Source: Candidatus Cloacimonadales bacterium (GTDB taxonomy: Bacteria; Cloacimonadota; Cloacimonadia; Cloacimonadales; DAONDQ01). Taken from it: a stretch of DNA of 64,000 nucleotides. Below are positions 1 through 64,000 of the stretch, piece by piece. Position numbers and translations under genes: made by a program. The notes under the pieces were generated by a model that saw only the letters and a list, made by a program, of their open reading frames with translations, searched no databases and was not told the DNA's origin. Position 1 is the first letter of the stretch; each line of letters begins with the position of its first letter. The stretch covers positions 800,001-864,000 of the forward strand of contig OY759316.1 in NCBI GenBank assembly GCA_963662275.1, given 5' to 3'.

Positions 1-644
1 TCCCATTTATCCAGGATTGTCTTGAAGGATGGCAGTTTGTCTTTGTGGAATATGCCATCAATTGACCAATATTCGGAAGGAACGAATTTATCGATTTCTT
101 CTTCACGTTCGCAGATGAGACGCAAAGCAACGGACTGCACCCGACCGGCACTCAGGTCTTTTGTGAGAATCTTCCACAACACGGGGCTAACTGTGTAGCC
201 AACGATTCTATCAAGAATACGTCTTGCCTGTTGTGAATCCACCTTATCCTGGTCAATCTGACCGGGATGTTCCAAAGCTTGGACGATAGCAGTTTTTGTG
301 ATCTCATTGAAAGTGATGCGGAAGACTGGTTTATTTCCAATTTCCTTCTTCAAAATATAAGCCAGATGCCAGGATATAGCTTCTCCTTCACGGTCATGGT
401 CTGATGCAAAGTAGATAGTTTCAGCATCGAGAGCTGCTTTTTTTAGTTCATCAATGATCTTCTTTTTCTTCGTATCCACGACATACTTAGCTTTGAAATG
501 GTTCTCAACATCAACTCCAAGCTCTTTTTGGGGAAGGTCACGTACATGTCCCATTGAAGCTTTAATGATATACTTGTGTTCAAGAAACTTGCTGATCGTA
601 CTTGCTTTTGCCGGTGATTCGACAATGATAAGCCCTTTTGACAT
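1..644 (-). CDS. topA: DNA topoisomerase I, N-terminal part (runs off the window edge)
   Basis: Manual translation from ATG at 644: MSKGLIIVESPAKASTISKFL...ASMGHVRDLP...ASDHDREGEAISWHL...QQARRILDRIVGY...LSAGRVQSVAL, the TOPRIM/type IA motifs. Absent from the ORF track because no stop falls in the window. Confidence 0.95.
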   Translation of the reverse strand, partial: MSKGLIIVESPAKASTISKFLEHKYIIKASMGHVRDLPQKELGVDVENHFKAKYVVDTKKKKIIDELKKAALDAETIYFASDHDREGEAISWHLAYILKKEIGNKPVFRITFNEITKTAIVQALEHPGQIDQDKVDSQQARRILDRIVGYTVSPVLWKILTKDLSAGRVQSVALRLICEREEEIDKFVPSEYWSIDGIFHKDKLPSFKTILDKW

Positions 645-662
645 TATATAACTTCCTTAGTT

Positions 663-3600
663 TTAATCTTCTGAATTCATATGCTCCATCTTACCGCAGC
701 ATTTTTTATATTTCTTCCCGCTCCCGCAAGGGCAGGGGTCATTTCTTCCTACTTTTAGTTCAGCACGTACGGGAGTTCCTTTCGGTAGTTCCTGTCCATC
801 ATCTATGGGTTGAGATACATGTGTCGTCTGGTACGCTGATATTTCTGAATGATCTGTTCTCGCTTGAGCCAGCATATTCTGCATTTGCTCCTGTGTGAGA
901 ATATATGTTGTAAACACTTTTCGTGCCACATTTTGTTGAATCCTGCCAATCAGGCTTTCGAACAGGTCAAGGCTCTCTTTCTTGTATTCAATGAGAGGGT
1001 CTTTATTGGCATAGGCTCGTAAACCAATACCGTCCTTGAGTAAGTCCATCTCATGCAGGTGATCACGCCATTCGTCATCAACAACATCCAGCATGACTCT
1101 TCTTTCAATCTCACGAAGCATTTCTGAGCCTAACTCCACTTCGCGCTTCTGATAAGCTTCCATCATGAACTCTTCAATGGAGGCGGCAACACCCTCAGGG
1201 GTTTGTCTTCCTGACATAGCCACTTCGGCTGTTAAATCCACATCGCAATTAGACCTGAACCAGTTGATGAGTTTATCAAGAGGCCATTCTTCAGGGAAAA
1301 CACCTTCCGGTATCGTTGTTTCTACAAGACCCCAGATCGTTTCCTTGATCATTTCCTTGATGTTATCCTGCAGGTCATAACCTTTCAGTACATTGCGACG
1401 ATAGGAATAGATGACTTCACGCTGCTGATTCATTACTTCATCATATTTGATGAGTTGTTTACGGATATCGAAGTTATGCTCTTCCACCCGACGTTGGGCT
1501 TTTTCAACGGCACTGGTCATCCAGGGATGCATAATCGCCTCCCCTTCCTTTACACCAAACTTTATAAGCATAGGGGCAATACGATCTGAACCGAAAAGTC
1601 GCATCAGGTCATCTTCCAGCGATAAATAGAAACGAGATGTACCAGGATCGCCCTGGCGACCTGCACGACCACGCAACTGACGGTCAATACGTCTGCTTTC
1701 ATGGCGTTCACTGCCGATCACATGCAAACCATCAAGTGGTTTACCATATTCGAATTCTGATGTTATCTTCCATGGATCATCCAGGTAAAATTCCTTATCG
1801 TTCGTCACAACTGTCTCACCGAGTTTGATATCAGTTCCACGACCAGCCATATTGGTAGCAATCGTGACAGCTTTAGCATGTCCTGCTTCACGGATAATTT
1901 CTGCTTCCCGTTCATGATTCTTAGCATTCAGGATGTTATGATCAATCTTCTTTCTTCTCAGGAGACGACTCAGGGTTTCGGAAACTTCTACTGAGACTGT
2001 ACCGACGAGAACAGGCTTACCTCTTTCATACCAATAAGCTATTTCATCGATAATGGCATTGTATTTTTCACTTTTAGTAAGATAAATTACATCTTCATGG
2101 TCATGTCTGGAAACTGGGCGATTCGTGGGAATTGGAAGCACCGGAAGATGGTAAATTTCCATAAATTCCGACTCTTCAGTCACAGCAGTACCGGTCATAC
2201 CTGCCAGTTTATCAAACATACGGAAGTAATTCTGCAGGGTAATTGTGGCAAATGTTTGAGTTCCTCCCTCAATTTTGACATTTTCCTTGGCTTCAAGAGC
2301 CTGGTGCAAGCCATCACTGAACCTGCGCCCCGGCATCATTCTACCGGTAAATTCATCCACAATGACGACCTGGTTATCGTTGATCACATAATCCACGTCT
2401 TTTTCAAAGAGGGAATAGGCTTTCAGGAGTTGTGCTATATTATGCAATTTCTCGGTTTTATCGAGAAAATGATTGGTAACGGATTCCTTTTTCATGGTTT
2501 TCTGTTCAGGTGTGAGACCTGGATTTTCATCCACTTCTGTTAACATATCGTCCAAGCTATTCAGTAGAAACAAGTCAGGATCAGATTTGGACAGGAAATC
2601 CCTGCCTTTTTCAGCCAGATCAGCGCTATTCTGCTTTTCTTCGATCACATAGAATAGCTCTCCATCGAGTTCTGTCATCTTTTTGTCTCGAAGATAGTAG
2701 CCTTCAGTATCATTTACCAGTTTCTTCAGATCACCTTCCTGCATCATTTTCAGGAATGCCTTGCTTCTTGGAGCTGCCCTGGAAACCAGTAATAGATTCT
2801 TGGCAATCATGTCATAGTCAGGCTTATCTGCAGTCAATGCTTGACGCACTTCAGATAATAAACGATTCGTAAGAACATTCTGCATACCCACTAATTGAAC
2901 GAGAGGTGCGCGAAGTTCGTCATAGAAATTCTTGTCCTGCGTTATCGGACCGCTGATAATCAAAGGTGTACGTGCTTCGTCAACGAGAATGCTATCCACT
3001 TCATCAACGATGGCATAATAGAATTCACGCTGCACAACCTGTTCAATGCTGGTTGCCATGTTATCACGAAGATAGTCGAAACCGAATTCACTGTTCATTC
3101 CATAGGTCACATCACAGCTATATGCTGCCTTGCGTTCATCGAAGTCCATTCGGGTAATGATGACGCCAACGGTCAGACCGTGGAAGGCAAAGATTGGACC
3201 CATCCACTCTGAGTCACGTTGAGCGAGGTAATCATTCACTGTCACGAGATGTACATTCCGACCGGTCAAGGCATTGAGGAATAGTGGCAGGACTGCCACA
3301 AGGGTCTTTCCTTCACCTGTTGCCATTTCTGTGATCATACCCTTATGAAGGGCAATTGCACCGATGAGTTGAACATCAAAGGGAACCATATCCCATTCCG
3401 TTTCATGACCGCGCACATCATATTTCATACCCAACATGCGCCTGCATGTATCTTTTATTATGGCATACACTTCCGGGAGATATTCATCCAGGATTTCCTG
3501 GACTTGTGGTTTCGATTTCTTCTTCAAAGCATCCATTTCATTGCCGATGATGGTCTGTTCCCGCTCATCAGGTTCTTTCTGGTAGGCTTCTTTTAGTTTA

Positions 3601-3797
3601 TCTATTGTGTCAAAAATATCCTGGACTTTTCCCTCAATCTCTGCTCTGATCACTTGGATACGATCACGTAATTCATCATCACTCTTAGCTTCCAAGGTGG
3701 GATATATCTCTAGAATATCATCCACATACGGCTGCAGTTTCTTGAGTTCTTTCACTGATGGGTCGCCAAACAATTGGCGTAACACTTTTTCAAACAT
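663..3797 (-). CDS. secA: Preprotein translocase ATPase SecA
   Basis: MATGEGKT, IVDEVDSILVDEARTP, ATNMAGRGTDI, ERHESRRIDRQLRGRAGRQGDPG and C-terminal SEC-C motif CPCGSGKKYKKCC. Confidence 0.99.
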   Translation of the reverse strand: MFEKVLRQLFGDPSVKELKKLQPYVDDILEIYPTLEAKSDDELRDRIQVIRAEIEGKVQDIFDTIDKLKEAYQKEPDEREQTIIGNEMDALKKKSKPQVQEILDEYLPEVYAIIKDTCRRMLGMKYDVRGHETEWDMVPFDVQLIGAIALHKGMITEMATGEGKTLVAVLPLFLNALTGRNVHLVTVNDYLAQRDSEWMGPIFAFHGLTVGVIITRMDFDERKAAYSCDVTYGMNSEFGFDYLRDNMATSIEQVVQREFYYAIVDEVDSILVDEARTPLIISGPITQDKNFYDELRAPLVQLVGMQNVLTNRLLSEVRQALTADKPDYDMIAKNLLLVSRAAPRSKAFLKMMQEGDLKKLVNDTEGYYLRDKKMTELDGELFYVIEEKQNSADLAEKGRDFLSKSDPDLFLLNSLDDMLTEVDENPGLTPEQKTMKKESVTNHFLDKTEKLHNIAQLLKAYSLFEKDVDYVINDNQVVIVDEFTGRMMPGRRFSDGLHQALEAKENVKIEGGTQTFATITLQNYFRMFDKLAGMTGTAVTEESEFMEIYHLPVLPIPTNRPVSRHDHEDVIYLTKSEKYNAIIDEIAYWYERGKPVLVGTVSVEVSETLSRLLRRKKIDHNILNAKNHEREAEIIREAGHAKAVTIATNMAGRGTDIKLGETVVTNDKEFYLDDPWKITSEFEYGKPLDGLHVIGSERHESRRIDRQLRGRAGRQGDPGTSRFYLSLEDDLMRLFGSDRIAPMLIKFGVKEGEAIMHPWMTSAVEKAQRRVEEHNFDIRKQLIKYDEVMNQQREVIYSYRRNVLKGYDLQDNIKEMIKETIWGLVETTIPEGVFPEEWPLDKLINWFRSNCDVDLTAEVAMSGRQTPEGVAASIEEFMMEAYQKREVELGSEMLREIERRVMLDVVDDEWRDHLHEMDLLKDGIGLRAYANKDPLIEYKKESLDLFESLIGRIQQNVARKVFTTYILTQEQMQNMLAQARTDHSEISAYQTTHVSQPIDDGQELPKGTPVRAELKVGRNDPCPCGSGKKYKKCCGKMEHMNSED

Positions 3798-3907
3798 AGT
3801 TCTTCCCTATTTTAGTTTGAGTCAAATTAGAATAGGGAGGTGGTGTGTCAATCAATTTGAAAGTTCGAAGTGCGAAGTTCGAAGCTCGAAGTGAAGAGCA
3901 GAGCTTG

Positions 3908-5220
3908 TTTCCCTCCCTTTGGATAACCATGGAAATTCCCCCTTGGGAAGGGGGGTAGGGGGGTCTTCTGCTCTTACTGAAACCTGGCATCTAAAATCTG
4001 GTACCTTCCGCTCCGCTCTTCTCCTACAAGCTGCAACCTAGAACCTACAACCTTTTGCAAGATTCCAGAAGCTCCGCATCTGGCTATTGGATATTGTCAT
4101 TCCATGACAACGACATTGCATACGTCTTGTTGCAATTAAATAGCATATTTATCAAATTGATCATTTCCCTCCGTTACATCGGAGATGTAATATCCGATAG
4201 CCAGAGATGGAAACGATTGGGAACAAATGGAACGATGGTATCGTTTTATTCCAAATCATCCTTAGGATGATATTGAAAATCATGCTTTTTTAAAAAGCAT
4301 TCATATTCTTCTTCGCTTGTTCTTTTGCAGTGATGGCAATTCCAGTTTCTCAAACTCTCCGACCTGAAGGTCACCTCCCTTTATCCAAAGGGAGGAATAA
4401 TTCCGCATCCTCTCTGGTCTCCCTCCCTTTGGATGAAGACCATGCTGACTGTCTGATTTCCCTCCCTTTGGATAAAGCATGCTGACTGTCTGATTTCCCT
4501 CCCTTTGGATAAAGCATGCTGACTGTCTGATTTCCCTCCCTTTGGATAAAGCATGCTGACTGACTGATTTCCCTCCCTTTGGATAAAGCATGCTGACTGT
4601 CTGATTTCCCTCCCTTTGGATAACCATGGAAATCCCCCCTTGGGAAGGGGGGTAGGGGGGTCTTCTGCTCTTCCTGAAACCTGGCATCTAAAATCTGGTA
4701 CCTTCCGCTCCGCTCTTCTCCTACAAGCTGCAACCTAGAACCTACAACCTTTTGCAAGATTCCAGAAGCTCCGCATCTGGCTATTGGATATTGTCATTCC
4801 ATGACAACGACATTGCATACGTCTTGTTGCAATTAAATAGTATATTTATCAAATTGATCATTTCCCTCCGTTACATCGGAGATGTAATATCCGATAGCCA
4901 GAGATGGAAACGATTGGGAACAAATGGAACGATGGTATCGTTTTATTCCAAATCATCCTTAGGATGATATTGAAAATCATGCTTTTTTAAAAAGCATTCA
5001 TATTCTTCTTCGCTTGTTCTTTTGCAGTGATGGCAATTCCAGTTTCTCAAACTCTCCGACCTGAAGGTCACCTCCCTTTATCCAAAGGGAGGAATAATTC
5101 CGCATCCTCTCTGGTCTCCCTCCCTTTGGATGAAGACCATGCTGACTGTCTGATTTCCCTCCCTTTGGATGAAGACCATGCTGACTGTCTGATTTCCCTC
5201 CCTTTGGATAAAGGGAGGGG
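3908..5220. repeat. 697-bp tandem duplication (3908-4604 and 4605-~5210) containing REP-like hairpins and a 37-bp tandem array
   Basis: Offset is exactly 697 (identical ORFs at 4055 and 4752), with at least 3 substitutions between copies. The 37-bp unit TTTCCCTCCCTTTGGATAAAGCATGCTGACTGTCTGA starts at 4457, 4494, 4531 and 4568, with a partial unit at 4605. Hairpin CTCCCTTT-ATCC-AAAGGGAG. Confidence 0.95.
4246..4350 (-). pseudogene. C-terminal remnant of an IS200-like/Y1 (HUH) transposase; second copy at 4943-5047
   Basis: Manual translation RNWNCHHCKRTSEEEYECFLKKHDFQYHPKDDLE* resembles the HHxKxTFxEEYxxFLKK...Y tail of IS200-like TnpA. No N-terminal part or start codon. Confidence 0.6.
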
Positions 5221-5360
5221 TTAGGGGAGAGTTTGATTCTCTGCACTTCTCATTCTGAACTAGCACCTAATACCTAGTACCTAGAACCTTCTGCAAATCC
5301 CTCTCCATCCTTGACAAAAACCCCTACTACCCAGTCCTCTCAATCAGGAGACTTTATTCA

Positions 5361-6137
5361 ATGAAGAGAATAGAAACACACTTGGATATTAAAACCATGC
5401 CGGAGGTTATAAAGCCATTCATCAGAAATGTACGGATATATAACAGCAGTTGTTCAGAGGCTGCTCAAACTTACTATATCGAGGGATCTGTGCGAGCATT
5501 CTTAAAGATAAGCAGCGGAAGTAAGCTATACAGGGAAAGTGTCATGACAGAGTTTTTCCATTGTCATGGACTAGCTCCGGCTGTGCTGGGCTATGTCACT
5601 GATAATGGACAGGATTATTTACTTACCGAAGCTCTCACCGGAGAGGATGGTATCTCGGGAAGGCATATGGAAGAGTCATACCGGCTTGCAGAAGAATTTG
5701 GCAACTACCTGAAGCTGATACATAGCCTTCCTGTACTGGATTGTCCGGTAAAAAACAGAACAGCAGAGATGCTATTGGAAGCTGAAGGGAATATCACTAG
5801 GCAGTATTGCGACCGTGAGATAATCATAGAAAGCATGGATACAGCTTCAGAAACTTTCGGGAAATTGAAGCACCTGGCTCAGGCAGATACCGTGATTCAC
5901 GGCGACTATTGCCTGCCCAATATCATCATGCAGGATTACTGCTTGAGCGGATTTGTTGACCTGGGAAATGGTGGCGTTGGAGACAGTCATTACGATCTGT
6001 TCTGGGGTATCTGGACGCTGAAATATAACTTTCAAACGGATCAGTATGCAGATACATTCGTCAATGCCTATGGCAGGGATAAAGTTGATTGGGACAGGCT
6101 GGAGTTGTGCCGGCTGCTGGCAGGACTGACAGAATAA
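5361..6137 (+). CDS. Aminoglycoside 3'-phosphotransferase (APH(3')) family kinase
   Basis: FLK in the N-lobe, catalytic HGDYCLPNII, metal-binding FVDLG, then GVGD..YDL. RBS AGGAG upstream. Confidence 0.85.
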   Translation: MKRIETHLDIKTMPEVIKPFIRNVRIYNSSCSEAAQTYYIEGSVRAFLKISSGSKLYRESVMTEFFHCHGLAPAVLGYVTDNGQDYLLTEALTGEDGISGRHMEESYRLAEEFGNYLKLIHSLPVLDCPVKNRTAEMLLEAEGNITRQYCDREIIIESMDTASETFGKLKHLAQADTVIHGDYCLPNIIMQDYCLSGFVDLGNGGVGDSHYDLFWGIWTLKYNFQTDQYADTFVNAYGRDKVDWDRLELCRLLAGLTE

Positions 6138-6581
6138 AATTAAAAATTAAAAATTAAAGATTAAAAATTGGCAGAGAAGAACACAAGGAATTGAAGATTT
6201 AAGATTGAAAATTTAAGATTTAAGATTGGCAGAGCAAATATGAGCAGTGCAGAAGAGGCTATAAATCGACAAATAAGTCTGCTATAAAATTAAATAAGTT
6301 TCATCTAGGCATTATCTAGGGATCATCTAGGGATCATCTAGACTTTCTTAGATTCTCTTAGGAAAATGCTTTATTCTTATCTTTTTTCATCTTTTTTTGT
6401 ATTAAAAGAGATATCCTTATGGCACATGAACCGCTCCTAAGTCAGATAGTAACAGCTACTAGTCAGATCCTAATCAGCTCCTAACCAGCTCCTAAAGTAT
6501 TTTAAACATTCGTTACGATCTTTTGATGATATATTTAGTTTCTAATCTCTTCGTCATTCAAGAGCCAGTCAGGTGGGTTCA

Positions 6582-6913
6582 TTTCGTATCTCGGTTTGTT
6601 AAGCCGTTAATTGGAAGGGCTGTTAGCCCTGGATTTCGTATCTCGGTTTGTTAAGCCGTTAATTGGAAGGGCTGTTAGCCCTGGATCTCGTATCTCGGTT
6701 TGTTAAGCCATTAATGGAAGGGCTGTTAGCCCTGGATTCTATTCGTATCTCGGTTTGTTAAGCCGTTAATGGAAGAGCTGTTAGCCCTGGATTCTATTCA
6801 TATCTCGGTTTGTTAAGCTACAAGAAGAATAACGGGGGATAACATCCCCTCTTTTAACGGCTTAACAATCCGTGATACGAAACAAGCCGAGATACGAAAC
6901 AAGCCGTGATACG
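6582..6913. repeat. REP array 3' of the RAYT gene: about 5 units of 52-56 bp plus an inverted terminal unit
   Basis: Unit TTTCGTATCTCGGTTTGTTAAGCCGTTAATTGGAAGGGCTGTTAGCCCTGGA at 6582, 6634, 6686, ~6742 and ~6797 (partial). Each full unit holds two hairpins. Confidence 0.95.
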
Positions 6914-6914
6914 A

Positions 6915-7577
6915 TTATAATAGCATCTGTTCAGTGATTTCTGGAGCAACCCATGTATATTGCCAATCCTGGTATTTACTCACCAAATTCGCCTTAACAG
7001 GATTTTGCTTAATGTAGGTTACAATTCTAAAGAACTCATTTTCATCTCTAACCAGATGATCATATGATTCACTGTTCCAGAAAGCACCTTCACGGTTCAA
7101 TAACTGGTTAATTTTTCTGGCAGTATATCCCTTCCATGTTTGTGTAATGGAAGGTAGCGTTTTTTTATAATCGATGGGATTTACATACGGCGTGATTAAA
7201 ACATGCACATGATTTGGCATAATACAAAATGCATGTAAGTAGTATTTTTTGTTGTTATTGAAGTGCATAGATTCCTGCACGATATCAGCAATATCCAGTT
7301 GTTTCAACAATTCAGGATACTCTCTTGAAATTCCAACTTGCTGATCAATCCAGTCAAAGACCTTTTTATGATAATTGTAAGCCAGCATTGATTTGTATTC
7401 CTGTGTTAGAGTTTTACATGATTGCTCGAATTCCATTCTCATATCGTATAAGTGGTTTTTAATTAATGGTGATAATTCGAATTTCATGTGCCATGTGATG
7501 AAGATCGGATGGTTTTGTTGAAATAAATGCGGAAGACGGCGCTTGTAGAAGAAAGATACAGATTCCAGGTCTAACAT
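6915..7577 (-). CDS. REP-associated tyrosine transposase (RAYT/TnpA-REP, HUH Y1 family)
   Basis: RRLPH, FITW, HUH motif FCIMPNHVHVL, W...YDHLVRDE and catalytic Tyr in YIKQNPVKA. Flanked by REP arrays; RBS GGAGG. Confidence 0.93.
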   Translation of the reverse strand: MLDLESVSFFYKRRLPHLFQQNHPIFITWHMKFELSPLIKNHLYDMRMEFEQSCKTLTQEYKSMLAYNYHKKVFDWIDQQVGISREYPELLKQLDIADIVQESMHFNNNKKYYLHAFCIMPNHVHVLITPYVNPIDYKKTLPSITQTWKGYTARKINQLLNREGAFWNSESYDHLVRDENEFFRIVTYIKQNPVKANLVSKYQDWQYTWVAPEITEQMLL

Positions 7578-7615
7578 GATTACCTCCGAGGTATTGATTT
7601 TTTTAGATTTAGGAA

Positions 7616-7980
7616 TCGGGATAACATCCCATTGATTATCGGCTTACAAGCCGAGATACGAAACTGAGATACGAACATTCAGGGCTAACAGCCCTTCCAT
7701 TATCGGCTTAACAAGCCGAGATACGAAACTGAGATACGAATATTCAGGGCTAACAGCCCTTCCATTATCGGCTTAACAAGCCGAGATACGAAACTGAGAT
7801 ACGAATATTCAGGGCTAACAGCCCTTCCATTATCGGCTTAACAAACCGAGATACGAAACTGAGATACGAATATTCAGGGCTAACAGCCCTTCCACTATCG
7901 GCTTAACAAGCCGAGATACGAAACTGAGATACGAATATTCAGGGCTGTTAGCCTTGGATTTCTTATCTCAGCTAACAGCC
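7616..7980. repeat. REP array 5' of the RAYT gene: about five 65-bp units, inverted relative to most of the left array
   Basis: Unit TATCGGCTTAACAAGCCGAGATACGAAACTGAGATACGAATATTCAGGGCTAACAGCCCTTCCAT at ~7637, 7701, 7766, 7831 and 7896. Confidence 0.95.
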
Positions 7981-8024
7981 ACTACCTATCAAATTTTATT
8001 TCACCGAGACATGACGTCATTCTT

Positions 8025-11000
8025 CTATTTAACTAATACAACTTTCTGAGAAGATTGGTATTTACCAGCGGTCATGTGATAGAAATACACACCACTGCCG
8101 ACTTCTTTCCCGTATTCATCCTGTCCATTCCAGACAACAGAATGGTGACCAGGATTCCATTCCTTTGACGTAAGGGTTTGTAGTTTACGACCTTTAACAT
8201 CATAAATTGTGATATTCACAAAACTTGCTGAAACAAGATCAAAGGAGATATTCGTTTCAGGATTGAATGGATTCGGGTATGCATGATTGAGTTTGGTTGC
8301 AACTGGTATGACATGCGGTGTATTCGGATCACCTTGATCAAGAACCTGAACCATGACCGGTCCAGTGAAATTACTGATTCCGTTTAAATCGATATTTTCA
8401 AGCCAGTAGTAATAGAAATTAGGAGCTATTACGGTAACATCATCAAAGTTGTATGTATGATGAGTGGATGTATTTGTGCCGGTGATAACATCGGTATTCA
8501 AGGTAATTGCGTCACTTAAGTTAGTATTTTGGGAACGTAAGATATTGAAACCGAGATTATCAGTCTCTGACTCAGTTGCCCATTGCAGAGTAACCAATAA
8601 TAGACTTGTTGATGAAATAGCTGTGAAGGAAGACAATTCAACAGGTAAATCCAAATCACTTCCTGTAAGTGTCCAATCTAAACCACCTTTTGTGGCACCG
8701 TTCAAAGTAGTGACACCAAGAACTGTGACAGTACGATACGTACCATGATCAACTGAATTACATGTGGCAACATAATTCCATAGAGATTCTCCGCTAACAT
8801 GATCACGATTGAACACTTCCATATGTGCGGTAGTAGATAATGTGGATGGATATGAAAATGAAATGTCCACTGTTCCGTTGAATGAACCAGTTGTTTCCCA
8901 TGTATGTGCAATGCTTGTAATGCTTCCAACCTGGTGGGTTGTAGAATCTAAACTTACATTTAATGAAGAAATATTATCTGATCCCTGAAAACCAAAATCT
9001 TTGCCGGACAGAGTCAGTACATGGTTGTTCAAAGCTATACTTCCATTGCTAATGATGAGATTTGTGGCAGCTATACTATTGGGTAATGTCACGATATTCC
9101 CAACACCCGGTTCAATAGTCAGTGTATTCACAACGGATGGTATGGAAACTGGAGAAGTCACTGTTTCAATTACATTTGCAGCATTTCCAACATTTCCTCC
9201 GCTTAAAACACCTGTACCAGTATAGATGAATTGATTGGCATCATTATAACTCCCATTCATGATAATATTATAATTTGCCAGTGAAAGAGAGCCTTGGATA
9301 AAAGTAATGTGTTCATTATTATCAACGGTTAATGAGCGATCAAGAGTAAGAGTGTTTCCACTTTCAAGATTAATCGTTATGTTGCCGAGACCTGTACCGG
9401 AAAGTTCGCTTCCTGTCTGCTTATTTATACCGCTATAAATGACTGAATATGGTGAACTTCCCTGGATTGTACCCGTAATGATCCCATTACTTCGTGTAAT
9501 TGTCGAACCACTACCCATTGTTAATGAAGTACCAGCGTTGAAAATGCCGGATACTAAATTGACGTTCCCGTTTGCACTCATTGTTCTTGCTTCACTCAAT
9601 GAGAATGATATTCCGTTAGATGTATTCACTTCGAGGGTTCCTGTGCATAAATCAGGAAAACCCGTACCGCTTACTTGTGTAGAGGTACCATTATATGAAT
9701 AAATAGCACCGAGATTAAAAATACGGCTCGCAGTCTGAACGCTGCCTGATGCCGTTGGATATATCGTAATACCCGATGTGTTAGCGGTTTGTAGGGTAGC
9801 TCCATTGCTGAGAACAAAACTACCAGCACCATTTACATAATTGGTAGCATTGAAAGTGGCTATTCCATTGATTGTTAAGGAATAAGAACCTACATTAAAA
9901 GATCCGGAAGATACTGAGAATGTTCCGTCAACAGCGCATGAACCTGATAAAGTGACTGTGATTGGATTACTAATAGTTAAATTTTGTACATTTGATGGTA
10001 AGCCAGTCCCTGTAAATTGAGCTGTGTTTCCATTATAGATATAATTAGCTCCAGTACTGAGATTTCTGATGGTTGTTTGCACACTTCCAGTATTTCCACT
10101 CGATGCAATACCGGATGTATTCGCAGTTTGAAGAGTAGCTCCACTGTTCAAGACAAAATTTCCTGATCCTGTTACAAAATTGGTGGCATTAAAGATGGCG
10201 AAACCCATTATAGTAAGAGTACTAGATGCAAGAGATAGATTTCCGGATAGTAATTGGCATGAACCCAAAACAGTACATAAAGATGATAGTGTAACATTCG
10301 TCGCATTATTAATGATCAAATCATGTATCGTATTTGGTAAGCCATTCCCTGTAGATTGAGCTAACGTACCATTATAAATATAATTAGCCTGGTTACTGAG
10401 ATTTCTAATGGTTGTTTGAACACTTCCTGTTGATCCGCTTGAAGTAATACCTACCGTATTAGTCGTCTGAAGTGTAGCACCGGCGGCTAGAATAAAACTG
10501 CCTGTTCCGGTAACAAAGTTTGCTGCGTTGAAAATCACAGTTCCATCAATTGTAAGAGTACGTGGAGAAGTGATAGTAACATTTCCTGCACTAAAAGTAA
10601 GTACTCCTTCAACAGTACAATCACCACCCAAGGTGACACTGACAGATGTGCCTGATCTATTGATTGTGAGATTATTTAATGTAGAAACCGAAGGAAGAGT
10701 AACATTTCCTGTACCAGTCACTGAGATATTAGAAGTTGTGCCACCAACTAAAGTACCGGAACCAGAAACGGAACCACCAATAGTCAATGTATTTGAACCG
10801 ATGGCTAATGTTCTAAATAACTGCAGAGTTCCACTGACAGTATATGATCCTGATAAACCGACTCCGCTAATATTGTTGCTGTTTAGGTTCGTGACTGTTG
10901 CCGGTAATCCACTACCTGTTATTTGCGGAGTAGTGCCTAAATAATAGTAAGTGACATTTGAATTAAATGTCCTGGTTCCCGTTGTTTGTATGCAGCCCGT

Positions 11001-12467
11001 ATTATTCCCTGTCATAGCTATACCTTCTGCATGTCTGATATATAATGTTGAACCATTCACCGTTGTAAAAGTTCCGTTTGATCCGCCTAAAACTGTATTG
11101 CTATTTTCGAAATCCATTATCGAACCATTTGTTACTGCGAAATTGATTGTATAACTGATTGTAGCCGTCTCTGAAATTGATATTACCGAATAACTTGTAA
11201 AATTGATGTTATTAGCTAGACCGGATCCTGTTTCCGTTAGAGTTCCACCTGTCATTGTCAGGTTTCCTGCAAGATTGATCACTGCGCTTCCCGTTCCGGA
11301 ACTCATGTTCAAAGTACCACCATTGATAATCAAGCTACCGGTCAAAGCAAGAGTCGATGCAGTATTGGCAATTAAACGAAAGGAACCGGTGTTGGTTGCA
11401 TTCATCGTCAAATTTCCCTTAATCGTAACGAGAGCTGAATTTGCACTAATGTTAGTTGTCTGGTCAGGACAATTCCATTTGAAATTTCCAAAAGTCTGAC
11501 CCAATCCAGTTTGTGTTCCTGAAAAAGTAGTATAGCCCATGATTTCACATGTTGAATTAGCATTCCAGGTAGCAGTGGGAATCAAACCGACAGTCGTAGA
11601 AAAATTGCTCTGGTACAAACTACTGTCTCCAAAAGATAATGACCCAGTCGTAGTGATTGTACCCGCATTATTCCTCAGTGTTCCATTAACTGTCATTGTT
11701 TTACCATTTGCAATTGTCATGGTATAACCACTATTGACATTGATCTGACCGCCGTAATCGATGATAGTATTAGAAGTGGAAACATTGCTTGTAACTGTAA
11801 TCGTATGACCACTGAGAATAGTAATGGAATATGCACTACTTGAAGGTGATAATGTGGCAGTTGCCCAGTAACTAGCATCATGGGATGATTGCCAGCTTCC
11901 GGGCGCAGACCAATTCCCGGAAGATGTATTCGAACGGAAATAGTCCGTTGATAATGATGCAAAATTAGTTATGGTTTGAGTACCACCAGTTCCGGCAGAA
12001 CCGGAAACACCTTCATTTCTCAAGATTATATCTGAAGCCTGAACGGTTGCATACATTGTTTTGGTTGTAACTGCATTAGGGGATATATCTGCAACAATCC
12101 AGACATATTGTGTTGCATGTGAATATATAGGATACCAGAACTGAGACCAGCTATGAACCCCAGGTCCCCCAGTCAGATCTCCACCGAGCTGCGAAGCAGA
12201 ACTAAGGGCATCCGTTGTGCCCCACCATAATTGAAACCTAGTGACATCAGATGATGAGTAAGTTCCATAAGTCGTAAAGTTGAGACCAGTTAGATAAGGA
12301 CTGTAACTATCATCAAGTAAATGGAAATGATAAATTGGTTTTTTTATTGTTCCTTGTGATACATTTGCTGAGGAAACTTGCGAATCTACACTTAACACAG
12401 CGAGAGCAGCACAGAAAGATGATATTCCTAACAAGAGTAAGAGAAGAAACCATAATTTTTTATTCAT
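8025..12467 (-). CDS. Large secreted Ser/Thr/Gly/Asn-rich beta-helix, adhesin-like protein with C-terminal sorting (FlgD-Ig/T9SS-like) domain
   Basis: Signal peptide; internal repeats (GATLQTxNTxGI...GSVQTxxR...YxYNG...Q.TG.GLP); LPVELSSF motif; YPNPFNP...WNGQD...SGVYFY C-terminus. Confidence 0.85.
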   Translation of the reverse strand: MNKKLWFLLLLLLGISSFCAALAVLSVDSQVSSANVSQGTIKKPIYHFHLLDDSYSPYLTGLNFTTYGTYSSSDVTRFQLWWGTTDALSSASQLGGDLTGGPGVHSWSQFWYPIYSHATQYVWIVADISPNAVTTKTMYATVQASDIILRNEGVSGSAGTGGTQTITNFASLSTDYFRSNTSSGNWSAPGSWQSSHDASYWATATLSPSSSAYSITILSGHTITVTSNVSTSNTIIDYGGQINVNSGYTMTIANGKTMTVNGTLRNNAGTITTTGSLSFGDSSLYQSNFSTTVGLIPTATWNANSTCEIMGYTTFSGTQTGLGQTFGNFKWNCPDQTTNISANSALVTIKGNLTMNATNTGSFRLIANTASTLALTGSLIINGGTLNMSSGTGSAVINLAGNLTMTGGTLTETGSGLANNINFTSYSVISISETATISYTINFAVTNGSIMDFENSNTVLGGSNGTFTTVNGSTLYIRHAEGIAMTGNNTGCIQTTGTRTFNSNVTYYYLGTTPQITGSGLPATVTNLNSNNISGVGLSGSYTVSGTLQLFRTLAIGSNTLTIGGSVSGSGTLVGGTTSNISVTGTGNVTLPSVSTLNNLTINRSGTSVSVTLGGDCTVEGVLTFSAGNVTITSPRTLTIDGTVIFNAANFVTGTGSFILAAGATLQTTNTVGITSSGSTGSVQTTIRNLSNQANYIYNGTLAQSTGNGLPNTIHDLIINNATNVTLSSLCTVLGSCQLLSGNLSLASSTLTIMGFAIFNATNFVTGSGNFVLNSGATLQTANTSGIASSGNTGSVQTTIRNLSTGANYIYNGNTAQFTGTGLPSNVQNLTISNPITVTLSGSCAVDGTFSVSSGSFNVGSYSLTINGIATFNATNYVNGAGSFVLSNGATLQTANTSGITIYPTASGSVQTASRIFNLGAIYSYNGTSTQVSGTGFPDLCTGTLEVNTSNGISFSLSEARTMSANGNVNLVSGIFNAGTSLTMGSGSTITRSNGIITGTIQGSSPYSVIYSGINKQTGSELSGTGLGNITINLESGNTLTLDRSLTVDNNEHITFIQGSLSLANYNIIMNGSYNDANQFIYTGTGVLSGGNVGNAANVIETVTSPVSIPSVVNTLTIEPGVGNIVTLPNSIAATNLIISNGSIALNNHVLTLSGKDFGFQGSDNISSLNVSLDSTTHQVGSITSIAHTWETTGSFNGTVDISFSYPSTLSTTAHMEVFNRDHVSGESLWNYVATCNSVDHGTYRTVTVLGVTTLNGATKGGLDWTLTGSDLDLPVELSSFTAISSTSLLLVTLQWATESETDNLGFNILRSQNTNLSDAITLNTDVITGTNTSTHHTYNFDDVTVIAPNFYYYWLENIDLNGISNFTGPVMVQVLDQGDPNTPHVIPVATKLNHAYPNPFNPETNISFDLVSASFVNITIYDVKGRKLQTLTSKEWNPGHHSVVWNGQDEYGKEVGSGVYFYHMTAGKYQSSQKVVLVK

Positions 12468-12740
12468 AATAAATCTCCTTTATTTGATGAATGGGTCGTT
12501 TATAATAACTAACAAGACAAGTTCACCGCAAATTACAGGAGTATGAAAATTACTAACGATTACTGGGGATAGGTTACAAGAACCTGAAGAGAAAGAAAAC
12601 CAGCTTAAGCTTTCAGATATCATGATATAATCAAATATCAGATCATATTAATCTGTTCTTCACTAAAAAAGTAATGATATTGCATATAAATTAGTATAGA
12701 TGTCAAGAATTTTTTATGGTTATATTTTCTCCAATTTTCC

Positions 12741-14601
12741 GAGACTGTTCAAAATTAACCTCCATTTTACGCAGCCTTATTGGTAGTGACAGAGAAAAAG
12801 TGGTCTAAGTGCGACCAATCCACATTTTCTTGACATATGCGGGAGATATTTAAACTTGCTAAAAGTGATTCCTGACGCATGATTGGTTGACCTTTATCGA
12901 CCAGTTCTTTGAACCAAAGCGAAAACACAAGGTTGCGGGTGGTTTCTTCAGATTTTAGTCCAAATCTACCGGATGTCACCTTCTTGATTTTGCGGTTCCA
13001 GCGTTCAGAGACATTGGAAGTCAAACCTTTGCTGAGGTGTCTCCAATCACTAATGATATTGCTTTTGATGTATTCGGCGGCGGTTGGGGGAGTAATAGCT
13101 GTCAGGCTTGCGATACCCTTTTTCCTTCCGCCCGCCGTTTCTCTTCGGAAAGCTTTCATAATCCTCTTCTTAAAGAACTTGTCCCTGTCTTCAGGGAGAT
13201 GACATTGACTGATTCTTTTGAAGAGATTTCGTATCTTATGGAACTTACAGAGTTGGTAATGGACTTTTGGAAACACTGTTTTTCTTGCAACTGCTAACGA
13301 TTTACTGCCATCACTGACAATCAGGGTTGGATCTTTCCTGTAGAGCTGTCTGAAGGTTCTGAAACATGCTTCGAATGATTCTTTCTTTGTGTCAGGATAC
13401 AACTCACAAAACAGAGGGATGTGAGTCACAAAATCAACAATACTGATGACATAGTACGGAATACCTTTGATCTTCACATATTTCTCATCAATGCTGATCT
13501 TTCCGCTCCACTTACCGATTGAGTTCAGAATCAGGCTCTGCAGGTCAGCGATTTCATGCCAGAGATTTGAGACTGTAGCTTTACAGGTGTTGAGCAGCAA
13601 AGCTATCGTCTCGAAGTTCATACCGCTTCCAACCAGGTAATGTACCAGCAGACACAGGTTCTTGCGTTCCAGACTATGGAACGGCTTTGCATCGGCGGTT
13701 CTATGGGATGTATTGCCTTTAGCAGTCTTCATTTGTTCCAGGAGTCTGTCACAGATAACAGGTGTATTCTGCTGACCGGCAAGCAGTTTCAGCAGATGTA
13801 CAGCATCACCGCCTACTGTCTTTTTCAGAAGAAGCTTCTGAGCTTGCTTAACTACAGACAGAGAATTGACCTGAGAAGCATATTTGCAGAAAGTGGTATA
13901 GGACATTTTAAAATCATGATGGCTGATGAACTCCTGATACATGACATTTAAAGGTAAAAGCAGGTTATTGATAACAAAATTCTCGATCTGAGGAATACAC
14001 TCCAGCAGGTCAACTTTCCGGCTTAAATATGCCAGGATATCATGACCATGCTGCTCAAACTCTTGCCAGAAATTATGTACATTCCTGCGGTCTGCGTAGT
14101 TAAACAGATCAGCTATTTGCTGAAGTGTAAGGAGGTTGTCTCCGCCTATTCCTACTAATAAGCGTAGAAACGCTATTAAGAACTTGTGGTTTGATGTTGT
14201 CTCAGGCAAAGTGAATGAAAATGGTACGTTAATACTTACATGGTATTGGTTACTTTCATGACTAACACTTACCGCTTCTTGAATTGGAGTGTTTTTTTGT
14301 CATAATATCCTCCCTTTTGTTACCAGGTAACAAATGCCATTGAAGCTATAGCAAAAAACTTGTAAAGAACTATTTTATATGATTTTAACTACACATTTAG
14401 TCAGAAACGGCTTCGAAACATTACTTATAATCGCGTGTTTTTCAATTTTAGTCAAAAAGCTTAACTTGTGATTTGGTGTCCTTAGCAGAGCTTATCTGTC
14501 AATTCTGGAAGGTATGTTAAATTATGACCGTTTCGACCACTTTTTTCAACTTGCTACTTTCTAACTTATTGAATATTATGAATAACTTCATGAACAGTCT
14601 C
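12741..14601 (-). mobile_element. Complete 1861-bp insertion sequence, IS256/Mutator-like superfamily
   Basis: Perfect 11-bp terminal inverted repeats GAGACTGTTCA (12741-12751) and TGAACAGTCTC (14591-14601). 8-bp direct target duplication AATTTTCC at 12733-12740 and 14602-14609. Confidence 0.93.
12767..14209 (-). CDS. DDE transposase with CxxH motif; the true 5' end is probably ATG 14303 via a frameshift
   Basis: SIDEKY, LIVSDG, QLCKFH (CxxH) and TSNVSERWN; two HTH-like segments in the N-terminal half. Confidence 0.9.
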   Translation of the reverse strand: MPETTSNHKFLIAFLRLLVGIGGDNLLTLQQIADLFNYADRRNVHNFWQEFEQHGHDILAYLSRKVDLLECIPQIENFVINNLLLPLNVMYQEFISHHDFKMSYTTFCKYASQVNSLSVVKQAQKLLLKKTVGGDAVHLLKLLAGQQNTPVICDRLLEQMKTAKGNTSHRTADAKPFHSLERKNLCLLVHYLVGSGMNFETIALLLNTCKATVSNLWHEIADLQSLILNSIGKWSGKISIDEKYVKIKGIPYYVISIVDFVTHIPLFCELYPDTKKESFEACFRTFRQLYRKDPTLIVSDGSKSLAVARKTVFPKVHYQLCKFHKIRNLFKRISQCHLPEDRDKFFKKRIMKAFRRETAGGRKKGIASLTAITPPTAAEYIKSNIISDWRHLSKGLTSNVSERWNRKIKKVTSGRFGLKSEETTRNLVFSLWFKELVDKGQPIMRQESLLASLNISRICQENVDWSHLDHFFSVTTNKAA

Positions 14602-14820
14602 AATTTTCCATAGTTGCAGAACGGAAGACGGAAAATTGAAGATCTAAGATTGATCGAGCAGAAAAAGCAGAGAGGGAAAATGGTGGAAGTAACTATATTG
14701 CATAGTAATTCAGTGATGCTTGGTGAATATTCATTGCCGTTTGAAAGCAGCGTTCCGTAAATTCATTGACATACTTCTTACATAATATTTAATGTTAATA
14801 TAATGTTTTTAGGAGGAATT

Positions 14821-15594
14821 ATGAAAGCCATTTATATCCTGATAATTATCGTACTATGTTGCCAATTGCTGTTTGCTGAAGAAGCCAAGACAGAAATTCT
14901 GTTTCCTGATCATCATCTCTGTTTGGAAGCATCCGGAAAAGTTGTAGTAAAAGCAGATAAAGCCGTGTTCAGTTTCACTTCAACAGGCTATGGCGCAACT
15001 TTACGAGCAGCAGTTACAAATGCAAAAGCCCGAGTTTCTGATCTCACTAAAGATCTCGTTGCCGTGGGTATCACAAATGATAGTTTCTCAACAAGCAGTT
15101 TTACCACTGGGAAGAACCTCAATGCTCCATTATTATCAGATAAAAAAGATTATTCAGCTACGTTGAATACTACTGTTACACTCCGTGATCTGACAAAATT
15201 AGATGAAGCAATCCTGATATTAACGGATAAGAAAGCAGAAAACCTGAGTAATATATCTTACTCTCTAGACGATCAGTCAAAAATACGTCAGCAGGCACGA
15301 GAGATAGCTTTTAATCGAATCTGCGAACAGCGAAATACAATTGTACGTATTTTAGGTGTAAATGTCACCGATGTGCTGTTGATCGACGAAGCTCCTTTTG
15401 ATCAGTTACCGTGGAATACTCAACAAGTATATCGAAGTAAAGGCTATGAAAATGCTTATTCAAATACCGTTACAAGCTATGATAAATCTGAACCTGCTAT
15501 GATGTCACCGGATGCTTTGGGTGGAATATACACACCGGATGTGACAGTAGAAACACAAGTCAGAGTTCTGTACCGCGTCGGGCTTAAACAATAG
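14821..15594 (+). CDS. SIMPL (DUF541) domain exported protein
   Basis: Signal peptide; G.V.V.AD.A.F start and TVETQVRVLY end typical of SIMPL; RBS AGGAGG before ATG 14821. Confidence 0.8.
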   Translation: MKAIYILIIIVLCCQLLFAEEAKTEILFPDHHLCLEASGKVVVKADKAVFSFTSTGYGATLRAAVTNAKARVSDLTKDLVAVGITNDSFSTSSFTTGKNLNAPLLSDKKDYSATLNTTVTLRDLTKLDEAILILTDKKAENLSNISYSLDDQSKIRQQAREIAFNRICEQRNTIVRILGVNVTDVLLIDEAPFDQLPWNTQQVYRSKGYENAYSNTVTSYDKSEPAMMSPDALGGIYTPDVTVETQVRVLYRVGLKQ

Positions 15595-15885
15595 GGATAC
15601 TTCATAGTTTCTGGCTGGCTCAGAATGGTTTGATCCAGCCAGTACTTCCAAGAAATTCTATTTCGATAAAGCGTATCAGTAATAGCTTATTTTCAAATTA
15701 TGAACAGAGTAACAACTCTTTCTTGACACGAAATTCTTCAATTCATAAACGTTCCTCAAGTTGTGTAACAAAATATACATGATTTTCTTTAGGGACAAAA
15801 TCTATTATTCGTAGTGAATTTATGGTAGTAACTTATGAAAAACTCATGAGTTGATATCAAACTGTTTAAAAAAGGAATTCATGAT

Positions 15886-17952
15886 ATGAAAGAATTTGAT
15901 GTCGATTTTTTCTCTCAATTAGATACTTTAGTGGAAGAAAATCCACCCCAGTTTCTACAAAATTTTGATAACTATGATAATCAGACTATACAGCCCACTG
16001 CTAAAATGAGATTGAAGTATTACAAAGCCAAAGCACTAGTTATGATGCGAGAGTTGGATAAAGCTGAGGTTTTGGTAATTGATCTCTTGGGGAAAGCAGT
16101 TTCTAAAAACGATTATTTTCTTTTAGCGCAATGCAACCTGCTTTTGAGCAAATGCTATAATAAACAAGAAACACGTTTTCGTGTTAAAACTTGCCTGGAC
16201 AATGCTGAAGAATATGCCATTGCTTCTGATGATTTGGAACTGATTGCGGAAGTTTTTAGTCACATAGGTGTTTACTATGCCCATGAAGGGAATGAAAAAA
16301 TTGCTTTAGAATTCTATCTGAAAGCAGTGGCATTAACAAAAAACTCTAAACCATCGATATCAAAAGCAAATATCCTGGCTCGGATTGGATCATTCTATAA
16401 TCATAATTATCAGTATGATAAAGTGATTGAATACTTGAATCAAGCTTTGGAGATAAGTCAAAAAGCTGGAATTGTATTTTTACAATTGCGATTCATCAAT
16501 AATATTGCCACAACTTATACAATGATGAAAAACTATGCCCAGGCAACAGTGCTGCTCTATAAGGGAATCGAAATCTGCAAACTGCATAGTTTTCCTCGGC
16601 AAATGCTGCAACTGCTTTTTAACCTGGGAGTTCAAAATAACTTCTTGAATCAATATCAAAAAGCAATCGATCTCTATGATCAATGTGATAAATTAGCCAA
16701 AGAACACAATTTAGACGATCCCCCCTTTTTACTTGATCTTTACAATAATGTCGCTCTTTGTCATTGGCAATTGGGTCATTCTGAAGAAACCATCCATTAT
16801 ATGAACCTGGCTGAAGAAATTGTAGAGAAGTCTAATAATCTCGCAGAGATTCATGAATTGCGAGTTAATAAAACTAACATTTTGATGAGTTTAGGGCAAT
16901 TATCGGAAGCGAAAGAGATTCTAGAATCTGCAATTAAATTTTATAAAACACACAAGGATTACAAAGCCCTGTTAATTGCTCAAAGAAATCTAGCACAGCT
17001 CTATGAAAAGCAGAATGAGTATCAGAAGAGTATCAGTGTTTATCGGAAAATAGATGAGATTTATAATGATTATATCGACCAGATCCTAAATGAGAAAGCA
17101 AAATCCCATACACAGCAGATCAGAGAATTGACTGAAAAGTATAATCAAATCAATGTGAATTACAACTCCTTGGCAAAATCTTACCAGGATCAACTCACGT
17201 CCGGTTTTGTTGGTCAAAGTGATGCGCACAAGAAAGTATTGAATTCAGCTCTTTTAGCAGCCCAACATCCGAATGCGAATGTTCTAATTATGGGAGAATC
17301 TGGTACGGGTAAAGAAGTAATTGCCAATATTATTCACCAAAACAGCATCCGCAGGAATTCTCCGTTTGTTTCTATTCATCTTCCATCCGTCTCAGCAGAT
17401 TTGTTGGAAAGCGTATTATTCGGACATACGAAAGGAGCTTTTCCTGGTGCCTCGTCCAAAACCAAAGGCTATATTCTGCAAGCAACTAAAGGGACTCTTT
17501 TCCTGGATGAAATTACCGAATTATCCCTTGAATTTCAAGCAAAACTACAACTGATATTAGATTCCAAAAAAGTGACTCCGGTTGGTGGTTCGGAAGAAAA
17601 TCCTTTTGACAGCCGAATTATTTCTTCCTCGGATCGTGATATCTATGAATTGATGCAGTTGAATGAATTTCAAGCTGATCTATTCCATCGCCTCAATGCA
17701 ATTGAAATATATATTCCACCGTTGCGCAGCAGACCGGAAGATATTGAAATGCTGATTTACTACTTTATCAATAAATACGCTCTTGAATCCAACCGCAATA
17801 AACCACAGGTTGATCATTCGTTTATTGAGAAATTAGTTAAGTATCCATTTCCAGGTAATGTGGGCGAATTAAAAAGCATCATAGAGAAAGTATACAATTT
17901 ATCGGATTCGAATGTTTGGGATGAAAGTATCCTTGAATCTGTGTGCAATTAA
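15886..17952 (+). CDS. TPR-repeat sigma-54-interaction (bEBP) AAA+ protein lacking a C-terminal HTH
   Basis: About 400 aa of TPR-like helices, then GESGTGKE, ESVLFGHTKGAFPGA, TLFLDEI, DLFHRLN, IPPLR and FPGNVGEL. Confidence 0.88.
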   Translation: MKEFDVDFFSQLDTLVEENPPQFLQNFDNYDNQTIQPTAKMRLKYYKAKALVMMRELDKAEVLVIDLLGKAVSKNDYFLLAQCNLLLSKCYNKQETRFRVKTCLDNAEEYAIASDDLELIAEVFSHIGVYYAHEGNEKIALEFYLKAVALTKNSKPSISKANILARIGSFYNHNYQYDKVIEYLNQALEISQKAGIVFLQLRFINNIATTYTMMKNYAQATVLLYKGIEICKLHSFPRQMLQLLFNLGVQNNFLNQYQKAIDLYDQCDKLAKEHNLDDPPFLLDLYNNVALCHWQLGHSEETIHYMNLAEEIVEKSNNLAEIHELRVNKTNILMSLGQLSEAKEILESAIKFYKTHKDYKALLIAQRNLAQLYEKQNEYQKSISVYRKIDEIYNDYIDQILNEKAKSHTQQIRELTEKYNQINVNYNSLAKSYQDQLTSGFVGQSDAHKKVLNSALLAAQHPNANVLIMGESGTGKEVIANIIHQNSIRRNSPFVSIHLPSVSADLLESVLFGHTKGAFPGASSKTKGYILQATKGTLFLDEITELSLEFQAKLQLILDSKKVTPVGGSEENPFDSRIISSSDRDIYELMQLNEFQADLFHRLNAIEIYIPPLRSRPEDIEMLIYYFINKYALESNRNKPQVDHSFIEKLVKYPFPGNVGELKSIIEKVYNLSDSNVWDESILESVCN

Positions 17953-18834
17953 TTTAGAATAGTATAAGGCACCTTCATTATTCAGATGCGGTATATCAGC
18001 GAAATATGCTGTCTTATTAAAAGTTGGAGAATTGTAATAATCCCACACTTCTAGATTAAATTCAGAAGCAATTTGCTTTGTGAGTTGAACTGTATCAAAT
18101 TGAAACGGATATCGTACTGGAGAAATAGCAATCACAAGTTGAATTTTGTTGGACTGGCAGATTTCAATAAAATTCTTCAGGATCTCCACTTTTTGAGGAT
18201 CAATTTGTACTCGAACTCCCACTTTTGGCTTTGGAATACCAGGTTTCATTGTCGTATAAAGCGGATCATACCCATTCAATAGTTTAGGTCCAATTTTTAA
18301 CAGATGTTGGAGAATAGAAGCCGGTAAGGAATTATACCGATATAACATGGAAATATCACTTTTCAGGACTTCTCTTGAGTTAAGTTTCTTCAATTCCCGT
18401 CTTACTTCCGGAAAGTCTGAGGCATATGGCAGTAACGCGCTGACGAGAATAGGTATTTTGTGATCTTTTGGATCATCCTTGAATAATTCATAGGGGTTGA
18501 CATCAAGAATAATGATTTTGGGTTGATAGCGACTAACCACGGATTTGAGGATAATATCAGAATACCGGATATCCATACCATCCCTGCCAAAGTTATATAC
18601 AGACATCCCTAATGAATCGGCAAACACCTGTGGTACATAATGATGATTTGCCCTGGAACTACCAAAAATTAATATATCTTCTTTACAATTCCTCAGAGCA
18701 TAGGTAGTTACGGATGAGTCTCCCCTTTCTTCAAGATAAAAAAAGTGTTTAATTACGAGTCCTAATCCTCTATCAAGAATGACAATAATAAAAATGAGGA
18801 TAAACAGGTTTCTAAAAAACTTCTTCACCTTCAT
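17899..18834 (-). CDS. SGNH-hydrolase-like (AlgJ/DltD-like) partner of the MBOAT acyltransferase
   Basis: N-terminal TM helix, IFGSSR and FADIPHLN (DxxH); directly downstream of the MBOAT gene. Confidence 0.75.
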   Translation of the reverse strand: MKVKKFFRNLFILIFIIVILDRGLGLVIKHFFYLEERGDSSVTTYALRNCKEDILIFGSSRANHHYVPQVFADSLGMSVYNFGRDGMDIRYSDIILKSVVSRYQPKIIILDVNPYELFKDDPKDHKIPILVSALLPYASDFPEVRRELKKLNSREVLKSDISMLYRYNSLPASILQHLLKIGPKLLNGYDPLYTTMKPGIPKPKVGVRVQIDPQKVEILKNFIEICQSNKIQLVIAISPVRYPFQFDTVQLTKQIASEFNLEVWDYYNSPTFNKTAYFADIPHLNNEGALYYSKLIAHRFKDTFIPNIRIR

Positions 18835-18840
18835 CTTCCT

Positions 18841-20262
18841 TTAGAACTGAAAATAGATAAATTGACTGCCATTAAACACACCAATCATTAAGATAAGGAT
18901 AATAAGAGCAGAATATCCCGTATATCGGATTATTCTATTTTGATTATTGAGAATTGAGAAATTCAGATTTTGGAGAAATTCAATTTTAAATTCTATACTT
19001 ATTAACAAGATAATCATCAAAATACTATATACAAAACCGGATGGAGAACCTAGGAAAAAGGAACCTTTCTTGAATATCACAATGCTGTGCGTAATGCTAT
19101 AAGCATCAGAAAGAGAATTGGCTCTAAAGAATATCCAGGAAAAGCAAACTAATATGAAAGTAAAAATAGTAGAGACTACTCGGTATCCGGTTTTAAATAT
19201 ATTAGCAAGAAATTGCGTATATTTTTTAAATACCAGACCGGTAATAAGAAACAACCCATGTAAAGCGCCCCAGATGATATATGTCCAATTAGCCCCATGC
19301 CATAAACCACTGATCAGAAAGACAATCAACAGGTTTCGATACCACTTGAACTTGGAGACTCTGCTTCCTCCTAACGGGATGTAGAGATAATCTCTGAACC
19401 AACTGGATAGGGAGATATGCCAGCGACTCCAGAATTCATGGATGGATTGGGAAAAATATGGTCTTTTGAAATTAGTCATCAGTTTAAATCCCATCACACG
19501 TGCAGAACCGAGAGCTATATCTGAATAACCGGAGAAATCACAATAAATTTGAAAGGCAAAAAAAACAGTGGCACAGACCAGTGTTTGAGCACTGTGTAGA
19601 GCTTGATTATTATAAACGGCATTAACGTAAATCGATAACCTGTCAGCAATAACAATTTTTTTAAAGAAACCCCACAGCATTTGTTTTAACCCATTAGCTA
19701 CCCGGTCGTAGTCAAAATAATGGACTTCTCTAAATTGATGTAAGAGGTTTTGTGGTCTTTCTATTGGACCGGCAACTAACTGCGGATAAAACATCACATA
19801 CAGGGCATATATGCCAAAGTGTTTTTCAGCTTTCTGGTTCTTCCTATAAACCTCAATAGTATAACTCATTGCCTGGAAAGTATGAAAAGAAAGCCCGATA
19901 GGTAATAATATAGATAAATTAGGAATGGTGTTCACATAACCTAGACTATTTAAGAAAAGGGATAAATTCAGATTCAGAAAATTATAATATTTAAAAACGG
20001 CTAATACACCAATATTAGCACAGAGACTAGCAATTAAGAAGATTTTTCTTTTTCTGCCTTCGATTTTTTCTAACCAAATTCCGGCAAAATAATCTATGAT
20101 GATTGTAAATCCCAAAATACATATGTAGATTGGAATAAATGCCATATAAAAATAACAACTGCCCAGAAGTAGTAATAACCATCGTTTTGGATGAGGTATT
20201 ACAAAATAAAGAGTCGTTATTATGATAAAAAATGCGATGAAGTGTAACGAATTAAATAACAT
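18841..20262 (-). CDS. MBOAT family O-acyltransferase (AlgI/DltB-like)
   Basis: MLFNS start, LPIGLSFHTFQ, FYPQLVAGPIER, DFSGYSDIA, FWSRWHISLSSWFRDYLYIPLGG and SGLWHGA. Confidence 0.93.
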   Translation of the reverse strand: MLFNSLHFIAFFIIITTLYFVIPHPKRWLLLLLGSCYFYMAFIPIYICILGFTIIIDYFAGIWLEKIEGRKRKIFLIASLCANIGVLAVFKYYNFLNLNLSLFLNSLGYVNTIPNLSILLPIGLSFHTFQAMSYTIEVYRKNQKAEKHFGIYALYVMFYPQLVAGPIERPQNLLHQFREVHYFDYDRVANGLKQMLWGFFKKIVIADRLSIYVNAVYNNQALHSAQTLVCATVFFAFQIYCDFSGYSDIALGSARVMGFKLMTNFKRPYFSQSIHEFWSRWHISLSSWFRDYLYIPLGGSRVSKFKWYRNLLIVFLISGLWHGANWTYIIWGALHGLFLITGLVFKKYTQFLANIFKTGYRVVSTIFTFILVCFSWIFFRANSLSDAYSITHSIVIFKKGSFFLGSPSGFVYSILMIILLISIEFKIEFLQNLNFSILNNQNRIIRYTGYSALIILILMIGVFNGSQFIYFQF

Positions 20263-20368
20263 AAATTCCTTAATTAATTTATTTGACGTGAAAATCACTT
20301 AAGAAATTTAAATGTCAAGCGTAAAACTTCATTGTTTAGTAAATATGGAATATTAGCCATTGTAGATC

Positions 20369-20418
20369 AGCAACACAATTTGTTAAGTTGTGCTGCAACC
20401 TAACAAGTTGAGACACGA
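20369..20418. repeat. Isolated REP doublet related to the RAYT-flanking REPs
   Basis: Reverse complement TCGTGTCTCAACTTGTTAGGTTG matches TCGTATCTCGGCTTGTTAAGCCG with compensatory stem changes. Confidence 0.7.
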
Positions 20419-20509
20419 TCAAACCCCCTGAACTATTTCCAATTCAGTTCTGTTCTGTACAAATCTGGTCTGCTCTGAACCAATTACTTAATACCGATTA
20501 CCTTATGCC

Positions 20510-21151
20510 CTACTTTAGCATCTTACCCAGTTTGGCTGCTGTCTTCTTGATCGTAGCTTTTGAGCTTTCTGTATATTTGGTGGCAATTTGCTTCAATTCT
20601 TCTTTCGAATCAGGCCATGATTTGTAAACTACCATAAGACCTTCCATAACACGTGTAGCATGGCGTTCTTCCCATGTTTTCAGATTTTCTTTCAATGTTT
20701 CGTAAGCTTTCTGAGCTTCTTTTTTTCCTGCAGCAGCATATTTCCCGATGGCATCAGTGGCATAATCACGGACAATGACGCTTTTATCGGATTTCATGAT
20801 CTCTTCAAGCTTGTGATAAATCTTGTCAATTTCACGAGGAACTCTATCTGCAATCAGTGAAATGCTGTGCATGATTTCCCATCTGACACGTGTTGTCTTG
20901 TGGTCGATTTGCTCGAAAAGTTCTTTTGAATACTTTGTGATTAATTCCGGTGCTTTCTGGGCTACCATAGTCAGCACTTCAGCAGCATCACCGGCAAGTT
21001 TTGAGTCTTTTGATTTAAGTGCCTTCACAATGTCATCTAAGTGAGAAGGTTTCTTTGCACATTCTTCTGCCACTTTCACATTGGAAGCTTGTGTCGTATC
21101 TCCACTCTGGGATGAAAGCTGTTCCGTGATATTCACATCTTTTTCACTCAT
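20510..21151 (-). CDS. HEAT/ARM-repeat hypothetical protein
   Basis: Helical repeats (TRVRWE, DKSVIVRDYA); RBS GGAGG. Confidence 0.65.
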   Translation of the reverse strand: MSEKDVNITEQLSSQSGDTTQASNVKVAEECAKKPSHLDDIVKALKSKDSKLAGDAAEVLTMVAQKAPELITKYSKELFEQIDHKTTRVRWEIMHSISLIADRVPREIDKIYHKLEEIMKSDKSVIVRDYATDAIGKYAAAGKKEAQKAYETLKENLKTWEERHATRVMEGLMVVYKSWPDSKEELKQIATKYTESSKATIKKTAAKLGKMLK

Positions 21152-21169
21152 GATTCCTCCAATTAATAT

Positions 21170-21805
21170 TTATTTTTTGCTTTGATGAAAGGTTAGGTCA
21201 ATTTCTTCCCGTTGTTCAGCATTTAAATGCTTATAGGTTCCTTTTCCCAATAACAAGTATTGAACCCTGGCAGTTTCCTCAGCTACTTCCAGTTTTTGGA
21301 AACACTGTTCAAGATTATTACCACAGATAACGATACCATGATTCGAGAGTATTATTACATCTGCCATGAGAGATTGTTCTGCCACAATAGATGCTAATTC
21401 ACAGGATGATGGCATAGCATATTGCACGTATGATACTTTAGGAATGAATATATAGGTTTCAGATAATATGTCAGTTTGAAGAGGAATATCAAGAAGATCG
21501 AGTAGTGTCGTATAGGTTGGATGAGCATGCAGGATAGCACTAACATCATGTCGTTTCTGATAAATCTCAGCATGCAATTTCATTTCACAACTGGGCTGTG
21601 TCTTTGAAATAACCGTAAATCCCTCCATCGTGAAAGCAGCCAGGTCAGATATTTGCAGTGCACCTTTATCCTTTCCCGTAGGAGTAATGTAGATTGTATC
21701 ATTGATTCTCATACTCACATTTCCACCGGAAGAAGTGGAATAGCCACCCATATATATCCGTTTTTGGTAGTGTATGATATTTTGGAGAATTTCAGTTTCA
21801 TTCAT
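21170..21805 (-). CDS. Class II aldolase/adducin family protein
   Basis: GGNVS.R, ITPTG, PSCEMKLH..IY, AILHAHP and LSNHG. Confidence 0.9.
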   Translation of the reverse strand: MNETEILQNIIHYQKRIYMGGYSTSSGGNVSMRINDTIYITPTGKDKGALQISDLAAFTMEGFTVISKTQPSCEMKLHAEIYQKRHDVSAILHAHPTYTTLLDLLDIPLQTDILSETYIFIPKVSYVQYAMPSSCELASIVAEQSLMADVIILSNHGIVICGNNLEQCFQKLEVAEETARVQYLLLGKGTYKHLNAEQREEIDLTFHQSKK

Positions 21806-21808
21806 GGT

Positions 21809-22552
21809 TTACTCCTTTTTGAAAGAACTACCTCCTGAAGAAGGCGCTACCGACGAACTACCTCCTGAAGAAGGTGCTACCGACGAACTACCTCCTGAAG
21901 AAGGCGCTACCGACGAACTACCTCCTGAAGAAGGTGCTACCGACGAACTACCTCCTGAAGAAGGTGCTACCGACGAACTACCTCCTGAAGAAGGTGCTAC
22001 CGACGAACTACCTCCTAAAGTAAGCGCTACTGACGAACTACCTCCTAAAGTAAGCGCTACTGACGAACTACCTCCTGAAGAAGGCGCTACCGACGAACTA
22101 CCTCCTGAAGAAGGCGATGCAGAGTAATGATGATTACCATATATGCGCCAAGTTCCATCAATTTTAATAAAATAAGAAAAGTCACCATTTTCCTGTGGTT
22201 CAGTAGTGATCTCATCTTGTAATGAGATAACCCATTTTGCTGTTCCAGAAACAACTGCTGTATCGTTATTAATATCATAATGCAAATTTGTAAAATCAAA
22301 AGAAGAATATGTATTCATCCGCGTTTGCCAAGTCGTTCTTTCAACGCTAAGTCCTGTCCCATCATGAAGATAATCAGGTGAATAATGAGACATAATACCA
22401 TCCAGGTCAAGCTGTCTGAAATCTATTTGTATTTGTTCGAGTACCTGTTCAAGCTGTGCTTTATTGACATCTTCTGGTTTGGATAGGGCACAGGAAGAAA
22501 TAAAAAACATCAAAATGACAGAACAAATAATAAGAAGAATTCTATGAATCAT
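21809..22552 (-). CDS. NTF2-like lipoprotein with a repeat-encoded (SSVAPSSGGS)n tail
   Basis: Lipobox-like FISSC; NTF2-like core ending KIDGTWRIYGN; tail encoded by a 30-bp tandem array. Confidence 0.75.
   Translation of the reverse strand: MIHRILLIICSVILMFFISSCALSKPEDVNKAQLEQVLEQIQIDFRQLDLDGIMSHYSPDYLHDGTGLSVERTTWQTRMNTYSSFDFTNLHYDINNDTAVVSGTAKWVISLQDEITTEPQENGDFSYFIKIDGTWRIYGNHHYSASPSSGGSSSVAPSSGGSSSVALTLGGSSSVALTLGGSSSVAPSSGGSSSVAPSSGGSSSVAPSSGGSSSVAPSSGGSSSVAPSSGGSSSVAPSSGGSSFKKE
21825..22116. repeat. 30-bp tandem array, about 9.7 units, REP-like
   Basis: GAACTACCTCCTGAAGAAGG(C/T)GCTACCGAC every 30 bp. The minus strand reads GTAG-CG followed by hairpin CCTTCT-TC-AGGAGG. Confidence 0.95.
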
Positions 22553-23880
22553 TTTAATTCCAGGATGATCACATTTTCAACATGCCAAGTTTGCGGGAAT
22601 AAATCAAAAGGCTGTATTTCCATGATCTGGTAACAATACTGCTGAAATAACTCTATATCCCTGTATTGAGTAGATGGATTGCAGCTTACATAGATAATTC
22701 TCTGTATTCCGGCATTAGCTATTTGAGGTATGATAGCGGTTTCCAGACCCTTACGTGGTGGATCGAATATTAAAGTATCAATTTTCTGCTCAAGTACCAG
22801 TCTTGGTAATTCATCTTCCACTTTACCGGTAATGCAGGTCACATTACTCAGGTTATTTAGCATGGCATTGAATTTTGTATTCTCGACTGCATGTTCATTT
22901 GACTCAATACAATAAAGCCAGTTGCATTTCCTGGCAAGGGATAGTCCGATCAGACCAATACCGCTAAAAGCATCTACAACATTCTCCCCGGCTGAAATCC
23001 TGATATCCAGGTAGGATATTAAATTCTCCGCCTGCTGTGAATGAATCTGCATGAATGACTGATAATGAATTTGGAAAGTTGTATTCTTGATCTGGTCAGT
23101 GAAGTAAGGATTTCCATAAAGTACTTTTTCTTCATTTCCCAGTATTCTATTTCCGGTTTCTGGTTTGATATTCTGAATTATTCCCGTAATTTGAGGGTAT
23201 TTTTTGAGTAGATTCTTCACTAAAACCATTGCGAAAGGCAATTTTCTTCCTTTGGTTACAATTATCACAATCAGTTCATCCGTTCTTTCAGAATAACGGA
23301 TACCTGCATGTTTGATAATACCTGTATTATTCTTTTCATTATAAACAGGAATATGAGCAGAAATAAGATGAGTTCGAATGATTGAGAAAATATCATCAAA
23401 GAAAGTCGGATGCAGGGAACATTGCTGATGGGGAATGACTTCATGGCTTTTCCTTGCATACATACCTATAACAGGTTCTTCATTCTTCATTCCAATCGGC
23501 ATGAATACCTTATTCCGGTAATGGGTAGATGGATTGGCACCAATGATAGGTTTGATCTTTTCAGTGGGATATAAACGCTGATAAATATCCGCTATGATTC
23601 CCTGTTTCCAGGTCAATTGTACTTCATAGGGAACATTCAGCCAATCACAGCCTCCACATGCTCCGAATACTTCACATTGCGGTTCCTGAGCAAGTGAGGA
23701 ATGACACTGATATGTTTCTATTTCCGCAAAGAGGGAATTACCCTTCTTGCCAATGACCCTGACATCGACAACATCCTCAGGAATTGCATGGGATACAAAA
23801 ACAGTCTGATCGTTGTAATAACCTAATCCGTAACCTTTATTGACGATTTTAGCAATTGTAAGATGATCAATATGTTCCGT
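22549..23880 (-). CDS. rlmD: 23S rRNA (uracil-C5)-methyltransferase RlmD/TrmA family; start codon uncertain
   Basis: TRAM N-terminus, Fe-S motif C.VFGACGGC, YRNK, DPPRKG, IYVSCNP and DLFPQTWHVE. Confidence 0.93.
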   Translation of the reverse strand, partial: TEHIDHLTIAKIVNKGYGLGYYNDQTVFVSHAIPEDVVDVRVIGKKGNSLFAEIETYQCHSSLAQEPQCEVFGACGGCDWLNVPYEVQLTWKQGIIADIYQRLYPTEKIKPIIGANPSTHYRNKVFMPIGMKNEEPVIGMYARKSHEVIPHQQCSLHPTFFDDIFSIIRTHLISAHIPVYNEKNNTGIIKHAGIRYSERTDELIVIIVTKGRKLPFAMVLVKNLLKKYPQITGIIQNIKPETGNRILGNEEKVLYGNPYFTDQIKNTTFQIHYQSFMQIHSQQAENLISYLDIRISAGENVVDAFSGIGLIGLSLARKCNWLYCIESNEHAVENTKFNAMLNNLSNVTCITGKVEDELPRLVLEQKIDTLIFDPPRKGLETAIIPQIANAGIQRIIYVSCNPSTQYRDIELFQQYCYQIMEIQPFDLFPQTWHVENVIILELK

Positions 23881-23887
23881 TTCAACC

Positions 23888-24601
23888 TCAAATATGGTGA
23901 AAGATTGCTTTGATTCGCAGCCACCAGACCATGAATATGGCTTCCCAGATGATCTGTTTAGACATTTTGGACTGTCCTTCACTGCGTTCATAAAAAATGA
24001 TAGGGATTTCCTTGATACGATATTTTTTTAGCCAGGTTCGATAATTCATTTCTATCTGGAAAGAATACCCATCAGACATGATGTCATCCAAATTGATATT
24101 CTCCAGTACTTCCCGACGGAAACACTTAAAACCACCGGTGGGATCCTTGATGGGCATTCGAGTAATAAAACGCACATACTTGGAAGCTCCATAACTCAGG
24201 AATAATCGTATGATAGGCCAATTTACGACATTGACACCTTTGATATAACGTGAACCTATGACCAGATCATAATCTTGAATCGTGTTTAGTATCTTGGGAA
24301 TCATAATTGGATCATGTGAAAAATCTGCATCCATTTCGAATATGAAATCATATTGATTTGAGATACCGTACTTGAAACCGGCAACATAAGCAGAACCAAG
24401 TCCTAATTTACCAGTTCTTTCCAACAAATGCAGCCTGGGTTCGTTTGCCTGGATTTCTCGAACAGCTTTTCCTGTACCATCAGGTGAATTATCGTCAACA
24501 ATGAGAACATTGAGACAAGGATCCTGTTTGAGAACTTCCCTGATCATGCGTGGTGCATTTAAAATTTCGTTATAAGTAGGTATGATCACCAGTGCTTTCA
24601 T
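23888..24601 (-). CDS. Polyprenol-phosphate mannosyltransferase (GT2, Dpm1-like)
   Basis: IIPTYNE, VDDNSPDGT, EMDADFSHDP and GYSFQIE. Confidence 0.92.
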   Translation of the reverse strand: MKALVIIPTYNEILNAPRMIREVLKQDPCLNVLIVDDNSPDGTGKAVREIQANEPRLHLLERTGKLGLGSAYVAGFKYGISNQYDFIFEMDADFSHDPIMIPKILNTIQDYDLVIGSRYIKGVNVVNWPIIRLFLSYGASKYVRFITRMPIKDPTGGFKCFRREVLENINLDDIMSDGYSFQIEMNYRTWLKKYRIKEIPIIFYERSEGQSKMSKQIIWEAIFMVWWLRIKAIFHHI

Positions 24602-24653
24602 TTTTCCCCTTCCAAGTTATCACTTTCTATGCTGTTAATCTAATGTGAAAAAA

Positions 24654-25406
24654 TCATTTATCTAAATTATTTTCCAGTAATTGTTCTTCAGATACATCAC
24701 GGCTTTCTTTTGCAGGATGCCCAACCCATACTTTACCAGCAGTTACATCTTTTGTAATCAATGCTCCAGCAGCAACCTGACTATCTTTTCCTATGACTTT
24801 TCCAGGTAAAATTGTAGCATGAACACCAATCCGACCGCCTGTTTTAATCGTGATACCTTTAAAATGATTAAATCTTTCCTTATCACGTGCCATATAATTA
24901 TCATTACTGGTTGCCACACAGGGAGCTACGAAACAATAATCTTCAATTTCTGAATAGGCAGTAATGTAACAGTTTGTTTCCAGTTTATTCCGACTACCTA
25001 TCTTAACAAAATTCTCCACGGCAACATTGCGCCCTATGATATTCAGATCACCGATTTCTACATTTTCCCTGATAGTAGCCATATCAGCTATGAGGTTCTT
25101 GAAGCCGATCCTGGCTTGTGCATAAATGATGACATTTGCACCAACCTGGCACATATCACCAATTTGAGTAGGTTTTAAATCAGTTGGAACCTTAAAAATA
25201 CTCCTGGGAGAACTCAGTGGTTTTTTCCCAATAATTGTGTTATCATCAATCCTGACATGATTGCCTATGATGCTGTCTTCATAAATCACGACATTGCAGC
25301 CAATATGGCAGTGATCTCCAATAAGGACATTATCCATGATGACGACGTTAAAACCAAAATGTACATCAGTACCTAATTTGGCAGACTCAGAGATATAATT
25401 TTGCAT
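24654..25406 (-). CDS. Hexapeptide-repeat acyl/acetyltransferase
   Basis: Extensive [LIV]G-x4 left-handed beta-helix repeats; VAAGALITKDV...GHPAK C-terminus. Confidence 0.88.
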   Translation of the reverse strand: MQNYISESAKLGTDVHFGFNVVIMDNVLIGDHCHIGCNVVIYEDSIIGNHVRIDDNTIIGKKPLSSPRSIFKVPTDLKPTQIGDMCQVGANVIIYAQARIGFKNLIADMATIRENVEIGDLNIIGRNVAVENFVKIGSRNKLETNCYITAYSEIEDYCFVAPCVATSNDNYMARDKERFNHFKGITIKTGGRIGVHATILPGKVIGKDSQVAAGALITKDVTAGKVWVGHPAKESRDVSEEQLLENNLDK

Positions 25407-25501
25407 ACTCTCTCCCGATCATTTTATTCTCATTAAATAATCTAACAACATTAACCATTTCGGAGTTTTTCCGTCAAGAATATATATGCAAAATTTCAGC
25501 C

Positions 25502-26713
25502 TTAATGTTGTACATCTCTTCTTTTTAATTGTTCAAGGTGTCTTTTCCAAAGATTTGCTGCATAATTCAGCTCATCATTACGTGTTTTCAATATTCCATC
25601 CAATCTGGCAATATATAATCTATCCAGGATACGTCCCATAACAGTTCCCTTTGGAATTCCCAATTCCATCAGGTCATTACCTTTCAGCATCGTATGGATT
25701 TGTACCTCAGCTAATTGAAGTGCTCTGATGATGTCTATGATATGCTGATCCTGTTCTTCACAAAGAATTACAAAAACAGTTAATTTATGAAGTCCTTTCA
25801 TACTTTTCCAAGCTGTCCCTAATTTCCTGGTTTTCTGAATCTTTGATCGCATATGCAATTTAAAATGATGCAGCTCTCTGAAAACAGAACTCAGCCATTT
25901 AAGCTTCAGAAATTTTGAACAAGTTAAATTCTGTGGAAAATCTATCCCGGAAAATAACGGCACAAATAGAACCTGGTAAAGTGATAAATACTGTCTCGAA
26001 AAAGCTAATTCCTGATATTGCTTTGTATAATGAGTAAATTTAATACCCAAATCGTGAGGAATTGTCAGACTGGGAAATATGGATTCCATAATTCCTAGTT
26101 GTTCTGCCCGTAAATAAAATAACTCAGGATTAGATTCTTTGAAAGCCAGTTCGAATTCATTACGGATTCTTTCCACGGAGATCCTATGAAGATCGTCGTC
26201 ATGGATACTCTCTTTCATCAAATCGAGGGTTGCGGGTTCAATAGCATACTGAAACCGTTTTTCAAAGCGAATGGCACGCAGGATACGGGTTGGATCATCC
26301 TTGAAGCTACGGGAATGAATGACGCGTATGATGCCTGTTTCCAAGTCAGGAAAACTCTGTTCCAAGGCATATATCGTACCAAACTCTTCTTCTTTCAATG
26401 CCAGAGCCATCGCATTGATAGTAAAATCCCGACGTGTCAGGTCTGAACTGATATCTGCAAATTCTACTTCAGGCAGCGAACCAGAATAAGGATAACTCTC
26501 TGCCCTGGCAGTGACAAAATCAATCTTACGTTGACCGGGAATATGGATGATTGCCGTTCCAAAGCGCGTAAATGTCCTGCATTCCGTATGGAAGTAGGAG
26601 GCTACCTTCTCAGCAAAAGCAATCCCATCGCCTTCTACGGTAAAATCCATGTCAGGTGAGATATGCCCTAAGCAAAGATCACGGACGAAACCACCGACGA
26701 GATAAACCTTCAA
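25502..26713 (-). CDS. Class II tRNA nucleotidyltransferase (CCA- or A-adding enzyme); the open frame extends to about 26809
   Basis: YLVGGFVRD, DMDF, TARAESY, DLTRRDFTINAMA and SFKDDPTRILRAIRF. Confidence 0.92.
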   Translation of the reverse strand: MKVYLVGGFVRDLCLGHISPDMDFTVEGDGIAFAEKVASYFHTECRTFTRFGTAIIHIPGQRKIDFVTARAESYPYSGSLPEVEFADISSDLTRRDFTINAMALALKEEEFGTIYALEQSFPDLETGIIRVIHSRSFKDDPTRILRAIRFEKRFQYAIEPATLDLMKESIHDDDLHRISVERIRNEFELAFKESNPELFYLRAEQLGIMESIFPSLTIPHDLGIKFTHYTKQYQELAFSRQYLSLYQVLFVPLFSGIDFPQNLTCSKFLKLKWLSSVFRELHHFKLHMRSKIQKTRKLGTAWKSMKGLHKLTVFVILCEEQDQHIIDIIRALQLAEVQIHTMLKGNDLMELGIPKGTVMGRILDRLYIARLDGILKTRNDELNYAANLWKRHLEQLKRRDVQH

Positions 26714-26823
26714 GCCTTCTTCGGTTGCTAATGAACCAATCAGTTTCAGCAGTCTCAGGTCATCGGGATGAAGCTGGTTGAGTAAGCCTTTTCTTTGAAT
26801 GATAATTATGGGACTATCCTCTT

Positions 26824-28044
26824 TTAGTTATTACTCAACAGCTTTGGTGCCATGGGGGCGCGTAAACGATGAGCACCTGGAAAACCGGAACCAAGTAAAG
26901 GGCGAAGGTAGAATTTGAAAGCATCTGTTACACCATTACCTGTGGCATTGATGAATTCATCGGGCATATGACGTGTTTTACCGGCAATTTTCTCTAATTG
27001 AGCCAATTCATAATTGACAGAATAGAATCCTGTTCTCTGGATTGTAACAGAACCATCAAGATTATACCAAATAGCATAATGAGCAGCTTTTTCACCGACT
27101 TCACGGGCTTCCTGCTGATCGATATCCGAGACGCAATTAATAAACGATCTCTGTAAATACCCGAATGTATCCGACCGGACTCGGCTAATTTTAAGCTTGT
27201 CCTTGATCAGGTCACATAACAGATCACCAAGTGCTCCGGTACCGGATAACTGAACATTACCATGGGCATCAGTTTCACTAGATTTCGTCAATTTCAGCAT
27301 AATGGGCATACCTTTCTCATCCATGATTCCTTCTGAAACGGCAACAACGCAGCGTCCATACTGATCATAAACACGCTTAACATCGCGCAGGAAGGCATCC
27401 GTATTGAATGTTCTTTCAGGAACATAGACCAAATGAGGACCATCATCCTCATATTTCTGGGCTAACGCCGAAGCGGCTGTCAGGAAACCGGCATGACGTC
27501 CCATAACGACACCGATATAAACACCGGGAAGGGCTCTGTTATCAAGGTTAGCACCAATAAAAGATTGAGCGACAAATCTTGCTGCTGAACCGTAACCGGG
27601 TGTATGATCATTCAGCACAAGATCATTATCAATGGTTTTAGGAATGTGAATTGCCCTGAACTCATAATCTGCAAGCTTCGCCTGTTCATTAACGATACGC
27701 ACTGTATCGGAGGAGTCATTACCGCCAATGTAGAAAAAATAGCGAATATCATGTGCTTTCATTACTTTGAACATTTCGATGCAGTATTTCTCATCCGGTT
27801 TAGCACGAGTCGATAATAATGCAGAAGAGGGAGTGTCAGCAACCTGCTCCAAGTTGTGAGTTGTTTCCTGTGAAAGGTCCATGAAGTCTTCATTCATAAT
27901 ACCTGACACGCCATGAATGGCACCATAAACTCGTGTTACCTGTGTGAATTTCCTGGACTCAAGAACAACGCCCACCATGGACTGGTTAATCACAGCAGTG
28001 GGACCACCTCCCTGGGCTACGAGAACTTTTCCTTCAAGTTTCAT
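26824..28044 (-). CDS. 6-phosphofructokinase, probably PPi-dependent
   Basis: QGGGPTAVIN, GGNDS (Asp variant), PKTIDND, MGRHAG and GYLQR. Confidence 0.88.
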   Translation of the reverse strand: MKLEGKVLVAQGGGPTAVINQSMVGVVLESRKFTQVTRVYGAIHGVSGIMNEDFMDLSQETTHNLEQVADTPSSALLSTRAKPDEKYCIEMFKVMKAHDIRYFFYIGGNDSSDTVRIVNEQAKLADYEFRAIHIPKTIDNDLVLNDHTPGYGSAARFVAQSFIGANLDNRALPGVYIGVVMGRHAGFLTAASALAQKYEDDGPHLVYVPERTFNTDAFLRDVKRVYDQYGRCVVAVSEGIMDEKGMPIMLKLTKSSETDAHGNVQLSGTGALGDLLCDLIKDKLKISRVRSDTFGYLQRSFINCVSDIDQQEAREVGEKAAHYAIWYNLDGSVTIQRTGFYSVNYELAQLEKIAGKTRHMPDEFINATGNGVTDAFKFYLRPLLGSGFPGAHRLRAPMAPKLLSNN

Positions 28045-29185
28045 CTTCCTTCTCCTCTATATCTTTTGAAATATGTTCTTTTTCTGTAAAGCAAGACGCC
28101 GTTCTTGCTATATCGCTTTTTTCACTATGTTCCTTTGCTGTGGAGCAAGATTCCGATCTTGCTGTATCGTTTTTTTCACGATGTTCCTTTGCTGTGGAGC
28201 AAGATTCCGATCTTGCTGTATCGTTTTTTTCACGATATTCCTTTGCTGTGGAGCAAGACGCCGTTCTTGCTGAATCGTTTTTTTCACTATGTTCTCTTGC
28301 TCGTGGATGTGCTTTATGATAAGCTTTCTGCACATCTTCCAGGGTTACATGTGTATAGATTTCAGTCGTGGATAACTGCTCATGCCCCAGCATTTCCTGG
28401 ATAGCACGCAGGTCAGCACCATTTTTTAATAGGTGCGTAGCGAATGTGTGTCTCAGTACATGTGGAGAATATCCTTTCTCCTGTGCCACAGCATATAAAT
28501 ATTTCGCTAAGACACCCCATATTTCCTTCTGGTTAAATGCCTTTCCGCTCTTCGTGAGAAACAAAGTATCGCCGCTATCCTCTGAAACATGCTTAGGTCG
28601 ATATTGCAGATATTTTTGAATTGCCAGTATAGCTTTTTTACCAACAGGTACCACTCTTTCCTTATTTCTTTTTCCATGAACGAGAAGAACCCTTTTATGC
28701 ATATCCAACTGCGAAAGACGTGTCGTTGCTATTTCACTGGCTCGAAGACCGGAAGAATAGATCAATTCAAGGATTGCCCTATTCCGAACACCATAAATGT
28801 TATCCGAATCAGGTAATTCAACTAATAACGCTGCATCCTCTTCATTAAAGAACTTTGGCAGTTTCTTTTCATATTTTGGCAAGGACATCTTATCAACAGG
28901 ATTTTTTTCACAGAGATGAGTTCTTTGGCAAAATTTAAAGAACATATTGATAGCAATCAATTTTCTTACTAAAGTTCGGTTTGTATCTCCTTCTTCGTTC
29001 CGGTTCCTCAGGAAATCACGTATTTGAAGTGGGATAATTTGGGTAAACTGTACGATTTCATCAGGAAAAAAGGGGCGAAGGAAATGCTCCAACTGATGTA
29101 AGTCCTTTTCATAGGCTATGATTGTGTGGGATGATTTTCCTTCCACTTTCAGATATTGGCAGAAGTCTTTAATAGTTTGCTGCAT
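28034..29185 (-). CDS. xerC: Tyrosine recombinase XerC/XerD family with a repeat-encoded tail
   Basis: SAM-like N-domain; LIYSSGLRASE, HGKRNKER, PHVLRHTFATHLL and LGHEQLSTTEIYTH. Likely start MQQT at 29185. xerC versus xerD not resolved. Confidence 0.88.
   Translation of the reverse strand: MQQTIKDFCQYLKVEGKSSHTIIAYEKDLHQLEHFLRPFFPDEIVQFTQIIPLQIRDFLRNRNEEGDTNRTLVRKLIAINMFFKFCQRTHLCEKNPVDKMSLPKYEKKLPKFFNEEDAALLVELPDSDNIYGVRNRAILELIYSSGLRASEIATTRLSQLDMHKRVLLVHGKRNKERVVPVGKKAILAIQKYLQYRPKHVSEDSGDTLFLTKSGKAFNQKEIWGVLAKYLYAVAQEKGYSPHVLRHTFATHLLKNGADLRAIQEMLGHEQLSTTEIYTHVTLEDVQKAYHKAHPRAREHSEKNDSARTASCSTAKEYREKNDTARSESCSTAKEHREKNDTARSESCSTAKEHSEKSDIARTASCFTEKEHISKDIEEKEDET
28084..28299. repeat. 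54-bp tandem array (4 units) with hairpin GCAAGA-N6-TCTTGC inside the xerC 3' end
   Basis: Units start at 28084, 28138, 28192 and 28246. The same core recurs in non-coding DNA at 58882-58940. Confidence 0.92.
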
Positions 29186-29190
29186 GTAAG

Positions 29191-29439
29191 TTACACAATT
29201 CCAAAACCGATAACTAGTCGGCAAAAACCCACGACAATTGCTATTGTGCAAAAAACGATACCGATTGCAGCCAATCCCTTATTCCGATCACCACGGTCAA
29301 TATAGCCTACGATACCGATAACGAGACCAATGACTGAGAACGGAATATTGATCCAATTCCAGGAACCAAGACAGGGAATTAAGCCAAACAGGAAACCGCT
29401 GATGGCAAAGAATCCCCAGATAAAACTCAAAATTCGCAT
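29191..29439 (-). CDS. Small three-TM membrane protein
   Basis: Hydrophobic segments, IPCLGSWNW motif, RBS AGGGG; sits just upstream of xerC. Confidence 0.7.
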   Translation of the reverse strand: MRILSFIWGFFAISGFLFGLIPCLGSWNWINIPFSVIGLVIGIVGYIDRGDRNKGLAAIGIVFCTIAIVVGFCRLVIGFGIV

Positions 29440-29968
29440 ATCTACCCCTTAATTTGGATATTCTCCAAAAATGGAAATGAATGTCAATGGATATTTATGT
29501 TTGCATTTAACAAATAAATTAAAATGCAGCCTGATGTATCCCTCTTTCCCCGCTCTCCGCGCTTTTCTGGTCATTAGAGCCACAAAGACCCACTTAATTT
29601 ATACCAGTTTCAATCCTGTTTCAATCCTGTTTGATACCAGTTTCATTCCTGTTTCGTCAAACAGGAAAGAGATTGGTATGGAATTGGTATGAACTTGGAT
29701 TTAACTTGGATTGAACTTGGTATAATCTAAGTGGATTCCGATCTTATGGAAGATGATTAAATCTGGAGCGCCTTATTCTTTAAGGCGGATATGTCGCATT
29801 CCTTGCGACGCAAACCTACATTGAAACGAGAACTAACTTTCTTGAATATAAAGTGCAAGTATCTATTGACAGGCAATCTACATCGTGCAATAAATACTAT
29901 GATTCTTATGTGAGAAATAAAGAAAAGTATTTATAATATTTATAACGCTTTGATTTATAGGGGGCAAA

Positions 29969-31420
29969 ATGAAACGCTTGCTGCTTTTACACATACTACT
30001 TTTCGCAATTGGTTTTTTGTATGCGCAGGATAGCACGTTTGTATCCCAATATGAACTGACTGGATATCCCTGGGATGATAACTATATAAACGGGTTGAAA
30101 GCTGGAAATGTAATCATAAAATATGATGGTGGTTTTGCTTTGCAGACAACCGGAACCTTGATGTATCCAGAAAATCCATTGTCTTGGCATCAATCTCCCA
30201 TTTTCAATTTTGATAGAGAAGGTAATTTTCAGAATGTTGTTCATGGTCCAATCACAGAAGAAGGAGCAATTGTTGATGGTGACTTTTCATCCGTGATCCA
30301 GGACAGACATGGAGGATATCTTGCACTTGCTTCTTATTACCCTTTTATTAACTCTTTAGACAGTTTATTTCAGTTTCGTGATTTAGTACGAATCTACACA
30401 CTTGATTCTCTGGAAATAGAACCCTTTGAATTATATGAGGATACTGATGGATATATCATCACCGGATATCAACTGCATAAAATTGTATGTGCTAAGTGTG
30501 ACTATAATAACCAGTTCTTATGGAGTTACAGCTATTACGAACACGGTACGAATGTTGATTGTCCGAGAATGACAATAACTTCTGATGGAGGTTATCTTTT
30601 TTGGGGGCGGAACGGTGAACAATTAGAATTTATGAAGATATCCCAGTCAGGTGATTCACTATGGACTAATTACATTGCATATTCAACATTTGATTCCCTT
30701 CCTTGTGATTTGATTGAAACCAATGATTATTATTATTTTGCATATCCTTTTGCAGACTATGTAAATCATCAGCTTATGCTCCAAATACGTAGATTTCAAA
30801 TGGATTCACCAGAAATGGAAATTATGTTTAGTATGCCTGTAGTTAACTATATTGGTGATTCTCAGTTAAACCCCAGATTCCTCAAACTTTCTGATGGAAA
30901 TATTATACTGACTGCTGCCCTGACTACTGGACAACTAAATAAATTCGATTCTAATATGAATTTTCTATGGGGTAGTATTGTTTTCCCAACTCAACCCATT
31001 GTTCGTCCAATGTATATGGGACTTGGGAATTACCCAACAAGAGAATTACCCAATGGAGATTTGTTAACTTGTGCATATACTGACTCATTTTGGTTATTCT
31101 TTATTCGTACAAATTCTCTCGGTCAGGTTACAGCTATTGAAGATGAAGTTCAACCAATCAGCCCAGGGAAATTCCTTTGTATATATCCTAATCCATTTTG
31201 TTCTACAATCAAAATATCCGCTAAAAGAAAAATACCTGCAAATTCAGAAGTAAAGATTTTCAACATCAAAGGACAAAAGGTTCATACTTTAAAGATAGAA
31301 GATGAGAAAATTGAATGGAAACCAACTCATCTAGCTTCAGGTATTTACTTTTTTGTTTTAAATGTCGAAGGAAAACGAATTGAGACACACAAAACAATTT
31401 ATCTGAAAGGGGAAAAGTAA
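29969..31420 (+). CDS. Secreted beta-propeller-like protein with C-terminal sorting domain (paralog 1)
   Basis: Signal peptide ending ...YA-QDSTFVS; DGGY and GDSLW repeats; YPNPF...FNIKGQ...ASGIYF. Confidence 0.8.
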   Translation: MKRLLLLHILLFAIGFLYAQDSTFVSQYELTGYPWDDNYINGLKAGNVIIKYDGGFALQTTGTLMYPENPLSWHQSPIFNFDREGNFQNVVHGPITEEGAIVDGDFSSVIQDRHGGYLALASYYPFINSLDSLFQFRDLVRIYTLDSLEIEPFELYEDTDGYIITGYQLHKIVCAKCDYNNQFLWSYSYYEHGTNVDCPRMTITSDGGYLFWGRNGEQLEFMKISQSGDSLWTNYIAYSTFDSLPCDLIETNDYYYFAYPFADYVNHQLMLQIRRFQMDSPEMEIMFSMPVVNYIGDSQLNPRFLKLSDGNIILTAALTTGQLNKFDSNMNFLWGSIVFPTQPIVRPMYMGLGNYPTRELPNGDLLTCAYTDSFWLFFIRTNSLGQVTAIEDEVQPISPGKFLCIYPNPFCSTIKISAKRKIPANSEVKIFNIKGQKVHTLKIEDEKIEWKPTHLASGIYFFVLNVEGKRIETHKTIYLKGEK

Positions 31421-31693
31421 TTAAGAAGCGTATAGCGTACAGGGAACAGCGTACAGGGAATAGGAGAAGCTGAGGTGTACAGCATTCCGGTCAATGAGCG
31501 TAGTCGAAATGTCGGTGAAGAGTTTGCATTTATACGAAGTATAATGGAACACATTATGCATGATATAAATGTTATTGAAAGTGCAAGTATCTGTCGAAGT
31601 GCAATCCGCAACTGAGCAATAAATGTTCAGTTTATTTTAGAATGATTAAGACTATAGATGAGAGATTGTGCTTTGATAAGATTGGGGGCTGAT

Positions 31694-33148
31694 ATGATAC
31701 GATACCTGATACTAATCTCACTGCTTTTCACTATTGGATTTGTGTTTGCGCAAGATAGCACCTTTGTATCCAAATATACAATTGAAGGTGATCCATGGGA
31801 TTTTTATTGTGGAAATGATGTTGCGGCATCTAATGTAATTGTAAAATACGATGGTAAATTTGCATTACAATCTTTAGCCATAAATATGACCCCTCCTCCC
31901 GAAGAGTGGATTACCTTTCAATCCCCAATATTCAATGTAAATAATGATGGTACATATGAAGATTATGTTCTGGGTCCGATGGTTGAAATGCAATTGATTA
32001 ATGCTTATTATGCTTCATGCTTCCCGGATAGAAGTGGAGGTTATCTCGCACTAAGTGGTAACAACGAAGATCGTATATTGCATTCTTTAGATAGCACATT
32101 TCAATTTAGCCATATGATTCTTAATTATGATGACAATAATATACAAATTTTCCCAATTCGTCTTTATGAAGAGCAAGACGGTTATATTATTACCGGACTT
32201 CAACGTAATCCCGAAAGATTTGTATGTGCAAAATACAATTATTCTCATAATATTATTTGGAAGCACACGTTTATTGATCAGGTTTCTTCTTATAGTAATT
32301 GTCCTTCTTTAGCACTTACTTCAGATTTGAGTTATTTGTTTTGGTCACCGCAAATGCGTTTGATGAAAGTCTCAAATGCAGGAGACTCTCTCTGGAATAT
32401 TGACTATAATAATGCTCCATACTATAACCTTGCTCTAATTGAGCAAAATGATATTTTATATGGTGCAAGATATCATTACAATCCAGGAATAAATCAACGG
32501 TTTATTCAAATTTTACGATATCATCTGGACTCAACACAACTTGACACGCTTTACAGTTTTCCTATTCTTCATAATGTAGGTGAACCATCAATTAATGCTA
32601 AATTCCTTCATTTATCCGATAATTCTATATTGTTAACGACTCCTTTGGCAACAGGTCAATTACATAAGTTCGATGCTAACATGAGTCTGCTTTGGAGCAG
32701 TAACTTGGTGCAATATCCCCTTGAAGATAGAGCTACTTATGTCGGTCTTGGTAGAAATCCAACCAGGGAAATGCCAAATGGTGATTTATTGACGTGTCTC
32801 TGGAATGATCTTTGGAATGATAATAGTGCGATCTATCTTATCAGGACTGATCCTGTAGGTCATGTAATTGCAAATGACGATGCCGTTCAAGTAAAACCCA
32901 AGGGTAATTCCTTCAGTGTTTATCCAAATCCGTTCTTTTCTTCAATCAAAATAACAGCAAACAAGAAATTACCTTTAAATACTTCACTAAAGATATTCAA
33001 TATTAAAGGGCAACTCGTAAAGAGTAATAAGATAGAATTAGAGAGAACAGAGTGGATTCCGAAGAACCTTGCATCAGGGATTTACTTTATGCAGTTTAAT
33101 GTCGCAGGGAGAGCATTTGAGATTCACAAGATTCTATTTATGAAGTAA
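31694..33148 (+). CDS. Secreted beta-propeller-like protein with C-terminal sorting domain (paralog 2)
   Basis: Colinear with 29969-31420 (AQDSTFVS, KYDG.FALQ, QSPIFN, PTRE.PNGDLLTC); same C-terminal domain. Confidence 0.8.
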   Translation: MIRYLILISLLFTIGFVFAQDSTFVSKYTIEGDPWDFYCGNDVAASNVIVKYDGKFALQSLAINMTPPPEEWITFQSPIFNVNNDGTYEDYVLGPMVEMQLINAYYASCFPDRSGGYLALSGNNEDRILHSLDSTFQFSHMILNYDDNNIQIFPIRLYEEQDGYIITGLQRNPERFVCAKYNYSHNIIWKHTFIDQVSSYSNCPSLALTSDLSYLFWSPQMRLMKVSNAGDSLWNIDYNNAPYYNLALIEQNDILYGARYHYNPGINQRFIQILRYHLDSTQLDTLYSFPILHNVGEPSINAKFLHLSDNSILLTTPLATGQLHKFDANMSLLWSSNLVQYPLEDRATYVGLGRNPTREMPNGDLLTCLWNDLWNDNSAIYLIRTDPVGHVIANDDAVQVKPKGNSFSVYPNPFFSSIKITANKKLPLNTSLKIFNIKGQLVKSNKIELERTEWIPKNLASGIYFMQFNVAGRAFEIHKILFMK

Positions 33149-33168
33149 GATAATCAGATTTAAGTTGG

Positions 33169-33201
33169 ATGTAGAGACGCCCCAATTGGGCGTCTCTACA
33201 T
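33169..33201. repeat. Single GTAG-type REP palindrome
   Basis: ATGTAGAGACGCCC-CAATT-GGGCGTCTCTACAT, a 14-bp perfect stem. Confidence 0.8.
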
Positions 33202-33395
33202 TGATATCATTATCCATGATTAGAGTTCAATATTTTGAAGGATATAAAATAATAATTGTAATTTATCTATTTCCTTGATATTACAAAAACAAATATGGAG
33301 AATACACAAAAATCCCTTGACCAATAAACGCTTACCGAAATTATAACATAATCTCAAATTATATTAATAGAACGATATAGAGGAGCAAAATAGAA

Positions 33396-33689
33396 ATGGT
33401 AAGACTAAGATTGAGAAGAATGGGCGCAAGAAATTGCCCTTTCTATCGTATAATAGCGGTAGATTCCAGAAAAAGCAGAGATGGTGAATACATTGAAAGC
33501 ATCGGATATTATGATCCTAAACCAACTCCAAGTGATATTCAATTGGATAAAGAAAAAGCATTGAAATGGCTCCAGGTTGGTGCACAGCCATCTGAAACTG
33601 TTCGTTCCCTACTGAAAAAAGCTGGGATACTTGAAATTTGGCATAATATGAAATGTGAAAAAAAGGAAATAACCCCAGACTCAAATTAA
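33396..33689 (+). CDS. rpsP: 30S ribosomal protein S16
   Basis: MVRLRLRRMG...PFYRIIAVDSR..RDG.YIE.IGYYDP...GAQPSETV. Confidence 0.98.
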   Translation: MVRLRLRRMGARNCPFYRIIAVDSRKSRDGEYIESIGYYDPKPTPSDIQLDKEKALKWLQVGAQPSETVRSLLKKAGILEIWHNMKCEKKEITPDSN

Positions 33690-33709
33690 AACGGACCAAG
33701 GAGTAGCTC

Positions 33710-33940
33710 ATGAAGGACTTGATCGAATTTATCGTCAAAGCATTGGTGGATGATCCCAGTGAAGTGAACATCACCGAAATCCAAGGTGATAAGATCACAC
33801 TATATGAACTACGTGTTGCCAAAGCAGACATTGGCAAAGTCATCGGTAAAAGAGGACGTACTGCCGGTGCAATCCGCACAATACTCAATGCAGTAAGCAC
33901 TAAGCAGGGAAAGCGAGCCGAACTCGAAATCATCGAGTAA
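33710..33940 (+). CDS. khpA: KH-domain RNA-binding protein KhpA
   Basis: DIGKVIGKRGRTA; conserved position after rpsP. Confidence 0.93.
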   Translation: MKDLIEFIVKALVDDPSEVNITEIQGDKITLYELRVAKADIGKVIGKRGRTAGAIRTILNAVSTKQGKRAELEIIE

Positions 33941-34462
33941 ATGGAAATCCAAGATCTTGTTTCTGTAGGCAGGTTGGGAACAGTCATCGATAAGGAAGAC
34001 TTTGTTTCCTTTCGAAAGAATGATCATTTCCAACCTGCCTTTTTTCATGAAAACCCAGATGTGTTTTTGATCTTTGACAAGGACATAGTGTTTTATGTGA
34101 CAATTGATCGTATCCGCGAAGCAGGAAAGAAATCTTTTCTTCATTTTGCGGAAGATGGTGTTATAGAAGCAATACGTAATGCTGGAAAAACGGAAGTTGC
34201 TTATCCGGAAGATGAATATCGGAAGATGTATGTTTCCGAAGAGAATCAATATGACCCAAGAGATATGAAAGCAGTCTTCAATGAAGAGGTTATCGGGACA
34301 ATCGAGGATTATCTTGAAAATCCTGGTCAACGTGTACTCATTATTATCTCCGAAGATGGAAAGGAAATACTCGTACCTGAAGTTGAAGCCTATGTTGAAT
34401 GGGTAGATTATGATAAGCGAATTATGTATTTTCGAAATATCCAGGAATTGATTGATCTATGA
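33941..34462 (+). CDS. rimM: Ribosome maturation factor RimM (divergent)
   Basis: Lies between khpA and trmD; PRC-barrel C-terminus GKEILVP...VD. Confidence 0.8.
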   Translation: MEIQDLVSVGRLGTVIDKEDFVSFRKNDHFQPAFFHENPDVFLIFDKDIVFYVTIDRIREAGKKSFLHFAEDGVIEAIRNAGKTEVAYPEDEYRKMYVSEENQYDPRDMKAVFNEEVIGTIEDYLENPGQRVLIIISEDGKEILVPEVEAYVEWVDYDKRIMYFRNIQELIDL

Positions 34463-35130
34463 TCATTGATGTCCTGACCTTATTTCCGAACATGTTTCCA
34501 GGATTCCTGGAAGCCAGCATTGTACGCAAAGCTATCGAACAAAGTGCAATTGATGTCTATCTTACTGATATTCGAGATTTTGCTTTTAATAAACACCGTC
34601 AAACAGACGATTATCCCTATGGCGGAGAAGCCGGTATGATCATGAAACCGGAACCGATCTACGAAGCGCTGCAGTTTCTGGATCTTGAACCAGGATGCCC
34701 CGTTATCTATTTCTCTCCTCAAGGTAGAAAACTGGATCAGTCAATTGTAAAGGAATATCAATCACTACCTCGAATCGTGATGCTTTGCGGGCATTATAAA
34801 GAGATAGACCAGAGAATTCGGGATCGCTTTATAACTGATGAGATTTCCCTGGGAGATTACATCATATCGGGAGGGGAATTAGCTTCCATGATCATGATCG
34901 ATTCCCTGGCAAGATTACAGAATGGTGTTTTGAACGATCCGGCATCAGCTCAATCCGATTCGTTTGAGGATGGTATTCTGGATTGCCAGTATTATACGAG
35001 ACCTGAATTGTTCCTGGATATGCCTGTTCCTGAAGTCCTTCTTTCCGGTGACCACAAGAAAATCAAGCAGTGGCGGGAAGAAAAGGCGAGGGAGATCACG
35101 CGGAAGAGAAGACCGGATCTCATCAAATAA
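34459..35130 (+). CDS. trmD: tRNA (guanine37-N1)-methyltransferase
   Basis: VLTLFP, DDYPYGGEAGM, SPQG, CGHY, EISLGDYIISGGE, YTRP and VPEVLLSGDH. Confidence 0.98.
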   Translation: MIIDVLTLFPNMFPGFLEASIVRKAIEQSAIDVYLTDIRDFAFNKHRQTDDYPYGGEAGMIMKPEPIYEALQFLDLEPGCPVIYFSPQGRKLDQSIVKEYQSLPRIVMLCGHYKEIDQRIRDRFITDEISLGDYIISGGELASMIMIDSLARLQNGVLNDPASAQSDSFEDGILDCQYYTRPELFLDMPVPEVLLSGDHKKIKQWREEKAREITRKRRPDLIK

Positions 35131-35198
35131 ATCAATGAGTTGATTTATTTGATAATTAAGAATTAAGAATTAAAAATTAAGAATTGCAGAGAGAATAC

Positions 35199-35326
35199 GG
35201 TTCATCGAGTGATCTGTAGCGCTGACTTCAGGCGGTAATCTATTGTGTCAGAAGAAATCGGTTCATCGAGTGATTTCTCGGTCCTTGAGCGAAGTCGAAA
35301 TGCGAGAAATTGTATCGAGATGCACC
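35199..35326. repeat. Cluster of REP-like repeats in the trmD intergenic region
   Basis: GGTTCATCGAGTGAT occurs twice; TGAGCGAAGTCGAAATG; GTAGCGCTGACTTCAGGCGGTA at 35216; preceded by TTAAGAA heptamers. Confidence 0.65.
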
Positions 35327-35362
35327 AGCAAGCAGATTGAATAAGAAAAAGGAACATATAGA

Positions 35363-35959
35363 TTGAGTAAGCCGAATATCTACCTGGGACTGGTTCATTA
35401 TCCTGTGTATGATCGTAATATGAGAACAGTTACTACATCTGTCACAAACCTGGATATTCACGATATATCACGAAGTTGTCTTTCGTTCGGTGTGAAAAAG
35501 TACTTTCTGATCACCCCGGTCGAAAGCCAACATCAAATCATTCAAAGGATTTTGTCTTTCTGGAAAACAGATGCAGCAAAATCCTATAATCGTGATCGGA
35601 ATGTGGCATTGCAGGTCATTGAGATATGTAACTCAATTGATTTAGCGAAGATGTGGATTAGAAACCAGGAAGGTTCAGATCCGCTTGTGATTACGACAAC
35701 AGCCAGAGCGCAGGAAAAGCAGCTTTATTTTTCTGATTTTTTTAAAGTTAATCAAGAGAATAAACCCATCCTGCTACTGTTTGGAACTGGGAACGGTTTG
35801 GTCAATGAGCTTCATGACCAGGCAGATTTCATCTTGGAACCGATTATCGGTGCTTCCGATTACAATCATTTATCGGTTCGCAGTGCTGTTGCCATAATCT
35901 TGGATCGGATTTCTTCCGTAGAATACAAGGAGGAACCATGGACATCATTCAAGCCGTAG
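35363..35959 (+). CDS. SPOUT-type RNA methyltransferase (TrmD-associated family)
   Basis: [26 protein letters not shown] and [16 protein letters not shown]. Confidence 0.88.
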
Positions 35960-36297
35960 GAAAAGAAGAACTCAGAAGTGATTTTCCGGAGTATCGCGTT
36001 GGAGATACAGTCAAAGTGCATTTCAAAATTAAGGAAGGCGCTAAAGAACGTATCCAAGTTTTTCAGGGTGTCGTCATCCAAAAACGTGGTATGGGAATAT
36101 CCAAGACTTTTACGGTTCGTAAGATTAGTGACGGAATCGGAGTTGAGAGAATCTTTCCACAGCATTCTCCTCTGATAGACAAACTTGAAGTAGTGCGTTT
36201 CGGTCATGTTAGAAGAGCTAAACTTTTCTACTTGAGAGATGCAAAAGGTAAAGCTAGCCGTATCAAGGAAAAGAAACGCGTTATTGCACCGCGTTAA
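35938..36297 (+). CDS. rplS: 50S ribosomal protein L19
   Basis: [35 protein letters not shown] and [10 protein letters not shown]. Confidence 0.98.
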
Positions 36298-36309
36298 CAT
36301 TATCATAAG

Positions 36310-36337
36310 AAGGGGAGCCGATAGGCTCCCTTTTTTT
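36310..36337 (+). terminator. Intrinsic terminator after rplS
   Basis: GGGAGCC-GATA-GGCTCCC followed by T7. Confidence 0.85.
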
Positions 36338-36359
36338 GTTTCAAAAAGAAGGTGTGGAA

Positions 36360-36818
36360 ATGAATAAAATGAAGTTTGAATCACCAATCGGTTGGATTGA
36401 AATCAGGGAAGAAGATAGCGCTATCAGTTACTTGGTTTTCCATAATGAAGAGCCTCCATTTGAGGAACAGCCAACGCCCTTGTTGGAAACGGCAATGAAT
36501 CAAATTGCGGAGTATTTTCAAGGGAAAAGAAAAAACTTCGATCTACCTGTTGAATTGATGGGTACCTATTTTAGAATGAAAGTGTGGAATGAATTAGTGA
36601 ATATTCCCTACGGATACACACGGACATATGGTGAAATTGCGATTGCGATTGGAAATCCTCAAGCATGCAGAGCTGTGGGACAGGCGAATCATCATAATCC
36701 AATCAGCATTATTATTCCCTGTCATCGGGTCATAGGTTCTGATGGAAATCTGACTGGCTATGGTGGTGAATTATGGCGTAAAAAGTGGTTATTGGAGTTT
36801 GAAAAGAAAAATATATAA
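36360..36818 (+). CDS. ogt: Methylated-DNA--protein-cysteine methyltransferase
   Basis: RAVGQAN..NP, active site IPCHRV and GYGG..RKKWLL. Confidence 0.95.
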   Translation: MNKMKFESPIGWIEIREEDSAISYLVFHNEEPPFEEQPTPLLETAMNQIAEYFQGKRKNFDLPVELMGTYFRMKVWNELVNIPYGYTRTYGEIAIAIGNPQACRAVGQANHHNPISIIIPCHRVIGSDGNLTGYGGELWRKKWLLEFEKKNI

Positions 36819-36898
36819 ATATATTGCCAAACATTAAGAATGAAATAACTTAAGATTTAATACAAAGAAAAGGGCAGATTCTATTAAATGAAATCGAG

Positions 36899-39800
36899 GT
36901 GACTATGAAACAGTGGGCTTTAGTTCTTATATTGATATCGATACTTGCTTGTCTAACGGCTATGCAATTCACAGGCGATCCTAAAACCTGGAACATGGAA
37001 GACTTTGTTGGTGCAGATTCAATCGGTGATTGCACAGGAATGTATGGTGATATTTCTTCATTCTTTGTTCGGAATGAGGCTAGTACTATAAATATCAGAA
37101 TCACTTTTGATGACATGTGCATCCGACAAAAGAACAAATATGTAAAAGACAATTATAGCGATAGTAAGCTGCAGTTAAACTTCAAGGCTATGAATATCAA
37201 GAGTAGGGAAGTAGTTACAGAAATCAGCATACCTCTCGCTGAAAAACAGATTCGTTCAGCTTCCTATACATTGCTTCGAACTCCTGAAAATAACATGCTT
37301 GAAATATCCCTTCCTATCTTATCTCCTGCTAGACCACATGAAATGGAATACTCGATTATCGTCATTGATGAAAATGGGAAAGTGATTGATCAGCTCTTCA
37401 AATCCGGTGCTACTAGAGATGGTGGAGGTAATGTCGCTTTTGTTCATCACGGAAACCAGGGTTTAACTTATACGGAAGTATTTTACGGACAATATCCAGC
37501 AGAATCAAGCGGTTTTGATGAAGTTCTTCAAGTGCATGATGCAACTGGAGTACCAGGTAATTTCCATATGTCAGGGACACTCATGCCTGCTGCTCAATGG
37601 CATAATCCTGAATTCAATACCTGGCTGAGAACCATGGCATCACAAGGTAAGGTTGCCATGATGACCTCTGCTCTTGGACAACACATCATGCCTTTCGTTC
37701 ACGATAATATGAATAACTGGTCAGTGAAAGTGGAATCTGATATGGTTCGATATCTCTATAACTATGATCCTAAAGTTGCCTGGGTGCCTGAACGCGTTTG
37801 GCTTGATCCCAGCCGTTATCCAAATAATGGCGTCATTGATTGGATTGGAGACAACTGGCAGCAGAATGGTGTGGAAGCTGTTGTCTTGGATGATTGGCCT
37901 CATTGCAACGGATACTCAAATAGTAAAATACATTGGATGAACAACGGCATGGGGATAAATTTACGTGTGATTCCCATCAACGGTGATTTTGTAGGTAGAA
38001 TGATGAGTGATGCCAGCGGAGCGAAGAACCTTATCTGGAATACAGGTATGTACGGTATTACTGTTTATGGTACGGATTGGGAAGTCGCTTCTGAAATGAA
38101 TGAACATAACGGTTCATGGCGTCTTGATAATTATGAAAGTGTACTCTGGTGGTGTCATGACAACTATCCTGCCGTCAATGGCTGGAAACTGGATACTGCT
38201 CTTTCAAATCACAATTTCGATGGACAAGGTATAGATATCACTCCCGGTAATTACGGCTTATTGGGTGGAACAGGCGGATACGGCGGTAGTAATAACTCCT
38301 GGTACCCTGATTGGGCTGCAACCGAATCACATTCTGACTTCCATAGCCCTAAATGGAATTATGGCTATGTTTGGAATGATGCTTATAATAATCTCATGAC
38401 TGCTCCCAATAATTCGTTATCCCAGATGGGCTGGTACATCATGATGATCAATCTTCATGAAACAGGTTGGCATGATGCCGGAGTCTCAGGTTGGATACAC
38501 AGGTATTCTTCACATATTAAGAATGCGAATGTTTATGCTGAAGCTTCACGTTGGGCTGCTGGACAATATACAACGACAACTGCTGCCTATTATAATGATA
38601 TTGACCACGATGGCGGTAGTGAACTGGTCATGCATAATGATAAGATCTTTGCTGTGTTTGAAGGTGTCGGTGGTAAAGCTCAATGGCTTTTCTACAAGGA
38701 TGGATATGGAAACGCATATTCAATGGTTGGGTCAGATGTTGCTTATTGGTCAGAAACTGATGGTGATTATAACGAAGGCTCAGCCAATCATTTTGCTGCG
38801 CTTTCTGAAGTCTCTCCTAATATGCAGGGATCAATCTACAATATTTCTATTCAGCAATCCAGTGGAAATCTAGTCCAAGCTACTCTTGATCAAGTTGGTG
38901 TAAAGAAGGTCATTAAACTTGAAACGGGAAAGAACTACCTGGATTGTTCTTATAATTTCTTTGGTTCCACAGGCTATATCAAATCCGGTTGGACACCTGA
39001 TATGTTGGATATTATCTGGAATGGCAAGAATCACTTACAGCGTCTCTATGGTGCTTCAGCTTCTTATGCCGGTTGGAGAAATTCTGCTTCCGGCGCTTCA
39101 GTTGCCTATGTGTTAGGTTCAGCAGGCGGCAGCCACCAGGGTGAATTCGAAGGTACAATGGTCAAAGGCGACCAGATATCCGGTAACAATACATTTGCTT
39201 TCCGCTTGTTTGCAGGCTATACTGCTTCACCCTCAGGAACACAAGTTACAGAATTGAATACTCTTGCTTCTCAAACCACTGATTTAACCGGTCCAAGTGT
39301 CAGCTCTGCCAATATTGTCGGAACACGTAAAATACAGGTTGTGCTCAGTGAAGTAGTGGATCAAACTTCTGCTGAAACAATATCTAATTATACTCTGGGC
39401 AGTTCTTTGAACGTGACTTCTGCAAAGTTGTACTTTGGGAGAAAAGTGGTTCTAACGGTTGATGCAAATATCACTGCCGGAGGAACTGTGACAGTTCAGG
39501 TCAATGGTGTGAAGGATCTCTTCGGGAATACAACCGATACGGATCATAATACAGCAACAGCAACCTGGGTCGTCATACCTCATCTTGTTGGAACAATGAA
39601 TAGCTGGACTACAACAAATCATACCTATGACCTGGTTCTCCAGGATAATGGTGTCTGGCAGCTTTCTACTTCTCTCGGTGCAGGCACTCATCTGTATAAA
39701 GTCATGGAGAGCGAAAGCTGGAATGGCAATGATTGGCCTACAAACAATCAATCCCTTACATTGACTTCAACAACGACTGTTGTTTTCAGAGCGAATTGTG

Positions 39801-42361
39801 GTGTTACCATTGGAGCGAAAAGTGGTGATGAGTACGTTACTCACTATGCACCCCAGGTAGCAGGCAGCTTTTTATCAGAAATTGGGGGTGTTGACTGGAG
39901 TACATCCGATTCTCATGGAGTAATGACAGATACAGATAACGATGGCATTTGGCGGTTACAGGTACTCGTTCCTGCAGGAAGTTATGAATATAAGATTGCT
40001 TTGCAAAAGAACTGGGATCAGAGTACATCAGGTATCAATTTTGCCTTTACTTCTGATGGTGCTCATGAGACGATCTTCACTTACAACATGGCGACGAATG
40101 CTACTGCATCCTCAACGACAGGAGTCTTTTCTCCTCCTACGAATCTGACTGCTCAAATCGTTGGATCAGCAATCAGGTTGAATTGGAATGCACCTCTATC
40201 AAGATCGATTACCAGTTATAAGATATATCGTAATGGTTCTTTACTGACTTCAACCGCAAGTGTACCTTACGATGATTCCGCTATTATTAATGGCAACCGT
40301 TATGCATATGCCTTAAAAACTGTATATACATCACCAACCGGTGAATCTGCACTTACGGATTCAGTAGTTGTAAGTTATTTTATTCCTGCTGAATTGACCG
40401 CTGTCCTTTTCCAACCTTCTACTTCATCTACCTATTCCAATTTTATTCAAGGCGGAGAAATAGCAAGTCATGACAATCTGAGAATTGAAGTGAAACTCAC
40501 TCCCAATGATTCATTGAACATTTCAACTCACAGCGCTCAACTACACTATACGTTGGATGAAATTATCTGGAATACTAAGTATTTTGCATACGATCATAGC
40601 TCTGGTGGTGCATCATATTGGCGACTGAGCTTGAATAATGGTGTGGATTTTGCTCCTGGTCAAACTGTTAAATTCTATGTTACTGCAACTGATTATAACG
40701 GACCTGTAATTTCTGATACCAATGGCTCTGCAAATTATACTGTGCATATCCATCAGATCGGCACTCAACAGCAGGTGGCGGTTACTTTCAGAGTAAATAT
40801 GAACTTGGTGACTCCTGCTGATTCTATCTTTATAGCTGGTGATTTTACAAACTGGGATACAAACAAAGTTTTAATGTCAGATGAAGATCATGACGGTATC
40901 TATACCGCTACTGTTATCTTTCCGCTTGATACGGTTTATGAGCATACCTATAAGTTTAAGAACGGAAGTGTATGGGAATTCGTAGGTCTTGCAGATCGAG
41001 CTCTGACTATCAACGATTCAAGTCCGACCCAGCTCCTTGACATGGCTTACTTTAATATGAATCCGACCAGTGACATGTTATCTGTTCAGTTCCTGCCTGA
41101 TTCTCAGTCTGAGTTCACAAACTTTGAAAATCATGCCTCTCTATCAGGGAATAGCTATCTGTATTTTGAAGTCAGACTAACACCTGCTGATTCTCTTGAT
41201 AATTCACATCACAGGGCACAACTGGTTTATAAAAAAGGTACAGGGATTTGGCAAACTGTTGACTTTGCATGGAATAACAACTTCGGTGGCAATTCTTACT
41301 GGCGTTATACTCTCCGTAATGGAACTGACGTTGTTGCTGGTGATACAATCACATTCTATGTCACTGGAACTGACTACAATGGACCAACCTTTACCGATAA
41401 CAATAGTGGTACATATTATCATGTGAGTTTAAGATCCACAACCCTGGTTCATCCTGTTACCGTTACATTCAGTGTGGATATGAGGTTTGTCGCACATGCA
41501 GATTCTATCTACCTGGCTGGTGATTTTACGAATTGGGGAACGAATCAGATACAGATGCTTGATCCAAATCTAGATGGTATTTATACAGCGAGTTATGAAT
41601 TCCCAATAGGCTTGGATTTTACACGTCAGTATAAATATGTGAATGGTACTGAATTCGAATTTAATTACGGCATACACCGCATTTTCCTGATCGATGATAC
41701 TGCCTATACTCAATTATTGCCTGTTGATTACTTCAACAATGTGTATCCAGTTGAACTTATAGGTGTACAATTTATGCCATTAGCATCATCCATCTACACA
41801 AATTTCAATGCAGGTGGTTCTGTCGCAAATGGAAGCAATCTGTTATTTGAAGTTCAACTAACACCTCCTGATTTACTGGCAAATTCATATTTCAATACAA
41901 AACTGCATTATAAAGTAAATAACGGAACCTGGCACATGAAGGATTTTCTGTGGAATAATAACTATGAGAACTATTCCTATTGGCGTATAGATCTGGTAAA
42001 TGGTGTAGAAATACAGAATGGTGATTTTGTAGATTTTTATGTAGATGCTACAGATTATAATGGACCGGTTTTTGTAGATAACAATAATGGTCTTAATTAT
42101 CGGGTTAATGTGGGAGATATCATATCTCTTCAAATACCCTTGAATATAGCAATTTCAAAAACAACAACGCATATTGTGCTGGATTGGGAAGAAGTTACTT
42201 TAGCAAATTCATATAAAATATACGAAGCAGATACACCAACAGGGACTTTTACATATCTCGGCTCAACTGCATTAACTAGTTATACAATCCTACTTGGAGC
42301 AACAGCACAAGTCAAATTCTATCACGTCGTAGCATCGACAGATGAACTTCCAGTGAAATAG
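36899..42361 (+). CDS. Secreted multidomain GH57-like alpha-glucan-active enzyme with multiple starch-binding-type modules
   Basis: Signal peptide; GH57-like regions FVHHGNQ, WVPERVW and YGTDWE; beta-sandwich DIDHDG..E; Ig-like, two X25-like and one Fn3 domain; then alternating DNNxGxxY modules and AGDFTNW modules. Confidence 0.75.
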   Translation: MTMKQWALVLILISILACLTAMQFTGDPKTWNMEDFVGADSIGDCTGMYGDISSFFVRNEASTINIRITFDDMCIRQKNKYVKDNYSDSKLQLNFKAMNIKSREVVTEISIPLAEKQIRSASYTLLRTPENNMLEISLPILSPARPHEMEYSIIVIDENGKVIDQLFKSGATRDGGGNVAFVHHGNQGLTYTEVFYGQYPAESSGFDEVLQVHDATGVPGNFHMSGTLMPAAQWHNPEFNTWLRTMASQGKVAMMTSALGQHIMPFVHDNMNNWSVKVESDMVRYLYNYDPKVAWVPERVWLDPSRYPNNGVIDWIGDNWQQNGVEAVVLDDWPHCNGYSNSKIHWMNNGMGINLRVIPINGDFVGRMMSDASGAKNLIWNTGMYGITVYGTDWEVASEMNEHNGSWRLDNYESVLWWCHDNYPAVNGWKLDTALSNHNFDGQGIDITPGNYGLLGGTGGYGGSNNSWYPDWAATESHSDFHSPKWNYGYVWNDAYNNLMTAPNNSLSQMGWYIMMINLHETGWHDAGVSGWIHRYSSHIKNANVYAEASRWAAGQYTTTTAAYYNDIDHDGGSELVMHNDKIFAVFEGVGGKAQWLFYKDGYGNAYSMVGSDVAYWSETDGDYNEGSANHFAALSEVSPNMQGSIYNISIQQSSGNLVQATLDQVGVKKVIKLETGKNYLDCSYNFFGSTGYIKSGWTPDMLDIIWNGKNHLQRLYGASASYAGWRNSASGASVAYVLGSAGGSHQGEFEGTMVKGDQISGNNTFAFRLFAGYTASPSGTQVTELNTLASQTTDLTGPSVSSANIVGTRKIQVVLSEVVDQTSAETISNYTLGSSLNVTSAKLYFGRKVVLTVDANITAGGTVTVQVNGVKDLFGNTTDTDHNTATATWVVIPHLVGTMNSWTTTNHTYDLVLQDNGVWQLSTSLGAGTHLYKVMESESWNGNDWPTNNQSLTLTSTTTVVFRANCGVTIGAKSGDEYVTHYAPQVAGSFLSEIGGVDWSTSDSHGVMTDTDNDGIWRLQVLVPAGSYEYKIALQKNWDQSTSGINFAFTSDGAHETIFTYNMATNATASSTTGVFSPPTNLTAQIVGSAIRLNWNAPLSRSITSYKIYRNGSLLTSTASVPYDDSAIINGNRYAYALKTVYTSPTGESALTDSVVVSYFIPAELTAVLFQPSTSSTYSNFIQGGEIASHDNLRIEVKLTPNDSLNISTHSAQLHYTLDEIIWNTKYFAYDHSSGGASYWRLSLNNGVDFAPGQTVKFYVTATDYNGPVISDTNGSANYTVHIHQIGTQQQVAVTFRVNMNLVTPADSIFIAGDFTNWDTNKVLMSDEDHDGIYTATVIFPLDTVYEHTYKFKNGSVWEFVGLADRALTINDSSPTQLLDMAYFNMNPTSDMLSVQFLPDSQSEFTNFENHASLSGNSYLYFEVRLTPADSLDNSHHRAQLVYKKGTGIWQTVDFAWNNNFGGNSYWRYTLRNGTDVVAGDTITFYVTGTDYNGPTFTDNNSGTYYHVSLRSTTLVHPVTVTFSVDMRFVAHADSIYLAGDFTNWGTNQIQMLDPNLDGIYTASYEFPIGLDFTRQYKYVNGTEFEFNYGIHRIFLIDDTAYTQLLPVDYFNNVYPVELIGVQFMPLASSIYTNFNAGGSVANGSNLLFEVQLTPPDLLANSYFNTKLHYKVNNGTWHMKDFLWNNNYENYSYWRIDLVNGVEIQNGDFVDFYVDATDYNGPVFVDNNNGLNYRVNVGDIISLQIPLNIAISKTTTHIVLDWEEVTLANSYKIYEADTPTGTFTYLGSTALTSYTILLGATAQVKFYHVVASTDELPVK

Positions 42362-42366
42362 GTATA

Positions 42367-43458
42367 ATGAAGAAGAAGAAACGCATTCACTCGAAATCAG
42401 AGAAATTCAACAGAATCTCTCAAAAAACCGGTTTACCTCCCGGCTCATTAGTACATGTAGGTAAATTTGATCAACAACCTATTAGTATCTATGAAATGAT
42501 CTATACAAATGGGGAGATACAATTTCATGAACATGATAAGCTTAAGGATTGTCTTCCTATCAAACCTGAACCAATTATCACATGGCTTGATGTGACGGGA
42601 ATCTACGACAGAAGTACAATTGACCAGATAGGACATGCCCTGGAATTGCATCCACTTACCATGGAAGACATCATGAATACACAGCAACGGGCAAAGATGG
42701 AAGAATATGAAAATTATCTCTTCTTCTCCCTGAAAGCTGCTTCTGTGATGAAAGATTCGGAAGAAATTAACTATTCGCAAGTCAGTATGGTAGTTGGTGA
42801 AAATTATGTGATCACATTTCAGGAAAAACGCGAATGTGATATACTCGCATCAATCCGAATGCGTCTTGACTTGGAAAGAGCACATTTAGACAAAATGGGA
42901 AACGATTTCCTTGTTTATACAATTATAGATACCTTGGTTGATTGCTTTTTCAACATCACAGATAACATTGAAAATGGTATCGATGAGTTCGATGAAATGG
43001 TCATCAATGAAGAGCCTCTAAGCCTCCAGGATATGTATCGATTGAAACGCTCCATTATTCAGCTAAGGAAATGTACTGTTCCTTTAAGAGACATCATGGG
43101 AAGACTGCTTCGACATGAAAATATGCTGGTGAATCCAACTACAGAAAAGTACTTTTCGGATATTTATGATCATGTGATTCGTATCAGTGAAGATCTTGAA
43201 GTTTATCGTGAGATAATGGATAGTCTCCATGAAACATATCTCAGTAACATCAGCAATCGAATGAATGGAGTAATGAAAGTTCTGACTGTTATATCCACTA
43301 TTTTTATTCCCCTGACTTTTATCGTCGGTGTCTATGGGATGAATTTTCCCAATATTCCTGAATTCAAATATCAGCACTCATATTTTGTCGTGTGGGGTAT
43401 CATGATCGCAATTGTAATCTTTATGCTTGCTGTATTTAGGAAAAATAAATGGCTGTAG
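42367..43458 (+). CDS. corA: Magnesium/cobalt transporter CorA
   Basis: GLPPG, LHPLTMEDI..QR.K.E and the YGMNF signature. Confidence 0.96.
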   Translation: MKKKKRIHSKSEKFNRISQKTGLPPGSLVHVGKFDQQPISIYEMIYTNGEIQFHEHDKLKDCLPIKPEPIITWLDVTGIYDRSTIDQIGHALELHPLTMEDIMNTQQRAKMEEYENYLFFSLKAASVMKDSEEINYSQVSMVVGENYVITFQEKRECDILASIRMRLDLERAHLDKMGNDFLVYTIIDTLVDCFFNITDNIENGIDEFDEMVINEEPLSLQDMYRLKRSIIQLRKCTVPLRDIMGRLLRHENMLVNPTTEKYFSDIYDHVIRISEDLEVYREIMDSLHETYLSNISNRMNGVMKVLTVISTIFIPLTFIVGVYGMNFPNIPEFKYQHSYFVVWGIMIAIVIFMLAVFRKNKWL

Positions 43459-43610
43459 ACAGAAAAAAAGCACGAATAAAGAATATAAAAATGGCGAGTA
43501 TCCCCTTTCTTGCTCGCCATTAAGGACAATTTCCCTATCCGAATAGATTCGTTTGTTTGAAATTCAGATTTTAAAGGAAAAGAACTTACAAAAGAAGAAA
43601 GAATAAATAC

Positions 43611-43796
43611 TTATTTTTCCTTATCCTTTTTAATAATAGCATCAAGACGAGACGCAATTCCAAAGTACATAATGAAAATAATGATGGCAATGACGATCAT
43701 TGCAATCAGATTCGCATTGATTCCACCAACACCAAGACAAATAATGGCAACACTAAACAAGATAACCAGCATAATAAGATCGACTAGAATATTCAT
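43611..43796 (-). CDS. Small two-TM membrane protein
   Basis: RBS GGAGG, two hydrophobic helices and a basic tail. Confidence 0.6.
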   Translation of the reverse strand: MNILVDLIMLVILFSVAIICLGVGGINANLIAMIVIAIIIFIMYFGIASRLDAIIKKDKEK

Positions 43797-43806
43797 TTCT
43801 TACCTC

Positions 43807-44238
43807 CTAATGTATGGATTCCCATACGATTTTATTTGCGTTCATATCACCCGGATACAACAATTGTGCTTCTCGGGGAATAATTTCAAGGAGTAGGAAA
43901 GAAGAATCTTGAGAATCTTCCCAAAAGTCATGGATGAAACCGGAAATATCTGCAACTTCTTCCCGAAGGATTGGATCAGTAATGTTATTCATAATTCCTG
44001 AAATTCGAACATAACCGCTGCTGTTATCAGTGCGGATAAGATAGATAATTTCTGTAAATGGATTTTCCTGTATTTGTTTTGCCTTGTCATCAGCAGTTCC
44101 TGTGGCAACAAAGAATCTTTGCTGATGGAATATAAGTGTCATTGGCCTGATACGCGGCTGCTGACCCTCACATGTAGCAAGTTCAACCGTTTGTCGAATC
44201 GCGAACAGGGATAGAATTTCTTTTTGCAGGTCTGTCAT
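43807..44238 (-). CDS. Pyridoxamine 5'-phosphate oxidase-like FMN-binding split-barrel protein
   Basis: LATCEG.QPRIRPM, T...DK..QI..NP and YVRISG; RBS GGAGG before ATG 44238. Confidence 0.85.
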   Translation of the reverse strand: MTDLQKEILSLFAIRQTVELATCEGQQPRIRPMTLIFHQQRFFVATGTADDKAKQIQENPFTEIIYLIRTDNSSGYVRISGIMNNITDPILREEVADISGFIHDFWEDSQDSSFLLLEIIPREAQLLYPGDMNANKIVWESIH

Positions 44239-44461
44239 TTGCAATACCTCCAAAACATAAACAAACTATTTGTAAAATGAATATGCATGTCAATATAAAA
44301 ATTCAATATTCAAAATTATTACTTGCACGAATACTGATATATATGAAAATTATGATGTGACTATTCAATCTCAAGACTAGCTATTTTTTCGAGAGATAGA
44401 GAGGACTTGTTTATAGTTTGTCATTGTTAAAGCATCATGTTTGGAAGGTAAAAAAGTAAGA

Positions 44462-45223
44462 ATGAAAGAAATACTCTCTATGAAAATTGCAGCGAACATC
44501 ACATACATCAATAAGAAGCCTGTAATTGAGTTTGGTGATCGAATTATTCCCATCGAAATACAGTATGATACTAGGAAGAATCTGCAAATCTCCATTCATC
44601 GTGAACCTAAAATTGTTATCAAATCTCCTAAAGGAATACCTGAAGCCAAAATTATACAGGCTTTATTTTCTCGTTTGAAATGGATTATCAAAAGGTTGCA
44701 GCATCGTGAGGAAATCCAGCCTTTCCCATCAAAGTTCACATATTTTGATGGAGAAAAGCATCTGTATCTCGGGCAAGAATATGAACTCCGTATTCAACAT
44801 GGTAAACGAGTGAGAGTCTGGTTCTCCAATCCCTACATAGAAATTGAAGTACCTGATCCAGGAAATACTTATCTGGTTAAGGAAGCACTTGAATACTGGT
44901 ATGGAGATGAAACCGCAGAATACGTATCCCAAAGGACTTGGTATTTCATCAAACAATTTGTACCGGAGCAATTACATCCTAAGCTAGAGTTCAAGTTCCG
45001 TAAAATGAAAAGCAGGTGGGGAAGTTGTTCTTCCAAAGGATTAATTACTTTCAACAAGGAACTTATTAGAGCACCCCGTGAAGCGATTGATTATATCATA
45101 GTTCATGAGTTATGTCATCTGAAGCATTTCGATCATAGCTCCCTGTTCTACCAGGAGTTATCCAAGATTATACCCGATTGGAAAACGTATAGGAAAATGC
45201 TGGAAAGAATAAGCTTAGGATAA
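44462..45223 (+). CDS. YgjP/DUF45 (SprT-like) zinc metalloprotein
   Basis: GE.HLYLG, MKSRWGSC and DYIIVHELCHL.H.DHS..F. Confidence 0.9.
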   Translation: MKEILSMKIAANITYINKKPVIEFGDRIIPIEIQYDTRKNLQISIHREPKIVIKSPKGIPEAKIIQALFSRLKWIIKRLQHREEIQPFPSKFTYFDGEKHLYLGQEYELRIQHGKRVRVWFSNPYIEIEVPDPGNTYLVKEALEYWYGDETAEYVSQRTWYFIKQFVPEQLHPKLEFKFRKMKSRWGSCSSKGLITFNKELIRAPREAIDYIIVHELCHLKHFDHSSLFYQELSKIIPDWKTYRKMLERISLG

Positions 45224-45290
45224 ATTGTGTTTGACTGTTTTTTTACCTTCTGTAATCATATCTTCATGTTGAATAATTAATGGAGCGTTC

Positions 45291-46709
45291 ATGAAGAAAA
45301 TAAGCATATTAGTGATTTGTTTATATACAGTATCCCTATTTAGTCAGATACCTCCCAACTTTCCCGTAATTACCTTTTCCGTGAATTCTGAACCTACTCC
45401 CGGTAAGATATACTTATCCAATTTAACGCAAGGTTTCGGTGTTGTTAATACGCCATTTTTAATGATCCTGGACAATACCGGTATTCCAGTCTTTTCACAA
45501 CAGATGACTGCCAGGATGAATTTGGATTTTAAACTGCAACCCAATGGAATGAGAACGTATTTTGATAATTTAAAAGGAAAATTCTATGCCTTGAATGAGG
45601 AATATGAAGTAGTTGATAGTTTTTCTTGTAATGGTTATCAGACAGATGAACATGAATTAGTAATACTGCCCAATGGACATAGCTTTATGCTTGGAAACAC
45701 CCGTCAAGTGATGGATTTATCAGGTGTTGTTCCGGGAGGGAATACTGCTGCTTCAGTACAGGGTATGGTAATCCAGGAACAGGATGAGAATCACTTGGTT
45801 ATATTTGAGTGGAGTACCTTTGATCATTTTGATGTTTCTGATTGTACCACTAATTCATTGCTGCTTGGCCCTGTTGTGGATTATGCGCACTGCAATTCTA
45901 TCGATGTGGATACAGAAGGTAACTTGCTGCTGTCATCCCGTCATATGGATGAGATTACTAAAATAGACCATAGCACTGGAGAAATTATCTGGCGTATGGG
46001 TGGAAGCCGTTCAAAGAACAATATGTTCACTTTTGTCAATGACTCAACATCAACTTTCACTGGATTTTCACATCAGCATTGTGCAAGATGGTTACCCAAT
46101 GGGAACATGCTTGTATTTGATAATGGAAACCTCAAGACACCACCACATTCCCGTGTTGTAGAATATGCAATTGATGAAATCAATTACATTGCTACAAAAG
46201 TATGGGAGTATTCACCGGAACCTGTCATCTACTCAAGTGCTATGGGCAGTTCTCAACGTCTTGCAAACGGGAATACTTTTATTGGCTGGGGCATAAATGC
46301 TCAGCATATCACAGCTTCAGAAGTAACCCCTGCTGGGGAAGTAGTGCAGGCTTTGTCATTTCCTACAGGAGTATCCAGTTACAGGGCATTCAAGGTTATG
46401 GATCCTGTACAAAATCACGACGGGATCACCTTACCTGCCATTGGATTGCATGCATATCCCAATCCCTTTATTAGTTCCACGCAAATCCAATATAAATCTT
46501 CAGATTCAAATCCTATTTCTATCGGAATCTATAACTGCCGCGGACAGCTTGTGAAAACAATGAGTATAACACATACTCTCGTAGGGCGCAATCTGATCCC
46601 CTGGAATGGAAAGGATATCAATTCCAGGAATGTAGCTTCAGGCGTATATCTGATAAGAATCCGGAATGGAGAAAATGAACAGACAATGAAGGTTCTGAAA
46701 CTGAAGTAA
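45291..46709 (+). CDS. Arylsulfotransferase (ASST) family protein with C-terminal sorting domain
   Basis: D.HE, DYAHCNSID, LLSSRH, FSHQH, FDNG and GSSQRL.NGNT.IGWG; YPNPF...SGVY. Confidence 0.88.
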   Translation: MKKISILVICLYTVSLFSQIPPNFPVITFSVNSEPTPGKIYLSNLTQGFGVVNTPFLMILDNTGIPVFSQQMTARMNLDFKLQPNGMRTYFDNLKGKFYALNEEYEVVDSFSCNGYQTDEHELVILPNGHSFMLGNTRQVMDLSGVVPGGNTAASVQGMVIQEQDENHLVIFEWSTFDHFDVSDCTTNSLLLGPVVDYAHCNSIDVDTEGNLLLSSRHMDEITKIDHSTGEIIWRMGGSRSKNNMFTFVNDSTSTFTGFSHQHCARWLPNGNMLVFDNGNLKTPPHSRVVEYAIDEINYIATKVWEYSPEPVIYSSAMGSSQRLANGNTFIGWGINAQHITASEVTPAGEVVQALSFPTGVSSYRAFKVMDPVQNHDGITLPAIGLHAYPNPFISSTQIQYKSSDSNPISIGIYNCRGQLVKTMSITHTLVGRNLIPWNGKDINSRNVASGVYLIRIRNGENEQTMKVLKLK

Positions 46710-46767
46710 TTGGATTTTGTTATCGGATCAATTAGACATTATGACATGTTAGTTCAGAATATATTAA

Positions 46768-46793
46768 AGAGGTTGGATTACAAACCCAACCTC
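46768..46793. terminator. Hairpin between convergent genes, probably a terminator
   Basis: GAGGTTGG-ATTACAAAC-CCAACCTC. Confidence 0.55.
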
Positions 46794-46825
46794 ATAAAAC
46801 TAACAAAGTTATTTTAAAGAAGTGT

Positions 46826-47689
46826 TTAGTTCTTAACCAGGTCAACCCTGCGATTTTGGGCTCGACCTTCTTCAGTCTTATTATCAGCAACAGGTTTTGA
46901 ACTTCCAAAACCTTGTGCGGTAAGCCTAGTTGCTTCAATACCATTTTTAATGAGTTCATTCTTAACAGACAATGCTCTATCTCCTGAGAGCTTGGCGTTC
47001 ATTTTTACATCCCCTGTGTTATCGGTATGTCCTTGGATAGAGAGTTTAAGAGTAGGGTTGGCTTTCATCATTTGGACAATCTGATCGACAGTGGTAAGAA
47101 AGTCTGATGGAATTTCCACTTTATTGATAGCAAAATTGATATGCAAGGAGACGTATCCATCGGCAACGATTTTATTATAAAGTTCAACACCTGTCATATC
47201 CTGTTTCATAGCTTCCTCTTCAATGATGGATATCCAATAGCGGTCTCCGGCATCCCAGGTTAGAGCTTCGATCCAAAGATTCTTTCCATCTTTCGTTGAG
47301 GCAGTTGCAGTGATAGTATTATAATTGCCACGATTGAATTCGGGGTCATCAATGTTATTCGGGAATGGACCCTGGAATATTATCTTAGCTTTCATAGCCG
47401 TCAGGGCGTTAGTAATATTTCTCCTAAGCTGCAGACCTGAAGTCTTGCCATTACCTTCAGGAAGAGTATATTCGCAATGCCAAAAACGTCCTTCCTTGGT
47501 AACCAGCTTTGTTCCGTCCCAGAATCCGCAAGAATCAAAGTCCCGGTTCCTATCAAAGGAATACACGATAAAGTTGGGCATTTTCTGAAGCCATGGGTTT
47601 TCACCCATCTGTGGAGTATCACTTGTTTCATCTTGGGCGAAGAGAGAAAATGTCAATAGAAGTAACAAACTAAAAAGTATATAGCGCAT
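46826..47689 (-). CDS. OmpA-family peptidoglycan-binding exported protein
   Basis: Signal peptide; INF, IQGHTDNTG...N.KLS..RA and GRAQNRRV. Confidence 0.92.
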   Translation of the reverse strand: MRYILFSLLLLLTFSLFAQDETSDTPQMGENPWLQKMPNFIVYSFDRNRDFDSCGFWDGTKLVTKEGRFWHCEYTLPEGNGKTSGLQLRRNITNALTAMKAKIIFQGPFPNNIDDPEFNRGNYNTITATASTKDGKNLWIEALTWDAGDRYWISIIEEEAMKQDMTGVELYNKIVADGYVSLHINFAINKVEIPSDFLTTVDQIVQMMKANPTLKLSIQGHTDNTGDVKMNAKLSGDRALSVKNELIKNGIEATRLTAQGFGSSKPVADNKTEEGRAQNRRVDLVKN

Positions 47690-48374
47690 ACAGATTCCTC
47701 CTATGTATAATTATTCAAAAAAACTTAGGAAACATATTGATGTCAAGATAATTGCTTGTGGATGTTATTAACTCGATATGATTGTGTACGCAGTAATCGG
47801 ATAGGAGCACAACGAAGTCATGCTAGTCTCAAGGAAGATGAAGAAATTTGAAAAGAAACAAGAAATAAAGAAAACCTGACGAAAATCTACAAAAGTCTAG
47901 ATGATCCCTAGATGATCCCTAGATGATCCCTAGATGAAACCCAACTCAAAACGAAAGTGCGAAGTGCGAAGTTCGAAGTGCGAAGTACGAAATTGTAGTG
48001 TTGTGGAGTAAGATGCCGATCTTACTGTCTTCATTCCTCCCATTTTTAACGGGTGGCACGAAGTGACGGGAGAGCTAGTTCTGTTCTCTTCATCCCCCAT
48101 TGGGAAGGGGGGTAGGGGGGTCTCTTTTCTGGAACTGGCACCTGGCACCTGGCACCTATAACGACGAAGGAGTTATGTCTTGAAACCTTTATTAGTTCCG
48201 TACGAATTGGATGTAGATAACTTGAAACAACAAAGAATCGCAAGTTGCTTTTTAAATTGTCTTATTACGATAAAATACAGGACATAGGTACTTTTTATTT
48301 GACAATATAACATACATCATAAAGCTATTAAAATTCGTTGTTAGGTAGGCATAATCCAGCAAAAAGGAGAGCTG

Positions 48375-48944
48375 ATGTATTGGAAGAAATCACTCATCTA
48401 TTTATTCATACTAGGTATCATGGCTATGCTCATGATTGCAGCACAGGCAGATATCTCTGCAGAACAGAAACTTGTAAAAGTGGGAAAGAACGTGACAATT
48501 CATGGAATTCTTAAGATTCATGAAGGTGTTTATACCTTATTTAGTGATACTGTGAATGTCAATCTCATCCTGGCTCCTGAAGAATATTTGGAGAAACATG
48601 GTGCAGTATTGGCTGATAGAGACACACTAACAGTAACAGGATTTTATTCTGATCTCCAGATGCTTGTTACCACTATCAGGGAAGGTTCAAAAACAACAAT
48701 CATCCGTTGTGATCTTGGCACTCCCTATGTCATAACAAATGATCAGAAAACGTATGCCTCCATTCCTGCAACCTGCATAGGGACAACACTCTGTTCTCAG
48801 AATTGTCCAACCAAGGCGATTACAATGGTGAAAAGCAAAGCTATTACTGATCCCAGTAAATGTATCTCATGTGGGATATGTGAAAGTGGTAATGGCAAGA
48901 ATTTCAAAGGCTGTCCAACAAAATCTGTCCATCAGCTTAAGTAG
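48375..48944 (+). CDS. Exported protein with a MamS/MamX-like OB-fold domain fused to a ferredoxin-type domain
   Basis: Signal peptide; LILAPEEYLEKHG..L...DTLTVTG...IRCDLGTPY; CIGTTLCSQNCP and CISCGIC-x9-CP. The OB-fold assignment is from recalled motif similarity. Confidence 0.7.
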   Translation: MYWKKSLIYLFILGIMAMLMIAAQADISAEQKLVKVGKNVTIHGILKIHEGVYTLFSDTVNVNLILAPEEYLEKHGAVLADRDTLTVTGFYSDLQMLVTTIREGSKTTIIRCDLGTPYVITNDQKTYASIPATCIGTTLCSQNCPTKAITMVKSKAITDPSKCISCGICESGNGKNFKGCPTKSVHQLK

Positions 48945-49027
48945 ATAATTCTTAATTATGTAGACATAATAGATCCAGGACTGTTTTGATGGTCCCTGGC
49001 AATAGTAACGAATATAACTAAAGTGAG

Positions 49028-49279
49028 ATGAATATGAAGAAGAGCTTTCAAATTTTACTACTCCTGATTTTCATATCTTCACTGGTTTTTGCAGCAGTGA
49101 GGTTAAAACCGATCACTGACCCCTATCTTTGTGTCGGCTGCGGTGACTGTGTGAAAATCTGTCCTGTGGATGCCATTCGTATGGTTGACGGAAAATCACT
49201 CATTGACCAGGAAAAATGCATCGACTGTAAATTTTGCATCAAGGGCTGTACGTACAATGCCATAAGGGAGAAGAAATGA
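49028..49279 (+). CDS. Signal-peptide-bearing 2x[4Fe-4S] ferredoxin-like protein
   Basis: MNMKKSFQILLLLIFISSLVFA followed by CVGCGDCVKICP and CIDCKFCIKGC. Confidence 0.88.
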   Translation: MNMKKSFQILLLLIFISSLVFAAVRLKPITDPYLCVGCGDCVKICPVDAIRMVDGKSLIDQEKCIDCKFCIKGCTYNAIREKK

Positions 49280-49530
49280 AGAAGAGAGTACTTGTCATTC
49301 TTTTCATTATTCTCTTAACAGTACTTCTTTTCCTCATTGGCTGTAAAAAAGTATCAAACCCTGAATTTAACATCGATAAACAATCCTGCATGAGCTGTGG
49401 GCGATGTCTGCAAATCTGCCCCTCTGATGCTATCGACTTTGATACCGATGGGAAAGCGCTCATTGATCAGACCAAATGCACGCAATGCGGACGCTGCGTG
49501 AGAGTATGTCCGAAAGATGCGGTGTATTGA
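49276..49530 (+). CDS. Lipoprotein 2x[4Fe-4S] ferredoxin-like protein
   Basis: MKKRVLVILFIILLTVLLFLIG-C lipobox; CMSCGRCLQICP and CTQCGRCVRVCP; 4-bp overlap with the upstream gene. Confidence 0.88.
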   Translation: MKKRVLVILFIILLTVLLFLIGCKKVSNPEFNIDKQSCMSCGRCLQICPSDAIDFDTDGKALIDQTKCTQCGRCVRVCPKDAVY

Positions 49531-50891
49531 TGAAACAGATTATTGTTGGTTTGACTATACTTATACTCAGCACATGCTTACATAGTGTTGTGTATCAATG
49601 GAATGATACTGGTTTTCAGTATCTCATGTCACATAGCTCAAATAATGGAGAAGTAAGTGACAAATCCAGCCGAGAGGATGGCAGCGAGGGTGGAACATCA
49701 AGCTGTACATTTGTCCATGCCGTTGATGTCTCGATAAATAAATTTCTTTCTGCTTTTTTCCAAACTGATTTGAATTGGGAAGATCGCAACCCGAAGAATC
49801 TGATGACCAGCGCTTCGCAACCGGCATCCTTCTATAAAAACTGGCGTGTTTCCGGTGCTTATAATCGTTTCCAGGCTAAAATGGAATACCTGAATGATAA
49901 GCAATATGGAAAGATTCAATATAGAAATCAGTATTTTGCCCCAGGTAAAACAAACAGAAGCTATGTTTTTGTTGTGAATCCAAACTTACCTTGGGATGCA
50001 AAGGAAAGTCTTGCCCATACTCCTACCTTCATCCATGATATTTATACGCAAATGAAATGGGAGACAAGTCAGGGTTCTTTTGAAATTGGAGAAAGAGTTC
50101 GAATTTCGGAATACGACTTGGCAATGTGGGATGATCTGGGAGCTCGTCATCAAATTCCAACTCAGAGGGATGAGAACTTTTTCAATGCGCAAGCGAAAAT
50201 TAACACAGTTCCCTATCTATTTCTTCTTGCGAACGCATATTCCAAACATGACAATACGGATGATTATTTTGATCTCACTCATTATGGGTTTGGTGTTGCT
50301 TTTGATAGAAGATTCGACTTTTTCCATATGCTGGATGCAAGTGTTCAATATGACAGGATGAAATCAGACAAGTATTCCAAAGACCCTATATCAAAAGATG
50401 AAAGAGAGAATTATGTAACCAGTCAACTGCGATATACACATAGGGTGGGAAATAATCTGACAGCCTTCGTTTCATATATCAATCGCTCCGTCTATTCCAA
50501 AGACCAGGAGAGTATGCTGCTTATTTCCAATATGGTTCGACTGCAGGCAAGATACTCTTTCGCAAATGATCTTAATGGGGATTCCTACATCATTATTGGT
50601 GGGAAACTCAGCCAGGAAAACAAGACATCTCTCGTTTTTGGAGAATTCAATTATCCCGTGATTCCAAAGCTGTATGTGAATATGACAGATAAATATTCTC
50701 CAACCTATCTTTATGATAATGCAGGAGTGAAGGAGACAGCTCATGAAAATGAAGTTAGCGTGGGTTTGAACTTCTATTTCACACCTTGGCAACTGGTTTA
50801 TGTTTCTGATACTTTCAGCCTGATAGGGAAAAAAGGGTTGGTTCCTTCCTCTCAGCAGTTGATATCCTTCGGTACGAAATTGGTCTTTTAA
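49530..50891 (+). CDS. Putative outer-membrane beta-barrel protein
   Basis: Signal peptide, many aromatic-rich amphipathic strands and C-terminal ISFGTKLVF ending in Phe; TGATG coupling to the upstream gene. Confidence 0.7.
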   Translation: MKQIIVGLTILILSTCLHSVVYQWNDTGFQYLMSHSSNNGEVSDKSSREDGSEGGTSSCTFVHAVDVSINKFLSAFFQTDLNWEDRNPKNLMTSASQPASFYKNWRVSGAYNRFQAKMEYLNDKQYGKIQYRNQYFAPGKTNRSYVFVVNPNLPWDAKESLAHTPTFIHDIYTQMKWETSQGSFEIGERVRISEYDLAMWDDLGARHQIPTQRDENFFNAQAKINTVPYLFLLANAYSKHDNTDDYFDLTHYGFGVAFDRRFDFFHMLDASVQYDRMKSDKYSKDPISKDERENYVTSQLRYTHRVGNNLTAFVSYINRSVYSKDQESMLLISNMVRLQARYSFANDLNGDSYIIIGGKLSQENKTSLVFGEFNYPVIPKLYVNMTDKYSPTYLYDNAGVKETAHENEVSVGLNFYFTPWQLVYVSDTFSLIGKKGLVPSSQQLISFGTKLVF

Positions 50892-50903
50892 ACTTGGAGT
50901 AGG

Positions 50904-51896
50904 ATGTATTTTAAGACACTGATAGAGGGATTTTTACTTGGATTGTCCACAGGGACGATCTGTCTTTTAACATGCACACCCATCTATTTACCTTATTTAG
51001 CAACTGAAAAAAGGCAACTGAAAGAGAATTTCTGGAAAGTCATGGAAATCTCTTTCGGACGTTTCTTTTCCTATCTTGCTTTTGGTGCTTTGGCTGGATG
51101 GCTGGGAGCGCAAATTGCGGATATTGACCGTACCCTTTACACAGGAATTGCCTATATACTGCTTTCCGGCTTTTTAGTCCTGACTAGTGTCAGAACTTCT
51201 AAACAGGAAAAACACTGCCCCATTCCCTTTTATCTGAAATTAACAAAAAGCGCATTTCTAATGGGTGTTCTGACAGGGATAAATTTTTGCCCGTCTTTCC
51301 TGATTGCCGTTTCCAAGGCGGTTGATTTGGCTGGAGTGTTCAGTGGTATTATGTTGTTCATGGGTTTCTTTGTTGGAACGACTCTATTCCTGCTTCCTCT
51401 CGCTTTCACGGGAATGCTGGCTTCCATTGGGAAAATGAAATACTACGCCCGTATCGCAGCAGTTCTTATCGCAGTTTGGTTTGTGGGTCAAGGTGGCTGG
51501 AATATTTACAGTCATTTCCACCAGGTTGAAGTGAATAAACATTCAAGAATACTCAATCCTGCCGATCCGGAGACGAAGATACTGTTAGTGGCTAATCCAG
51601 CGGATAGTATCTATTTTAATGTTCTCGCCGATTCGCTTTTTCTCTTTAAAACCATGAATTTCTCATATGTTCAAATGGACAAAATTGATTTAACAGAGAT
51701 TGACAAGTATGGGAAGAATTCTCTTATTATCATGGATAATGACTTATACAGTAAAGAACTTGACCCAAAATTCCAAACAAGAGATTTGTTTCTTGTGGAA
51801 AATGAATACTCCATTGAGTCAATCATGAACTTTCTGCGAACACGGAATATCAAGGTTGGACAGAACCAGGGTGCGCGCTGGGATTTTAAAAAGTAG
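50904..51896 (+). CDS. DsbD_2/TauE-SafE-like polytopic membrane protein with a C-terminal soluble domain
   Basis: GFLLGLSTG..C...C.P, GRFFSY..FG...G.LG, G..TG.NFCP and FF.GT pattern; about 6-7 TM helices. Confidence 0.78.
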   Translation: MYFKTLIEGFLLGLSTGTICLLTCTPIYLPYLATEKRQLKENFWKVMEISFGRFFSYLAFGALAGWLGAQIADIDRTLYTGIAYILLSGFLVLTSVRTSKQEKHCPIPFYLKLTKSAFLMGVLTGINFCPSFLIAVSKAVDLAGVFSGIMLFMGFFVGTTLFLLPLAFTGMLASIGKMKYYARIAAVLIAVWFVGQGGWNIYSHFHQVEVNKHSRILNPADPETKILLVANPADSIYFNVLADSLFLFKTMNFSYVQMDKIDLTEIDKYGKNSLIIMDNDLYSKELDPKFQTRDLFLVENEYSIESIMNFLRTRNIKVGQNQGARWDFKK

Positions 51897-51920
51897 TGCA
51901 CGACCTCCGGGCGTGCAATT

Positions 51921-52010
51921 AGAAGGCAGCCAGGGATGTCAGAAGGCTGCCAGGGATGTCAGCCCCTACGGTCAACATGAAGAAGGCTGCCAGGGATGTC
52001 AGCCCCTACG
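51921..52010. repeat. GTAG-type REP repeats (two full, one partial)
   Basis: The minus strand reads GTAGG-GGCTGAC-ATCCCT-GGCAGCC twice, an imperfect hairpin. Confidence 0.75.
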
Positions 52011-52037
52011 TGTAAGATTCATACAACAAGGACTTAT

Positions 52038-52718
52038 ATGAATATCATCCAAATCAAAGATCTGAGAAAAGAATACGACATGGGGAAAGTATCAGTTATT
52101 GCTTTGAACGGTGTGGATATGAACATTGAGCAGGGGGAATTCGTAGCGATTATGGGTCCTTCTGGTTCGGGTAAAAGTACTTTAATGCACATTATCGGTT
52201 GCCTGGATAGTCCTACGACTGGTACCTATTATTTGGACAGCAAGGAAGTCAGTAAGCTTTCAAAATCAGAACTGGCAGCAGTCAGAAATAAAGAGATCGG
52301 GTTTGTTTTCCAGACCTTCAATTTGCTTCCACATCTGAATATTATGTTAAATGTCGAACTTCCTCTCATGTATGCTGGATTCAATCGGGTGAAAAGAAAA
52401 ACACGTGCCCGTGAGGTCTTGGAATCCGTGGGACTGAGTGATCGATTGAACCACAAGCCTTCAGAGCTTTCTGGAGGACAGAGACAGCGTGTTGCTATTG
52501 CACGAGCGATTGTTAATCATCCATCGATCATTCTTGCTGATGAACCTACAGGAAACTTGGACAGTCAATCCGGTACCGATATTTTAAGCATATTTTCTGA
52601 TTTGCATAAAGAAGGACATACGATTATCATGGTTACACACGATCTTGCAGTCTCACAATCCGCAGACCGGGTCATCAAGATCATTGATGGAAGGATAGTC
52701 AATGGCGATCTCGCTTAA
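52038..52718 (+). CDS. ABC transporter ATP-binding protein (MacB/LolD-like)
   Basis: GPSGSGKST, LSGGQRQRVAIARA, ILADEPTGNLD and MVTHD. Confidence 0.95.
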   Translation: MNIIQIKDLRKEYDMGKVSVIALNGVDMNIEQGEFVAIMGPSGSGKSTLMHIIGCLDSPTTGTYYLDSKEVSKLSKSELAAVRNKEIGFVFQTFNLLPHLNIMLNVELPLMYAGFNRVKRKTRAREVLESVGLSDRLNHKPSELSGGQRQRVAIARAIVNHPSIILADEPTGNLDSQSGTDILSIFSDLHKEGHTIIMVTHDLAVSQSADRVIKIIDGRIVNGDLA

Positions 52719-53931
52719 GGAATCCATTATCGTTGGATTCTCAGATTTCTGGTCTCGTAAGATCAGGAGCCTGGTCACCATCACCGGGATTATTTTGGGT
52801 ACGATGTCTATCATCGTTGTTTTAGCCATCGTGAACGGGGTTAATAAAAGCACTTTGGCTTGGATGTCTGAACGAGGAGGACTGACTAAAATTGAAGTAG
52901 GAAGGAATTGGCAGTATGATGAACAAGGTGTGGGGAAAAGATATTTTACGTTACGTGAGTTAAATTTCATTCATTCTAAAATTCCTGAAGTTATTGCCTT
53001 TAATCCTCAGATGGAAAATTATGGCAAATATAGAAACGGTAGTAAAACATATAGTGCACAAATTATTGGGGTTTTACCCGATTATGCCATAGCAGAGGAA
53101 TGGACAACAGACCAGGGGAGATTTATCTCGAAGTATGATGAAGACTTGAGTAATAATGTTGTTGTCCTGGGTACGGCAACGAAAAAAGCACTTTTTGGAA
53201 GTAGAAACGCCTTAGGTGAATATATTTCTATGGGAAATCTTCAATTGCGAGTGATCGGGATCATGAAAGAAAAGATATTTAAGCAGCCTGGAGGGGGCTT
53301 TGGGGGTGGAAATATGCTGGAATACCTGAATTACCAGACATTTATTCCCTTGAGTACGATGATTCACAAAATCACAGGCCAGGATCAATTCGAAAGTTTC
53401 AGCGTAAAAGTACCTGATCCTGAATCTGCAACAGAGATTCGACAGAAACTGGAAGCATTACTTCTTAATTTACGTAATGGAAAACCCATATTTGAAGTGC
53501 AATCTGCCCAGGAACAAATGGAATCCATGAAAAAGAACAGTTTCCTTTTCCAGGTCATTTTCTTCCTGGTAGCCTCAATATCACTCATGGTTGGTGGTAT
53601 TGTGATTATGAATATCATGCTTGCTACGATCCAGGAAAGAACACGTGAGATAGGCATCAGGCTTGCTGTTGGCGCTCGAAGGATAGATATTTTCCTGCAA
53701 TTCCTTATTCAGACAGTTTTAATCACAACTATCGGTGGTATTCTGGGAATTGCCATCGGCTTTGCTATCCTGAAATATGTAGGTAAATTCCTGAATACTG
53801 TAGTCGCAGCTTCAGGAACAATGGTCTTGGTTGCTTTAATCGTGTCAGCAGGTGTTGGCTTGATATTTGGTATCTTTCCAGCCATACGTGCAAGTAATAT
53901 GGATCCTGTTGAGGCTTTACGAAATGAATAA
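52702..53931 (+). CDS. MacB/FtsX-type ABC permease
   Basis: RSLVT..GI..G, periplasmic domain, GGIVIMNIML..I.ERTREIGIR.AVGA and PA.RAS.MDPVEALR. Confidence 0.93.
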   Translation: MAISLKESIIVGFSDFWSRKIRSLVTITGIILGTMSIIVVLAIVNGVNKSTLAWMSERGGLTKIEVGRNWQYDEQGVGKRYFTLRELNFIHSKIPEVIAFNPQMENYGKYRNGSKTYSAQIIGVLPDYAIAEEWTTDQGRFISKYDEDLSNNVVVLGTATKKALFGSRNALGEYISMGNLQLRVIGIMKEKIFKQPGGGFGGGNMLEYLNYQTFIPLSTMIHKITGQDQFESFSVKVPDPESATEIRQKLEALLLNLRNGKPIFEVQSAQEQMESMKKNSFLFQVIFFLVASISLMVGGIVIMNIMLATIQERTREIGIRLAVGARRIDIFLQFLIQTVLITTIGGILGIAIGFAILKYVGKFLNTVVAASGTMVLVALIVSAGVGLIFGIFPAIRASNMDPVEALRNE

Positions 53932-55000
53932 AATTATTGTGAAAATCAACAAGAAAATCTTAGGCTCAATATCAGATGTATTATGTTACATCACAGACCC
54001 TGATCGGGGCTTGAGTGATGCCAGGAAAACCTGGAAATTCCTCAAACTCTTCTATGTAAAGGCTGCCCAGGAAAAGGTACTTTCAGTGGCAGCAACGCTG
54101 ACATATATTACTTTGCTGGGGTTTATTCCTTTTTTAATTTTTGTGTTTTATTTACTTCCCTTACTTCCCTTTCTAAATTTTCAATCACGCTTGGAAGATA
54201 TCATTTTCAAGAATTTCCTGCCCACTTCTGCAAACCAGGTTTCCATCTATCTCAGCCAGATTATGGAAAAAAGAGTTACTTTCAATATAGTCAGCTTCGT
54301 TGCCATGATGATTACTTCTTATTCTTTGTTCAGGGTGATCAGTAATGCCTTTGACAGAGTGCTTCTCCCCGATATTGAATATAAAGCGGATAAGATGAAC
54401 CAGGTGATGCGTTTTTTCGGAACCATCATATTTGGTTTTATTATCACACTTGTTCTATTTTCTTCCACTTCCATCCCTCTTATTTCGGGAATCCTACAAG
54501 TACCTTTCTTAAATTCTGTGGCGACCTATCTCATTCCATTTGTCGCTCAATTTCTTATCATTTTATTCCTCTATTTATTTATGCCGACGATTAAGGTGAA
54601 AAGATCTGCCCTGCTAAAAGGTGCGATTATAACCACGATTTTCTGGATACTGGGAAAAGTCTTATTTGATTACTATATTACGAATCTGACCCATTACAAA
54701 GCCATCTATGGAGTCTTAGCTCTAATTCCGATATTCCTGTTCTGGATGTATGTGAATTGGGTCATCATACTCGGGGGAATTGTTTTGGTTTCAATATTTG
54801 AATACAAGGATCAAGCTATTTTGAATCGTGCTGAAGTAACGAAGAGAATCCGAATGACTCTTGAATTTTATGTCGATGAAAAATTACGCAGTAAATTAGA
54901 GAAGTTCTTCCCGGATAAGGACGTACTCAAATTGCTGAAAGCATATGAAAAGGCTGGCAAAAATGATAAGAATGAGCAAGATGATGAATCCAAAGAATAA
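53924..55000 (+). CDS. YihY/virulence factor BrkB family membrane protein
   Basis: AATLTY.TLL..IP and IYG.LA.IPIFL.W.Y..W.I.L.G. Confidence 0.88.
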   Translation: MNKIIVKINKKILGSISDVLCYITDPDRGLSDARKTWKFLKLFYVKAAQEKVLSVAATLTYITLLGFIPFLIFVFYLLPLLPFLNFQSRLEDIIFKNFLPTSANQVSIYLSQIMEKRVTFNIVSFVAMMITSYSLFRVISNAFDRVLLPDIEYKADKMNQVMRFFGTIIFGFIITLVLFSSTSIPLISGILQVPFLNSVATYLIPFVAQFLIILFLYLFMPTIKVKRSALLKGAIITTIFWILGKVLFDYYITNLTHYKAIYGVLALIPIFLFWMYVNWVIILGGIVLVSIFEYKDQAILNRAEVTKRIRMTLEFYVDEKLRSKLEKFFPDKDVLKLLKAYEKAGKNDKNEQDDESKE

Positions 55001-56519
55001 AGCGTTAATCAGTGTTAGTGACAAAACCGGAATATTAGATTTTGCATCTGCTTTAGTAAAACTGAACTATGAGATCATCAGCACAGGCGGTACTGCTAAT
55101 ATACTGAGAGAAAATGGAATTCCAGTGACAAATGCAGCAGAGATCACAGGTTTCCCTGAAATTATGGATGGAAGAGTCAAAACACTGCATCCCTTTATCC
55201 ATGGCGGTATCCTGGCAGACCGGGATAAACCGGAGCATCTACGGATTGCAGAAGATATGGGAATCGGTTTGATCGATGTGGTGGTTGTCAATTTGTACCC
55301 TTTTAAAACGACTTTACAGAAAAAGAACGTCTCAGAAGAAGAAATTATTGAGAATATAGATATCGGTGGTCCTTCCATGATAAGGGCTGCTGCGAAAAAT
55401 TATAAATATGTCTCGATATTGACAGACCCGCAGGATTTCACAGCTTTCCTGGAACAGATGAATACTATTGGCAACACCAGCCTGGAATTTCGTAAGTATC
55501 TAGCTGCAAAAGCATTTACGCATACTGCTGATTATGATACGCATATTGCATCTTATTTCAACAAAGACTTGGCAATACCGGAATATCTGCAATTATCCAT
55601 GCCTTTATCCATGACGATGAGATATGGTGAAAACCCGCATCAGTTGGGTTCTTATTATATTGATGACATGCATTCGTGTATAAAGGTGCTGCATGGTAAA
55701 CTACCTTCCTATAATAATTTCCTGGATATAGATGCTGCGCTTCGATTGATCGTGAATTTTGAACACCCTTCAACAGCTATCCTGAAACATACAAACCCTT
55801 GCGGTGTAGGCTCTGATGAAGATCTTTTTGCTTCCTATATGAAGGCATTTATCACTGACCCAACTTCTGCATTTGGGGGAATTGTTGTTGTGAATCGTTC
55901 TTTAGACATGAAAACCGCAGAATACATCAATAAGATATTCACTGAGATCATCCTGGCACCTGGCTTCTCACCGGATGTACTAGCATTCCTGATGAAGAAA
56001 AAAGACAGGAGACTCATACAGTACGATCCATTGCAGGTGAAGGAACTGACGCATCAGAAAACAGTGCAATCCTGCCTGGGTGGTGTACTGGTTCAGCAAA
56101 TCGATTTGGGGCATGATAAACCGGAGGATTGGAAAGTGATGACCAAACGGCAACCTTCGGAAAAAGAAATGGAAGCTATGATCTTCGGCTGGAAAGTCGT
56201 TTCCATGTTGAAATCCAACGCCATCGCTTTTACGATTGCAGAAGCGACCGTCGGTATGGGAACAGGGCAAATGAGCAGGATTGATTCTCTGAACATAGCT
56301 GCCCAAAAAGCCAAAGAATTTGATCATGATATCTCCAAGTCAATTTGTGCCTCGGATGGATTCTTCCCATTTAGAGATAGCATAGAAGCTCTTCATAATC
56401 TGGGAGTGAAAGCAGTGATTCAACCCGGTGGTTCCAAATCTGATGCTGAAGTAATCAATGCCTGTGATGAATTCAATATAGCCATGATATTTACCGGTAT
56501 GAGGCATTTCCGTCATTAA
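54981..56519 (+). CDS. purH: Bifunctional AICAR transformylase/IMP cyclohydrolase
   Basis: ALISVSDKTG, GRVKTLHP, IDIGGPSM, RYGENPHQ, KHTNPCG, SDGFFPF, IQPGGS and TGMRHFRH. Confidence 0.98.
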   Translation: MMNPKNKALISVSDKTGILDFASALVKLNYEIISTGGTANILRENGIPVTNAAEITGFPEIMDGRVKTLHPFIHGGILADRDKPEHLRIAEDMGIGLIDVVVVNLYPFKTTLQKKNVSEEEIIENIDIGGPSMIRAAAKNYKYVSILTDPQDFTAFLEQMNTIGNTSLEFRKYLAAKAFTHTADYDTHIASYFNKDLAIPEYLQLSMPLSMTMRYGENPHQLGSYYIDDMHSCIKVLHGKLPSYNNFLDIDAALRLIVNFEHPSTAILKHTNPCGVGSDEDLFASYMKAFITDPTSAFGGIVVVNRSLDMKTAEYINKIFTEIILAPGFSPDVLAFLMKKKDRRLIQYDPLQVKELTHQKTVQSCLGGVLVQQIDLGHDKPEDWKVMTKRQPSEKEMEAMIFGWKVVSMLKSNAIAFTIAEATVGMGTGQMSRIDSLNIAAQKAKEFDHDISKSICASDGFFPFRDSIEALHNLGVKAVIQPGGSKSDAEVINACDEFNIAMIFTGMRHFRH

Positions 56520-56631
56520 TTAAATTGACAGGAACACCGGATTTTTAAACATGCAATTCTGTTACGGAGATTATTAATGGGTTGCTGAACTCCGATTCGG
56601 CAATGCCACTATTATCATCCCGTACTTTGAT

Positions 56632-56725
56632 GGAGATGTGTCCGAGCTGGTTGAAGGAGCACGATTGGAAATCGTGTATATGCGCAAAACGTGTATCTAG
56701 GGTTCGAACCCCTACATCTCCGCCA
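56632..56725 (+). tRNA. tRNA-Ser(GGA)
   Basis: Acceptor stem GGAGATG/CATCTCC, discriminator G and encoded CCA; anticodon arm CACGA-TTGGAAA-TCGTG; long variable arm; GGTTCGAAC T-loop. Confidence 0.96.
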
Positions 56726-56732
56726 GATTTTT

Positions 56733-56766
56733 AAAGCCCGACTGATTTTATCAGTCGGGCTTTTTT
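56733..56766 (+). terminator. Intrinsic terminator after tRNA-Ser; 5' flank of the intron
   Basis: AAAGCCCGACTGA-TTTTA-TCAGTCGGGCTTT with a T-run. Confidence 0.9.
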
Positions 56767-58878
56767 GTTTGCCCAGAATGTTTTCTGCGCCGATGGACTG
56801 GAAGAAGTCCTGACACCTAATCAGCGGGAAGTCAACTCGAGGTCAAGGGCGTTGCCGGCAACGGCAGGGTCTGAAGTAAGACGCAGAGGGAATATGGAAC
56901 ATAGCGCAAGTGAACTGATGTTGGTTTGTAGAGTGGGTAACCTTTCAAAAAGTGGGAAAGCCCGAAAGCTGGATATCTCTACAGATTATGACAGATGGCT
57001 TCATATTCAGGCAGGAGAACTTAACTGGGGAAGCCTGTTATTGTCTACTTAAGGTAGTCGTTTCGATCAAGTTGAAAGATAAGTGAGAAGCCAAGCGATA
57101 GCAGGTGGCAGATGATTCCGTAGTAGTGACAAACCTTTTGCCTATGAAAGCTGGTGACAGTCTGGAGGATAAAACAAAAGGGACAGCATTCACGGTAATG
57201 CTGAGGGCTGTATCTCAAAAGGATACAGTTCATGCGAAGGGATGAAGATAATCCAAAGGGATGATTTGAAATGTGGAAAGTAATCGATGAAAAGTGAGAA
57301 ACGAAGGAAGAAGCTGAAATGCTTCGAGGCTCGGTTTGACAGTGGTGACGAACTTCCTTTCAACCCCGACCGCACGAGACTGATTAGTCAGGCAAAGCTC
57401 AAAAGCAGCAGTTCTGTCATATTGCTATATGCTAAAGAAGGCAGGACACCCTGATGAAGAGACATTCATCCTCGATGAACACCGCAAAACGAATCACAAT
57501 GAGACAGGAAATGTCATGAGAAAATACTACAGCTTAATCGACAAGGTGTACTCCCTGCCCAATTTGTATGCTTCCTTTACTTCGGTGAAACGGAATAAAG
57601 GTGCATCAGGCATTGATGGGCAGAGTATAGAAAACTTTGACGAACAACTGGCAGTGAACATCAACCAACTTCACGACGAACTAATGGCAGGTACTTACGA
57701 GCCATCACCTGTAAGGCGGTTAGAGATACCCAAACCCAATGGCAAAATGAGACCGCTTGGCATTCCAACGGTAAGAGACAGAGTAGTGCAGCAGGCAATC
57801 CTGAATATCATACAACCGATATTTGAGCCTGACTTCCATCCGTCCAGTTATGGTTACAGACCGCATCGGTCTTGCCAACATGCCGTAGCGAAAGCTCAGC
57901 GTTTTCTTACAGCGTACAATTTGGGTTATGCTGTGAATATGGACTTATCCAAGTGTTTTGACACCTTAGACCACGAACTGATATTGAGCCGTCTGAACAG
58001 GAAAATCAGTGATGGTACATTGCTGAGATTAATCAGCCGTTTTCTCAAATCAGGAGTAATGGTCGATGGGGATTTCAAAGCTACTGAGATAGGCAGTCCG
58101 CAAGGTGGAGTAATCTCACCCTTATTGATGAATATCTATCTGGATGAGTTCGACCAGAGGATGAAACAGCGGAACATCAGGATAGTACGTTATGCTGATG
58201 ACATCCTGATATTTGCTCCGACCAGGAAAAAGGCAGAGCAATATCAAAGGATCGCGACAGCGATACTTGAAGAACTTCGCTTGCAAGTCAATCTGGAAAA
58301 GACTCATATCAGCAGTGTCGAAACAGGAATCAGCTATCTGGGATTTTTCATCAAAGGAAGCCGTGTCTGCATCGACAAGGAGCGTTTGAAACGTTTCAAG
58401 GATAAGATACGTAAGCTTACTCCCCGCAACAGTGGCATCCCAATATCCATGACGATAGGAAGCCTGAATCCTGTACTAAGGGGATGGGGTAACTATTTCA
58501 AAGTTGCGAGTTGTAAAAGCATCTTTGCGAGCCTGATGGAATGGATACGAAGGAGGCTTCGAATGAAGAAGATGCGTGAATGGAAGAGCTGGAAAGCATT
58601 CCATAAAGCAATGCGCAGACAAGGCTTCAAGGGAGAATGCCCAAAACTATCTATGACCAGATGGCGTAACGCTCAGAGCTTCCACTTATGCTTTGCCTTG
58701 CCGAACAAGTGGTTTGAAGAAATGAAGTTGTTTGATTTGACATCACTTCAGACAAGTGTTTTATTTAATTACTACGAGTAATTACAAGGATTATCAGGAG
58801 CCGTGTACGAGACCCGTACGCACGGTTCTGTGAGAGGGATGATGCTGGAATTAATTAGCCAGCATCACCCTACTCGAT
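56767..58878 (+). mobile_element. Group II intron, IIC-like (terminator-targeting)
   Basis: 5' end GTTTGCCCAGAATG directly after the terminator T-run; domain V GAGCCGTGTACGAGACCCGTACGCACGGTTC at ~58798-58828; domain VI hairpin ending CCCTACTCGAT; encodes an RT. Confidence 0.9.
57516..58781 (+). CDS. ltrA: Group II intron reverse transcriptase/maturase without endonuclease domain
   Basis: V..NKGA.GIDG, IPKPNGKMRPLGIPTVRDRVVQQA, SYGYRP, DLSKCFD, GSPQGGVISPLL, RYADD and LRGWGNYF; no HNH. Likely ATG 57516 (frame open from 57429). Confidence 0.96.
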   Translation: MRKYYSLIDKVYSLPNLYASFTSVKRNKGASGIDGQSIENFDEQLAVNINQLHDELMAGTYEPSPVRRLEIPKPNGKMRPLGIPTVRDRVVQQAILNIIQPIFEPDFHPSSYGYRPHRSCQHAVAKAQRFLTAYNLGYAVNMDLSKCFDTLDHELILSRLNRKISDGTLLRLISRFLKSGVMVDGDFKATEIGSPQGGVISPLLMNIYLDEFDQRMKQRNIRIVRYADDILIFAPTRKKAEQYQRIATAILEELRLQVNLEKTHISSVETGISYLGFFIKGSRVCIDKERLKRFKDKIRKLTPRNSGIPISMTIGSLNPVLRGWGNYFKVASCKSIFASLMEWIRRRLRMKKMREWKSWKAFHKAMRRQGFKGECPKLSMTRWRNAQSFHLCFALPNKWFEEMKLFDLTSLQTSVLFNYYE

Positions 58879-59225
58879 TGCGTAAAGCAAGACGCCGATC
58901 TTGCTGTCTGCTCTTCGTAAAGCAAGATTCCGATCCTACTGAATATGTAGCATCCACTTAAGCGTGTGCATATTTTCCGCCAACCATGCAGAAAAGACCC
59001 CCCTACCCCCCTTATCAATGGGGGATGGAGAGCAGAACAGATTTCCTGTCATAAATCACACAAGCTATTATACATTTACCAGAAAAACACAAGTGAAGTA
59101 TTATATGTATTAATGGAAATATCAGAAAATGATGCTATACTAAAAAAAGAACTTGACTAGGATATAGTATTACATAATAAAAAATAAGTTCTATATTTGG
59201 ATAATAATCGATCAAGGAGGAGATT

Positions 59226-62135
59226 ATGAAAAAAACTCTATTTGTTCTTATCTTACTTACAGTTTCTATCTTTTTTTCTTTTCCAGATGCATGGGCATTA
59301 ACTGACAAAACTGATCATAATATGATTGTTAATCTGAATAGTAACAGAAATGATGAATTAAGAGATACGCAGAATTTCAACGTAACAGTTACCACAGACA
59401 GTATCACGGGAGCAGCCATATTTGCCGATGGCATTAATACCGGAGAAGTAACTCCCCACACATTTGTACTACCACGTAATTCAGATGTTACCTATACTGT
59501 TCAGAAGGATGGCTATATTTGTGCTTTGGCAGTAGGCTCAGATAGTAATGTCATCGTAAATTTAACTTCAAATAAAAACATCGTATTTAACTGTACCCAA
59601 ATATTCTATCAGGTTACTATCAACGCCAGTAATGTATCCAGTGCTTCCATCCTTGCCAATGGAACCAGTACAGGTGAAGTGACGCCCCACACATTTGTTG
59701 TGGCAGCATTAACAACAGTTACATACACAATACAGAAAGAAAAATATACCTGGGTATTAGCTAGTAGTTCGGATAGTAATATCATCGTCAATCTCGATTC
59801 TGATAGAGATATAGTGTTCGAAGGAATCCCCTCTTTTTATGTGACCATTACATCCGGTTTTAATCCTGCTGCTATGATCGATTCCAATGGCGTTTATACA
59901 GGATATCTTTCCTACCACAGGTTCTTAGTACCGAGAGGGAAGAATGTTACCTATACTTTAAGAAAGCAAAATGTAGCCTGGGCATTAGCTGATACTTCTG
60001 ACAGCAATGTCATTGTAAATCTCGATTCTGATAGAAATATCGTTTTTGAAGGGACTTTTGAAGCAGGATCGGGCGGGTATCTTATTGGTTGGGGTTACAA
60101 TGAAAAAAATGAAATACCTCCAGGTAATGATTTCATAGCTATATCTGGGTACCTTGCTTTACGGGCGAATGGGAAAATCGTTGATTTGGGTTATATACCT
60201 TCATATGGGGATTGGGATTTCTCCGAAGGTATGTGGTATCCTCCTGCTGATAGTGATTTCATAGCTGTTGTGGCAGCTATTATGACACAGAATCGTCTTG
60301 CTCTAAAAAAAGATGGTTCTCTTGTTGGTTGGGGTTACAATAACTACATTCAAAATGTTCCAACTGGAAACGACTTTGTGGCAATTGCTAATGATGGATG
60401 CTCTCTTGCTCTAAAAATAGACGGTTCAATTGTTGCATGGGGAATTTCAATGTACGATCTGCATGAAGTTCCACATGGAAACGATTTCGTAGCAATTTCC
60501 ATTTGTCGCGGTCTTCAGTCGTACGGAACTAATCTTGCCTTGAAAAGGGACGGTTCTTTGGTAGCCTGGCCTGTTTTACAACATACATCGGATGAGTACG
60601 GTTTGTTAAACGTACCTGCGGGCAACGATTTTGTCGCAATTACAGGTGGTGATGACTGCTTTATTGCTATACGATCAGATGGCTCACTGGTTGCATGGGG
60701 AGATACCAGCTATGGTAATTGCGATGTTCCTACGGGCAATGGTTATATAGCGATATATTCAACCATGGGAGAACATATTGCACTGAAATCAGACGGATCG
60801 CTTGTGAGAAGGGGATGGTTTAACCCTCTTCCCTATACTCCTCCCTATGGGAACAGCTATTTTGCGATAGGTGCTAGTATTGCAATTAGTTCAGTACCGG
60901 TACCTTATTCTGTCACCGTTTCAACAGGTGTATTAGATCCTTATGCTTTGGGTGCCCCGATAGCAATAATACTACCTGATTATCCTACAGAAGATAATTG
61001 GTATACTTACAACTTAGGTTATTGCACAAGTATTTTAATTAATGATATGATAACTAGTGCTGTACCACGTTATACATTTATCATTCCCCCACATACCAGT
61101 TTGACCTTCACAGTTAAAAAACCAGATTATGAATTCTGGTCTGTTGGAGATGACAATATTATTTTTAATCTTGAATCAGACAGAATGATCGTATTTAATG
61201 GCAGATTTCACTATCAGGATTCCCGATTTGAAATTTACGGAGATACCGGGTGTTATATCAATTTGTACAGTGGTGGATGGGTGGATTATATTTTTAACTT
61301 TCCCCCACCACCATATACACCTCCCAATGCTCTCGTTTTTGAGATTTTTGGGAGATCTGATTCGGGCAGAAGTAGTCTAAAAATTATCAGTCATGAAGGA
61401 AGCAAATACATCCTGATCTATTACAACGGTGCCTGGCACCAGGGAAATCCTTACCCTGGTACTCGAGTCACTTTTACCGATGTTCCAATTGGTACAATGA
61501 AAGGTGGTGGTATTCCCGTCATAATGTCTGATACAGACCCGACACTGCCTGTTGAATTATCTAGTTTCACGGCAGTTCAAACTTCAGAATGCTTCGTAAA
61601 TCTGCAATGGACAACTGAATCCGAAACACAGGTTCTTGGATTTAACCTATATCGAAGTGAAACCAGTGATTTGATCAATTCAATTCGTATCAACAATAGT
61701 GTAGTTGCAGCCACAAATACTTCTGAACAGCACTCATATTCTCTGACAGATGAGCAAGTAGAAATCGGTAAGACGTACTACTACTGGCTTGAAAACGTTG
61801 ATATGGATGGTACAAGCACCATGTACGGTCCTCATAGTGTCACAATAACCGAGAATCAAACTCCCATACTGCCTGTTGTTTCCCTGCTTAATAATGCTTA
61901 TCCTAATCCTTTCCATTTTGGCAGCAATGCAAAAATCAAAGTTGCCATTAAGGGAGGAGAAACAGGAACTATAACTATATTTAATATTCGTGGGCAATGT
62001 GTGAAGACCTTCCAGGTTGAAGAAGGTTTTCATACGCTGGAATGGGATGGGAATGGCTGTGCAAGCGGAGTCTATTTTTATAGATTAGTAACACCATCCA
62101 TCACTTCAACGAAGAAATTGCTTATTGTGAAATAG
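59226..62135 (+). CDS. Secreted protein with PEGA-like repeats, RCC1-like repeats and a C-terminal sorting domain
   Basis: Three TG..TPHTF...SDSN.IVNL repeats; about six P.GNDF.AI...LALK.DGSLVAWG repeats; LPVELSSF; YPNPF...SGVYFY. Confidence 0.82.
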   Translation: MKKTLFVLILLTVSIFFSFPDAWALTDKTDHNMIVNLNSNRNDELRDTQNFNVTVTTDSITGAAIFADGINTGEVTPHTFVLPRNSDVTYTVQKDGYICALAVGSDSNVIVNLTSNKNIVFNCTQIFYQVTINASNVSSASILANGTSTGEVTPHTFVVAALTTVTYTIQKEKYTWVLASSSDSNIIVNLDSDRDIVFEGIPSFYVTITSGFNPAAMIDSNGVYTGYLSYHRFLVPRGKNVTYTLRKQNVAWALADTSDSNVIVNLDSDRNIVFEGTFEAGSGGYLIGWGYNEKNEIPPGNDFIAISGYLALRANGKIVDLGYIPSYGDWDFSEGMWYPPADSDFIAVVAAIMTQNRLALKKDGSLVGWGYNNYIQNVPTGNDFVAIANDGCSLALKIDGSIVAWGISMYDLHEVPHGNDFVAISICRGLQSYGTNLALKRDGSLVAWPVLQHTSDEYGLLNVPAGNDFVAITGGDDCFIAIRSDGSLVAWGDTSYGNCDVPTGNGYIAIYSTMGEHIALKSDGSLVRRGWFNPLPYTPPYGNSYFAIGASIAISSVPVPYSVTVSTGVLDPYALGAPIAIILPDYPTEDNWYTYNLGYCTSILINDMITSAVPRYTFIIPPHTSLTFTVKKPDYEFWSVGDDNIIFNLESDRMIVFNGRFHYQDSRFEIYGDTGCYINLYSGGWVDYIFNFPPPPYTPPNALVFEIFGRSDSGRSSLKIISHEGSKYILIYYNGAWHQGNPYPGTRVTFTDVPIGTMKGGGIPVIMSDTDPTLPVELSSFTAVQTSECFVNLQWTTESETQVLGFNLYRSETSDLINSIRINNSVVAATNTSEQHSYSLTDEQVEIGKTYYYWLENVDMDGTSTMYGPHSVTITENQTPILPVVSLLNNAYPNPFHFGSNAKIKVAIKGGETGTITIFNIRGQCVKTFQVEEGFHTLEWDGNGCASGVYFYRLVTPSITSTKKLLIVK

Positions 62136-62318
62136 AGATTAAAAGTAAGTCTAAGCCCTATCAGATAGAGAACGGCTGAAGCAGTTCATCCAATGACTGA
62201 AGTAATTGCTACAGTGTCGTCCTAAATGAGTCGTCCCTAAATACAAATATGTAATTTTCCTTGACCTGGAATTTTCATCTTTCCCAATTGATTAAATCTC
62301 TTTGAGTAATGAGGAATT

Positions 62319-63059
62319 ATGAAAGTTCTATCTATTGCCGGATTTAGTCAGACTGGCAAAACAACACTCTCTGTGAACCTAATCCAAGAATTGAGGAAAC
62401 GCGGATATTCAGTTTCTTCTATAAAAGATATTCATTTTGATGATTTTACGATGGAAACACCGGGTTCGAATACTTGGAAACACTGGGAAGCAAGTGATAA
62501 TACCGTATTTGCGCATAGTCATAAGGAAACTTACCAAATCTGGCATCATTCCCTTTCTCTCAAGGAAATGCTCTCACATCTTGATACTGATTGGGTTATC
62601 GTGGAAGGAATGAAAGAAGCTCCCCTACCTCGAATCATGTGTGCTGAATCTGAAGCGGATCTATGCAATCTTATTGACGGTACTGTTATGATAATATCGG
62701 GCAAAATTGCTGAACATGAGACGGTTTATAAGAATCTATCAGTTCTGCATAACACAAAGGATATTCAAAAAATTGCAGATATTGTCGAGCAAAAAGTATT
62801 TGATGTATTACCACTTTCCGATCCTGAATGCTGCACTATGTGCGGTATGAATTGCACGGAAATGGTTGCTGCCATAATCAAAGGAGAAAAGAAAAGAGAT
62901 GATTGTCAGACGGATAGAAACCAGGGAATTAAAGTTTGGATTGACGATAAGGAAATCGTCATGGTTCCTTTTATACAAAAAGTCCTGAAAAGCATGATAG
63001 AAGCATTCTTGAGTAATCTTAAAGGTTATCGGAAAGGGAAGATTAGGATAGATTTATGA
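62319..63059 (+). CDS. mobB: Molybdopterin-guanine dinucleotide biosynthesis protein MobB with a C-terminal Fe-S-type Cys motif
   Basis: GFSQTGKTT, IKDIH and IVEG; CTMCGMNC...C. Confidence 0.82.
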   Translation: MKVLSIAGFSQTGKTTLSVNLIQELRKRGYSVSSIKDIHFDDFTMETPGSNTWKHWEASDNTVFAHSHKETYQIWHHSLSLKEMLSHLDTDWVIVEGMKEAPLPRIMCAESEADLCNLIDGTVMIISGKIAEHETVYKNLSVLHNTKDIQKIADIVEQKVFDVLPLSDPECCTMCGMNCTEMVAAIIKGEKKRDDCQTDRNQGIKVWIDDKEIVMVPFIQKVLKSMIEAFLSNLKGYRKGKIRIDL

Positions 63060-63667
63060 TATTACAGCCTATGTTTTCGCGTCATGATCCGAAAGTATTG
63101 GCAATTTGGCAAAAGAGTACAGTTGCCATAGCCGGAGCTGGTGGTCTTGGTTCCGTAGTTGCTATTTCATTGGCAAGAGCAGGAGTGGGTACGTTAGTTA
63201 TTGACGATTTTGATATCGTTGAACCATCTAATCTAAACCGTCAACAATATTACCAGGATCAGATTGGTATGCTGAAGGTTCATGCCTTGAAGCAGAATTT
63301 ACAACGTATCAATCCTGATGGAAATTACCTCATGCATACCTTGCGGATTACAGAAGAGAATATGGATTCCATTTTTGGAGCAGCGGATATTCTCATTGAA
63401 GCCTTTGATAGGGCAGATCAAAAGCAGATGCTGATCGAAGGCTGGCAGTCATTATATCCCTTGAAACCTATTATTGCAGCTTCCGGAGTAGCAGGATGGG
63501 GAAGAACAGAATTATTGCATATTCATCAAAGTGGAAACATATATATTTGTGGTGATGAAGTAACTGAATTAGAAGGGACTTACACACCTCTGGCACCGCG
63601 GGTCGGAATCGTTGCAAACATGCAGGCAAATCTGACACTTCAATTATTATTGGAGATTCATTCATGA
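63056..63667 (+). CDS. thiF: ThiF/MoeB family sulfur-carrier adenylyltransferase
   Basis: AGAGGLGS, DFD.VEPSNLNRQ, EAFD and APRV...AN.QAN. Confidence 0.88.
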   Translation: MILQPMFSRHDPKVLAIWQKSTVAIAGAGGLGSVVAISLARAGVGTLVIDDFDIVEPSNLNRQQYYQDQIGMLKVHALKQNLQRINPDGNYLMHTLRITEENMDSIFGAADILIEAFDRADQKQMLIEGWQSLYPLKPIIAASGVAGWGRTELLHIHQSGNIYICGDEVTELEGTYTPLAPRVGIVANMQANLTLQLLLEIHS

Positions 63668-63867
63668 AGAAGATTATCGTCAATGGAAATGAAATAGTGT
63701 GGGAAGAAAACCTTACTGTTAGAGGTGTTCTGACTAAAATGAACTATACATTCAAGATGCTTGTGATAAAAATCAATGGAAATCTCGTACGCAAAGCTGA
63801 TTATGATACAACGGTCGTTCCCGATGGGGCAGTAGTGGATGTGATTCATCTCATCAGCGGAGGGTGA
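63664..63867 (+). CDS. thiS: ThiS/MoaD family sulfur carrier
   Basis: 67 aa, IIVNG...KING and C-terminal GG. Confidence 0.9.
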   Translation: MKKIIVNGNEIVWEENLTVRGVLTKMNYTFKMLVIKINGNLVRKADYDTTVVPDGAVVDVIHLISGG

Positions 63868-63870
63868 GGA

Positions 63871-63980
63871 GATTTAAGATTTAAGATTTAAGATTTAAGA
63901 TTTAAGATTTAAGATTTAAGATTTAAGATTGGAAGAAAATAGGATTTAGAACCTAGAACCTAGAACCTAATACCTAATAC
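63871..63980. repeat. Heptamer tandem repeats: (GATTTAA)x8, then TAGAACC/TAATACC
   Basis: Directly visible; related heptamers occur at ~5267-5288, ~6137-6228 and ~35155-35185. Confidence 0.9.
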
Positions 63981-64000
63981 AAGGAGTAAATACGATGTTA

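Follow-up and report, generated by a model that had tools for sequence, protein, structure and literature searches.

The question raised by the locus at 48375-51896 is why ferredoxin-like proteins with export leaders should be encoded together with an outer-membrane barrel and a Cys-containing membrane protein, and whether they may carry electrons through the cell envelope. The locus lies in the window, a stretch of 64,000 nucleotides (positions 800,001 to 864,000 of contig OY759316.1) from the genome of a Candidatus Cloacimonadales bacterium, to which the gene coordinates below refer. A preliminary description of this DNA had proposed an Fe-S-based conduit from the inner to the outer membrane or, alternatively, a Cys-based metal uptake or trafficking module. 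Trans-outer-membrane conduits of the porin-cytochrome type include MtrCAB of Shewanella, PioAB/MtoAB, and Pcc of Geobacter. No description of an operon combining exported ferredoxins with a barrel was found in the literature.

Gene organization and conservation

Five genes, designated A to E, constitute the cluster.

A, 48375-48944, + strand: 189 aa, exported by way of a Sec-type leader, with a ferredoxin-like domain of seven Cys at the C terminus
B, 49028-49279, + strand: 83 aa, Sec-type leader and canonical 2x[4Fe-4S] ferredoxin domain
C, 49276-49530, + strand: 84 aa, lipoprotein ferredoxin, starting at an ATG inside the ORF listed from 49234
D, 49530-50891, + strand: 453 aa, lineage-specific predicted outer-membrane barrel, starting at an ATG inside the ORF listed from 49476
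E, 50904-51896, + strand: 330 aa, inner-membrane protein of the DsbD_2 family with six transmembrane helices (TM)

The co-orientation and tight coupling described previously are both seen at these coordinates. B and C overlap in an ATGA at 49276-49279, base 49530 is common to the stop codon of C and the start codon of D, and E begins after a 12-base gap downstream of D. Translational coupling links B, C, and D, which are also inherited together. The cluster encodes no terminal reductase or oxidase and has no defined electron donor, and no NapH-like Fer4_5 gene was detected within 48375-51896 by ORF and Pfam analysis.

Conservation in other genomes, on which the preliminary description had let its proposal depend, was observed for B-C-D across Cloacimonadota and in one Fibrobacterota metagenome-assembled genome (MAG), in which a signal-peptide ferredoxin, B, C, D, and E occur together. 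B and C stand directly upstream of D in all 20 loci fetched around D homologues; downstream of D are E in 17, a contig end in two, and Fur and FeoB in one. Among 66 E-bearing loci with at least 2,200 nt of upstream sequence, 50 have the order B, C, an ORF in the position of D, and E. Since the same order recurs in dozens of genomes, the arrangement is not due to chance. E is present in 83 of the 201 phylum genomes, and the two largest sampled genera contain D matches in 12/19 (g3) and 8/20 (g6) genomes and E matches in 0/19 and 0/20, respectively, which indicates that E is a frequent but dispensable addition to B-C-D.

The 66 related loci also contain further modules. Homologues of A (about 180 aa) occur in 27 of them, often immediately downstream of a NapH-like Fer4_5 membrane protein. 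A homologue of A at L016:2587-3153 scored 57.7 bits. The NapH-like protein is found in 13 loci, where it adjoins A-like exported ferredoxins, and a DPD-like flavo-Fe-S oxidoreductase is found in 6. Accessory ferredoxins of relatives carry the type IX secretion system (T9SS) sorting domain Por_Secre_tail (39.1, 28.7, and 36.1 bits; cut-off, 27), and lipoproteins of 600 to 1,050 aa have the architecture Fer4-FN3 repeats-Fer4. T9SS-tailed ferredoxins and FN3-repeat ferredoxin lipoproteins are present in 14 and 30 loci, respectively. Neither type of surface ferredoxin was seen in the cluster of the present genome, and Pfam searches detected no Por_Secre_tail domain in A, B, or C. An unrelated ASST protein of the window (45291-46709) carries this sorting domain.

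Ferredoxin-like proteins A, B, and C and their probable export

The preliminary description had attributed CxxCxxCxxxC(P) ferredoxin motifs to three of the proteins, which holds for B and C, with two strict motifs each, and fails for A. B contains CxxCxxCxxxCP and CxxCxxCxxxCT and matches Pfam Fer4 with 50.7 bits, above the gathering cut-off, and its eight Cys residues are all invariant in 27/27 family members. C contains two strict CxxCxxCxxxC motifs and matches Fer4_7 with 57.2 bits, also above the gathering cut-off. Seven of its cluster Cys never vary, and two members have Asp in place of the eighth, which is the classic CxxDxxC variant. The motifs are considered genuine Fe-S motifs because of this variant and of the complete invariance of the B Cys. 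On sequence grounds, B and C are canonical 2x[4Fe-4S] ferredoxin domains and predicted Fe-S binders. A consists of an approximately 100-aa N-terminal domain of unknown fold followed by a ferredoxin-like domain with seven Cys (C134x5C140xxxC144P and C163xxC166xxC169x10C180P), which are predicted to form one 4-Cys and one 3-Cys cluster site. With its variant spacing (Cx5CxxxCP plus CxxCxxCx10CP) and scores barely below the gathering cut-offs (Fer4_7, 26.8 versus 27; Fer4, 20.6 versus 21.1), A was rejected as a canonical dicluster ferredoxin.

The hydrophobic N-terminal leaders noted previously are seen on A, B, C, and D, and the single lipobox is that of C (LIG-C23), which precedes the 2x[4Fe-4S] domain and has an invariant Cys in 28/28 family members. 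The n-regions of the leaders have net charges of +2.2 to +2.4 (mean for B, +2.4), compared with +0.6 and -0.4 over the next 12 residues. The ferredoxin domains are very probably extracytoplasmic, as had been proposed, because the lipobox of C is invariant, the leaders follow the positive-inside rule, and relatives encode T9SS-tailed and FN3-lipoprotein paralogues.

Export of folded Fe-S proteins by the twin-arginine (Tat) pathway was considered and rejected. RR occurs within the n-region in 1/27 B proteins and 3/28 C proteins, and the h-regions of both families are very hydrophobic, which is not a twin-arginine signature. A search whose control was positive in 11/14 genomes detected no TatC in the present genome, a single contig that is 99.97% complete, and TatC was detected in 1 of 81 phylum genomes, each at least 90% complete. 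With no TatC found, export must be of the Sec type and, we infer, the clusters would be loaded outside the cytoplasm, after export. We know of no machinery that loads Fe-S clusters there. Canonical ferredoxins exported unfolded by Sec would need unaided cluster assembly, which would be unprecedented.

The outer-membrane barrel and its predicted complex with C

D has an N-terminal signal peptide and a C-terminal Phe, and its AlphaFold2 model (pLDDT, 86.2; pTM, 0.81) is a 20-strand beta-barrel, which agrees with the earlier assignment of 49530-50891 and indicates that D is a 20-strand outer-membrane beta-barrel, as modelled. D has no Pfam or NCBIfam match, and a search space of 1.84 billion proteins contains just 59 cluster representatives of its family. 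Foldseek searches of the PDB returned only generic barrel matches (TMq, 0.4 to 0.55), among which MtrB (6r2q_B) ranked 26th with a TMq of 0.42.

The modelling of the barrel with a ferredoxin, as suggested earlier, was carried out for D with C, together with two 4Fe-4S ligands, and placed C inside D. The ipSAE scores, which express the model's own confidence, were 0.60, 0.70, and 0.65, compared with 0.01 for the best of three controls. The mark of the tool is reached by 116/157 solved complexes and 2/215 mismatched pairs, counts that apply only roughly to D-C, which was modelled from our own alignments and with a riding ligand. The runs share at least 65% of contacts, and the partner pLDDT is at least 74. 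The contacts of D with C are spread over at least 12 strands and follow an i/i+2 periodicity; among the contacting residues are the near-invariant R301, R337, and K359. Conservation is higher in the contact columns than in the remainder of D (0.473 versus 0.349), a value reached by 1 of 10,000 permutations, and the comparison with the opposite-face neighbours (0.421 versus 0.490) shows a modest conservation gap. Lumen-facing residues of D may also owe their conservation to other causes. The prediction seats the C ferredoxin domain within the barrel of D, where it touches residues that are conserved, hydrophilic, and oriented towards the lumen.

Membrane protein E and the redox context of the genome

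E matches PF13386 (DsbD_2) with 67.1 bits (cut-off, 24.9; E value, 2.6e-18), and its AlphaFold2 model (pLDDT, 87.6) consists of a domain of six TM helices followed by a C-terminal alpha/beta domain (residues 215 to 330) with weak likeness to receiver/flavodoxin-like folds (VIA-align Z, about 7.0 to 7.5). The CxxxC and CP motifs reported for this polytopic protein correspond to C20xxxC24 in TM1, C105-P in a positively charged loop, and C129-P at the break of TM4. An alignment of 51 homologues shows the four Cys to be invariant, as are C24-x-P26 in helix 1 and C129-P130 at the helix 4 break. Homologues of E are named TauE/SafE-type exporters in public annotations; DsbD_2 is the only Pfam family matched at an E value of ≤0.1, and the sulfite exporter assignment was rejected. 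The only NCBIfam match is ArsG (E value, 0.011), far below its cut-off.

E resembles CcdA/DsbD in its PF13386 match, in the Cys-x-Pro of TM1, and in the Cys-Pro at the TM4 break, but its invariant Cys number four instead of two, and an extra C-terminal domain is present. CcdA/DsbD proteins also differ in context, as the neighbours of E are ferredoxins and a barrel in a genome with neither c-type cytochromes nor a Ccm/Ccs gene. None of the 5576 ORFs (≥80 aa) of this genome has three or more CxxCH motifs, and no match to the cytochrome c maturation (Ccm/Ccs) family PF01578 was found in the genome by a search whose control was positive in 9/14. These sequence data indicate that the host has no c-type cytochromes, and E therefore cannot serve cytochrome c maturation.

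The best structural matches of the modelled membrane part of E are RnfA (8ahx_A; Z, 8.4; rmsd, 5.3; 145 aligned) and NqrE (7xk3_E; Z, 8.1; rmsd, 5.9; 147 aligned), a weak fold likeness, since VIA-align itself notes that generic helical matches also reach a Z of about 8. The available text of one study describes NqrD-NqrE and RnfA-RnfE as six-helix subunits with an intramembranous [2Fe-2S] cluster (PMC10643135). E shares with them Cys in TM1 and in a broken TM4, but it is a single gene instead of a D/E pair and has no profile similarity to them (hhalign probability, 0.1 versus the genome's own RnfA and RnfE), and an assignment to NqrDE/RnfAE (PF02508) by profile was rejected.

A NapGH-type quinol dehydrogenase consists of a membrane Fer4_5 protein and a periplasmic polyferredoxin. 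The present genome has one such pair of a NapH-like gene and a leader-bearing double ferredoxin elsewhere (genome positions 2254491-2255980), similar to the pairs in related loci. The cluster itself differs from NapGH in having no NapH-like gene, nitrate reductase, or other terminal enzyme, in that its exported proteins lack a twin-arginine signal and the genome yielded no TatC match, and in that an outer-membrane barrel belongs to the system.

A proposed haem-free conduit and its alternatives

We assign a probability of roughly 45% to the reading that the operon is a haem-free, envelope-spanning iron-sulfur electron-transfer system, or porin-ferredoxin module. It shares with porin-cytochrome conduits an exported redox protein, a dedicated outer-membrane barrel, surface lipoprotein redox proteins (in relatives), and, by prediction, a redox protein inside the barrel lumen. 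It differs in that [4Fe-4S]-type motifs replace haem, the barrel would house a lipoprotein of 61 residues, Sec export leaves the loading of cofactors to be explained, and D has 20 strands versus 26, without an apparent sequence relation. As noted previously, none of A to E contains CxxCH, and an MtrAB-type multihaem c-type cytochrome in the barrel was rejected.

In such a system, apo-ferredoxins would be exported by Sec and gain [4Fe-4S] clusters outside the cytoplasm, perhaps spontaneously from the Fe(II) and sulfide of sulfidic anoxic habitats. With C plugged in D, two clusters would be carried across the outer membrane in the manner of MtrA within MtrB, and B, plus A where present, would be the periplasmic electron shuttle. 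In relatives, T9SS-anchored ferredoxins and FN3-spaced ferredoxin lipoproteins may lengthen the chain on the cell surface. The inner membrane may feed in electrons by way of interchangeable modules, E here or a NapH-like polyferredoxin elsewhere. E might relay reducing equivalents through its four membrane-embedded Cys in a CcdA-like thiol relay, hold a Cys-ligated intramembrane cluster as in NqrDE/RnfAE, or keep exported Cys reduced for cluster insertion. Of the conduit proposed originally, the porin-plus-carrier layout is supported by the controlled prediction of C in D, but a single inner-to-outer-membrane chain through E is not general, because E is absent from the large D-bearing genera.

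The alternative that an Fe-S or metal uptake or trafficking relay is encoded appears unlikely. The ferredoxin-like domains would capture FeS(aq) clusters, iron, or a thiophilic metal, which would pass through D, with C as a movable plug, to the periplasmic carriers A and B and then across the inner membrane through E as a Cys-lined transporter of the LysE superfamily, with a logic like that of the Isd haem relay or ferredoxin import by Fus. The transporter superfamily and public exporter annotation of E are consistent with this route, as are its four invariant Cys in or near the membrane; however, B-C-D occurs without E in many genomes, and therefore no dedicated inner-membrane importer is conserved. 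Metal-related neighbours exist, namely Fur and FeoB right after D in the place of E at locus L016 and a CopA-like HMA P-type ATPase just upstream of the cluster in one genus, but each is confined to one lineage. Many paralogous binding modules at differing envelope depths would fit a cofactor relay, and apo-domains of Tat-less cells in sulfidic Fe(II) would gain clusters anyway. Against a relay stand the NapH-like and DPD-like redox proteins that co-occur in related loci, and canonical dicluster ferredoxin folds bury their clusters and are not known to pass them on. As far as the available text of two studies describes it, Fus of Pectobacterium imports a foreign plant [2Fe-2S] ferredoxin via a TonB-dependent receptor and degrades it (PMC6042079, PMC6793856). 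The two systems would share the entry of a ferredoxin into or through an outer-membrane barrel and a link to iron supply, whereas the ferredoxins here are the organism's own, bear export signals, and are translated together with the barrel.

Less probable still is another envelope redox or maintenance function that involves no long-range electron export, either an outer-membrane channel gated by the redox potential that its ferredoxin plug senses or a periplasmic thiol/redox-stress system in which a CcdA-like E exports reductant to Cys-rich clients. Gated transporters also have a plug-in-barrel build, the cluster lacks a terminal enzyme, and E has CcdA/DsbD-type Cys in TM1 and TM4, yet the genome has no cytochrome c clients; such a function would leave unexplained why ferredoxin domains are displayed at the surface through FN3 stalks or T9SS anchors, why dicluster modules are so numerous, and why NapH-like polyferredoxins are linked to the system. 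That the helices are N-out anchors of an ordinary cytoplasmic-face redox complex to which D is functionally unrelated is very improbable, for although all small dicluster ferredoxins known to us are cytoplasmic or Tat-exported and no Tat pathway was found, the invariant lipobox Cys of C, the positive-inside leaders, the same-operon paralogues with T9SS sorting domains and FN3 repeats, the translational coupling of B-C-D, and a D-C prediction that passes its controls all argue against it.

Reviews of Cloacimonetes, in their available text, note few hydrogenase and formate dehydrogenase genes and speculate that direct interspecies electron transfer (DIET) occurs via pili, not cytochromes (PMC8892533, PMC7382037). 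A porin-ferredoxin module would probably let a fermentative or syntrophic organism without cytochromes dispose of low-potential electrons (or take them up); electron transfer and its physiological acceptor are what we infer here, and minerals, humics, or partner methanogens are possible targets. Such a module would be an undescribed, haem-free way to move electrons (or iron-sulfur) across the cell envelope.

Organization of the gene cluster

Five co-oriented ORFs, here called A to E, lie at positions 48375 to 51896, in exact agreement with the preliminary description.

Genes of the cluster (all on the plus strand)
48375-48944, +, A, ferredoxin-like protein, 189 aa
49028-49279, +, B, ferredoxin, 83 aa
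49276-49530, +, C, ferredoxin, 84 aa
49530-50891, +, D, outer-membrane barrel, 453 aa
50904-51896, +, E, DsbD_2 membrane protein, 330 aa

The tight coupling of the last four genes was likewise found: B and C overlap by ATGA, C and D have one base in common, and 12 bases separate D from E. Ferredoxin motifs had been claimed for three proteins, which holds for B and C, each with two strict CxxCxxCxxxC motifs and a strong Fer4 Pfam score (50.7 and 57.2 bits, respectively), but not for A, a seven-Cys variant with the pattern Cx5CxxxCP and CxxCxxCx10CP and Pfam scores slightly below the cut-offs. Homologues of A elsewhere have ferredoxin domains with full Pfam scores. The N-terminal domain of A yielded no usable match in the Atlas. 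A motif check of the five proteins found no CxxCH in any of them, as had been stated.

The intergenic gap 5' of A is 685 bp long and contains four short perfect or near-perfect tandem arrays.

Tandem arrays upstream of A
47897-47937, CTAGATGATCC, 3.7 copies
47955-47991, AAGTGCG, 5.3 copies
48102-48121, GGGTAGGG, 2.5 copies
48135-48157, CTGGCAC, 3.3 copies

A sigma-54 promoter built from the TGGCAC units of the last array was rejected, since no TTGC (-12) element occurs at the correct spacing. Promoter and terminator counts over 47600-52200 were not above those of shuffled sequences, and the scan does not give the operon boundaries. Rfam searches of the whole window gave no match in or close to the cluster; farther downstream, a tRNA (56632-56722) precedes a group II intron (D1-D4 at 56852-57019 and the domain V/VI model at 58796-58878).

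Conservation across genomes

Among 201 genomes sampled from the phylum, 80 had D by a single-sequence search (59 of the 151 of high quality, and 25 of 61 genera), which is an undercount because divergent forms of D exist; ORFs at the D position of other loci proved to be remote D homologues (hhalign 97% and 67%). Homologues of B and C sat directly upstream of D in every one of the 20 loci retrieved around it. The gene after D was E in 17 of them, two ended with the contig, and in one genome Fur and FeoB lie directly 3' of D (locus L016, 7210-9931). A profile search found E in 83 of the 201 genomes (61 of 151 high-quality genomes and 36 of 61 genera), and the sets of genomes with D and with E differ.

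Occurrence of D and E in two genera and one family of the phylum sample
Genus g3: D in 12/19, E in 0/19
Genus g6: D in 8/20, E in 0/20
Family f2: D in 0/8 with this single-sequence query, E in 7/8

Ten loci from genera lacking E retained B in nine, C in nine and D (by HMM) in seven, with E in none. Five of these loci have the order LemA-like, B, C, D, MscS-like, the LemA and MscS assignments having been checked with Pfam in one locus (L118).

When the E profile was run against 185,579 species genomes, it retrieved 97 relatives, nearly all labelled Cloacimonadota; the other labels belonged to two Fibrobacterota contigs and two short contigs. Of the 97, 80 were kept as loci, 66 of which have E with at least 2200 nt upstream of it. 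C and D (or an ORF at the D position) were present in 53 of the 66 loci, and B-C-D-E in 50. Several of the remaining 16 lack B-C-D but carry E together with a NapH-like and an A-like gene. A 50-kb Fibrobacterota contig (L112) holds a full set consisting of a signal-peptide ferredoxin, B, C, D, E and one more lipoprotein, which bears three Fer4 motifs; a SelB-like elongation factor, recognized from its N-terminal sequence only, lies 3' of this cluster (7143-9056). The neighbourhood is thus conserved as B-C-D, in Cloacimonadota and in this Fibrobacterota contig, but the five-gene unit of the preliminary description is not general with respect to E, which is missing from genera g3 and g6, where D occurs. 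Since the D and E sets differ and the E-less loci keep B-C-D, the conserved core is B-C-D, with E, A and the NapH-like protein as alternatives or additions at the inner membrane and in the periplasm.

Location of the ferredoxin domains and cluster loading

The ferredoxin domains are very probably extracytoplasmic, a location well supported in silico. The lipobox reported for C has an invariant Cys in 28 of 28 sequences. The mean net charge of the leader n-region is +2.4 in B and +2.2 in C, falling to +0.6 and -0.4, respectively, in the 12 residues past the hydrophobic stretch, and D, an outer-membrane barrel, is translationally coupled to C. In relatives, ferredoxins of the same operon (about 180 aa) combine a leader, 2x[4Fe-4S] and a T9SS sorting domain, with Por_Secre_tail scores of 39.1, 28.7 and 36.1 bits in three of them (cut-off, 27), and lipoproteins of 600 to 1050 aa (lipobox ..SC[ST]D..) have the arrangement Fer4, FN3 repeats, Fer4. 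The T9SS-tailed type occurs in 14 of 66 loci, as counted with a small HMM built from three Pfam-verified tails, and the FN3 lipoprotein type in 30 of 66, within 5-kb flanks that end inside many operons. Lipobox, leader charges, T9SS and FN3 relatives and C-D coupling together make a cytoplasmic location unlikely. The hydrophobic stretches of the B and C leaders are very hydrophobic (mean Kyte-Doolittle value, 3.2 to 3.4), and the leader contains RR in 1 of 27 B proteins and 3 of 28 C proteins. An arylsulfotransferase (ASST) family protein at 45291-46709 also has a Por_Secre_tail (38.9 bits), so the genome encodes T9SS cargo.

A TatC search gave no match in the complete genome of the organism (99.97% complete, single contig); its control was found in 11 of 14 genomes. 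Among genomes of the phylum that are at least 90% complete, TatC was found in 1 of 81. Export must therefore be of the Sec type, and any Fe-S cluster would be inserted outside the cytoplasm, for which we know of no machinery. The motifs of B and C look like genuine cluster sites: all eight cluster Cys of B are invariant and the sole substitution of a cluster Cys in C is the classic CxxDxxC. Speculatively, the clusters might be loaded from environmental Fe(II) and sulfide. A 371-aa DUF362 protein encoded elsewhere in the genome (391389-392504) has a Sec-type signal peptide and contains a 2x[4Fe-4S] insertion; it is apparently another exported Fe-S protein in this genome where TatC was not found.

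A new barrel family with a ferredoxin predicted in its lumen

D had been described as a beta-barrel, and the AlphaFold2 model, computed from a 51-sequence alignment, has 20 beta-strands behind an N-terminal helix that corresponds to the leader (pLDDT 86.2; pTM 0.81). Turns of two to four residues alternate with long loops in the usual outer-membrane pattern, and the C-terminal residue is Phe. D has no match in Pfam or NCBIfam, and a search of 1.84 billion proteins matched it to only 59 cluster representatives (E ≤ 0.001). A D-profile search for homologous proteins found only seven, all unnamed or "hypothetical", and Foldseek returned generic barrels only (OccK/OprD and TonB-dependent receptor barrels, with MtrB at rank 26) at TMq 0.4 to 0.55. 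From these few matches, the lack of a Pfam or NCBIfam family and the generic Foldseek hits, D is a new barrel family.

The complex of barrel and ferredoxin, a check that had been proposed for this cluster, was predicted for D residues 19 to 453 (alignment A1), mature C (residues 24 to 84; alignment A3) and two 4Fe-4S clusters, and gave an ipSAE of 0.65 (0.60, 0.70 and 0.65) against 0.01 for the best of three controls. Of 157 solved complexes, 116 attain the score mark, as do 2 of 215 mismatched pairs; these counts are only rough for D-C because its own alignments were used and the ligand was included. Contact agreement between runs was at least 65%, with partner pLDDT at least 74. The confident contacts involve at least 12 strands with i/i+2 periodicity, the loop-6 helices (281-292) and almost the whole surface of C, a pattern that places C, by prediction, in the lumen of D. 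By strand parity, most contacts would fall midway along the barrel and in its outer half, and some would lie at a distance of four to eight residues from the rim on the periplasmic side. They take in three of the seven near-invariant residues of D (R301, R337 and K359). Conservation in the contact columns of D is 0.473 (n=42), compared with 0.349 in the rest (n=325), a difference reached by 1 of 10,000 permutations; compared with opposite-face neighbours the gap is modest (0.490 versus 0.421). We know of no solved ferredoxin-in-barrel complex, so a D-C score obtained by memorization is unlikely.

The membrane protein E

E matches DsbD_2 (PF13386) with 67.1 bits and has approximately 237 homologues, all of about 320 to 335 aa and from Cloacimonadota, with the source annotation "sulfite exporter TauE/SafE". 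The name of the Pfam family refers to cytochrome c biogenesis. In the complete genome, none of 5576 ORFs of at least 80 aa reaches three CxxCH motifs, and the single ORF with two is helicase-like; the cytochrome c assembly protein PF01578 was not found, the control being found in 9 of 14 genomes. E is thus without cytochrome clients there.

Four Cys of E are invariant in 51 sequences. Two of them, C20 and C24, belong to helix 1 (CLxTCxPIYLPY); C105 lies in a loop with positive charge, and C129 in NFCPSF. In the AlphaFold2 model (pLDDT 87.6), six long helices, the fourth of them interrupted at C129, precede an alpha/beta domain (215-330). Loops 1, 3 and 5 read as cytoplasmic by the positive-inside rule, which would place both termini, and hence the C-terminal domain, on the periplasmic side. 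Structural comparison of the membrane part ranks RnfA and NqrE first (Z scores of 8.4 and 8.1, within the generic range of about 8 for helical proteins), subunits described in PMC10643135 as holding an intramembranous [2Fe-2S] cluster. Homology of E to Nqr/Rnf subunits was abandoned on an hhalign probability of 0.1 against RnfA and RnfE of the same genome, and the weak fold likeness alone was kept, as an analogy and not membership. The C-terminal domain bears a weak resemblance to receiver/flavodoxin-like folds over about 90 residues (Z score about 7.0 to 7.5). Foldseek of E against the PDB gave nothing at E ≤ 0.001, a PDB sequence-profile search with the E alignment gave chance-level rows only, and an Atlas search returned the Cloacimonadota cluster of E itself and then generic DsbD_2 clusters at about 0.8.

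A MacB/LolD-like ABC ATPase (240-aa ORF) and an FtsX-type permease (409 aa) lie 3' of E at 51996-53931. The ATPase starts 10 bases after E in a sister genome (L013), and the downstream genes differ in other genera. This transporter was left out of the system, as it abuts E in the present genus only.

Possible functions: electron conduit or metal relay

On sequence and models, an electron conduit of porin and ferredoxins is plausible and the most economical reading, to which we assign a probability of roughly 0.45. The two clusters of C inside D would span the outer membrane, B and A would act as periplasmic carriers, and the surface ferredoxins of relatives would act outside the cell. Electrons might enter at the inner membrane through E and/or the NapH-like protein; E could relay them via its membrane Cys or, alternatively, keep exported Cys reduced for cluster loading. 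Redox neighbours support the conduit: 13 of 66 loci carry a NapH-like Fer4_5 protein, and 6 of 66 encode a DPD-like flavo-Fe-S oxidoreductase (Fer4_20, Pyr_redox_2, DHO_dh, Fer4_21).

Elsewhere in the complete genome (2254491-2255980), a NapH-like Fer4_5 membrane protein (264 aa) is directly followed by a 239-aa double ferredoxin with a hydrophobic leader and two A-type domains (CxxCxxCx9-10CP); the pair is probably the inner-membrane partner module found within the cluster in relatives. In one genus, a cytoplasmic 830-aa DPD-like oxidoreductase heads the operon (L019, 8740-11232, minus strand; L023, 16-4832; L041, 2478-4973), preceded by an ORF of about 770 aa whose N-terminal sequence resembles a xanthine-dehydrogenase-type molybdoenzyme; the two form a possible electron-input module.

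The main rival holds that the system relays FeS or metals. E belongs to a transporter superfamily, Fur-FeoB adjoins the cluster in one genome and CopA does so in one genus, but ferredoxin clusters are buried and non-labile, and no inner-membrane importer is conserved. The CopA-like HMA P-type ATPase lies upstream of the cluster (L018, 1618-4092).

Returning to the conduit, its fuller form is more tentative still: Cloacimonadota and related Fibrobacterota may possess a haem-free outer-membrane wire, in which a dicluster ferredoxin is plugged in a 20-strand barrel, fed by periplasmic ferredoxins and extended at the surface by T9SS/FN3 proteins, with clusters assembled outside the cytoplasm for want of Tat.

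Under either reading the system is undescribed and would run counter to Tat as the sole exit for Fe-S proteins. Searches of the main texts of non-subscription literature found no description of exported, secreted or lipoprotein ferredoxins or of ferredoxin conduits, nor of DsbD_2 with a ferredoxin and an outer-membrane protein, and a term search showed that two genomics papers on Cloacimonadota do not mention such a system. To our knowledge, all known outer-membrane electron conduits use multihaem cytochromes and all known extracytoplasmic Fe-S proteins are exported folded by Tat. Sec-, lipoprotein- and T9SS-exported ferredoxins with their own barrel would overturn both generalizations, and would break the rule that Fe-S proteins must fold before their exit from the cytoplasm. 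Reviews report few hydrogenases and formate dehydrogenases in Cloacimonadota, and their passages on direct interspecies electron transfer speculate about it without naming a conduit (PMC8892533, PMC7382037). If the system is a metal relay, it would be a first candidate for environmental FeS uptake. If it is a conduit, it would give cytochrome-less syntrophs a molecular means of passing electrons to the outside or to other species, and would provide a testable mechanism for electron disposal by the abundant uncultured fermenters and syntrophs of anaerobic digesters.
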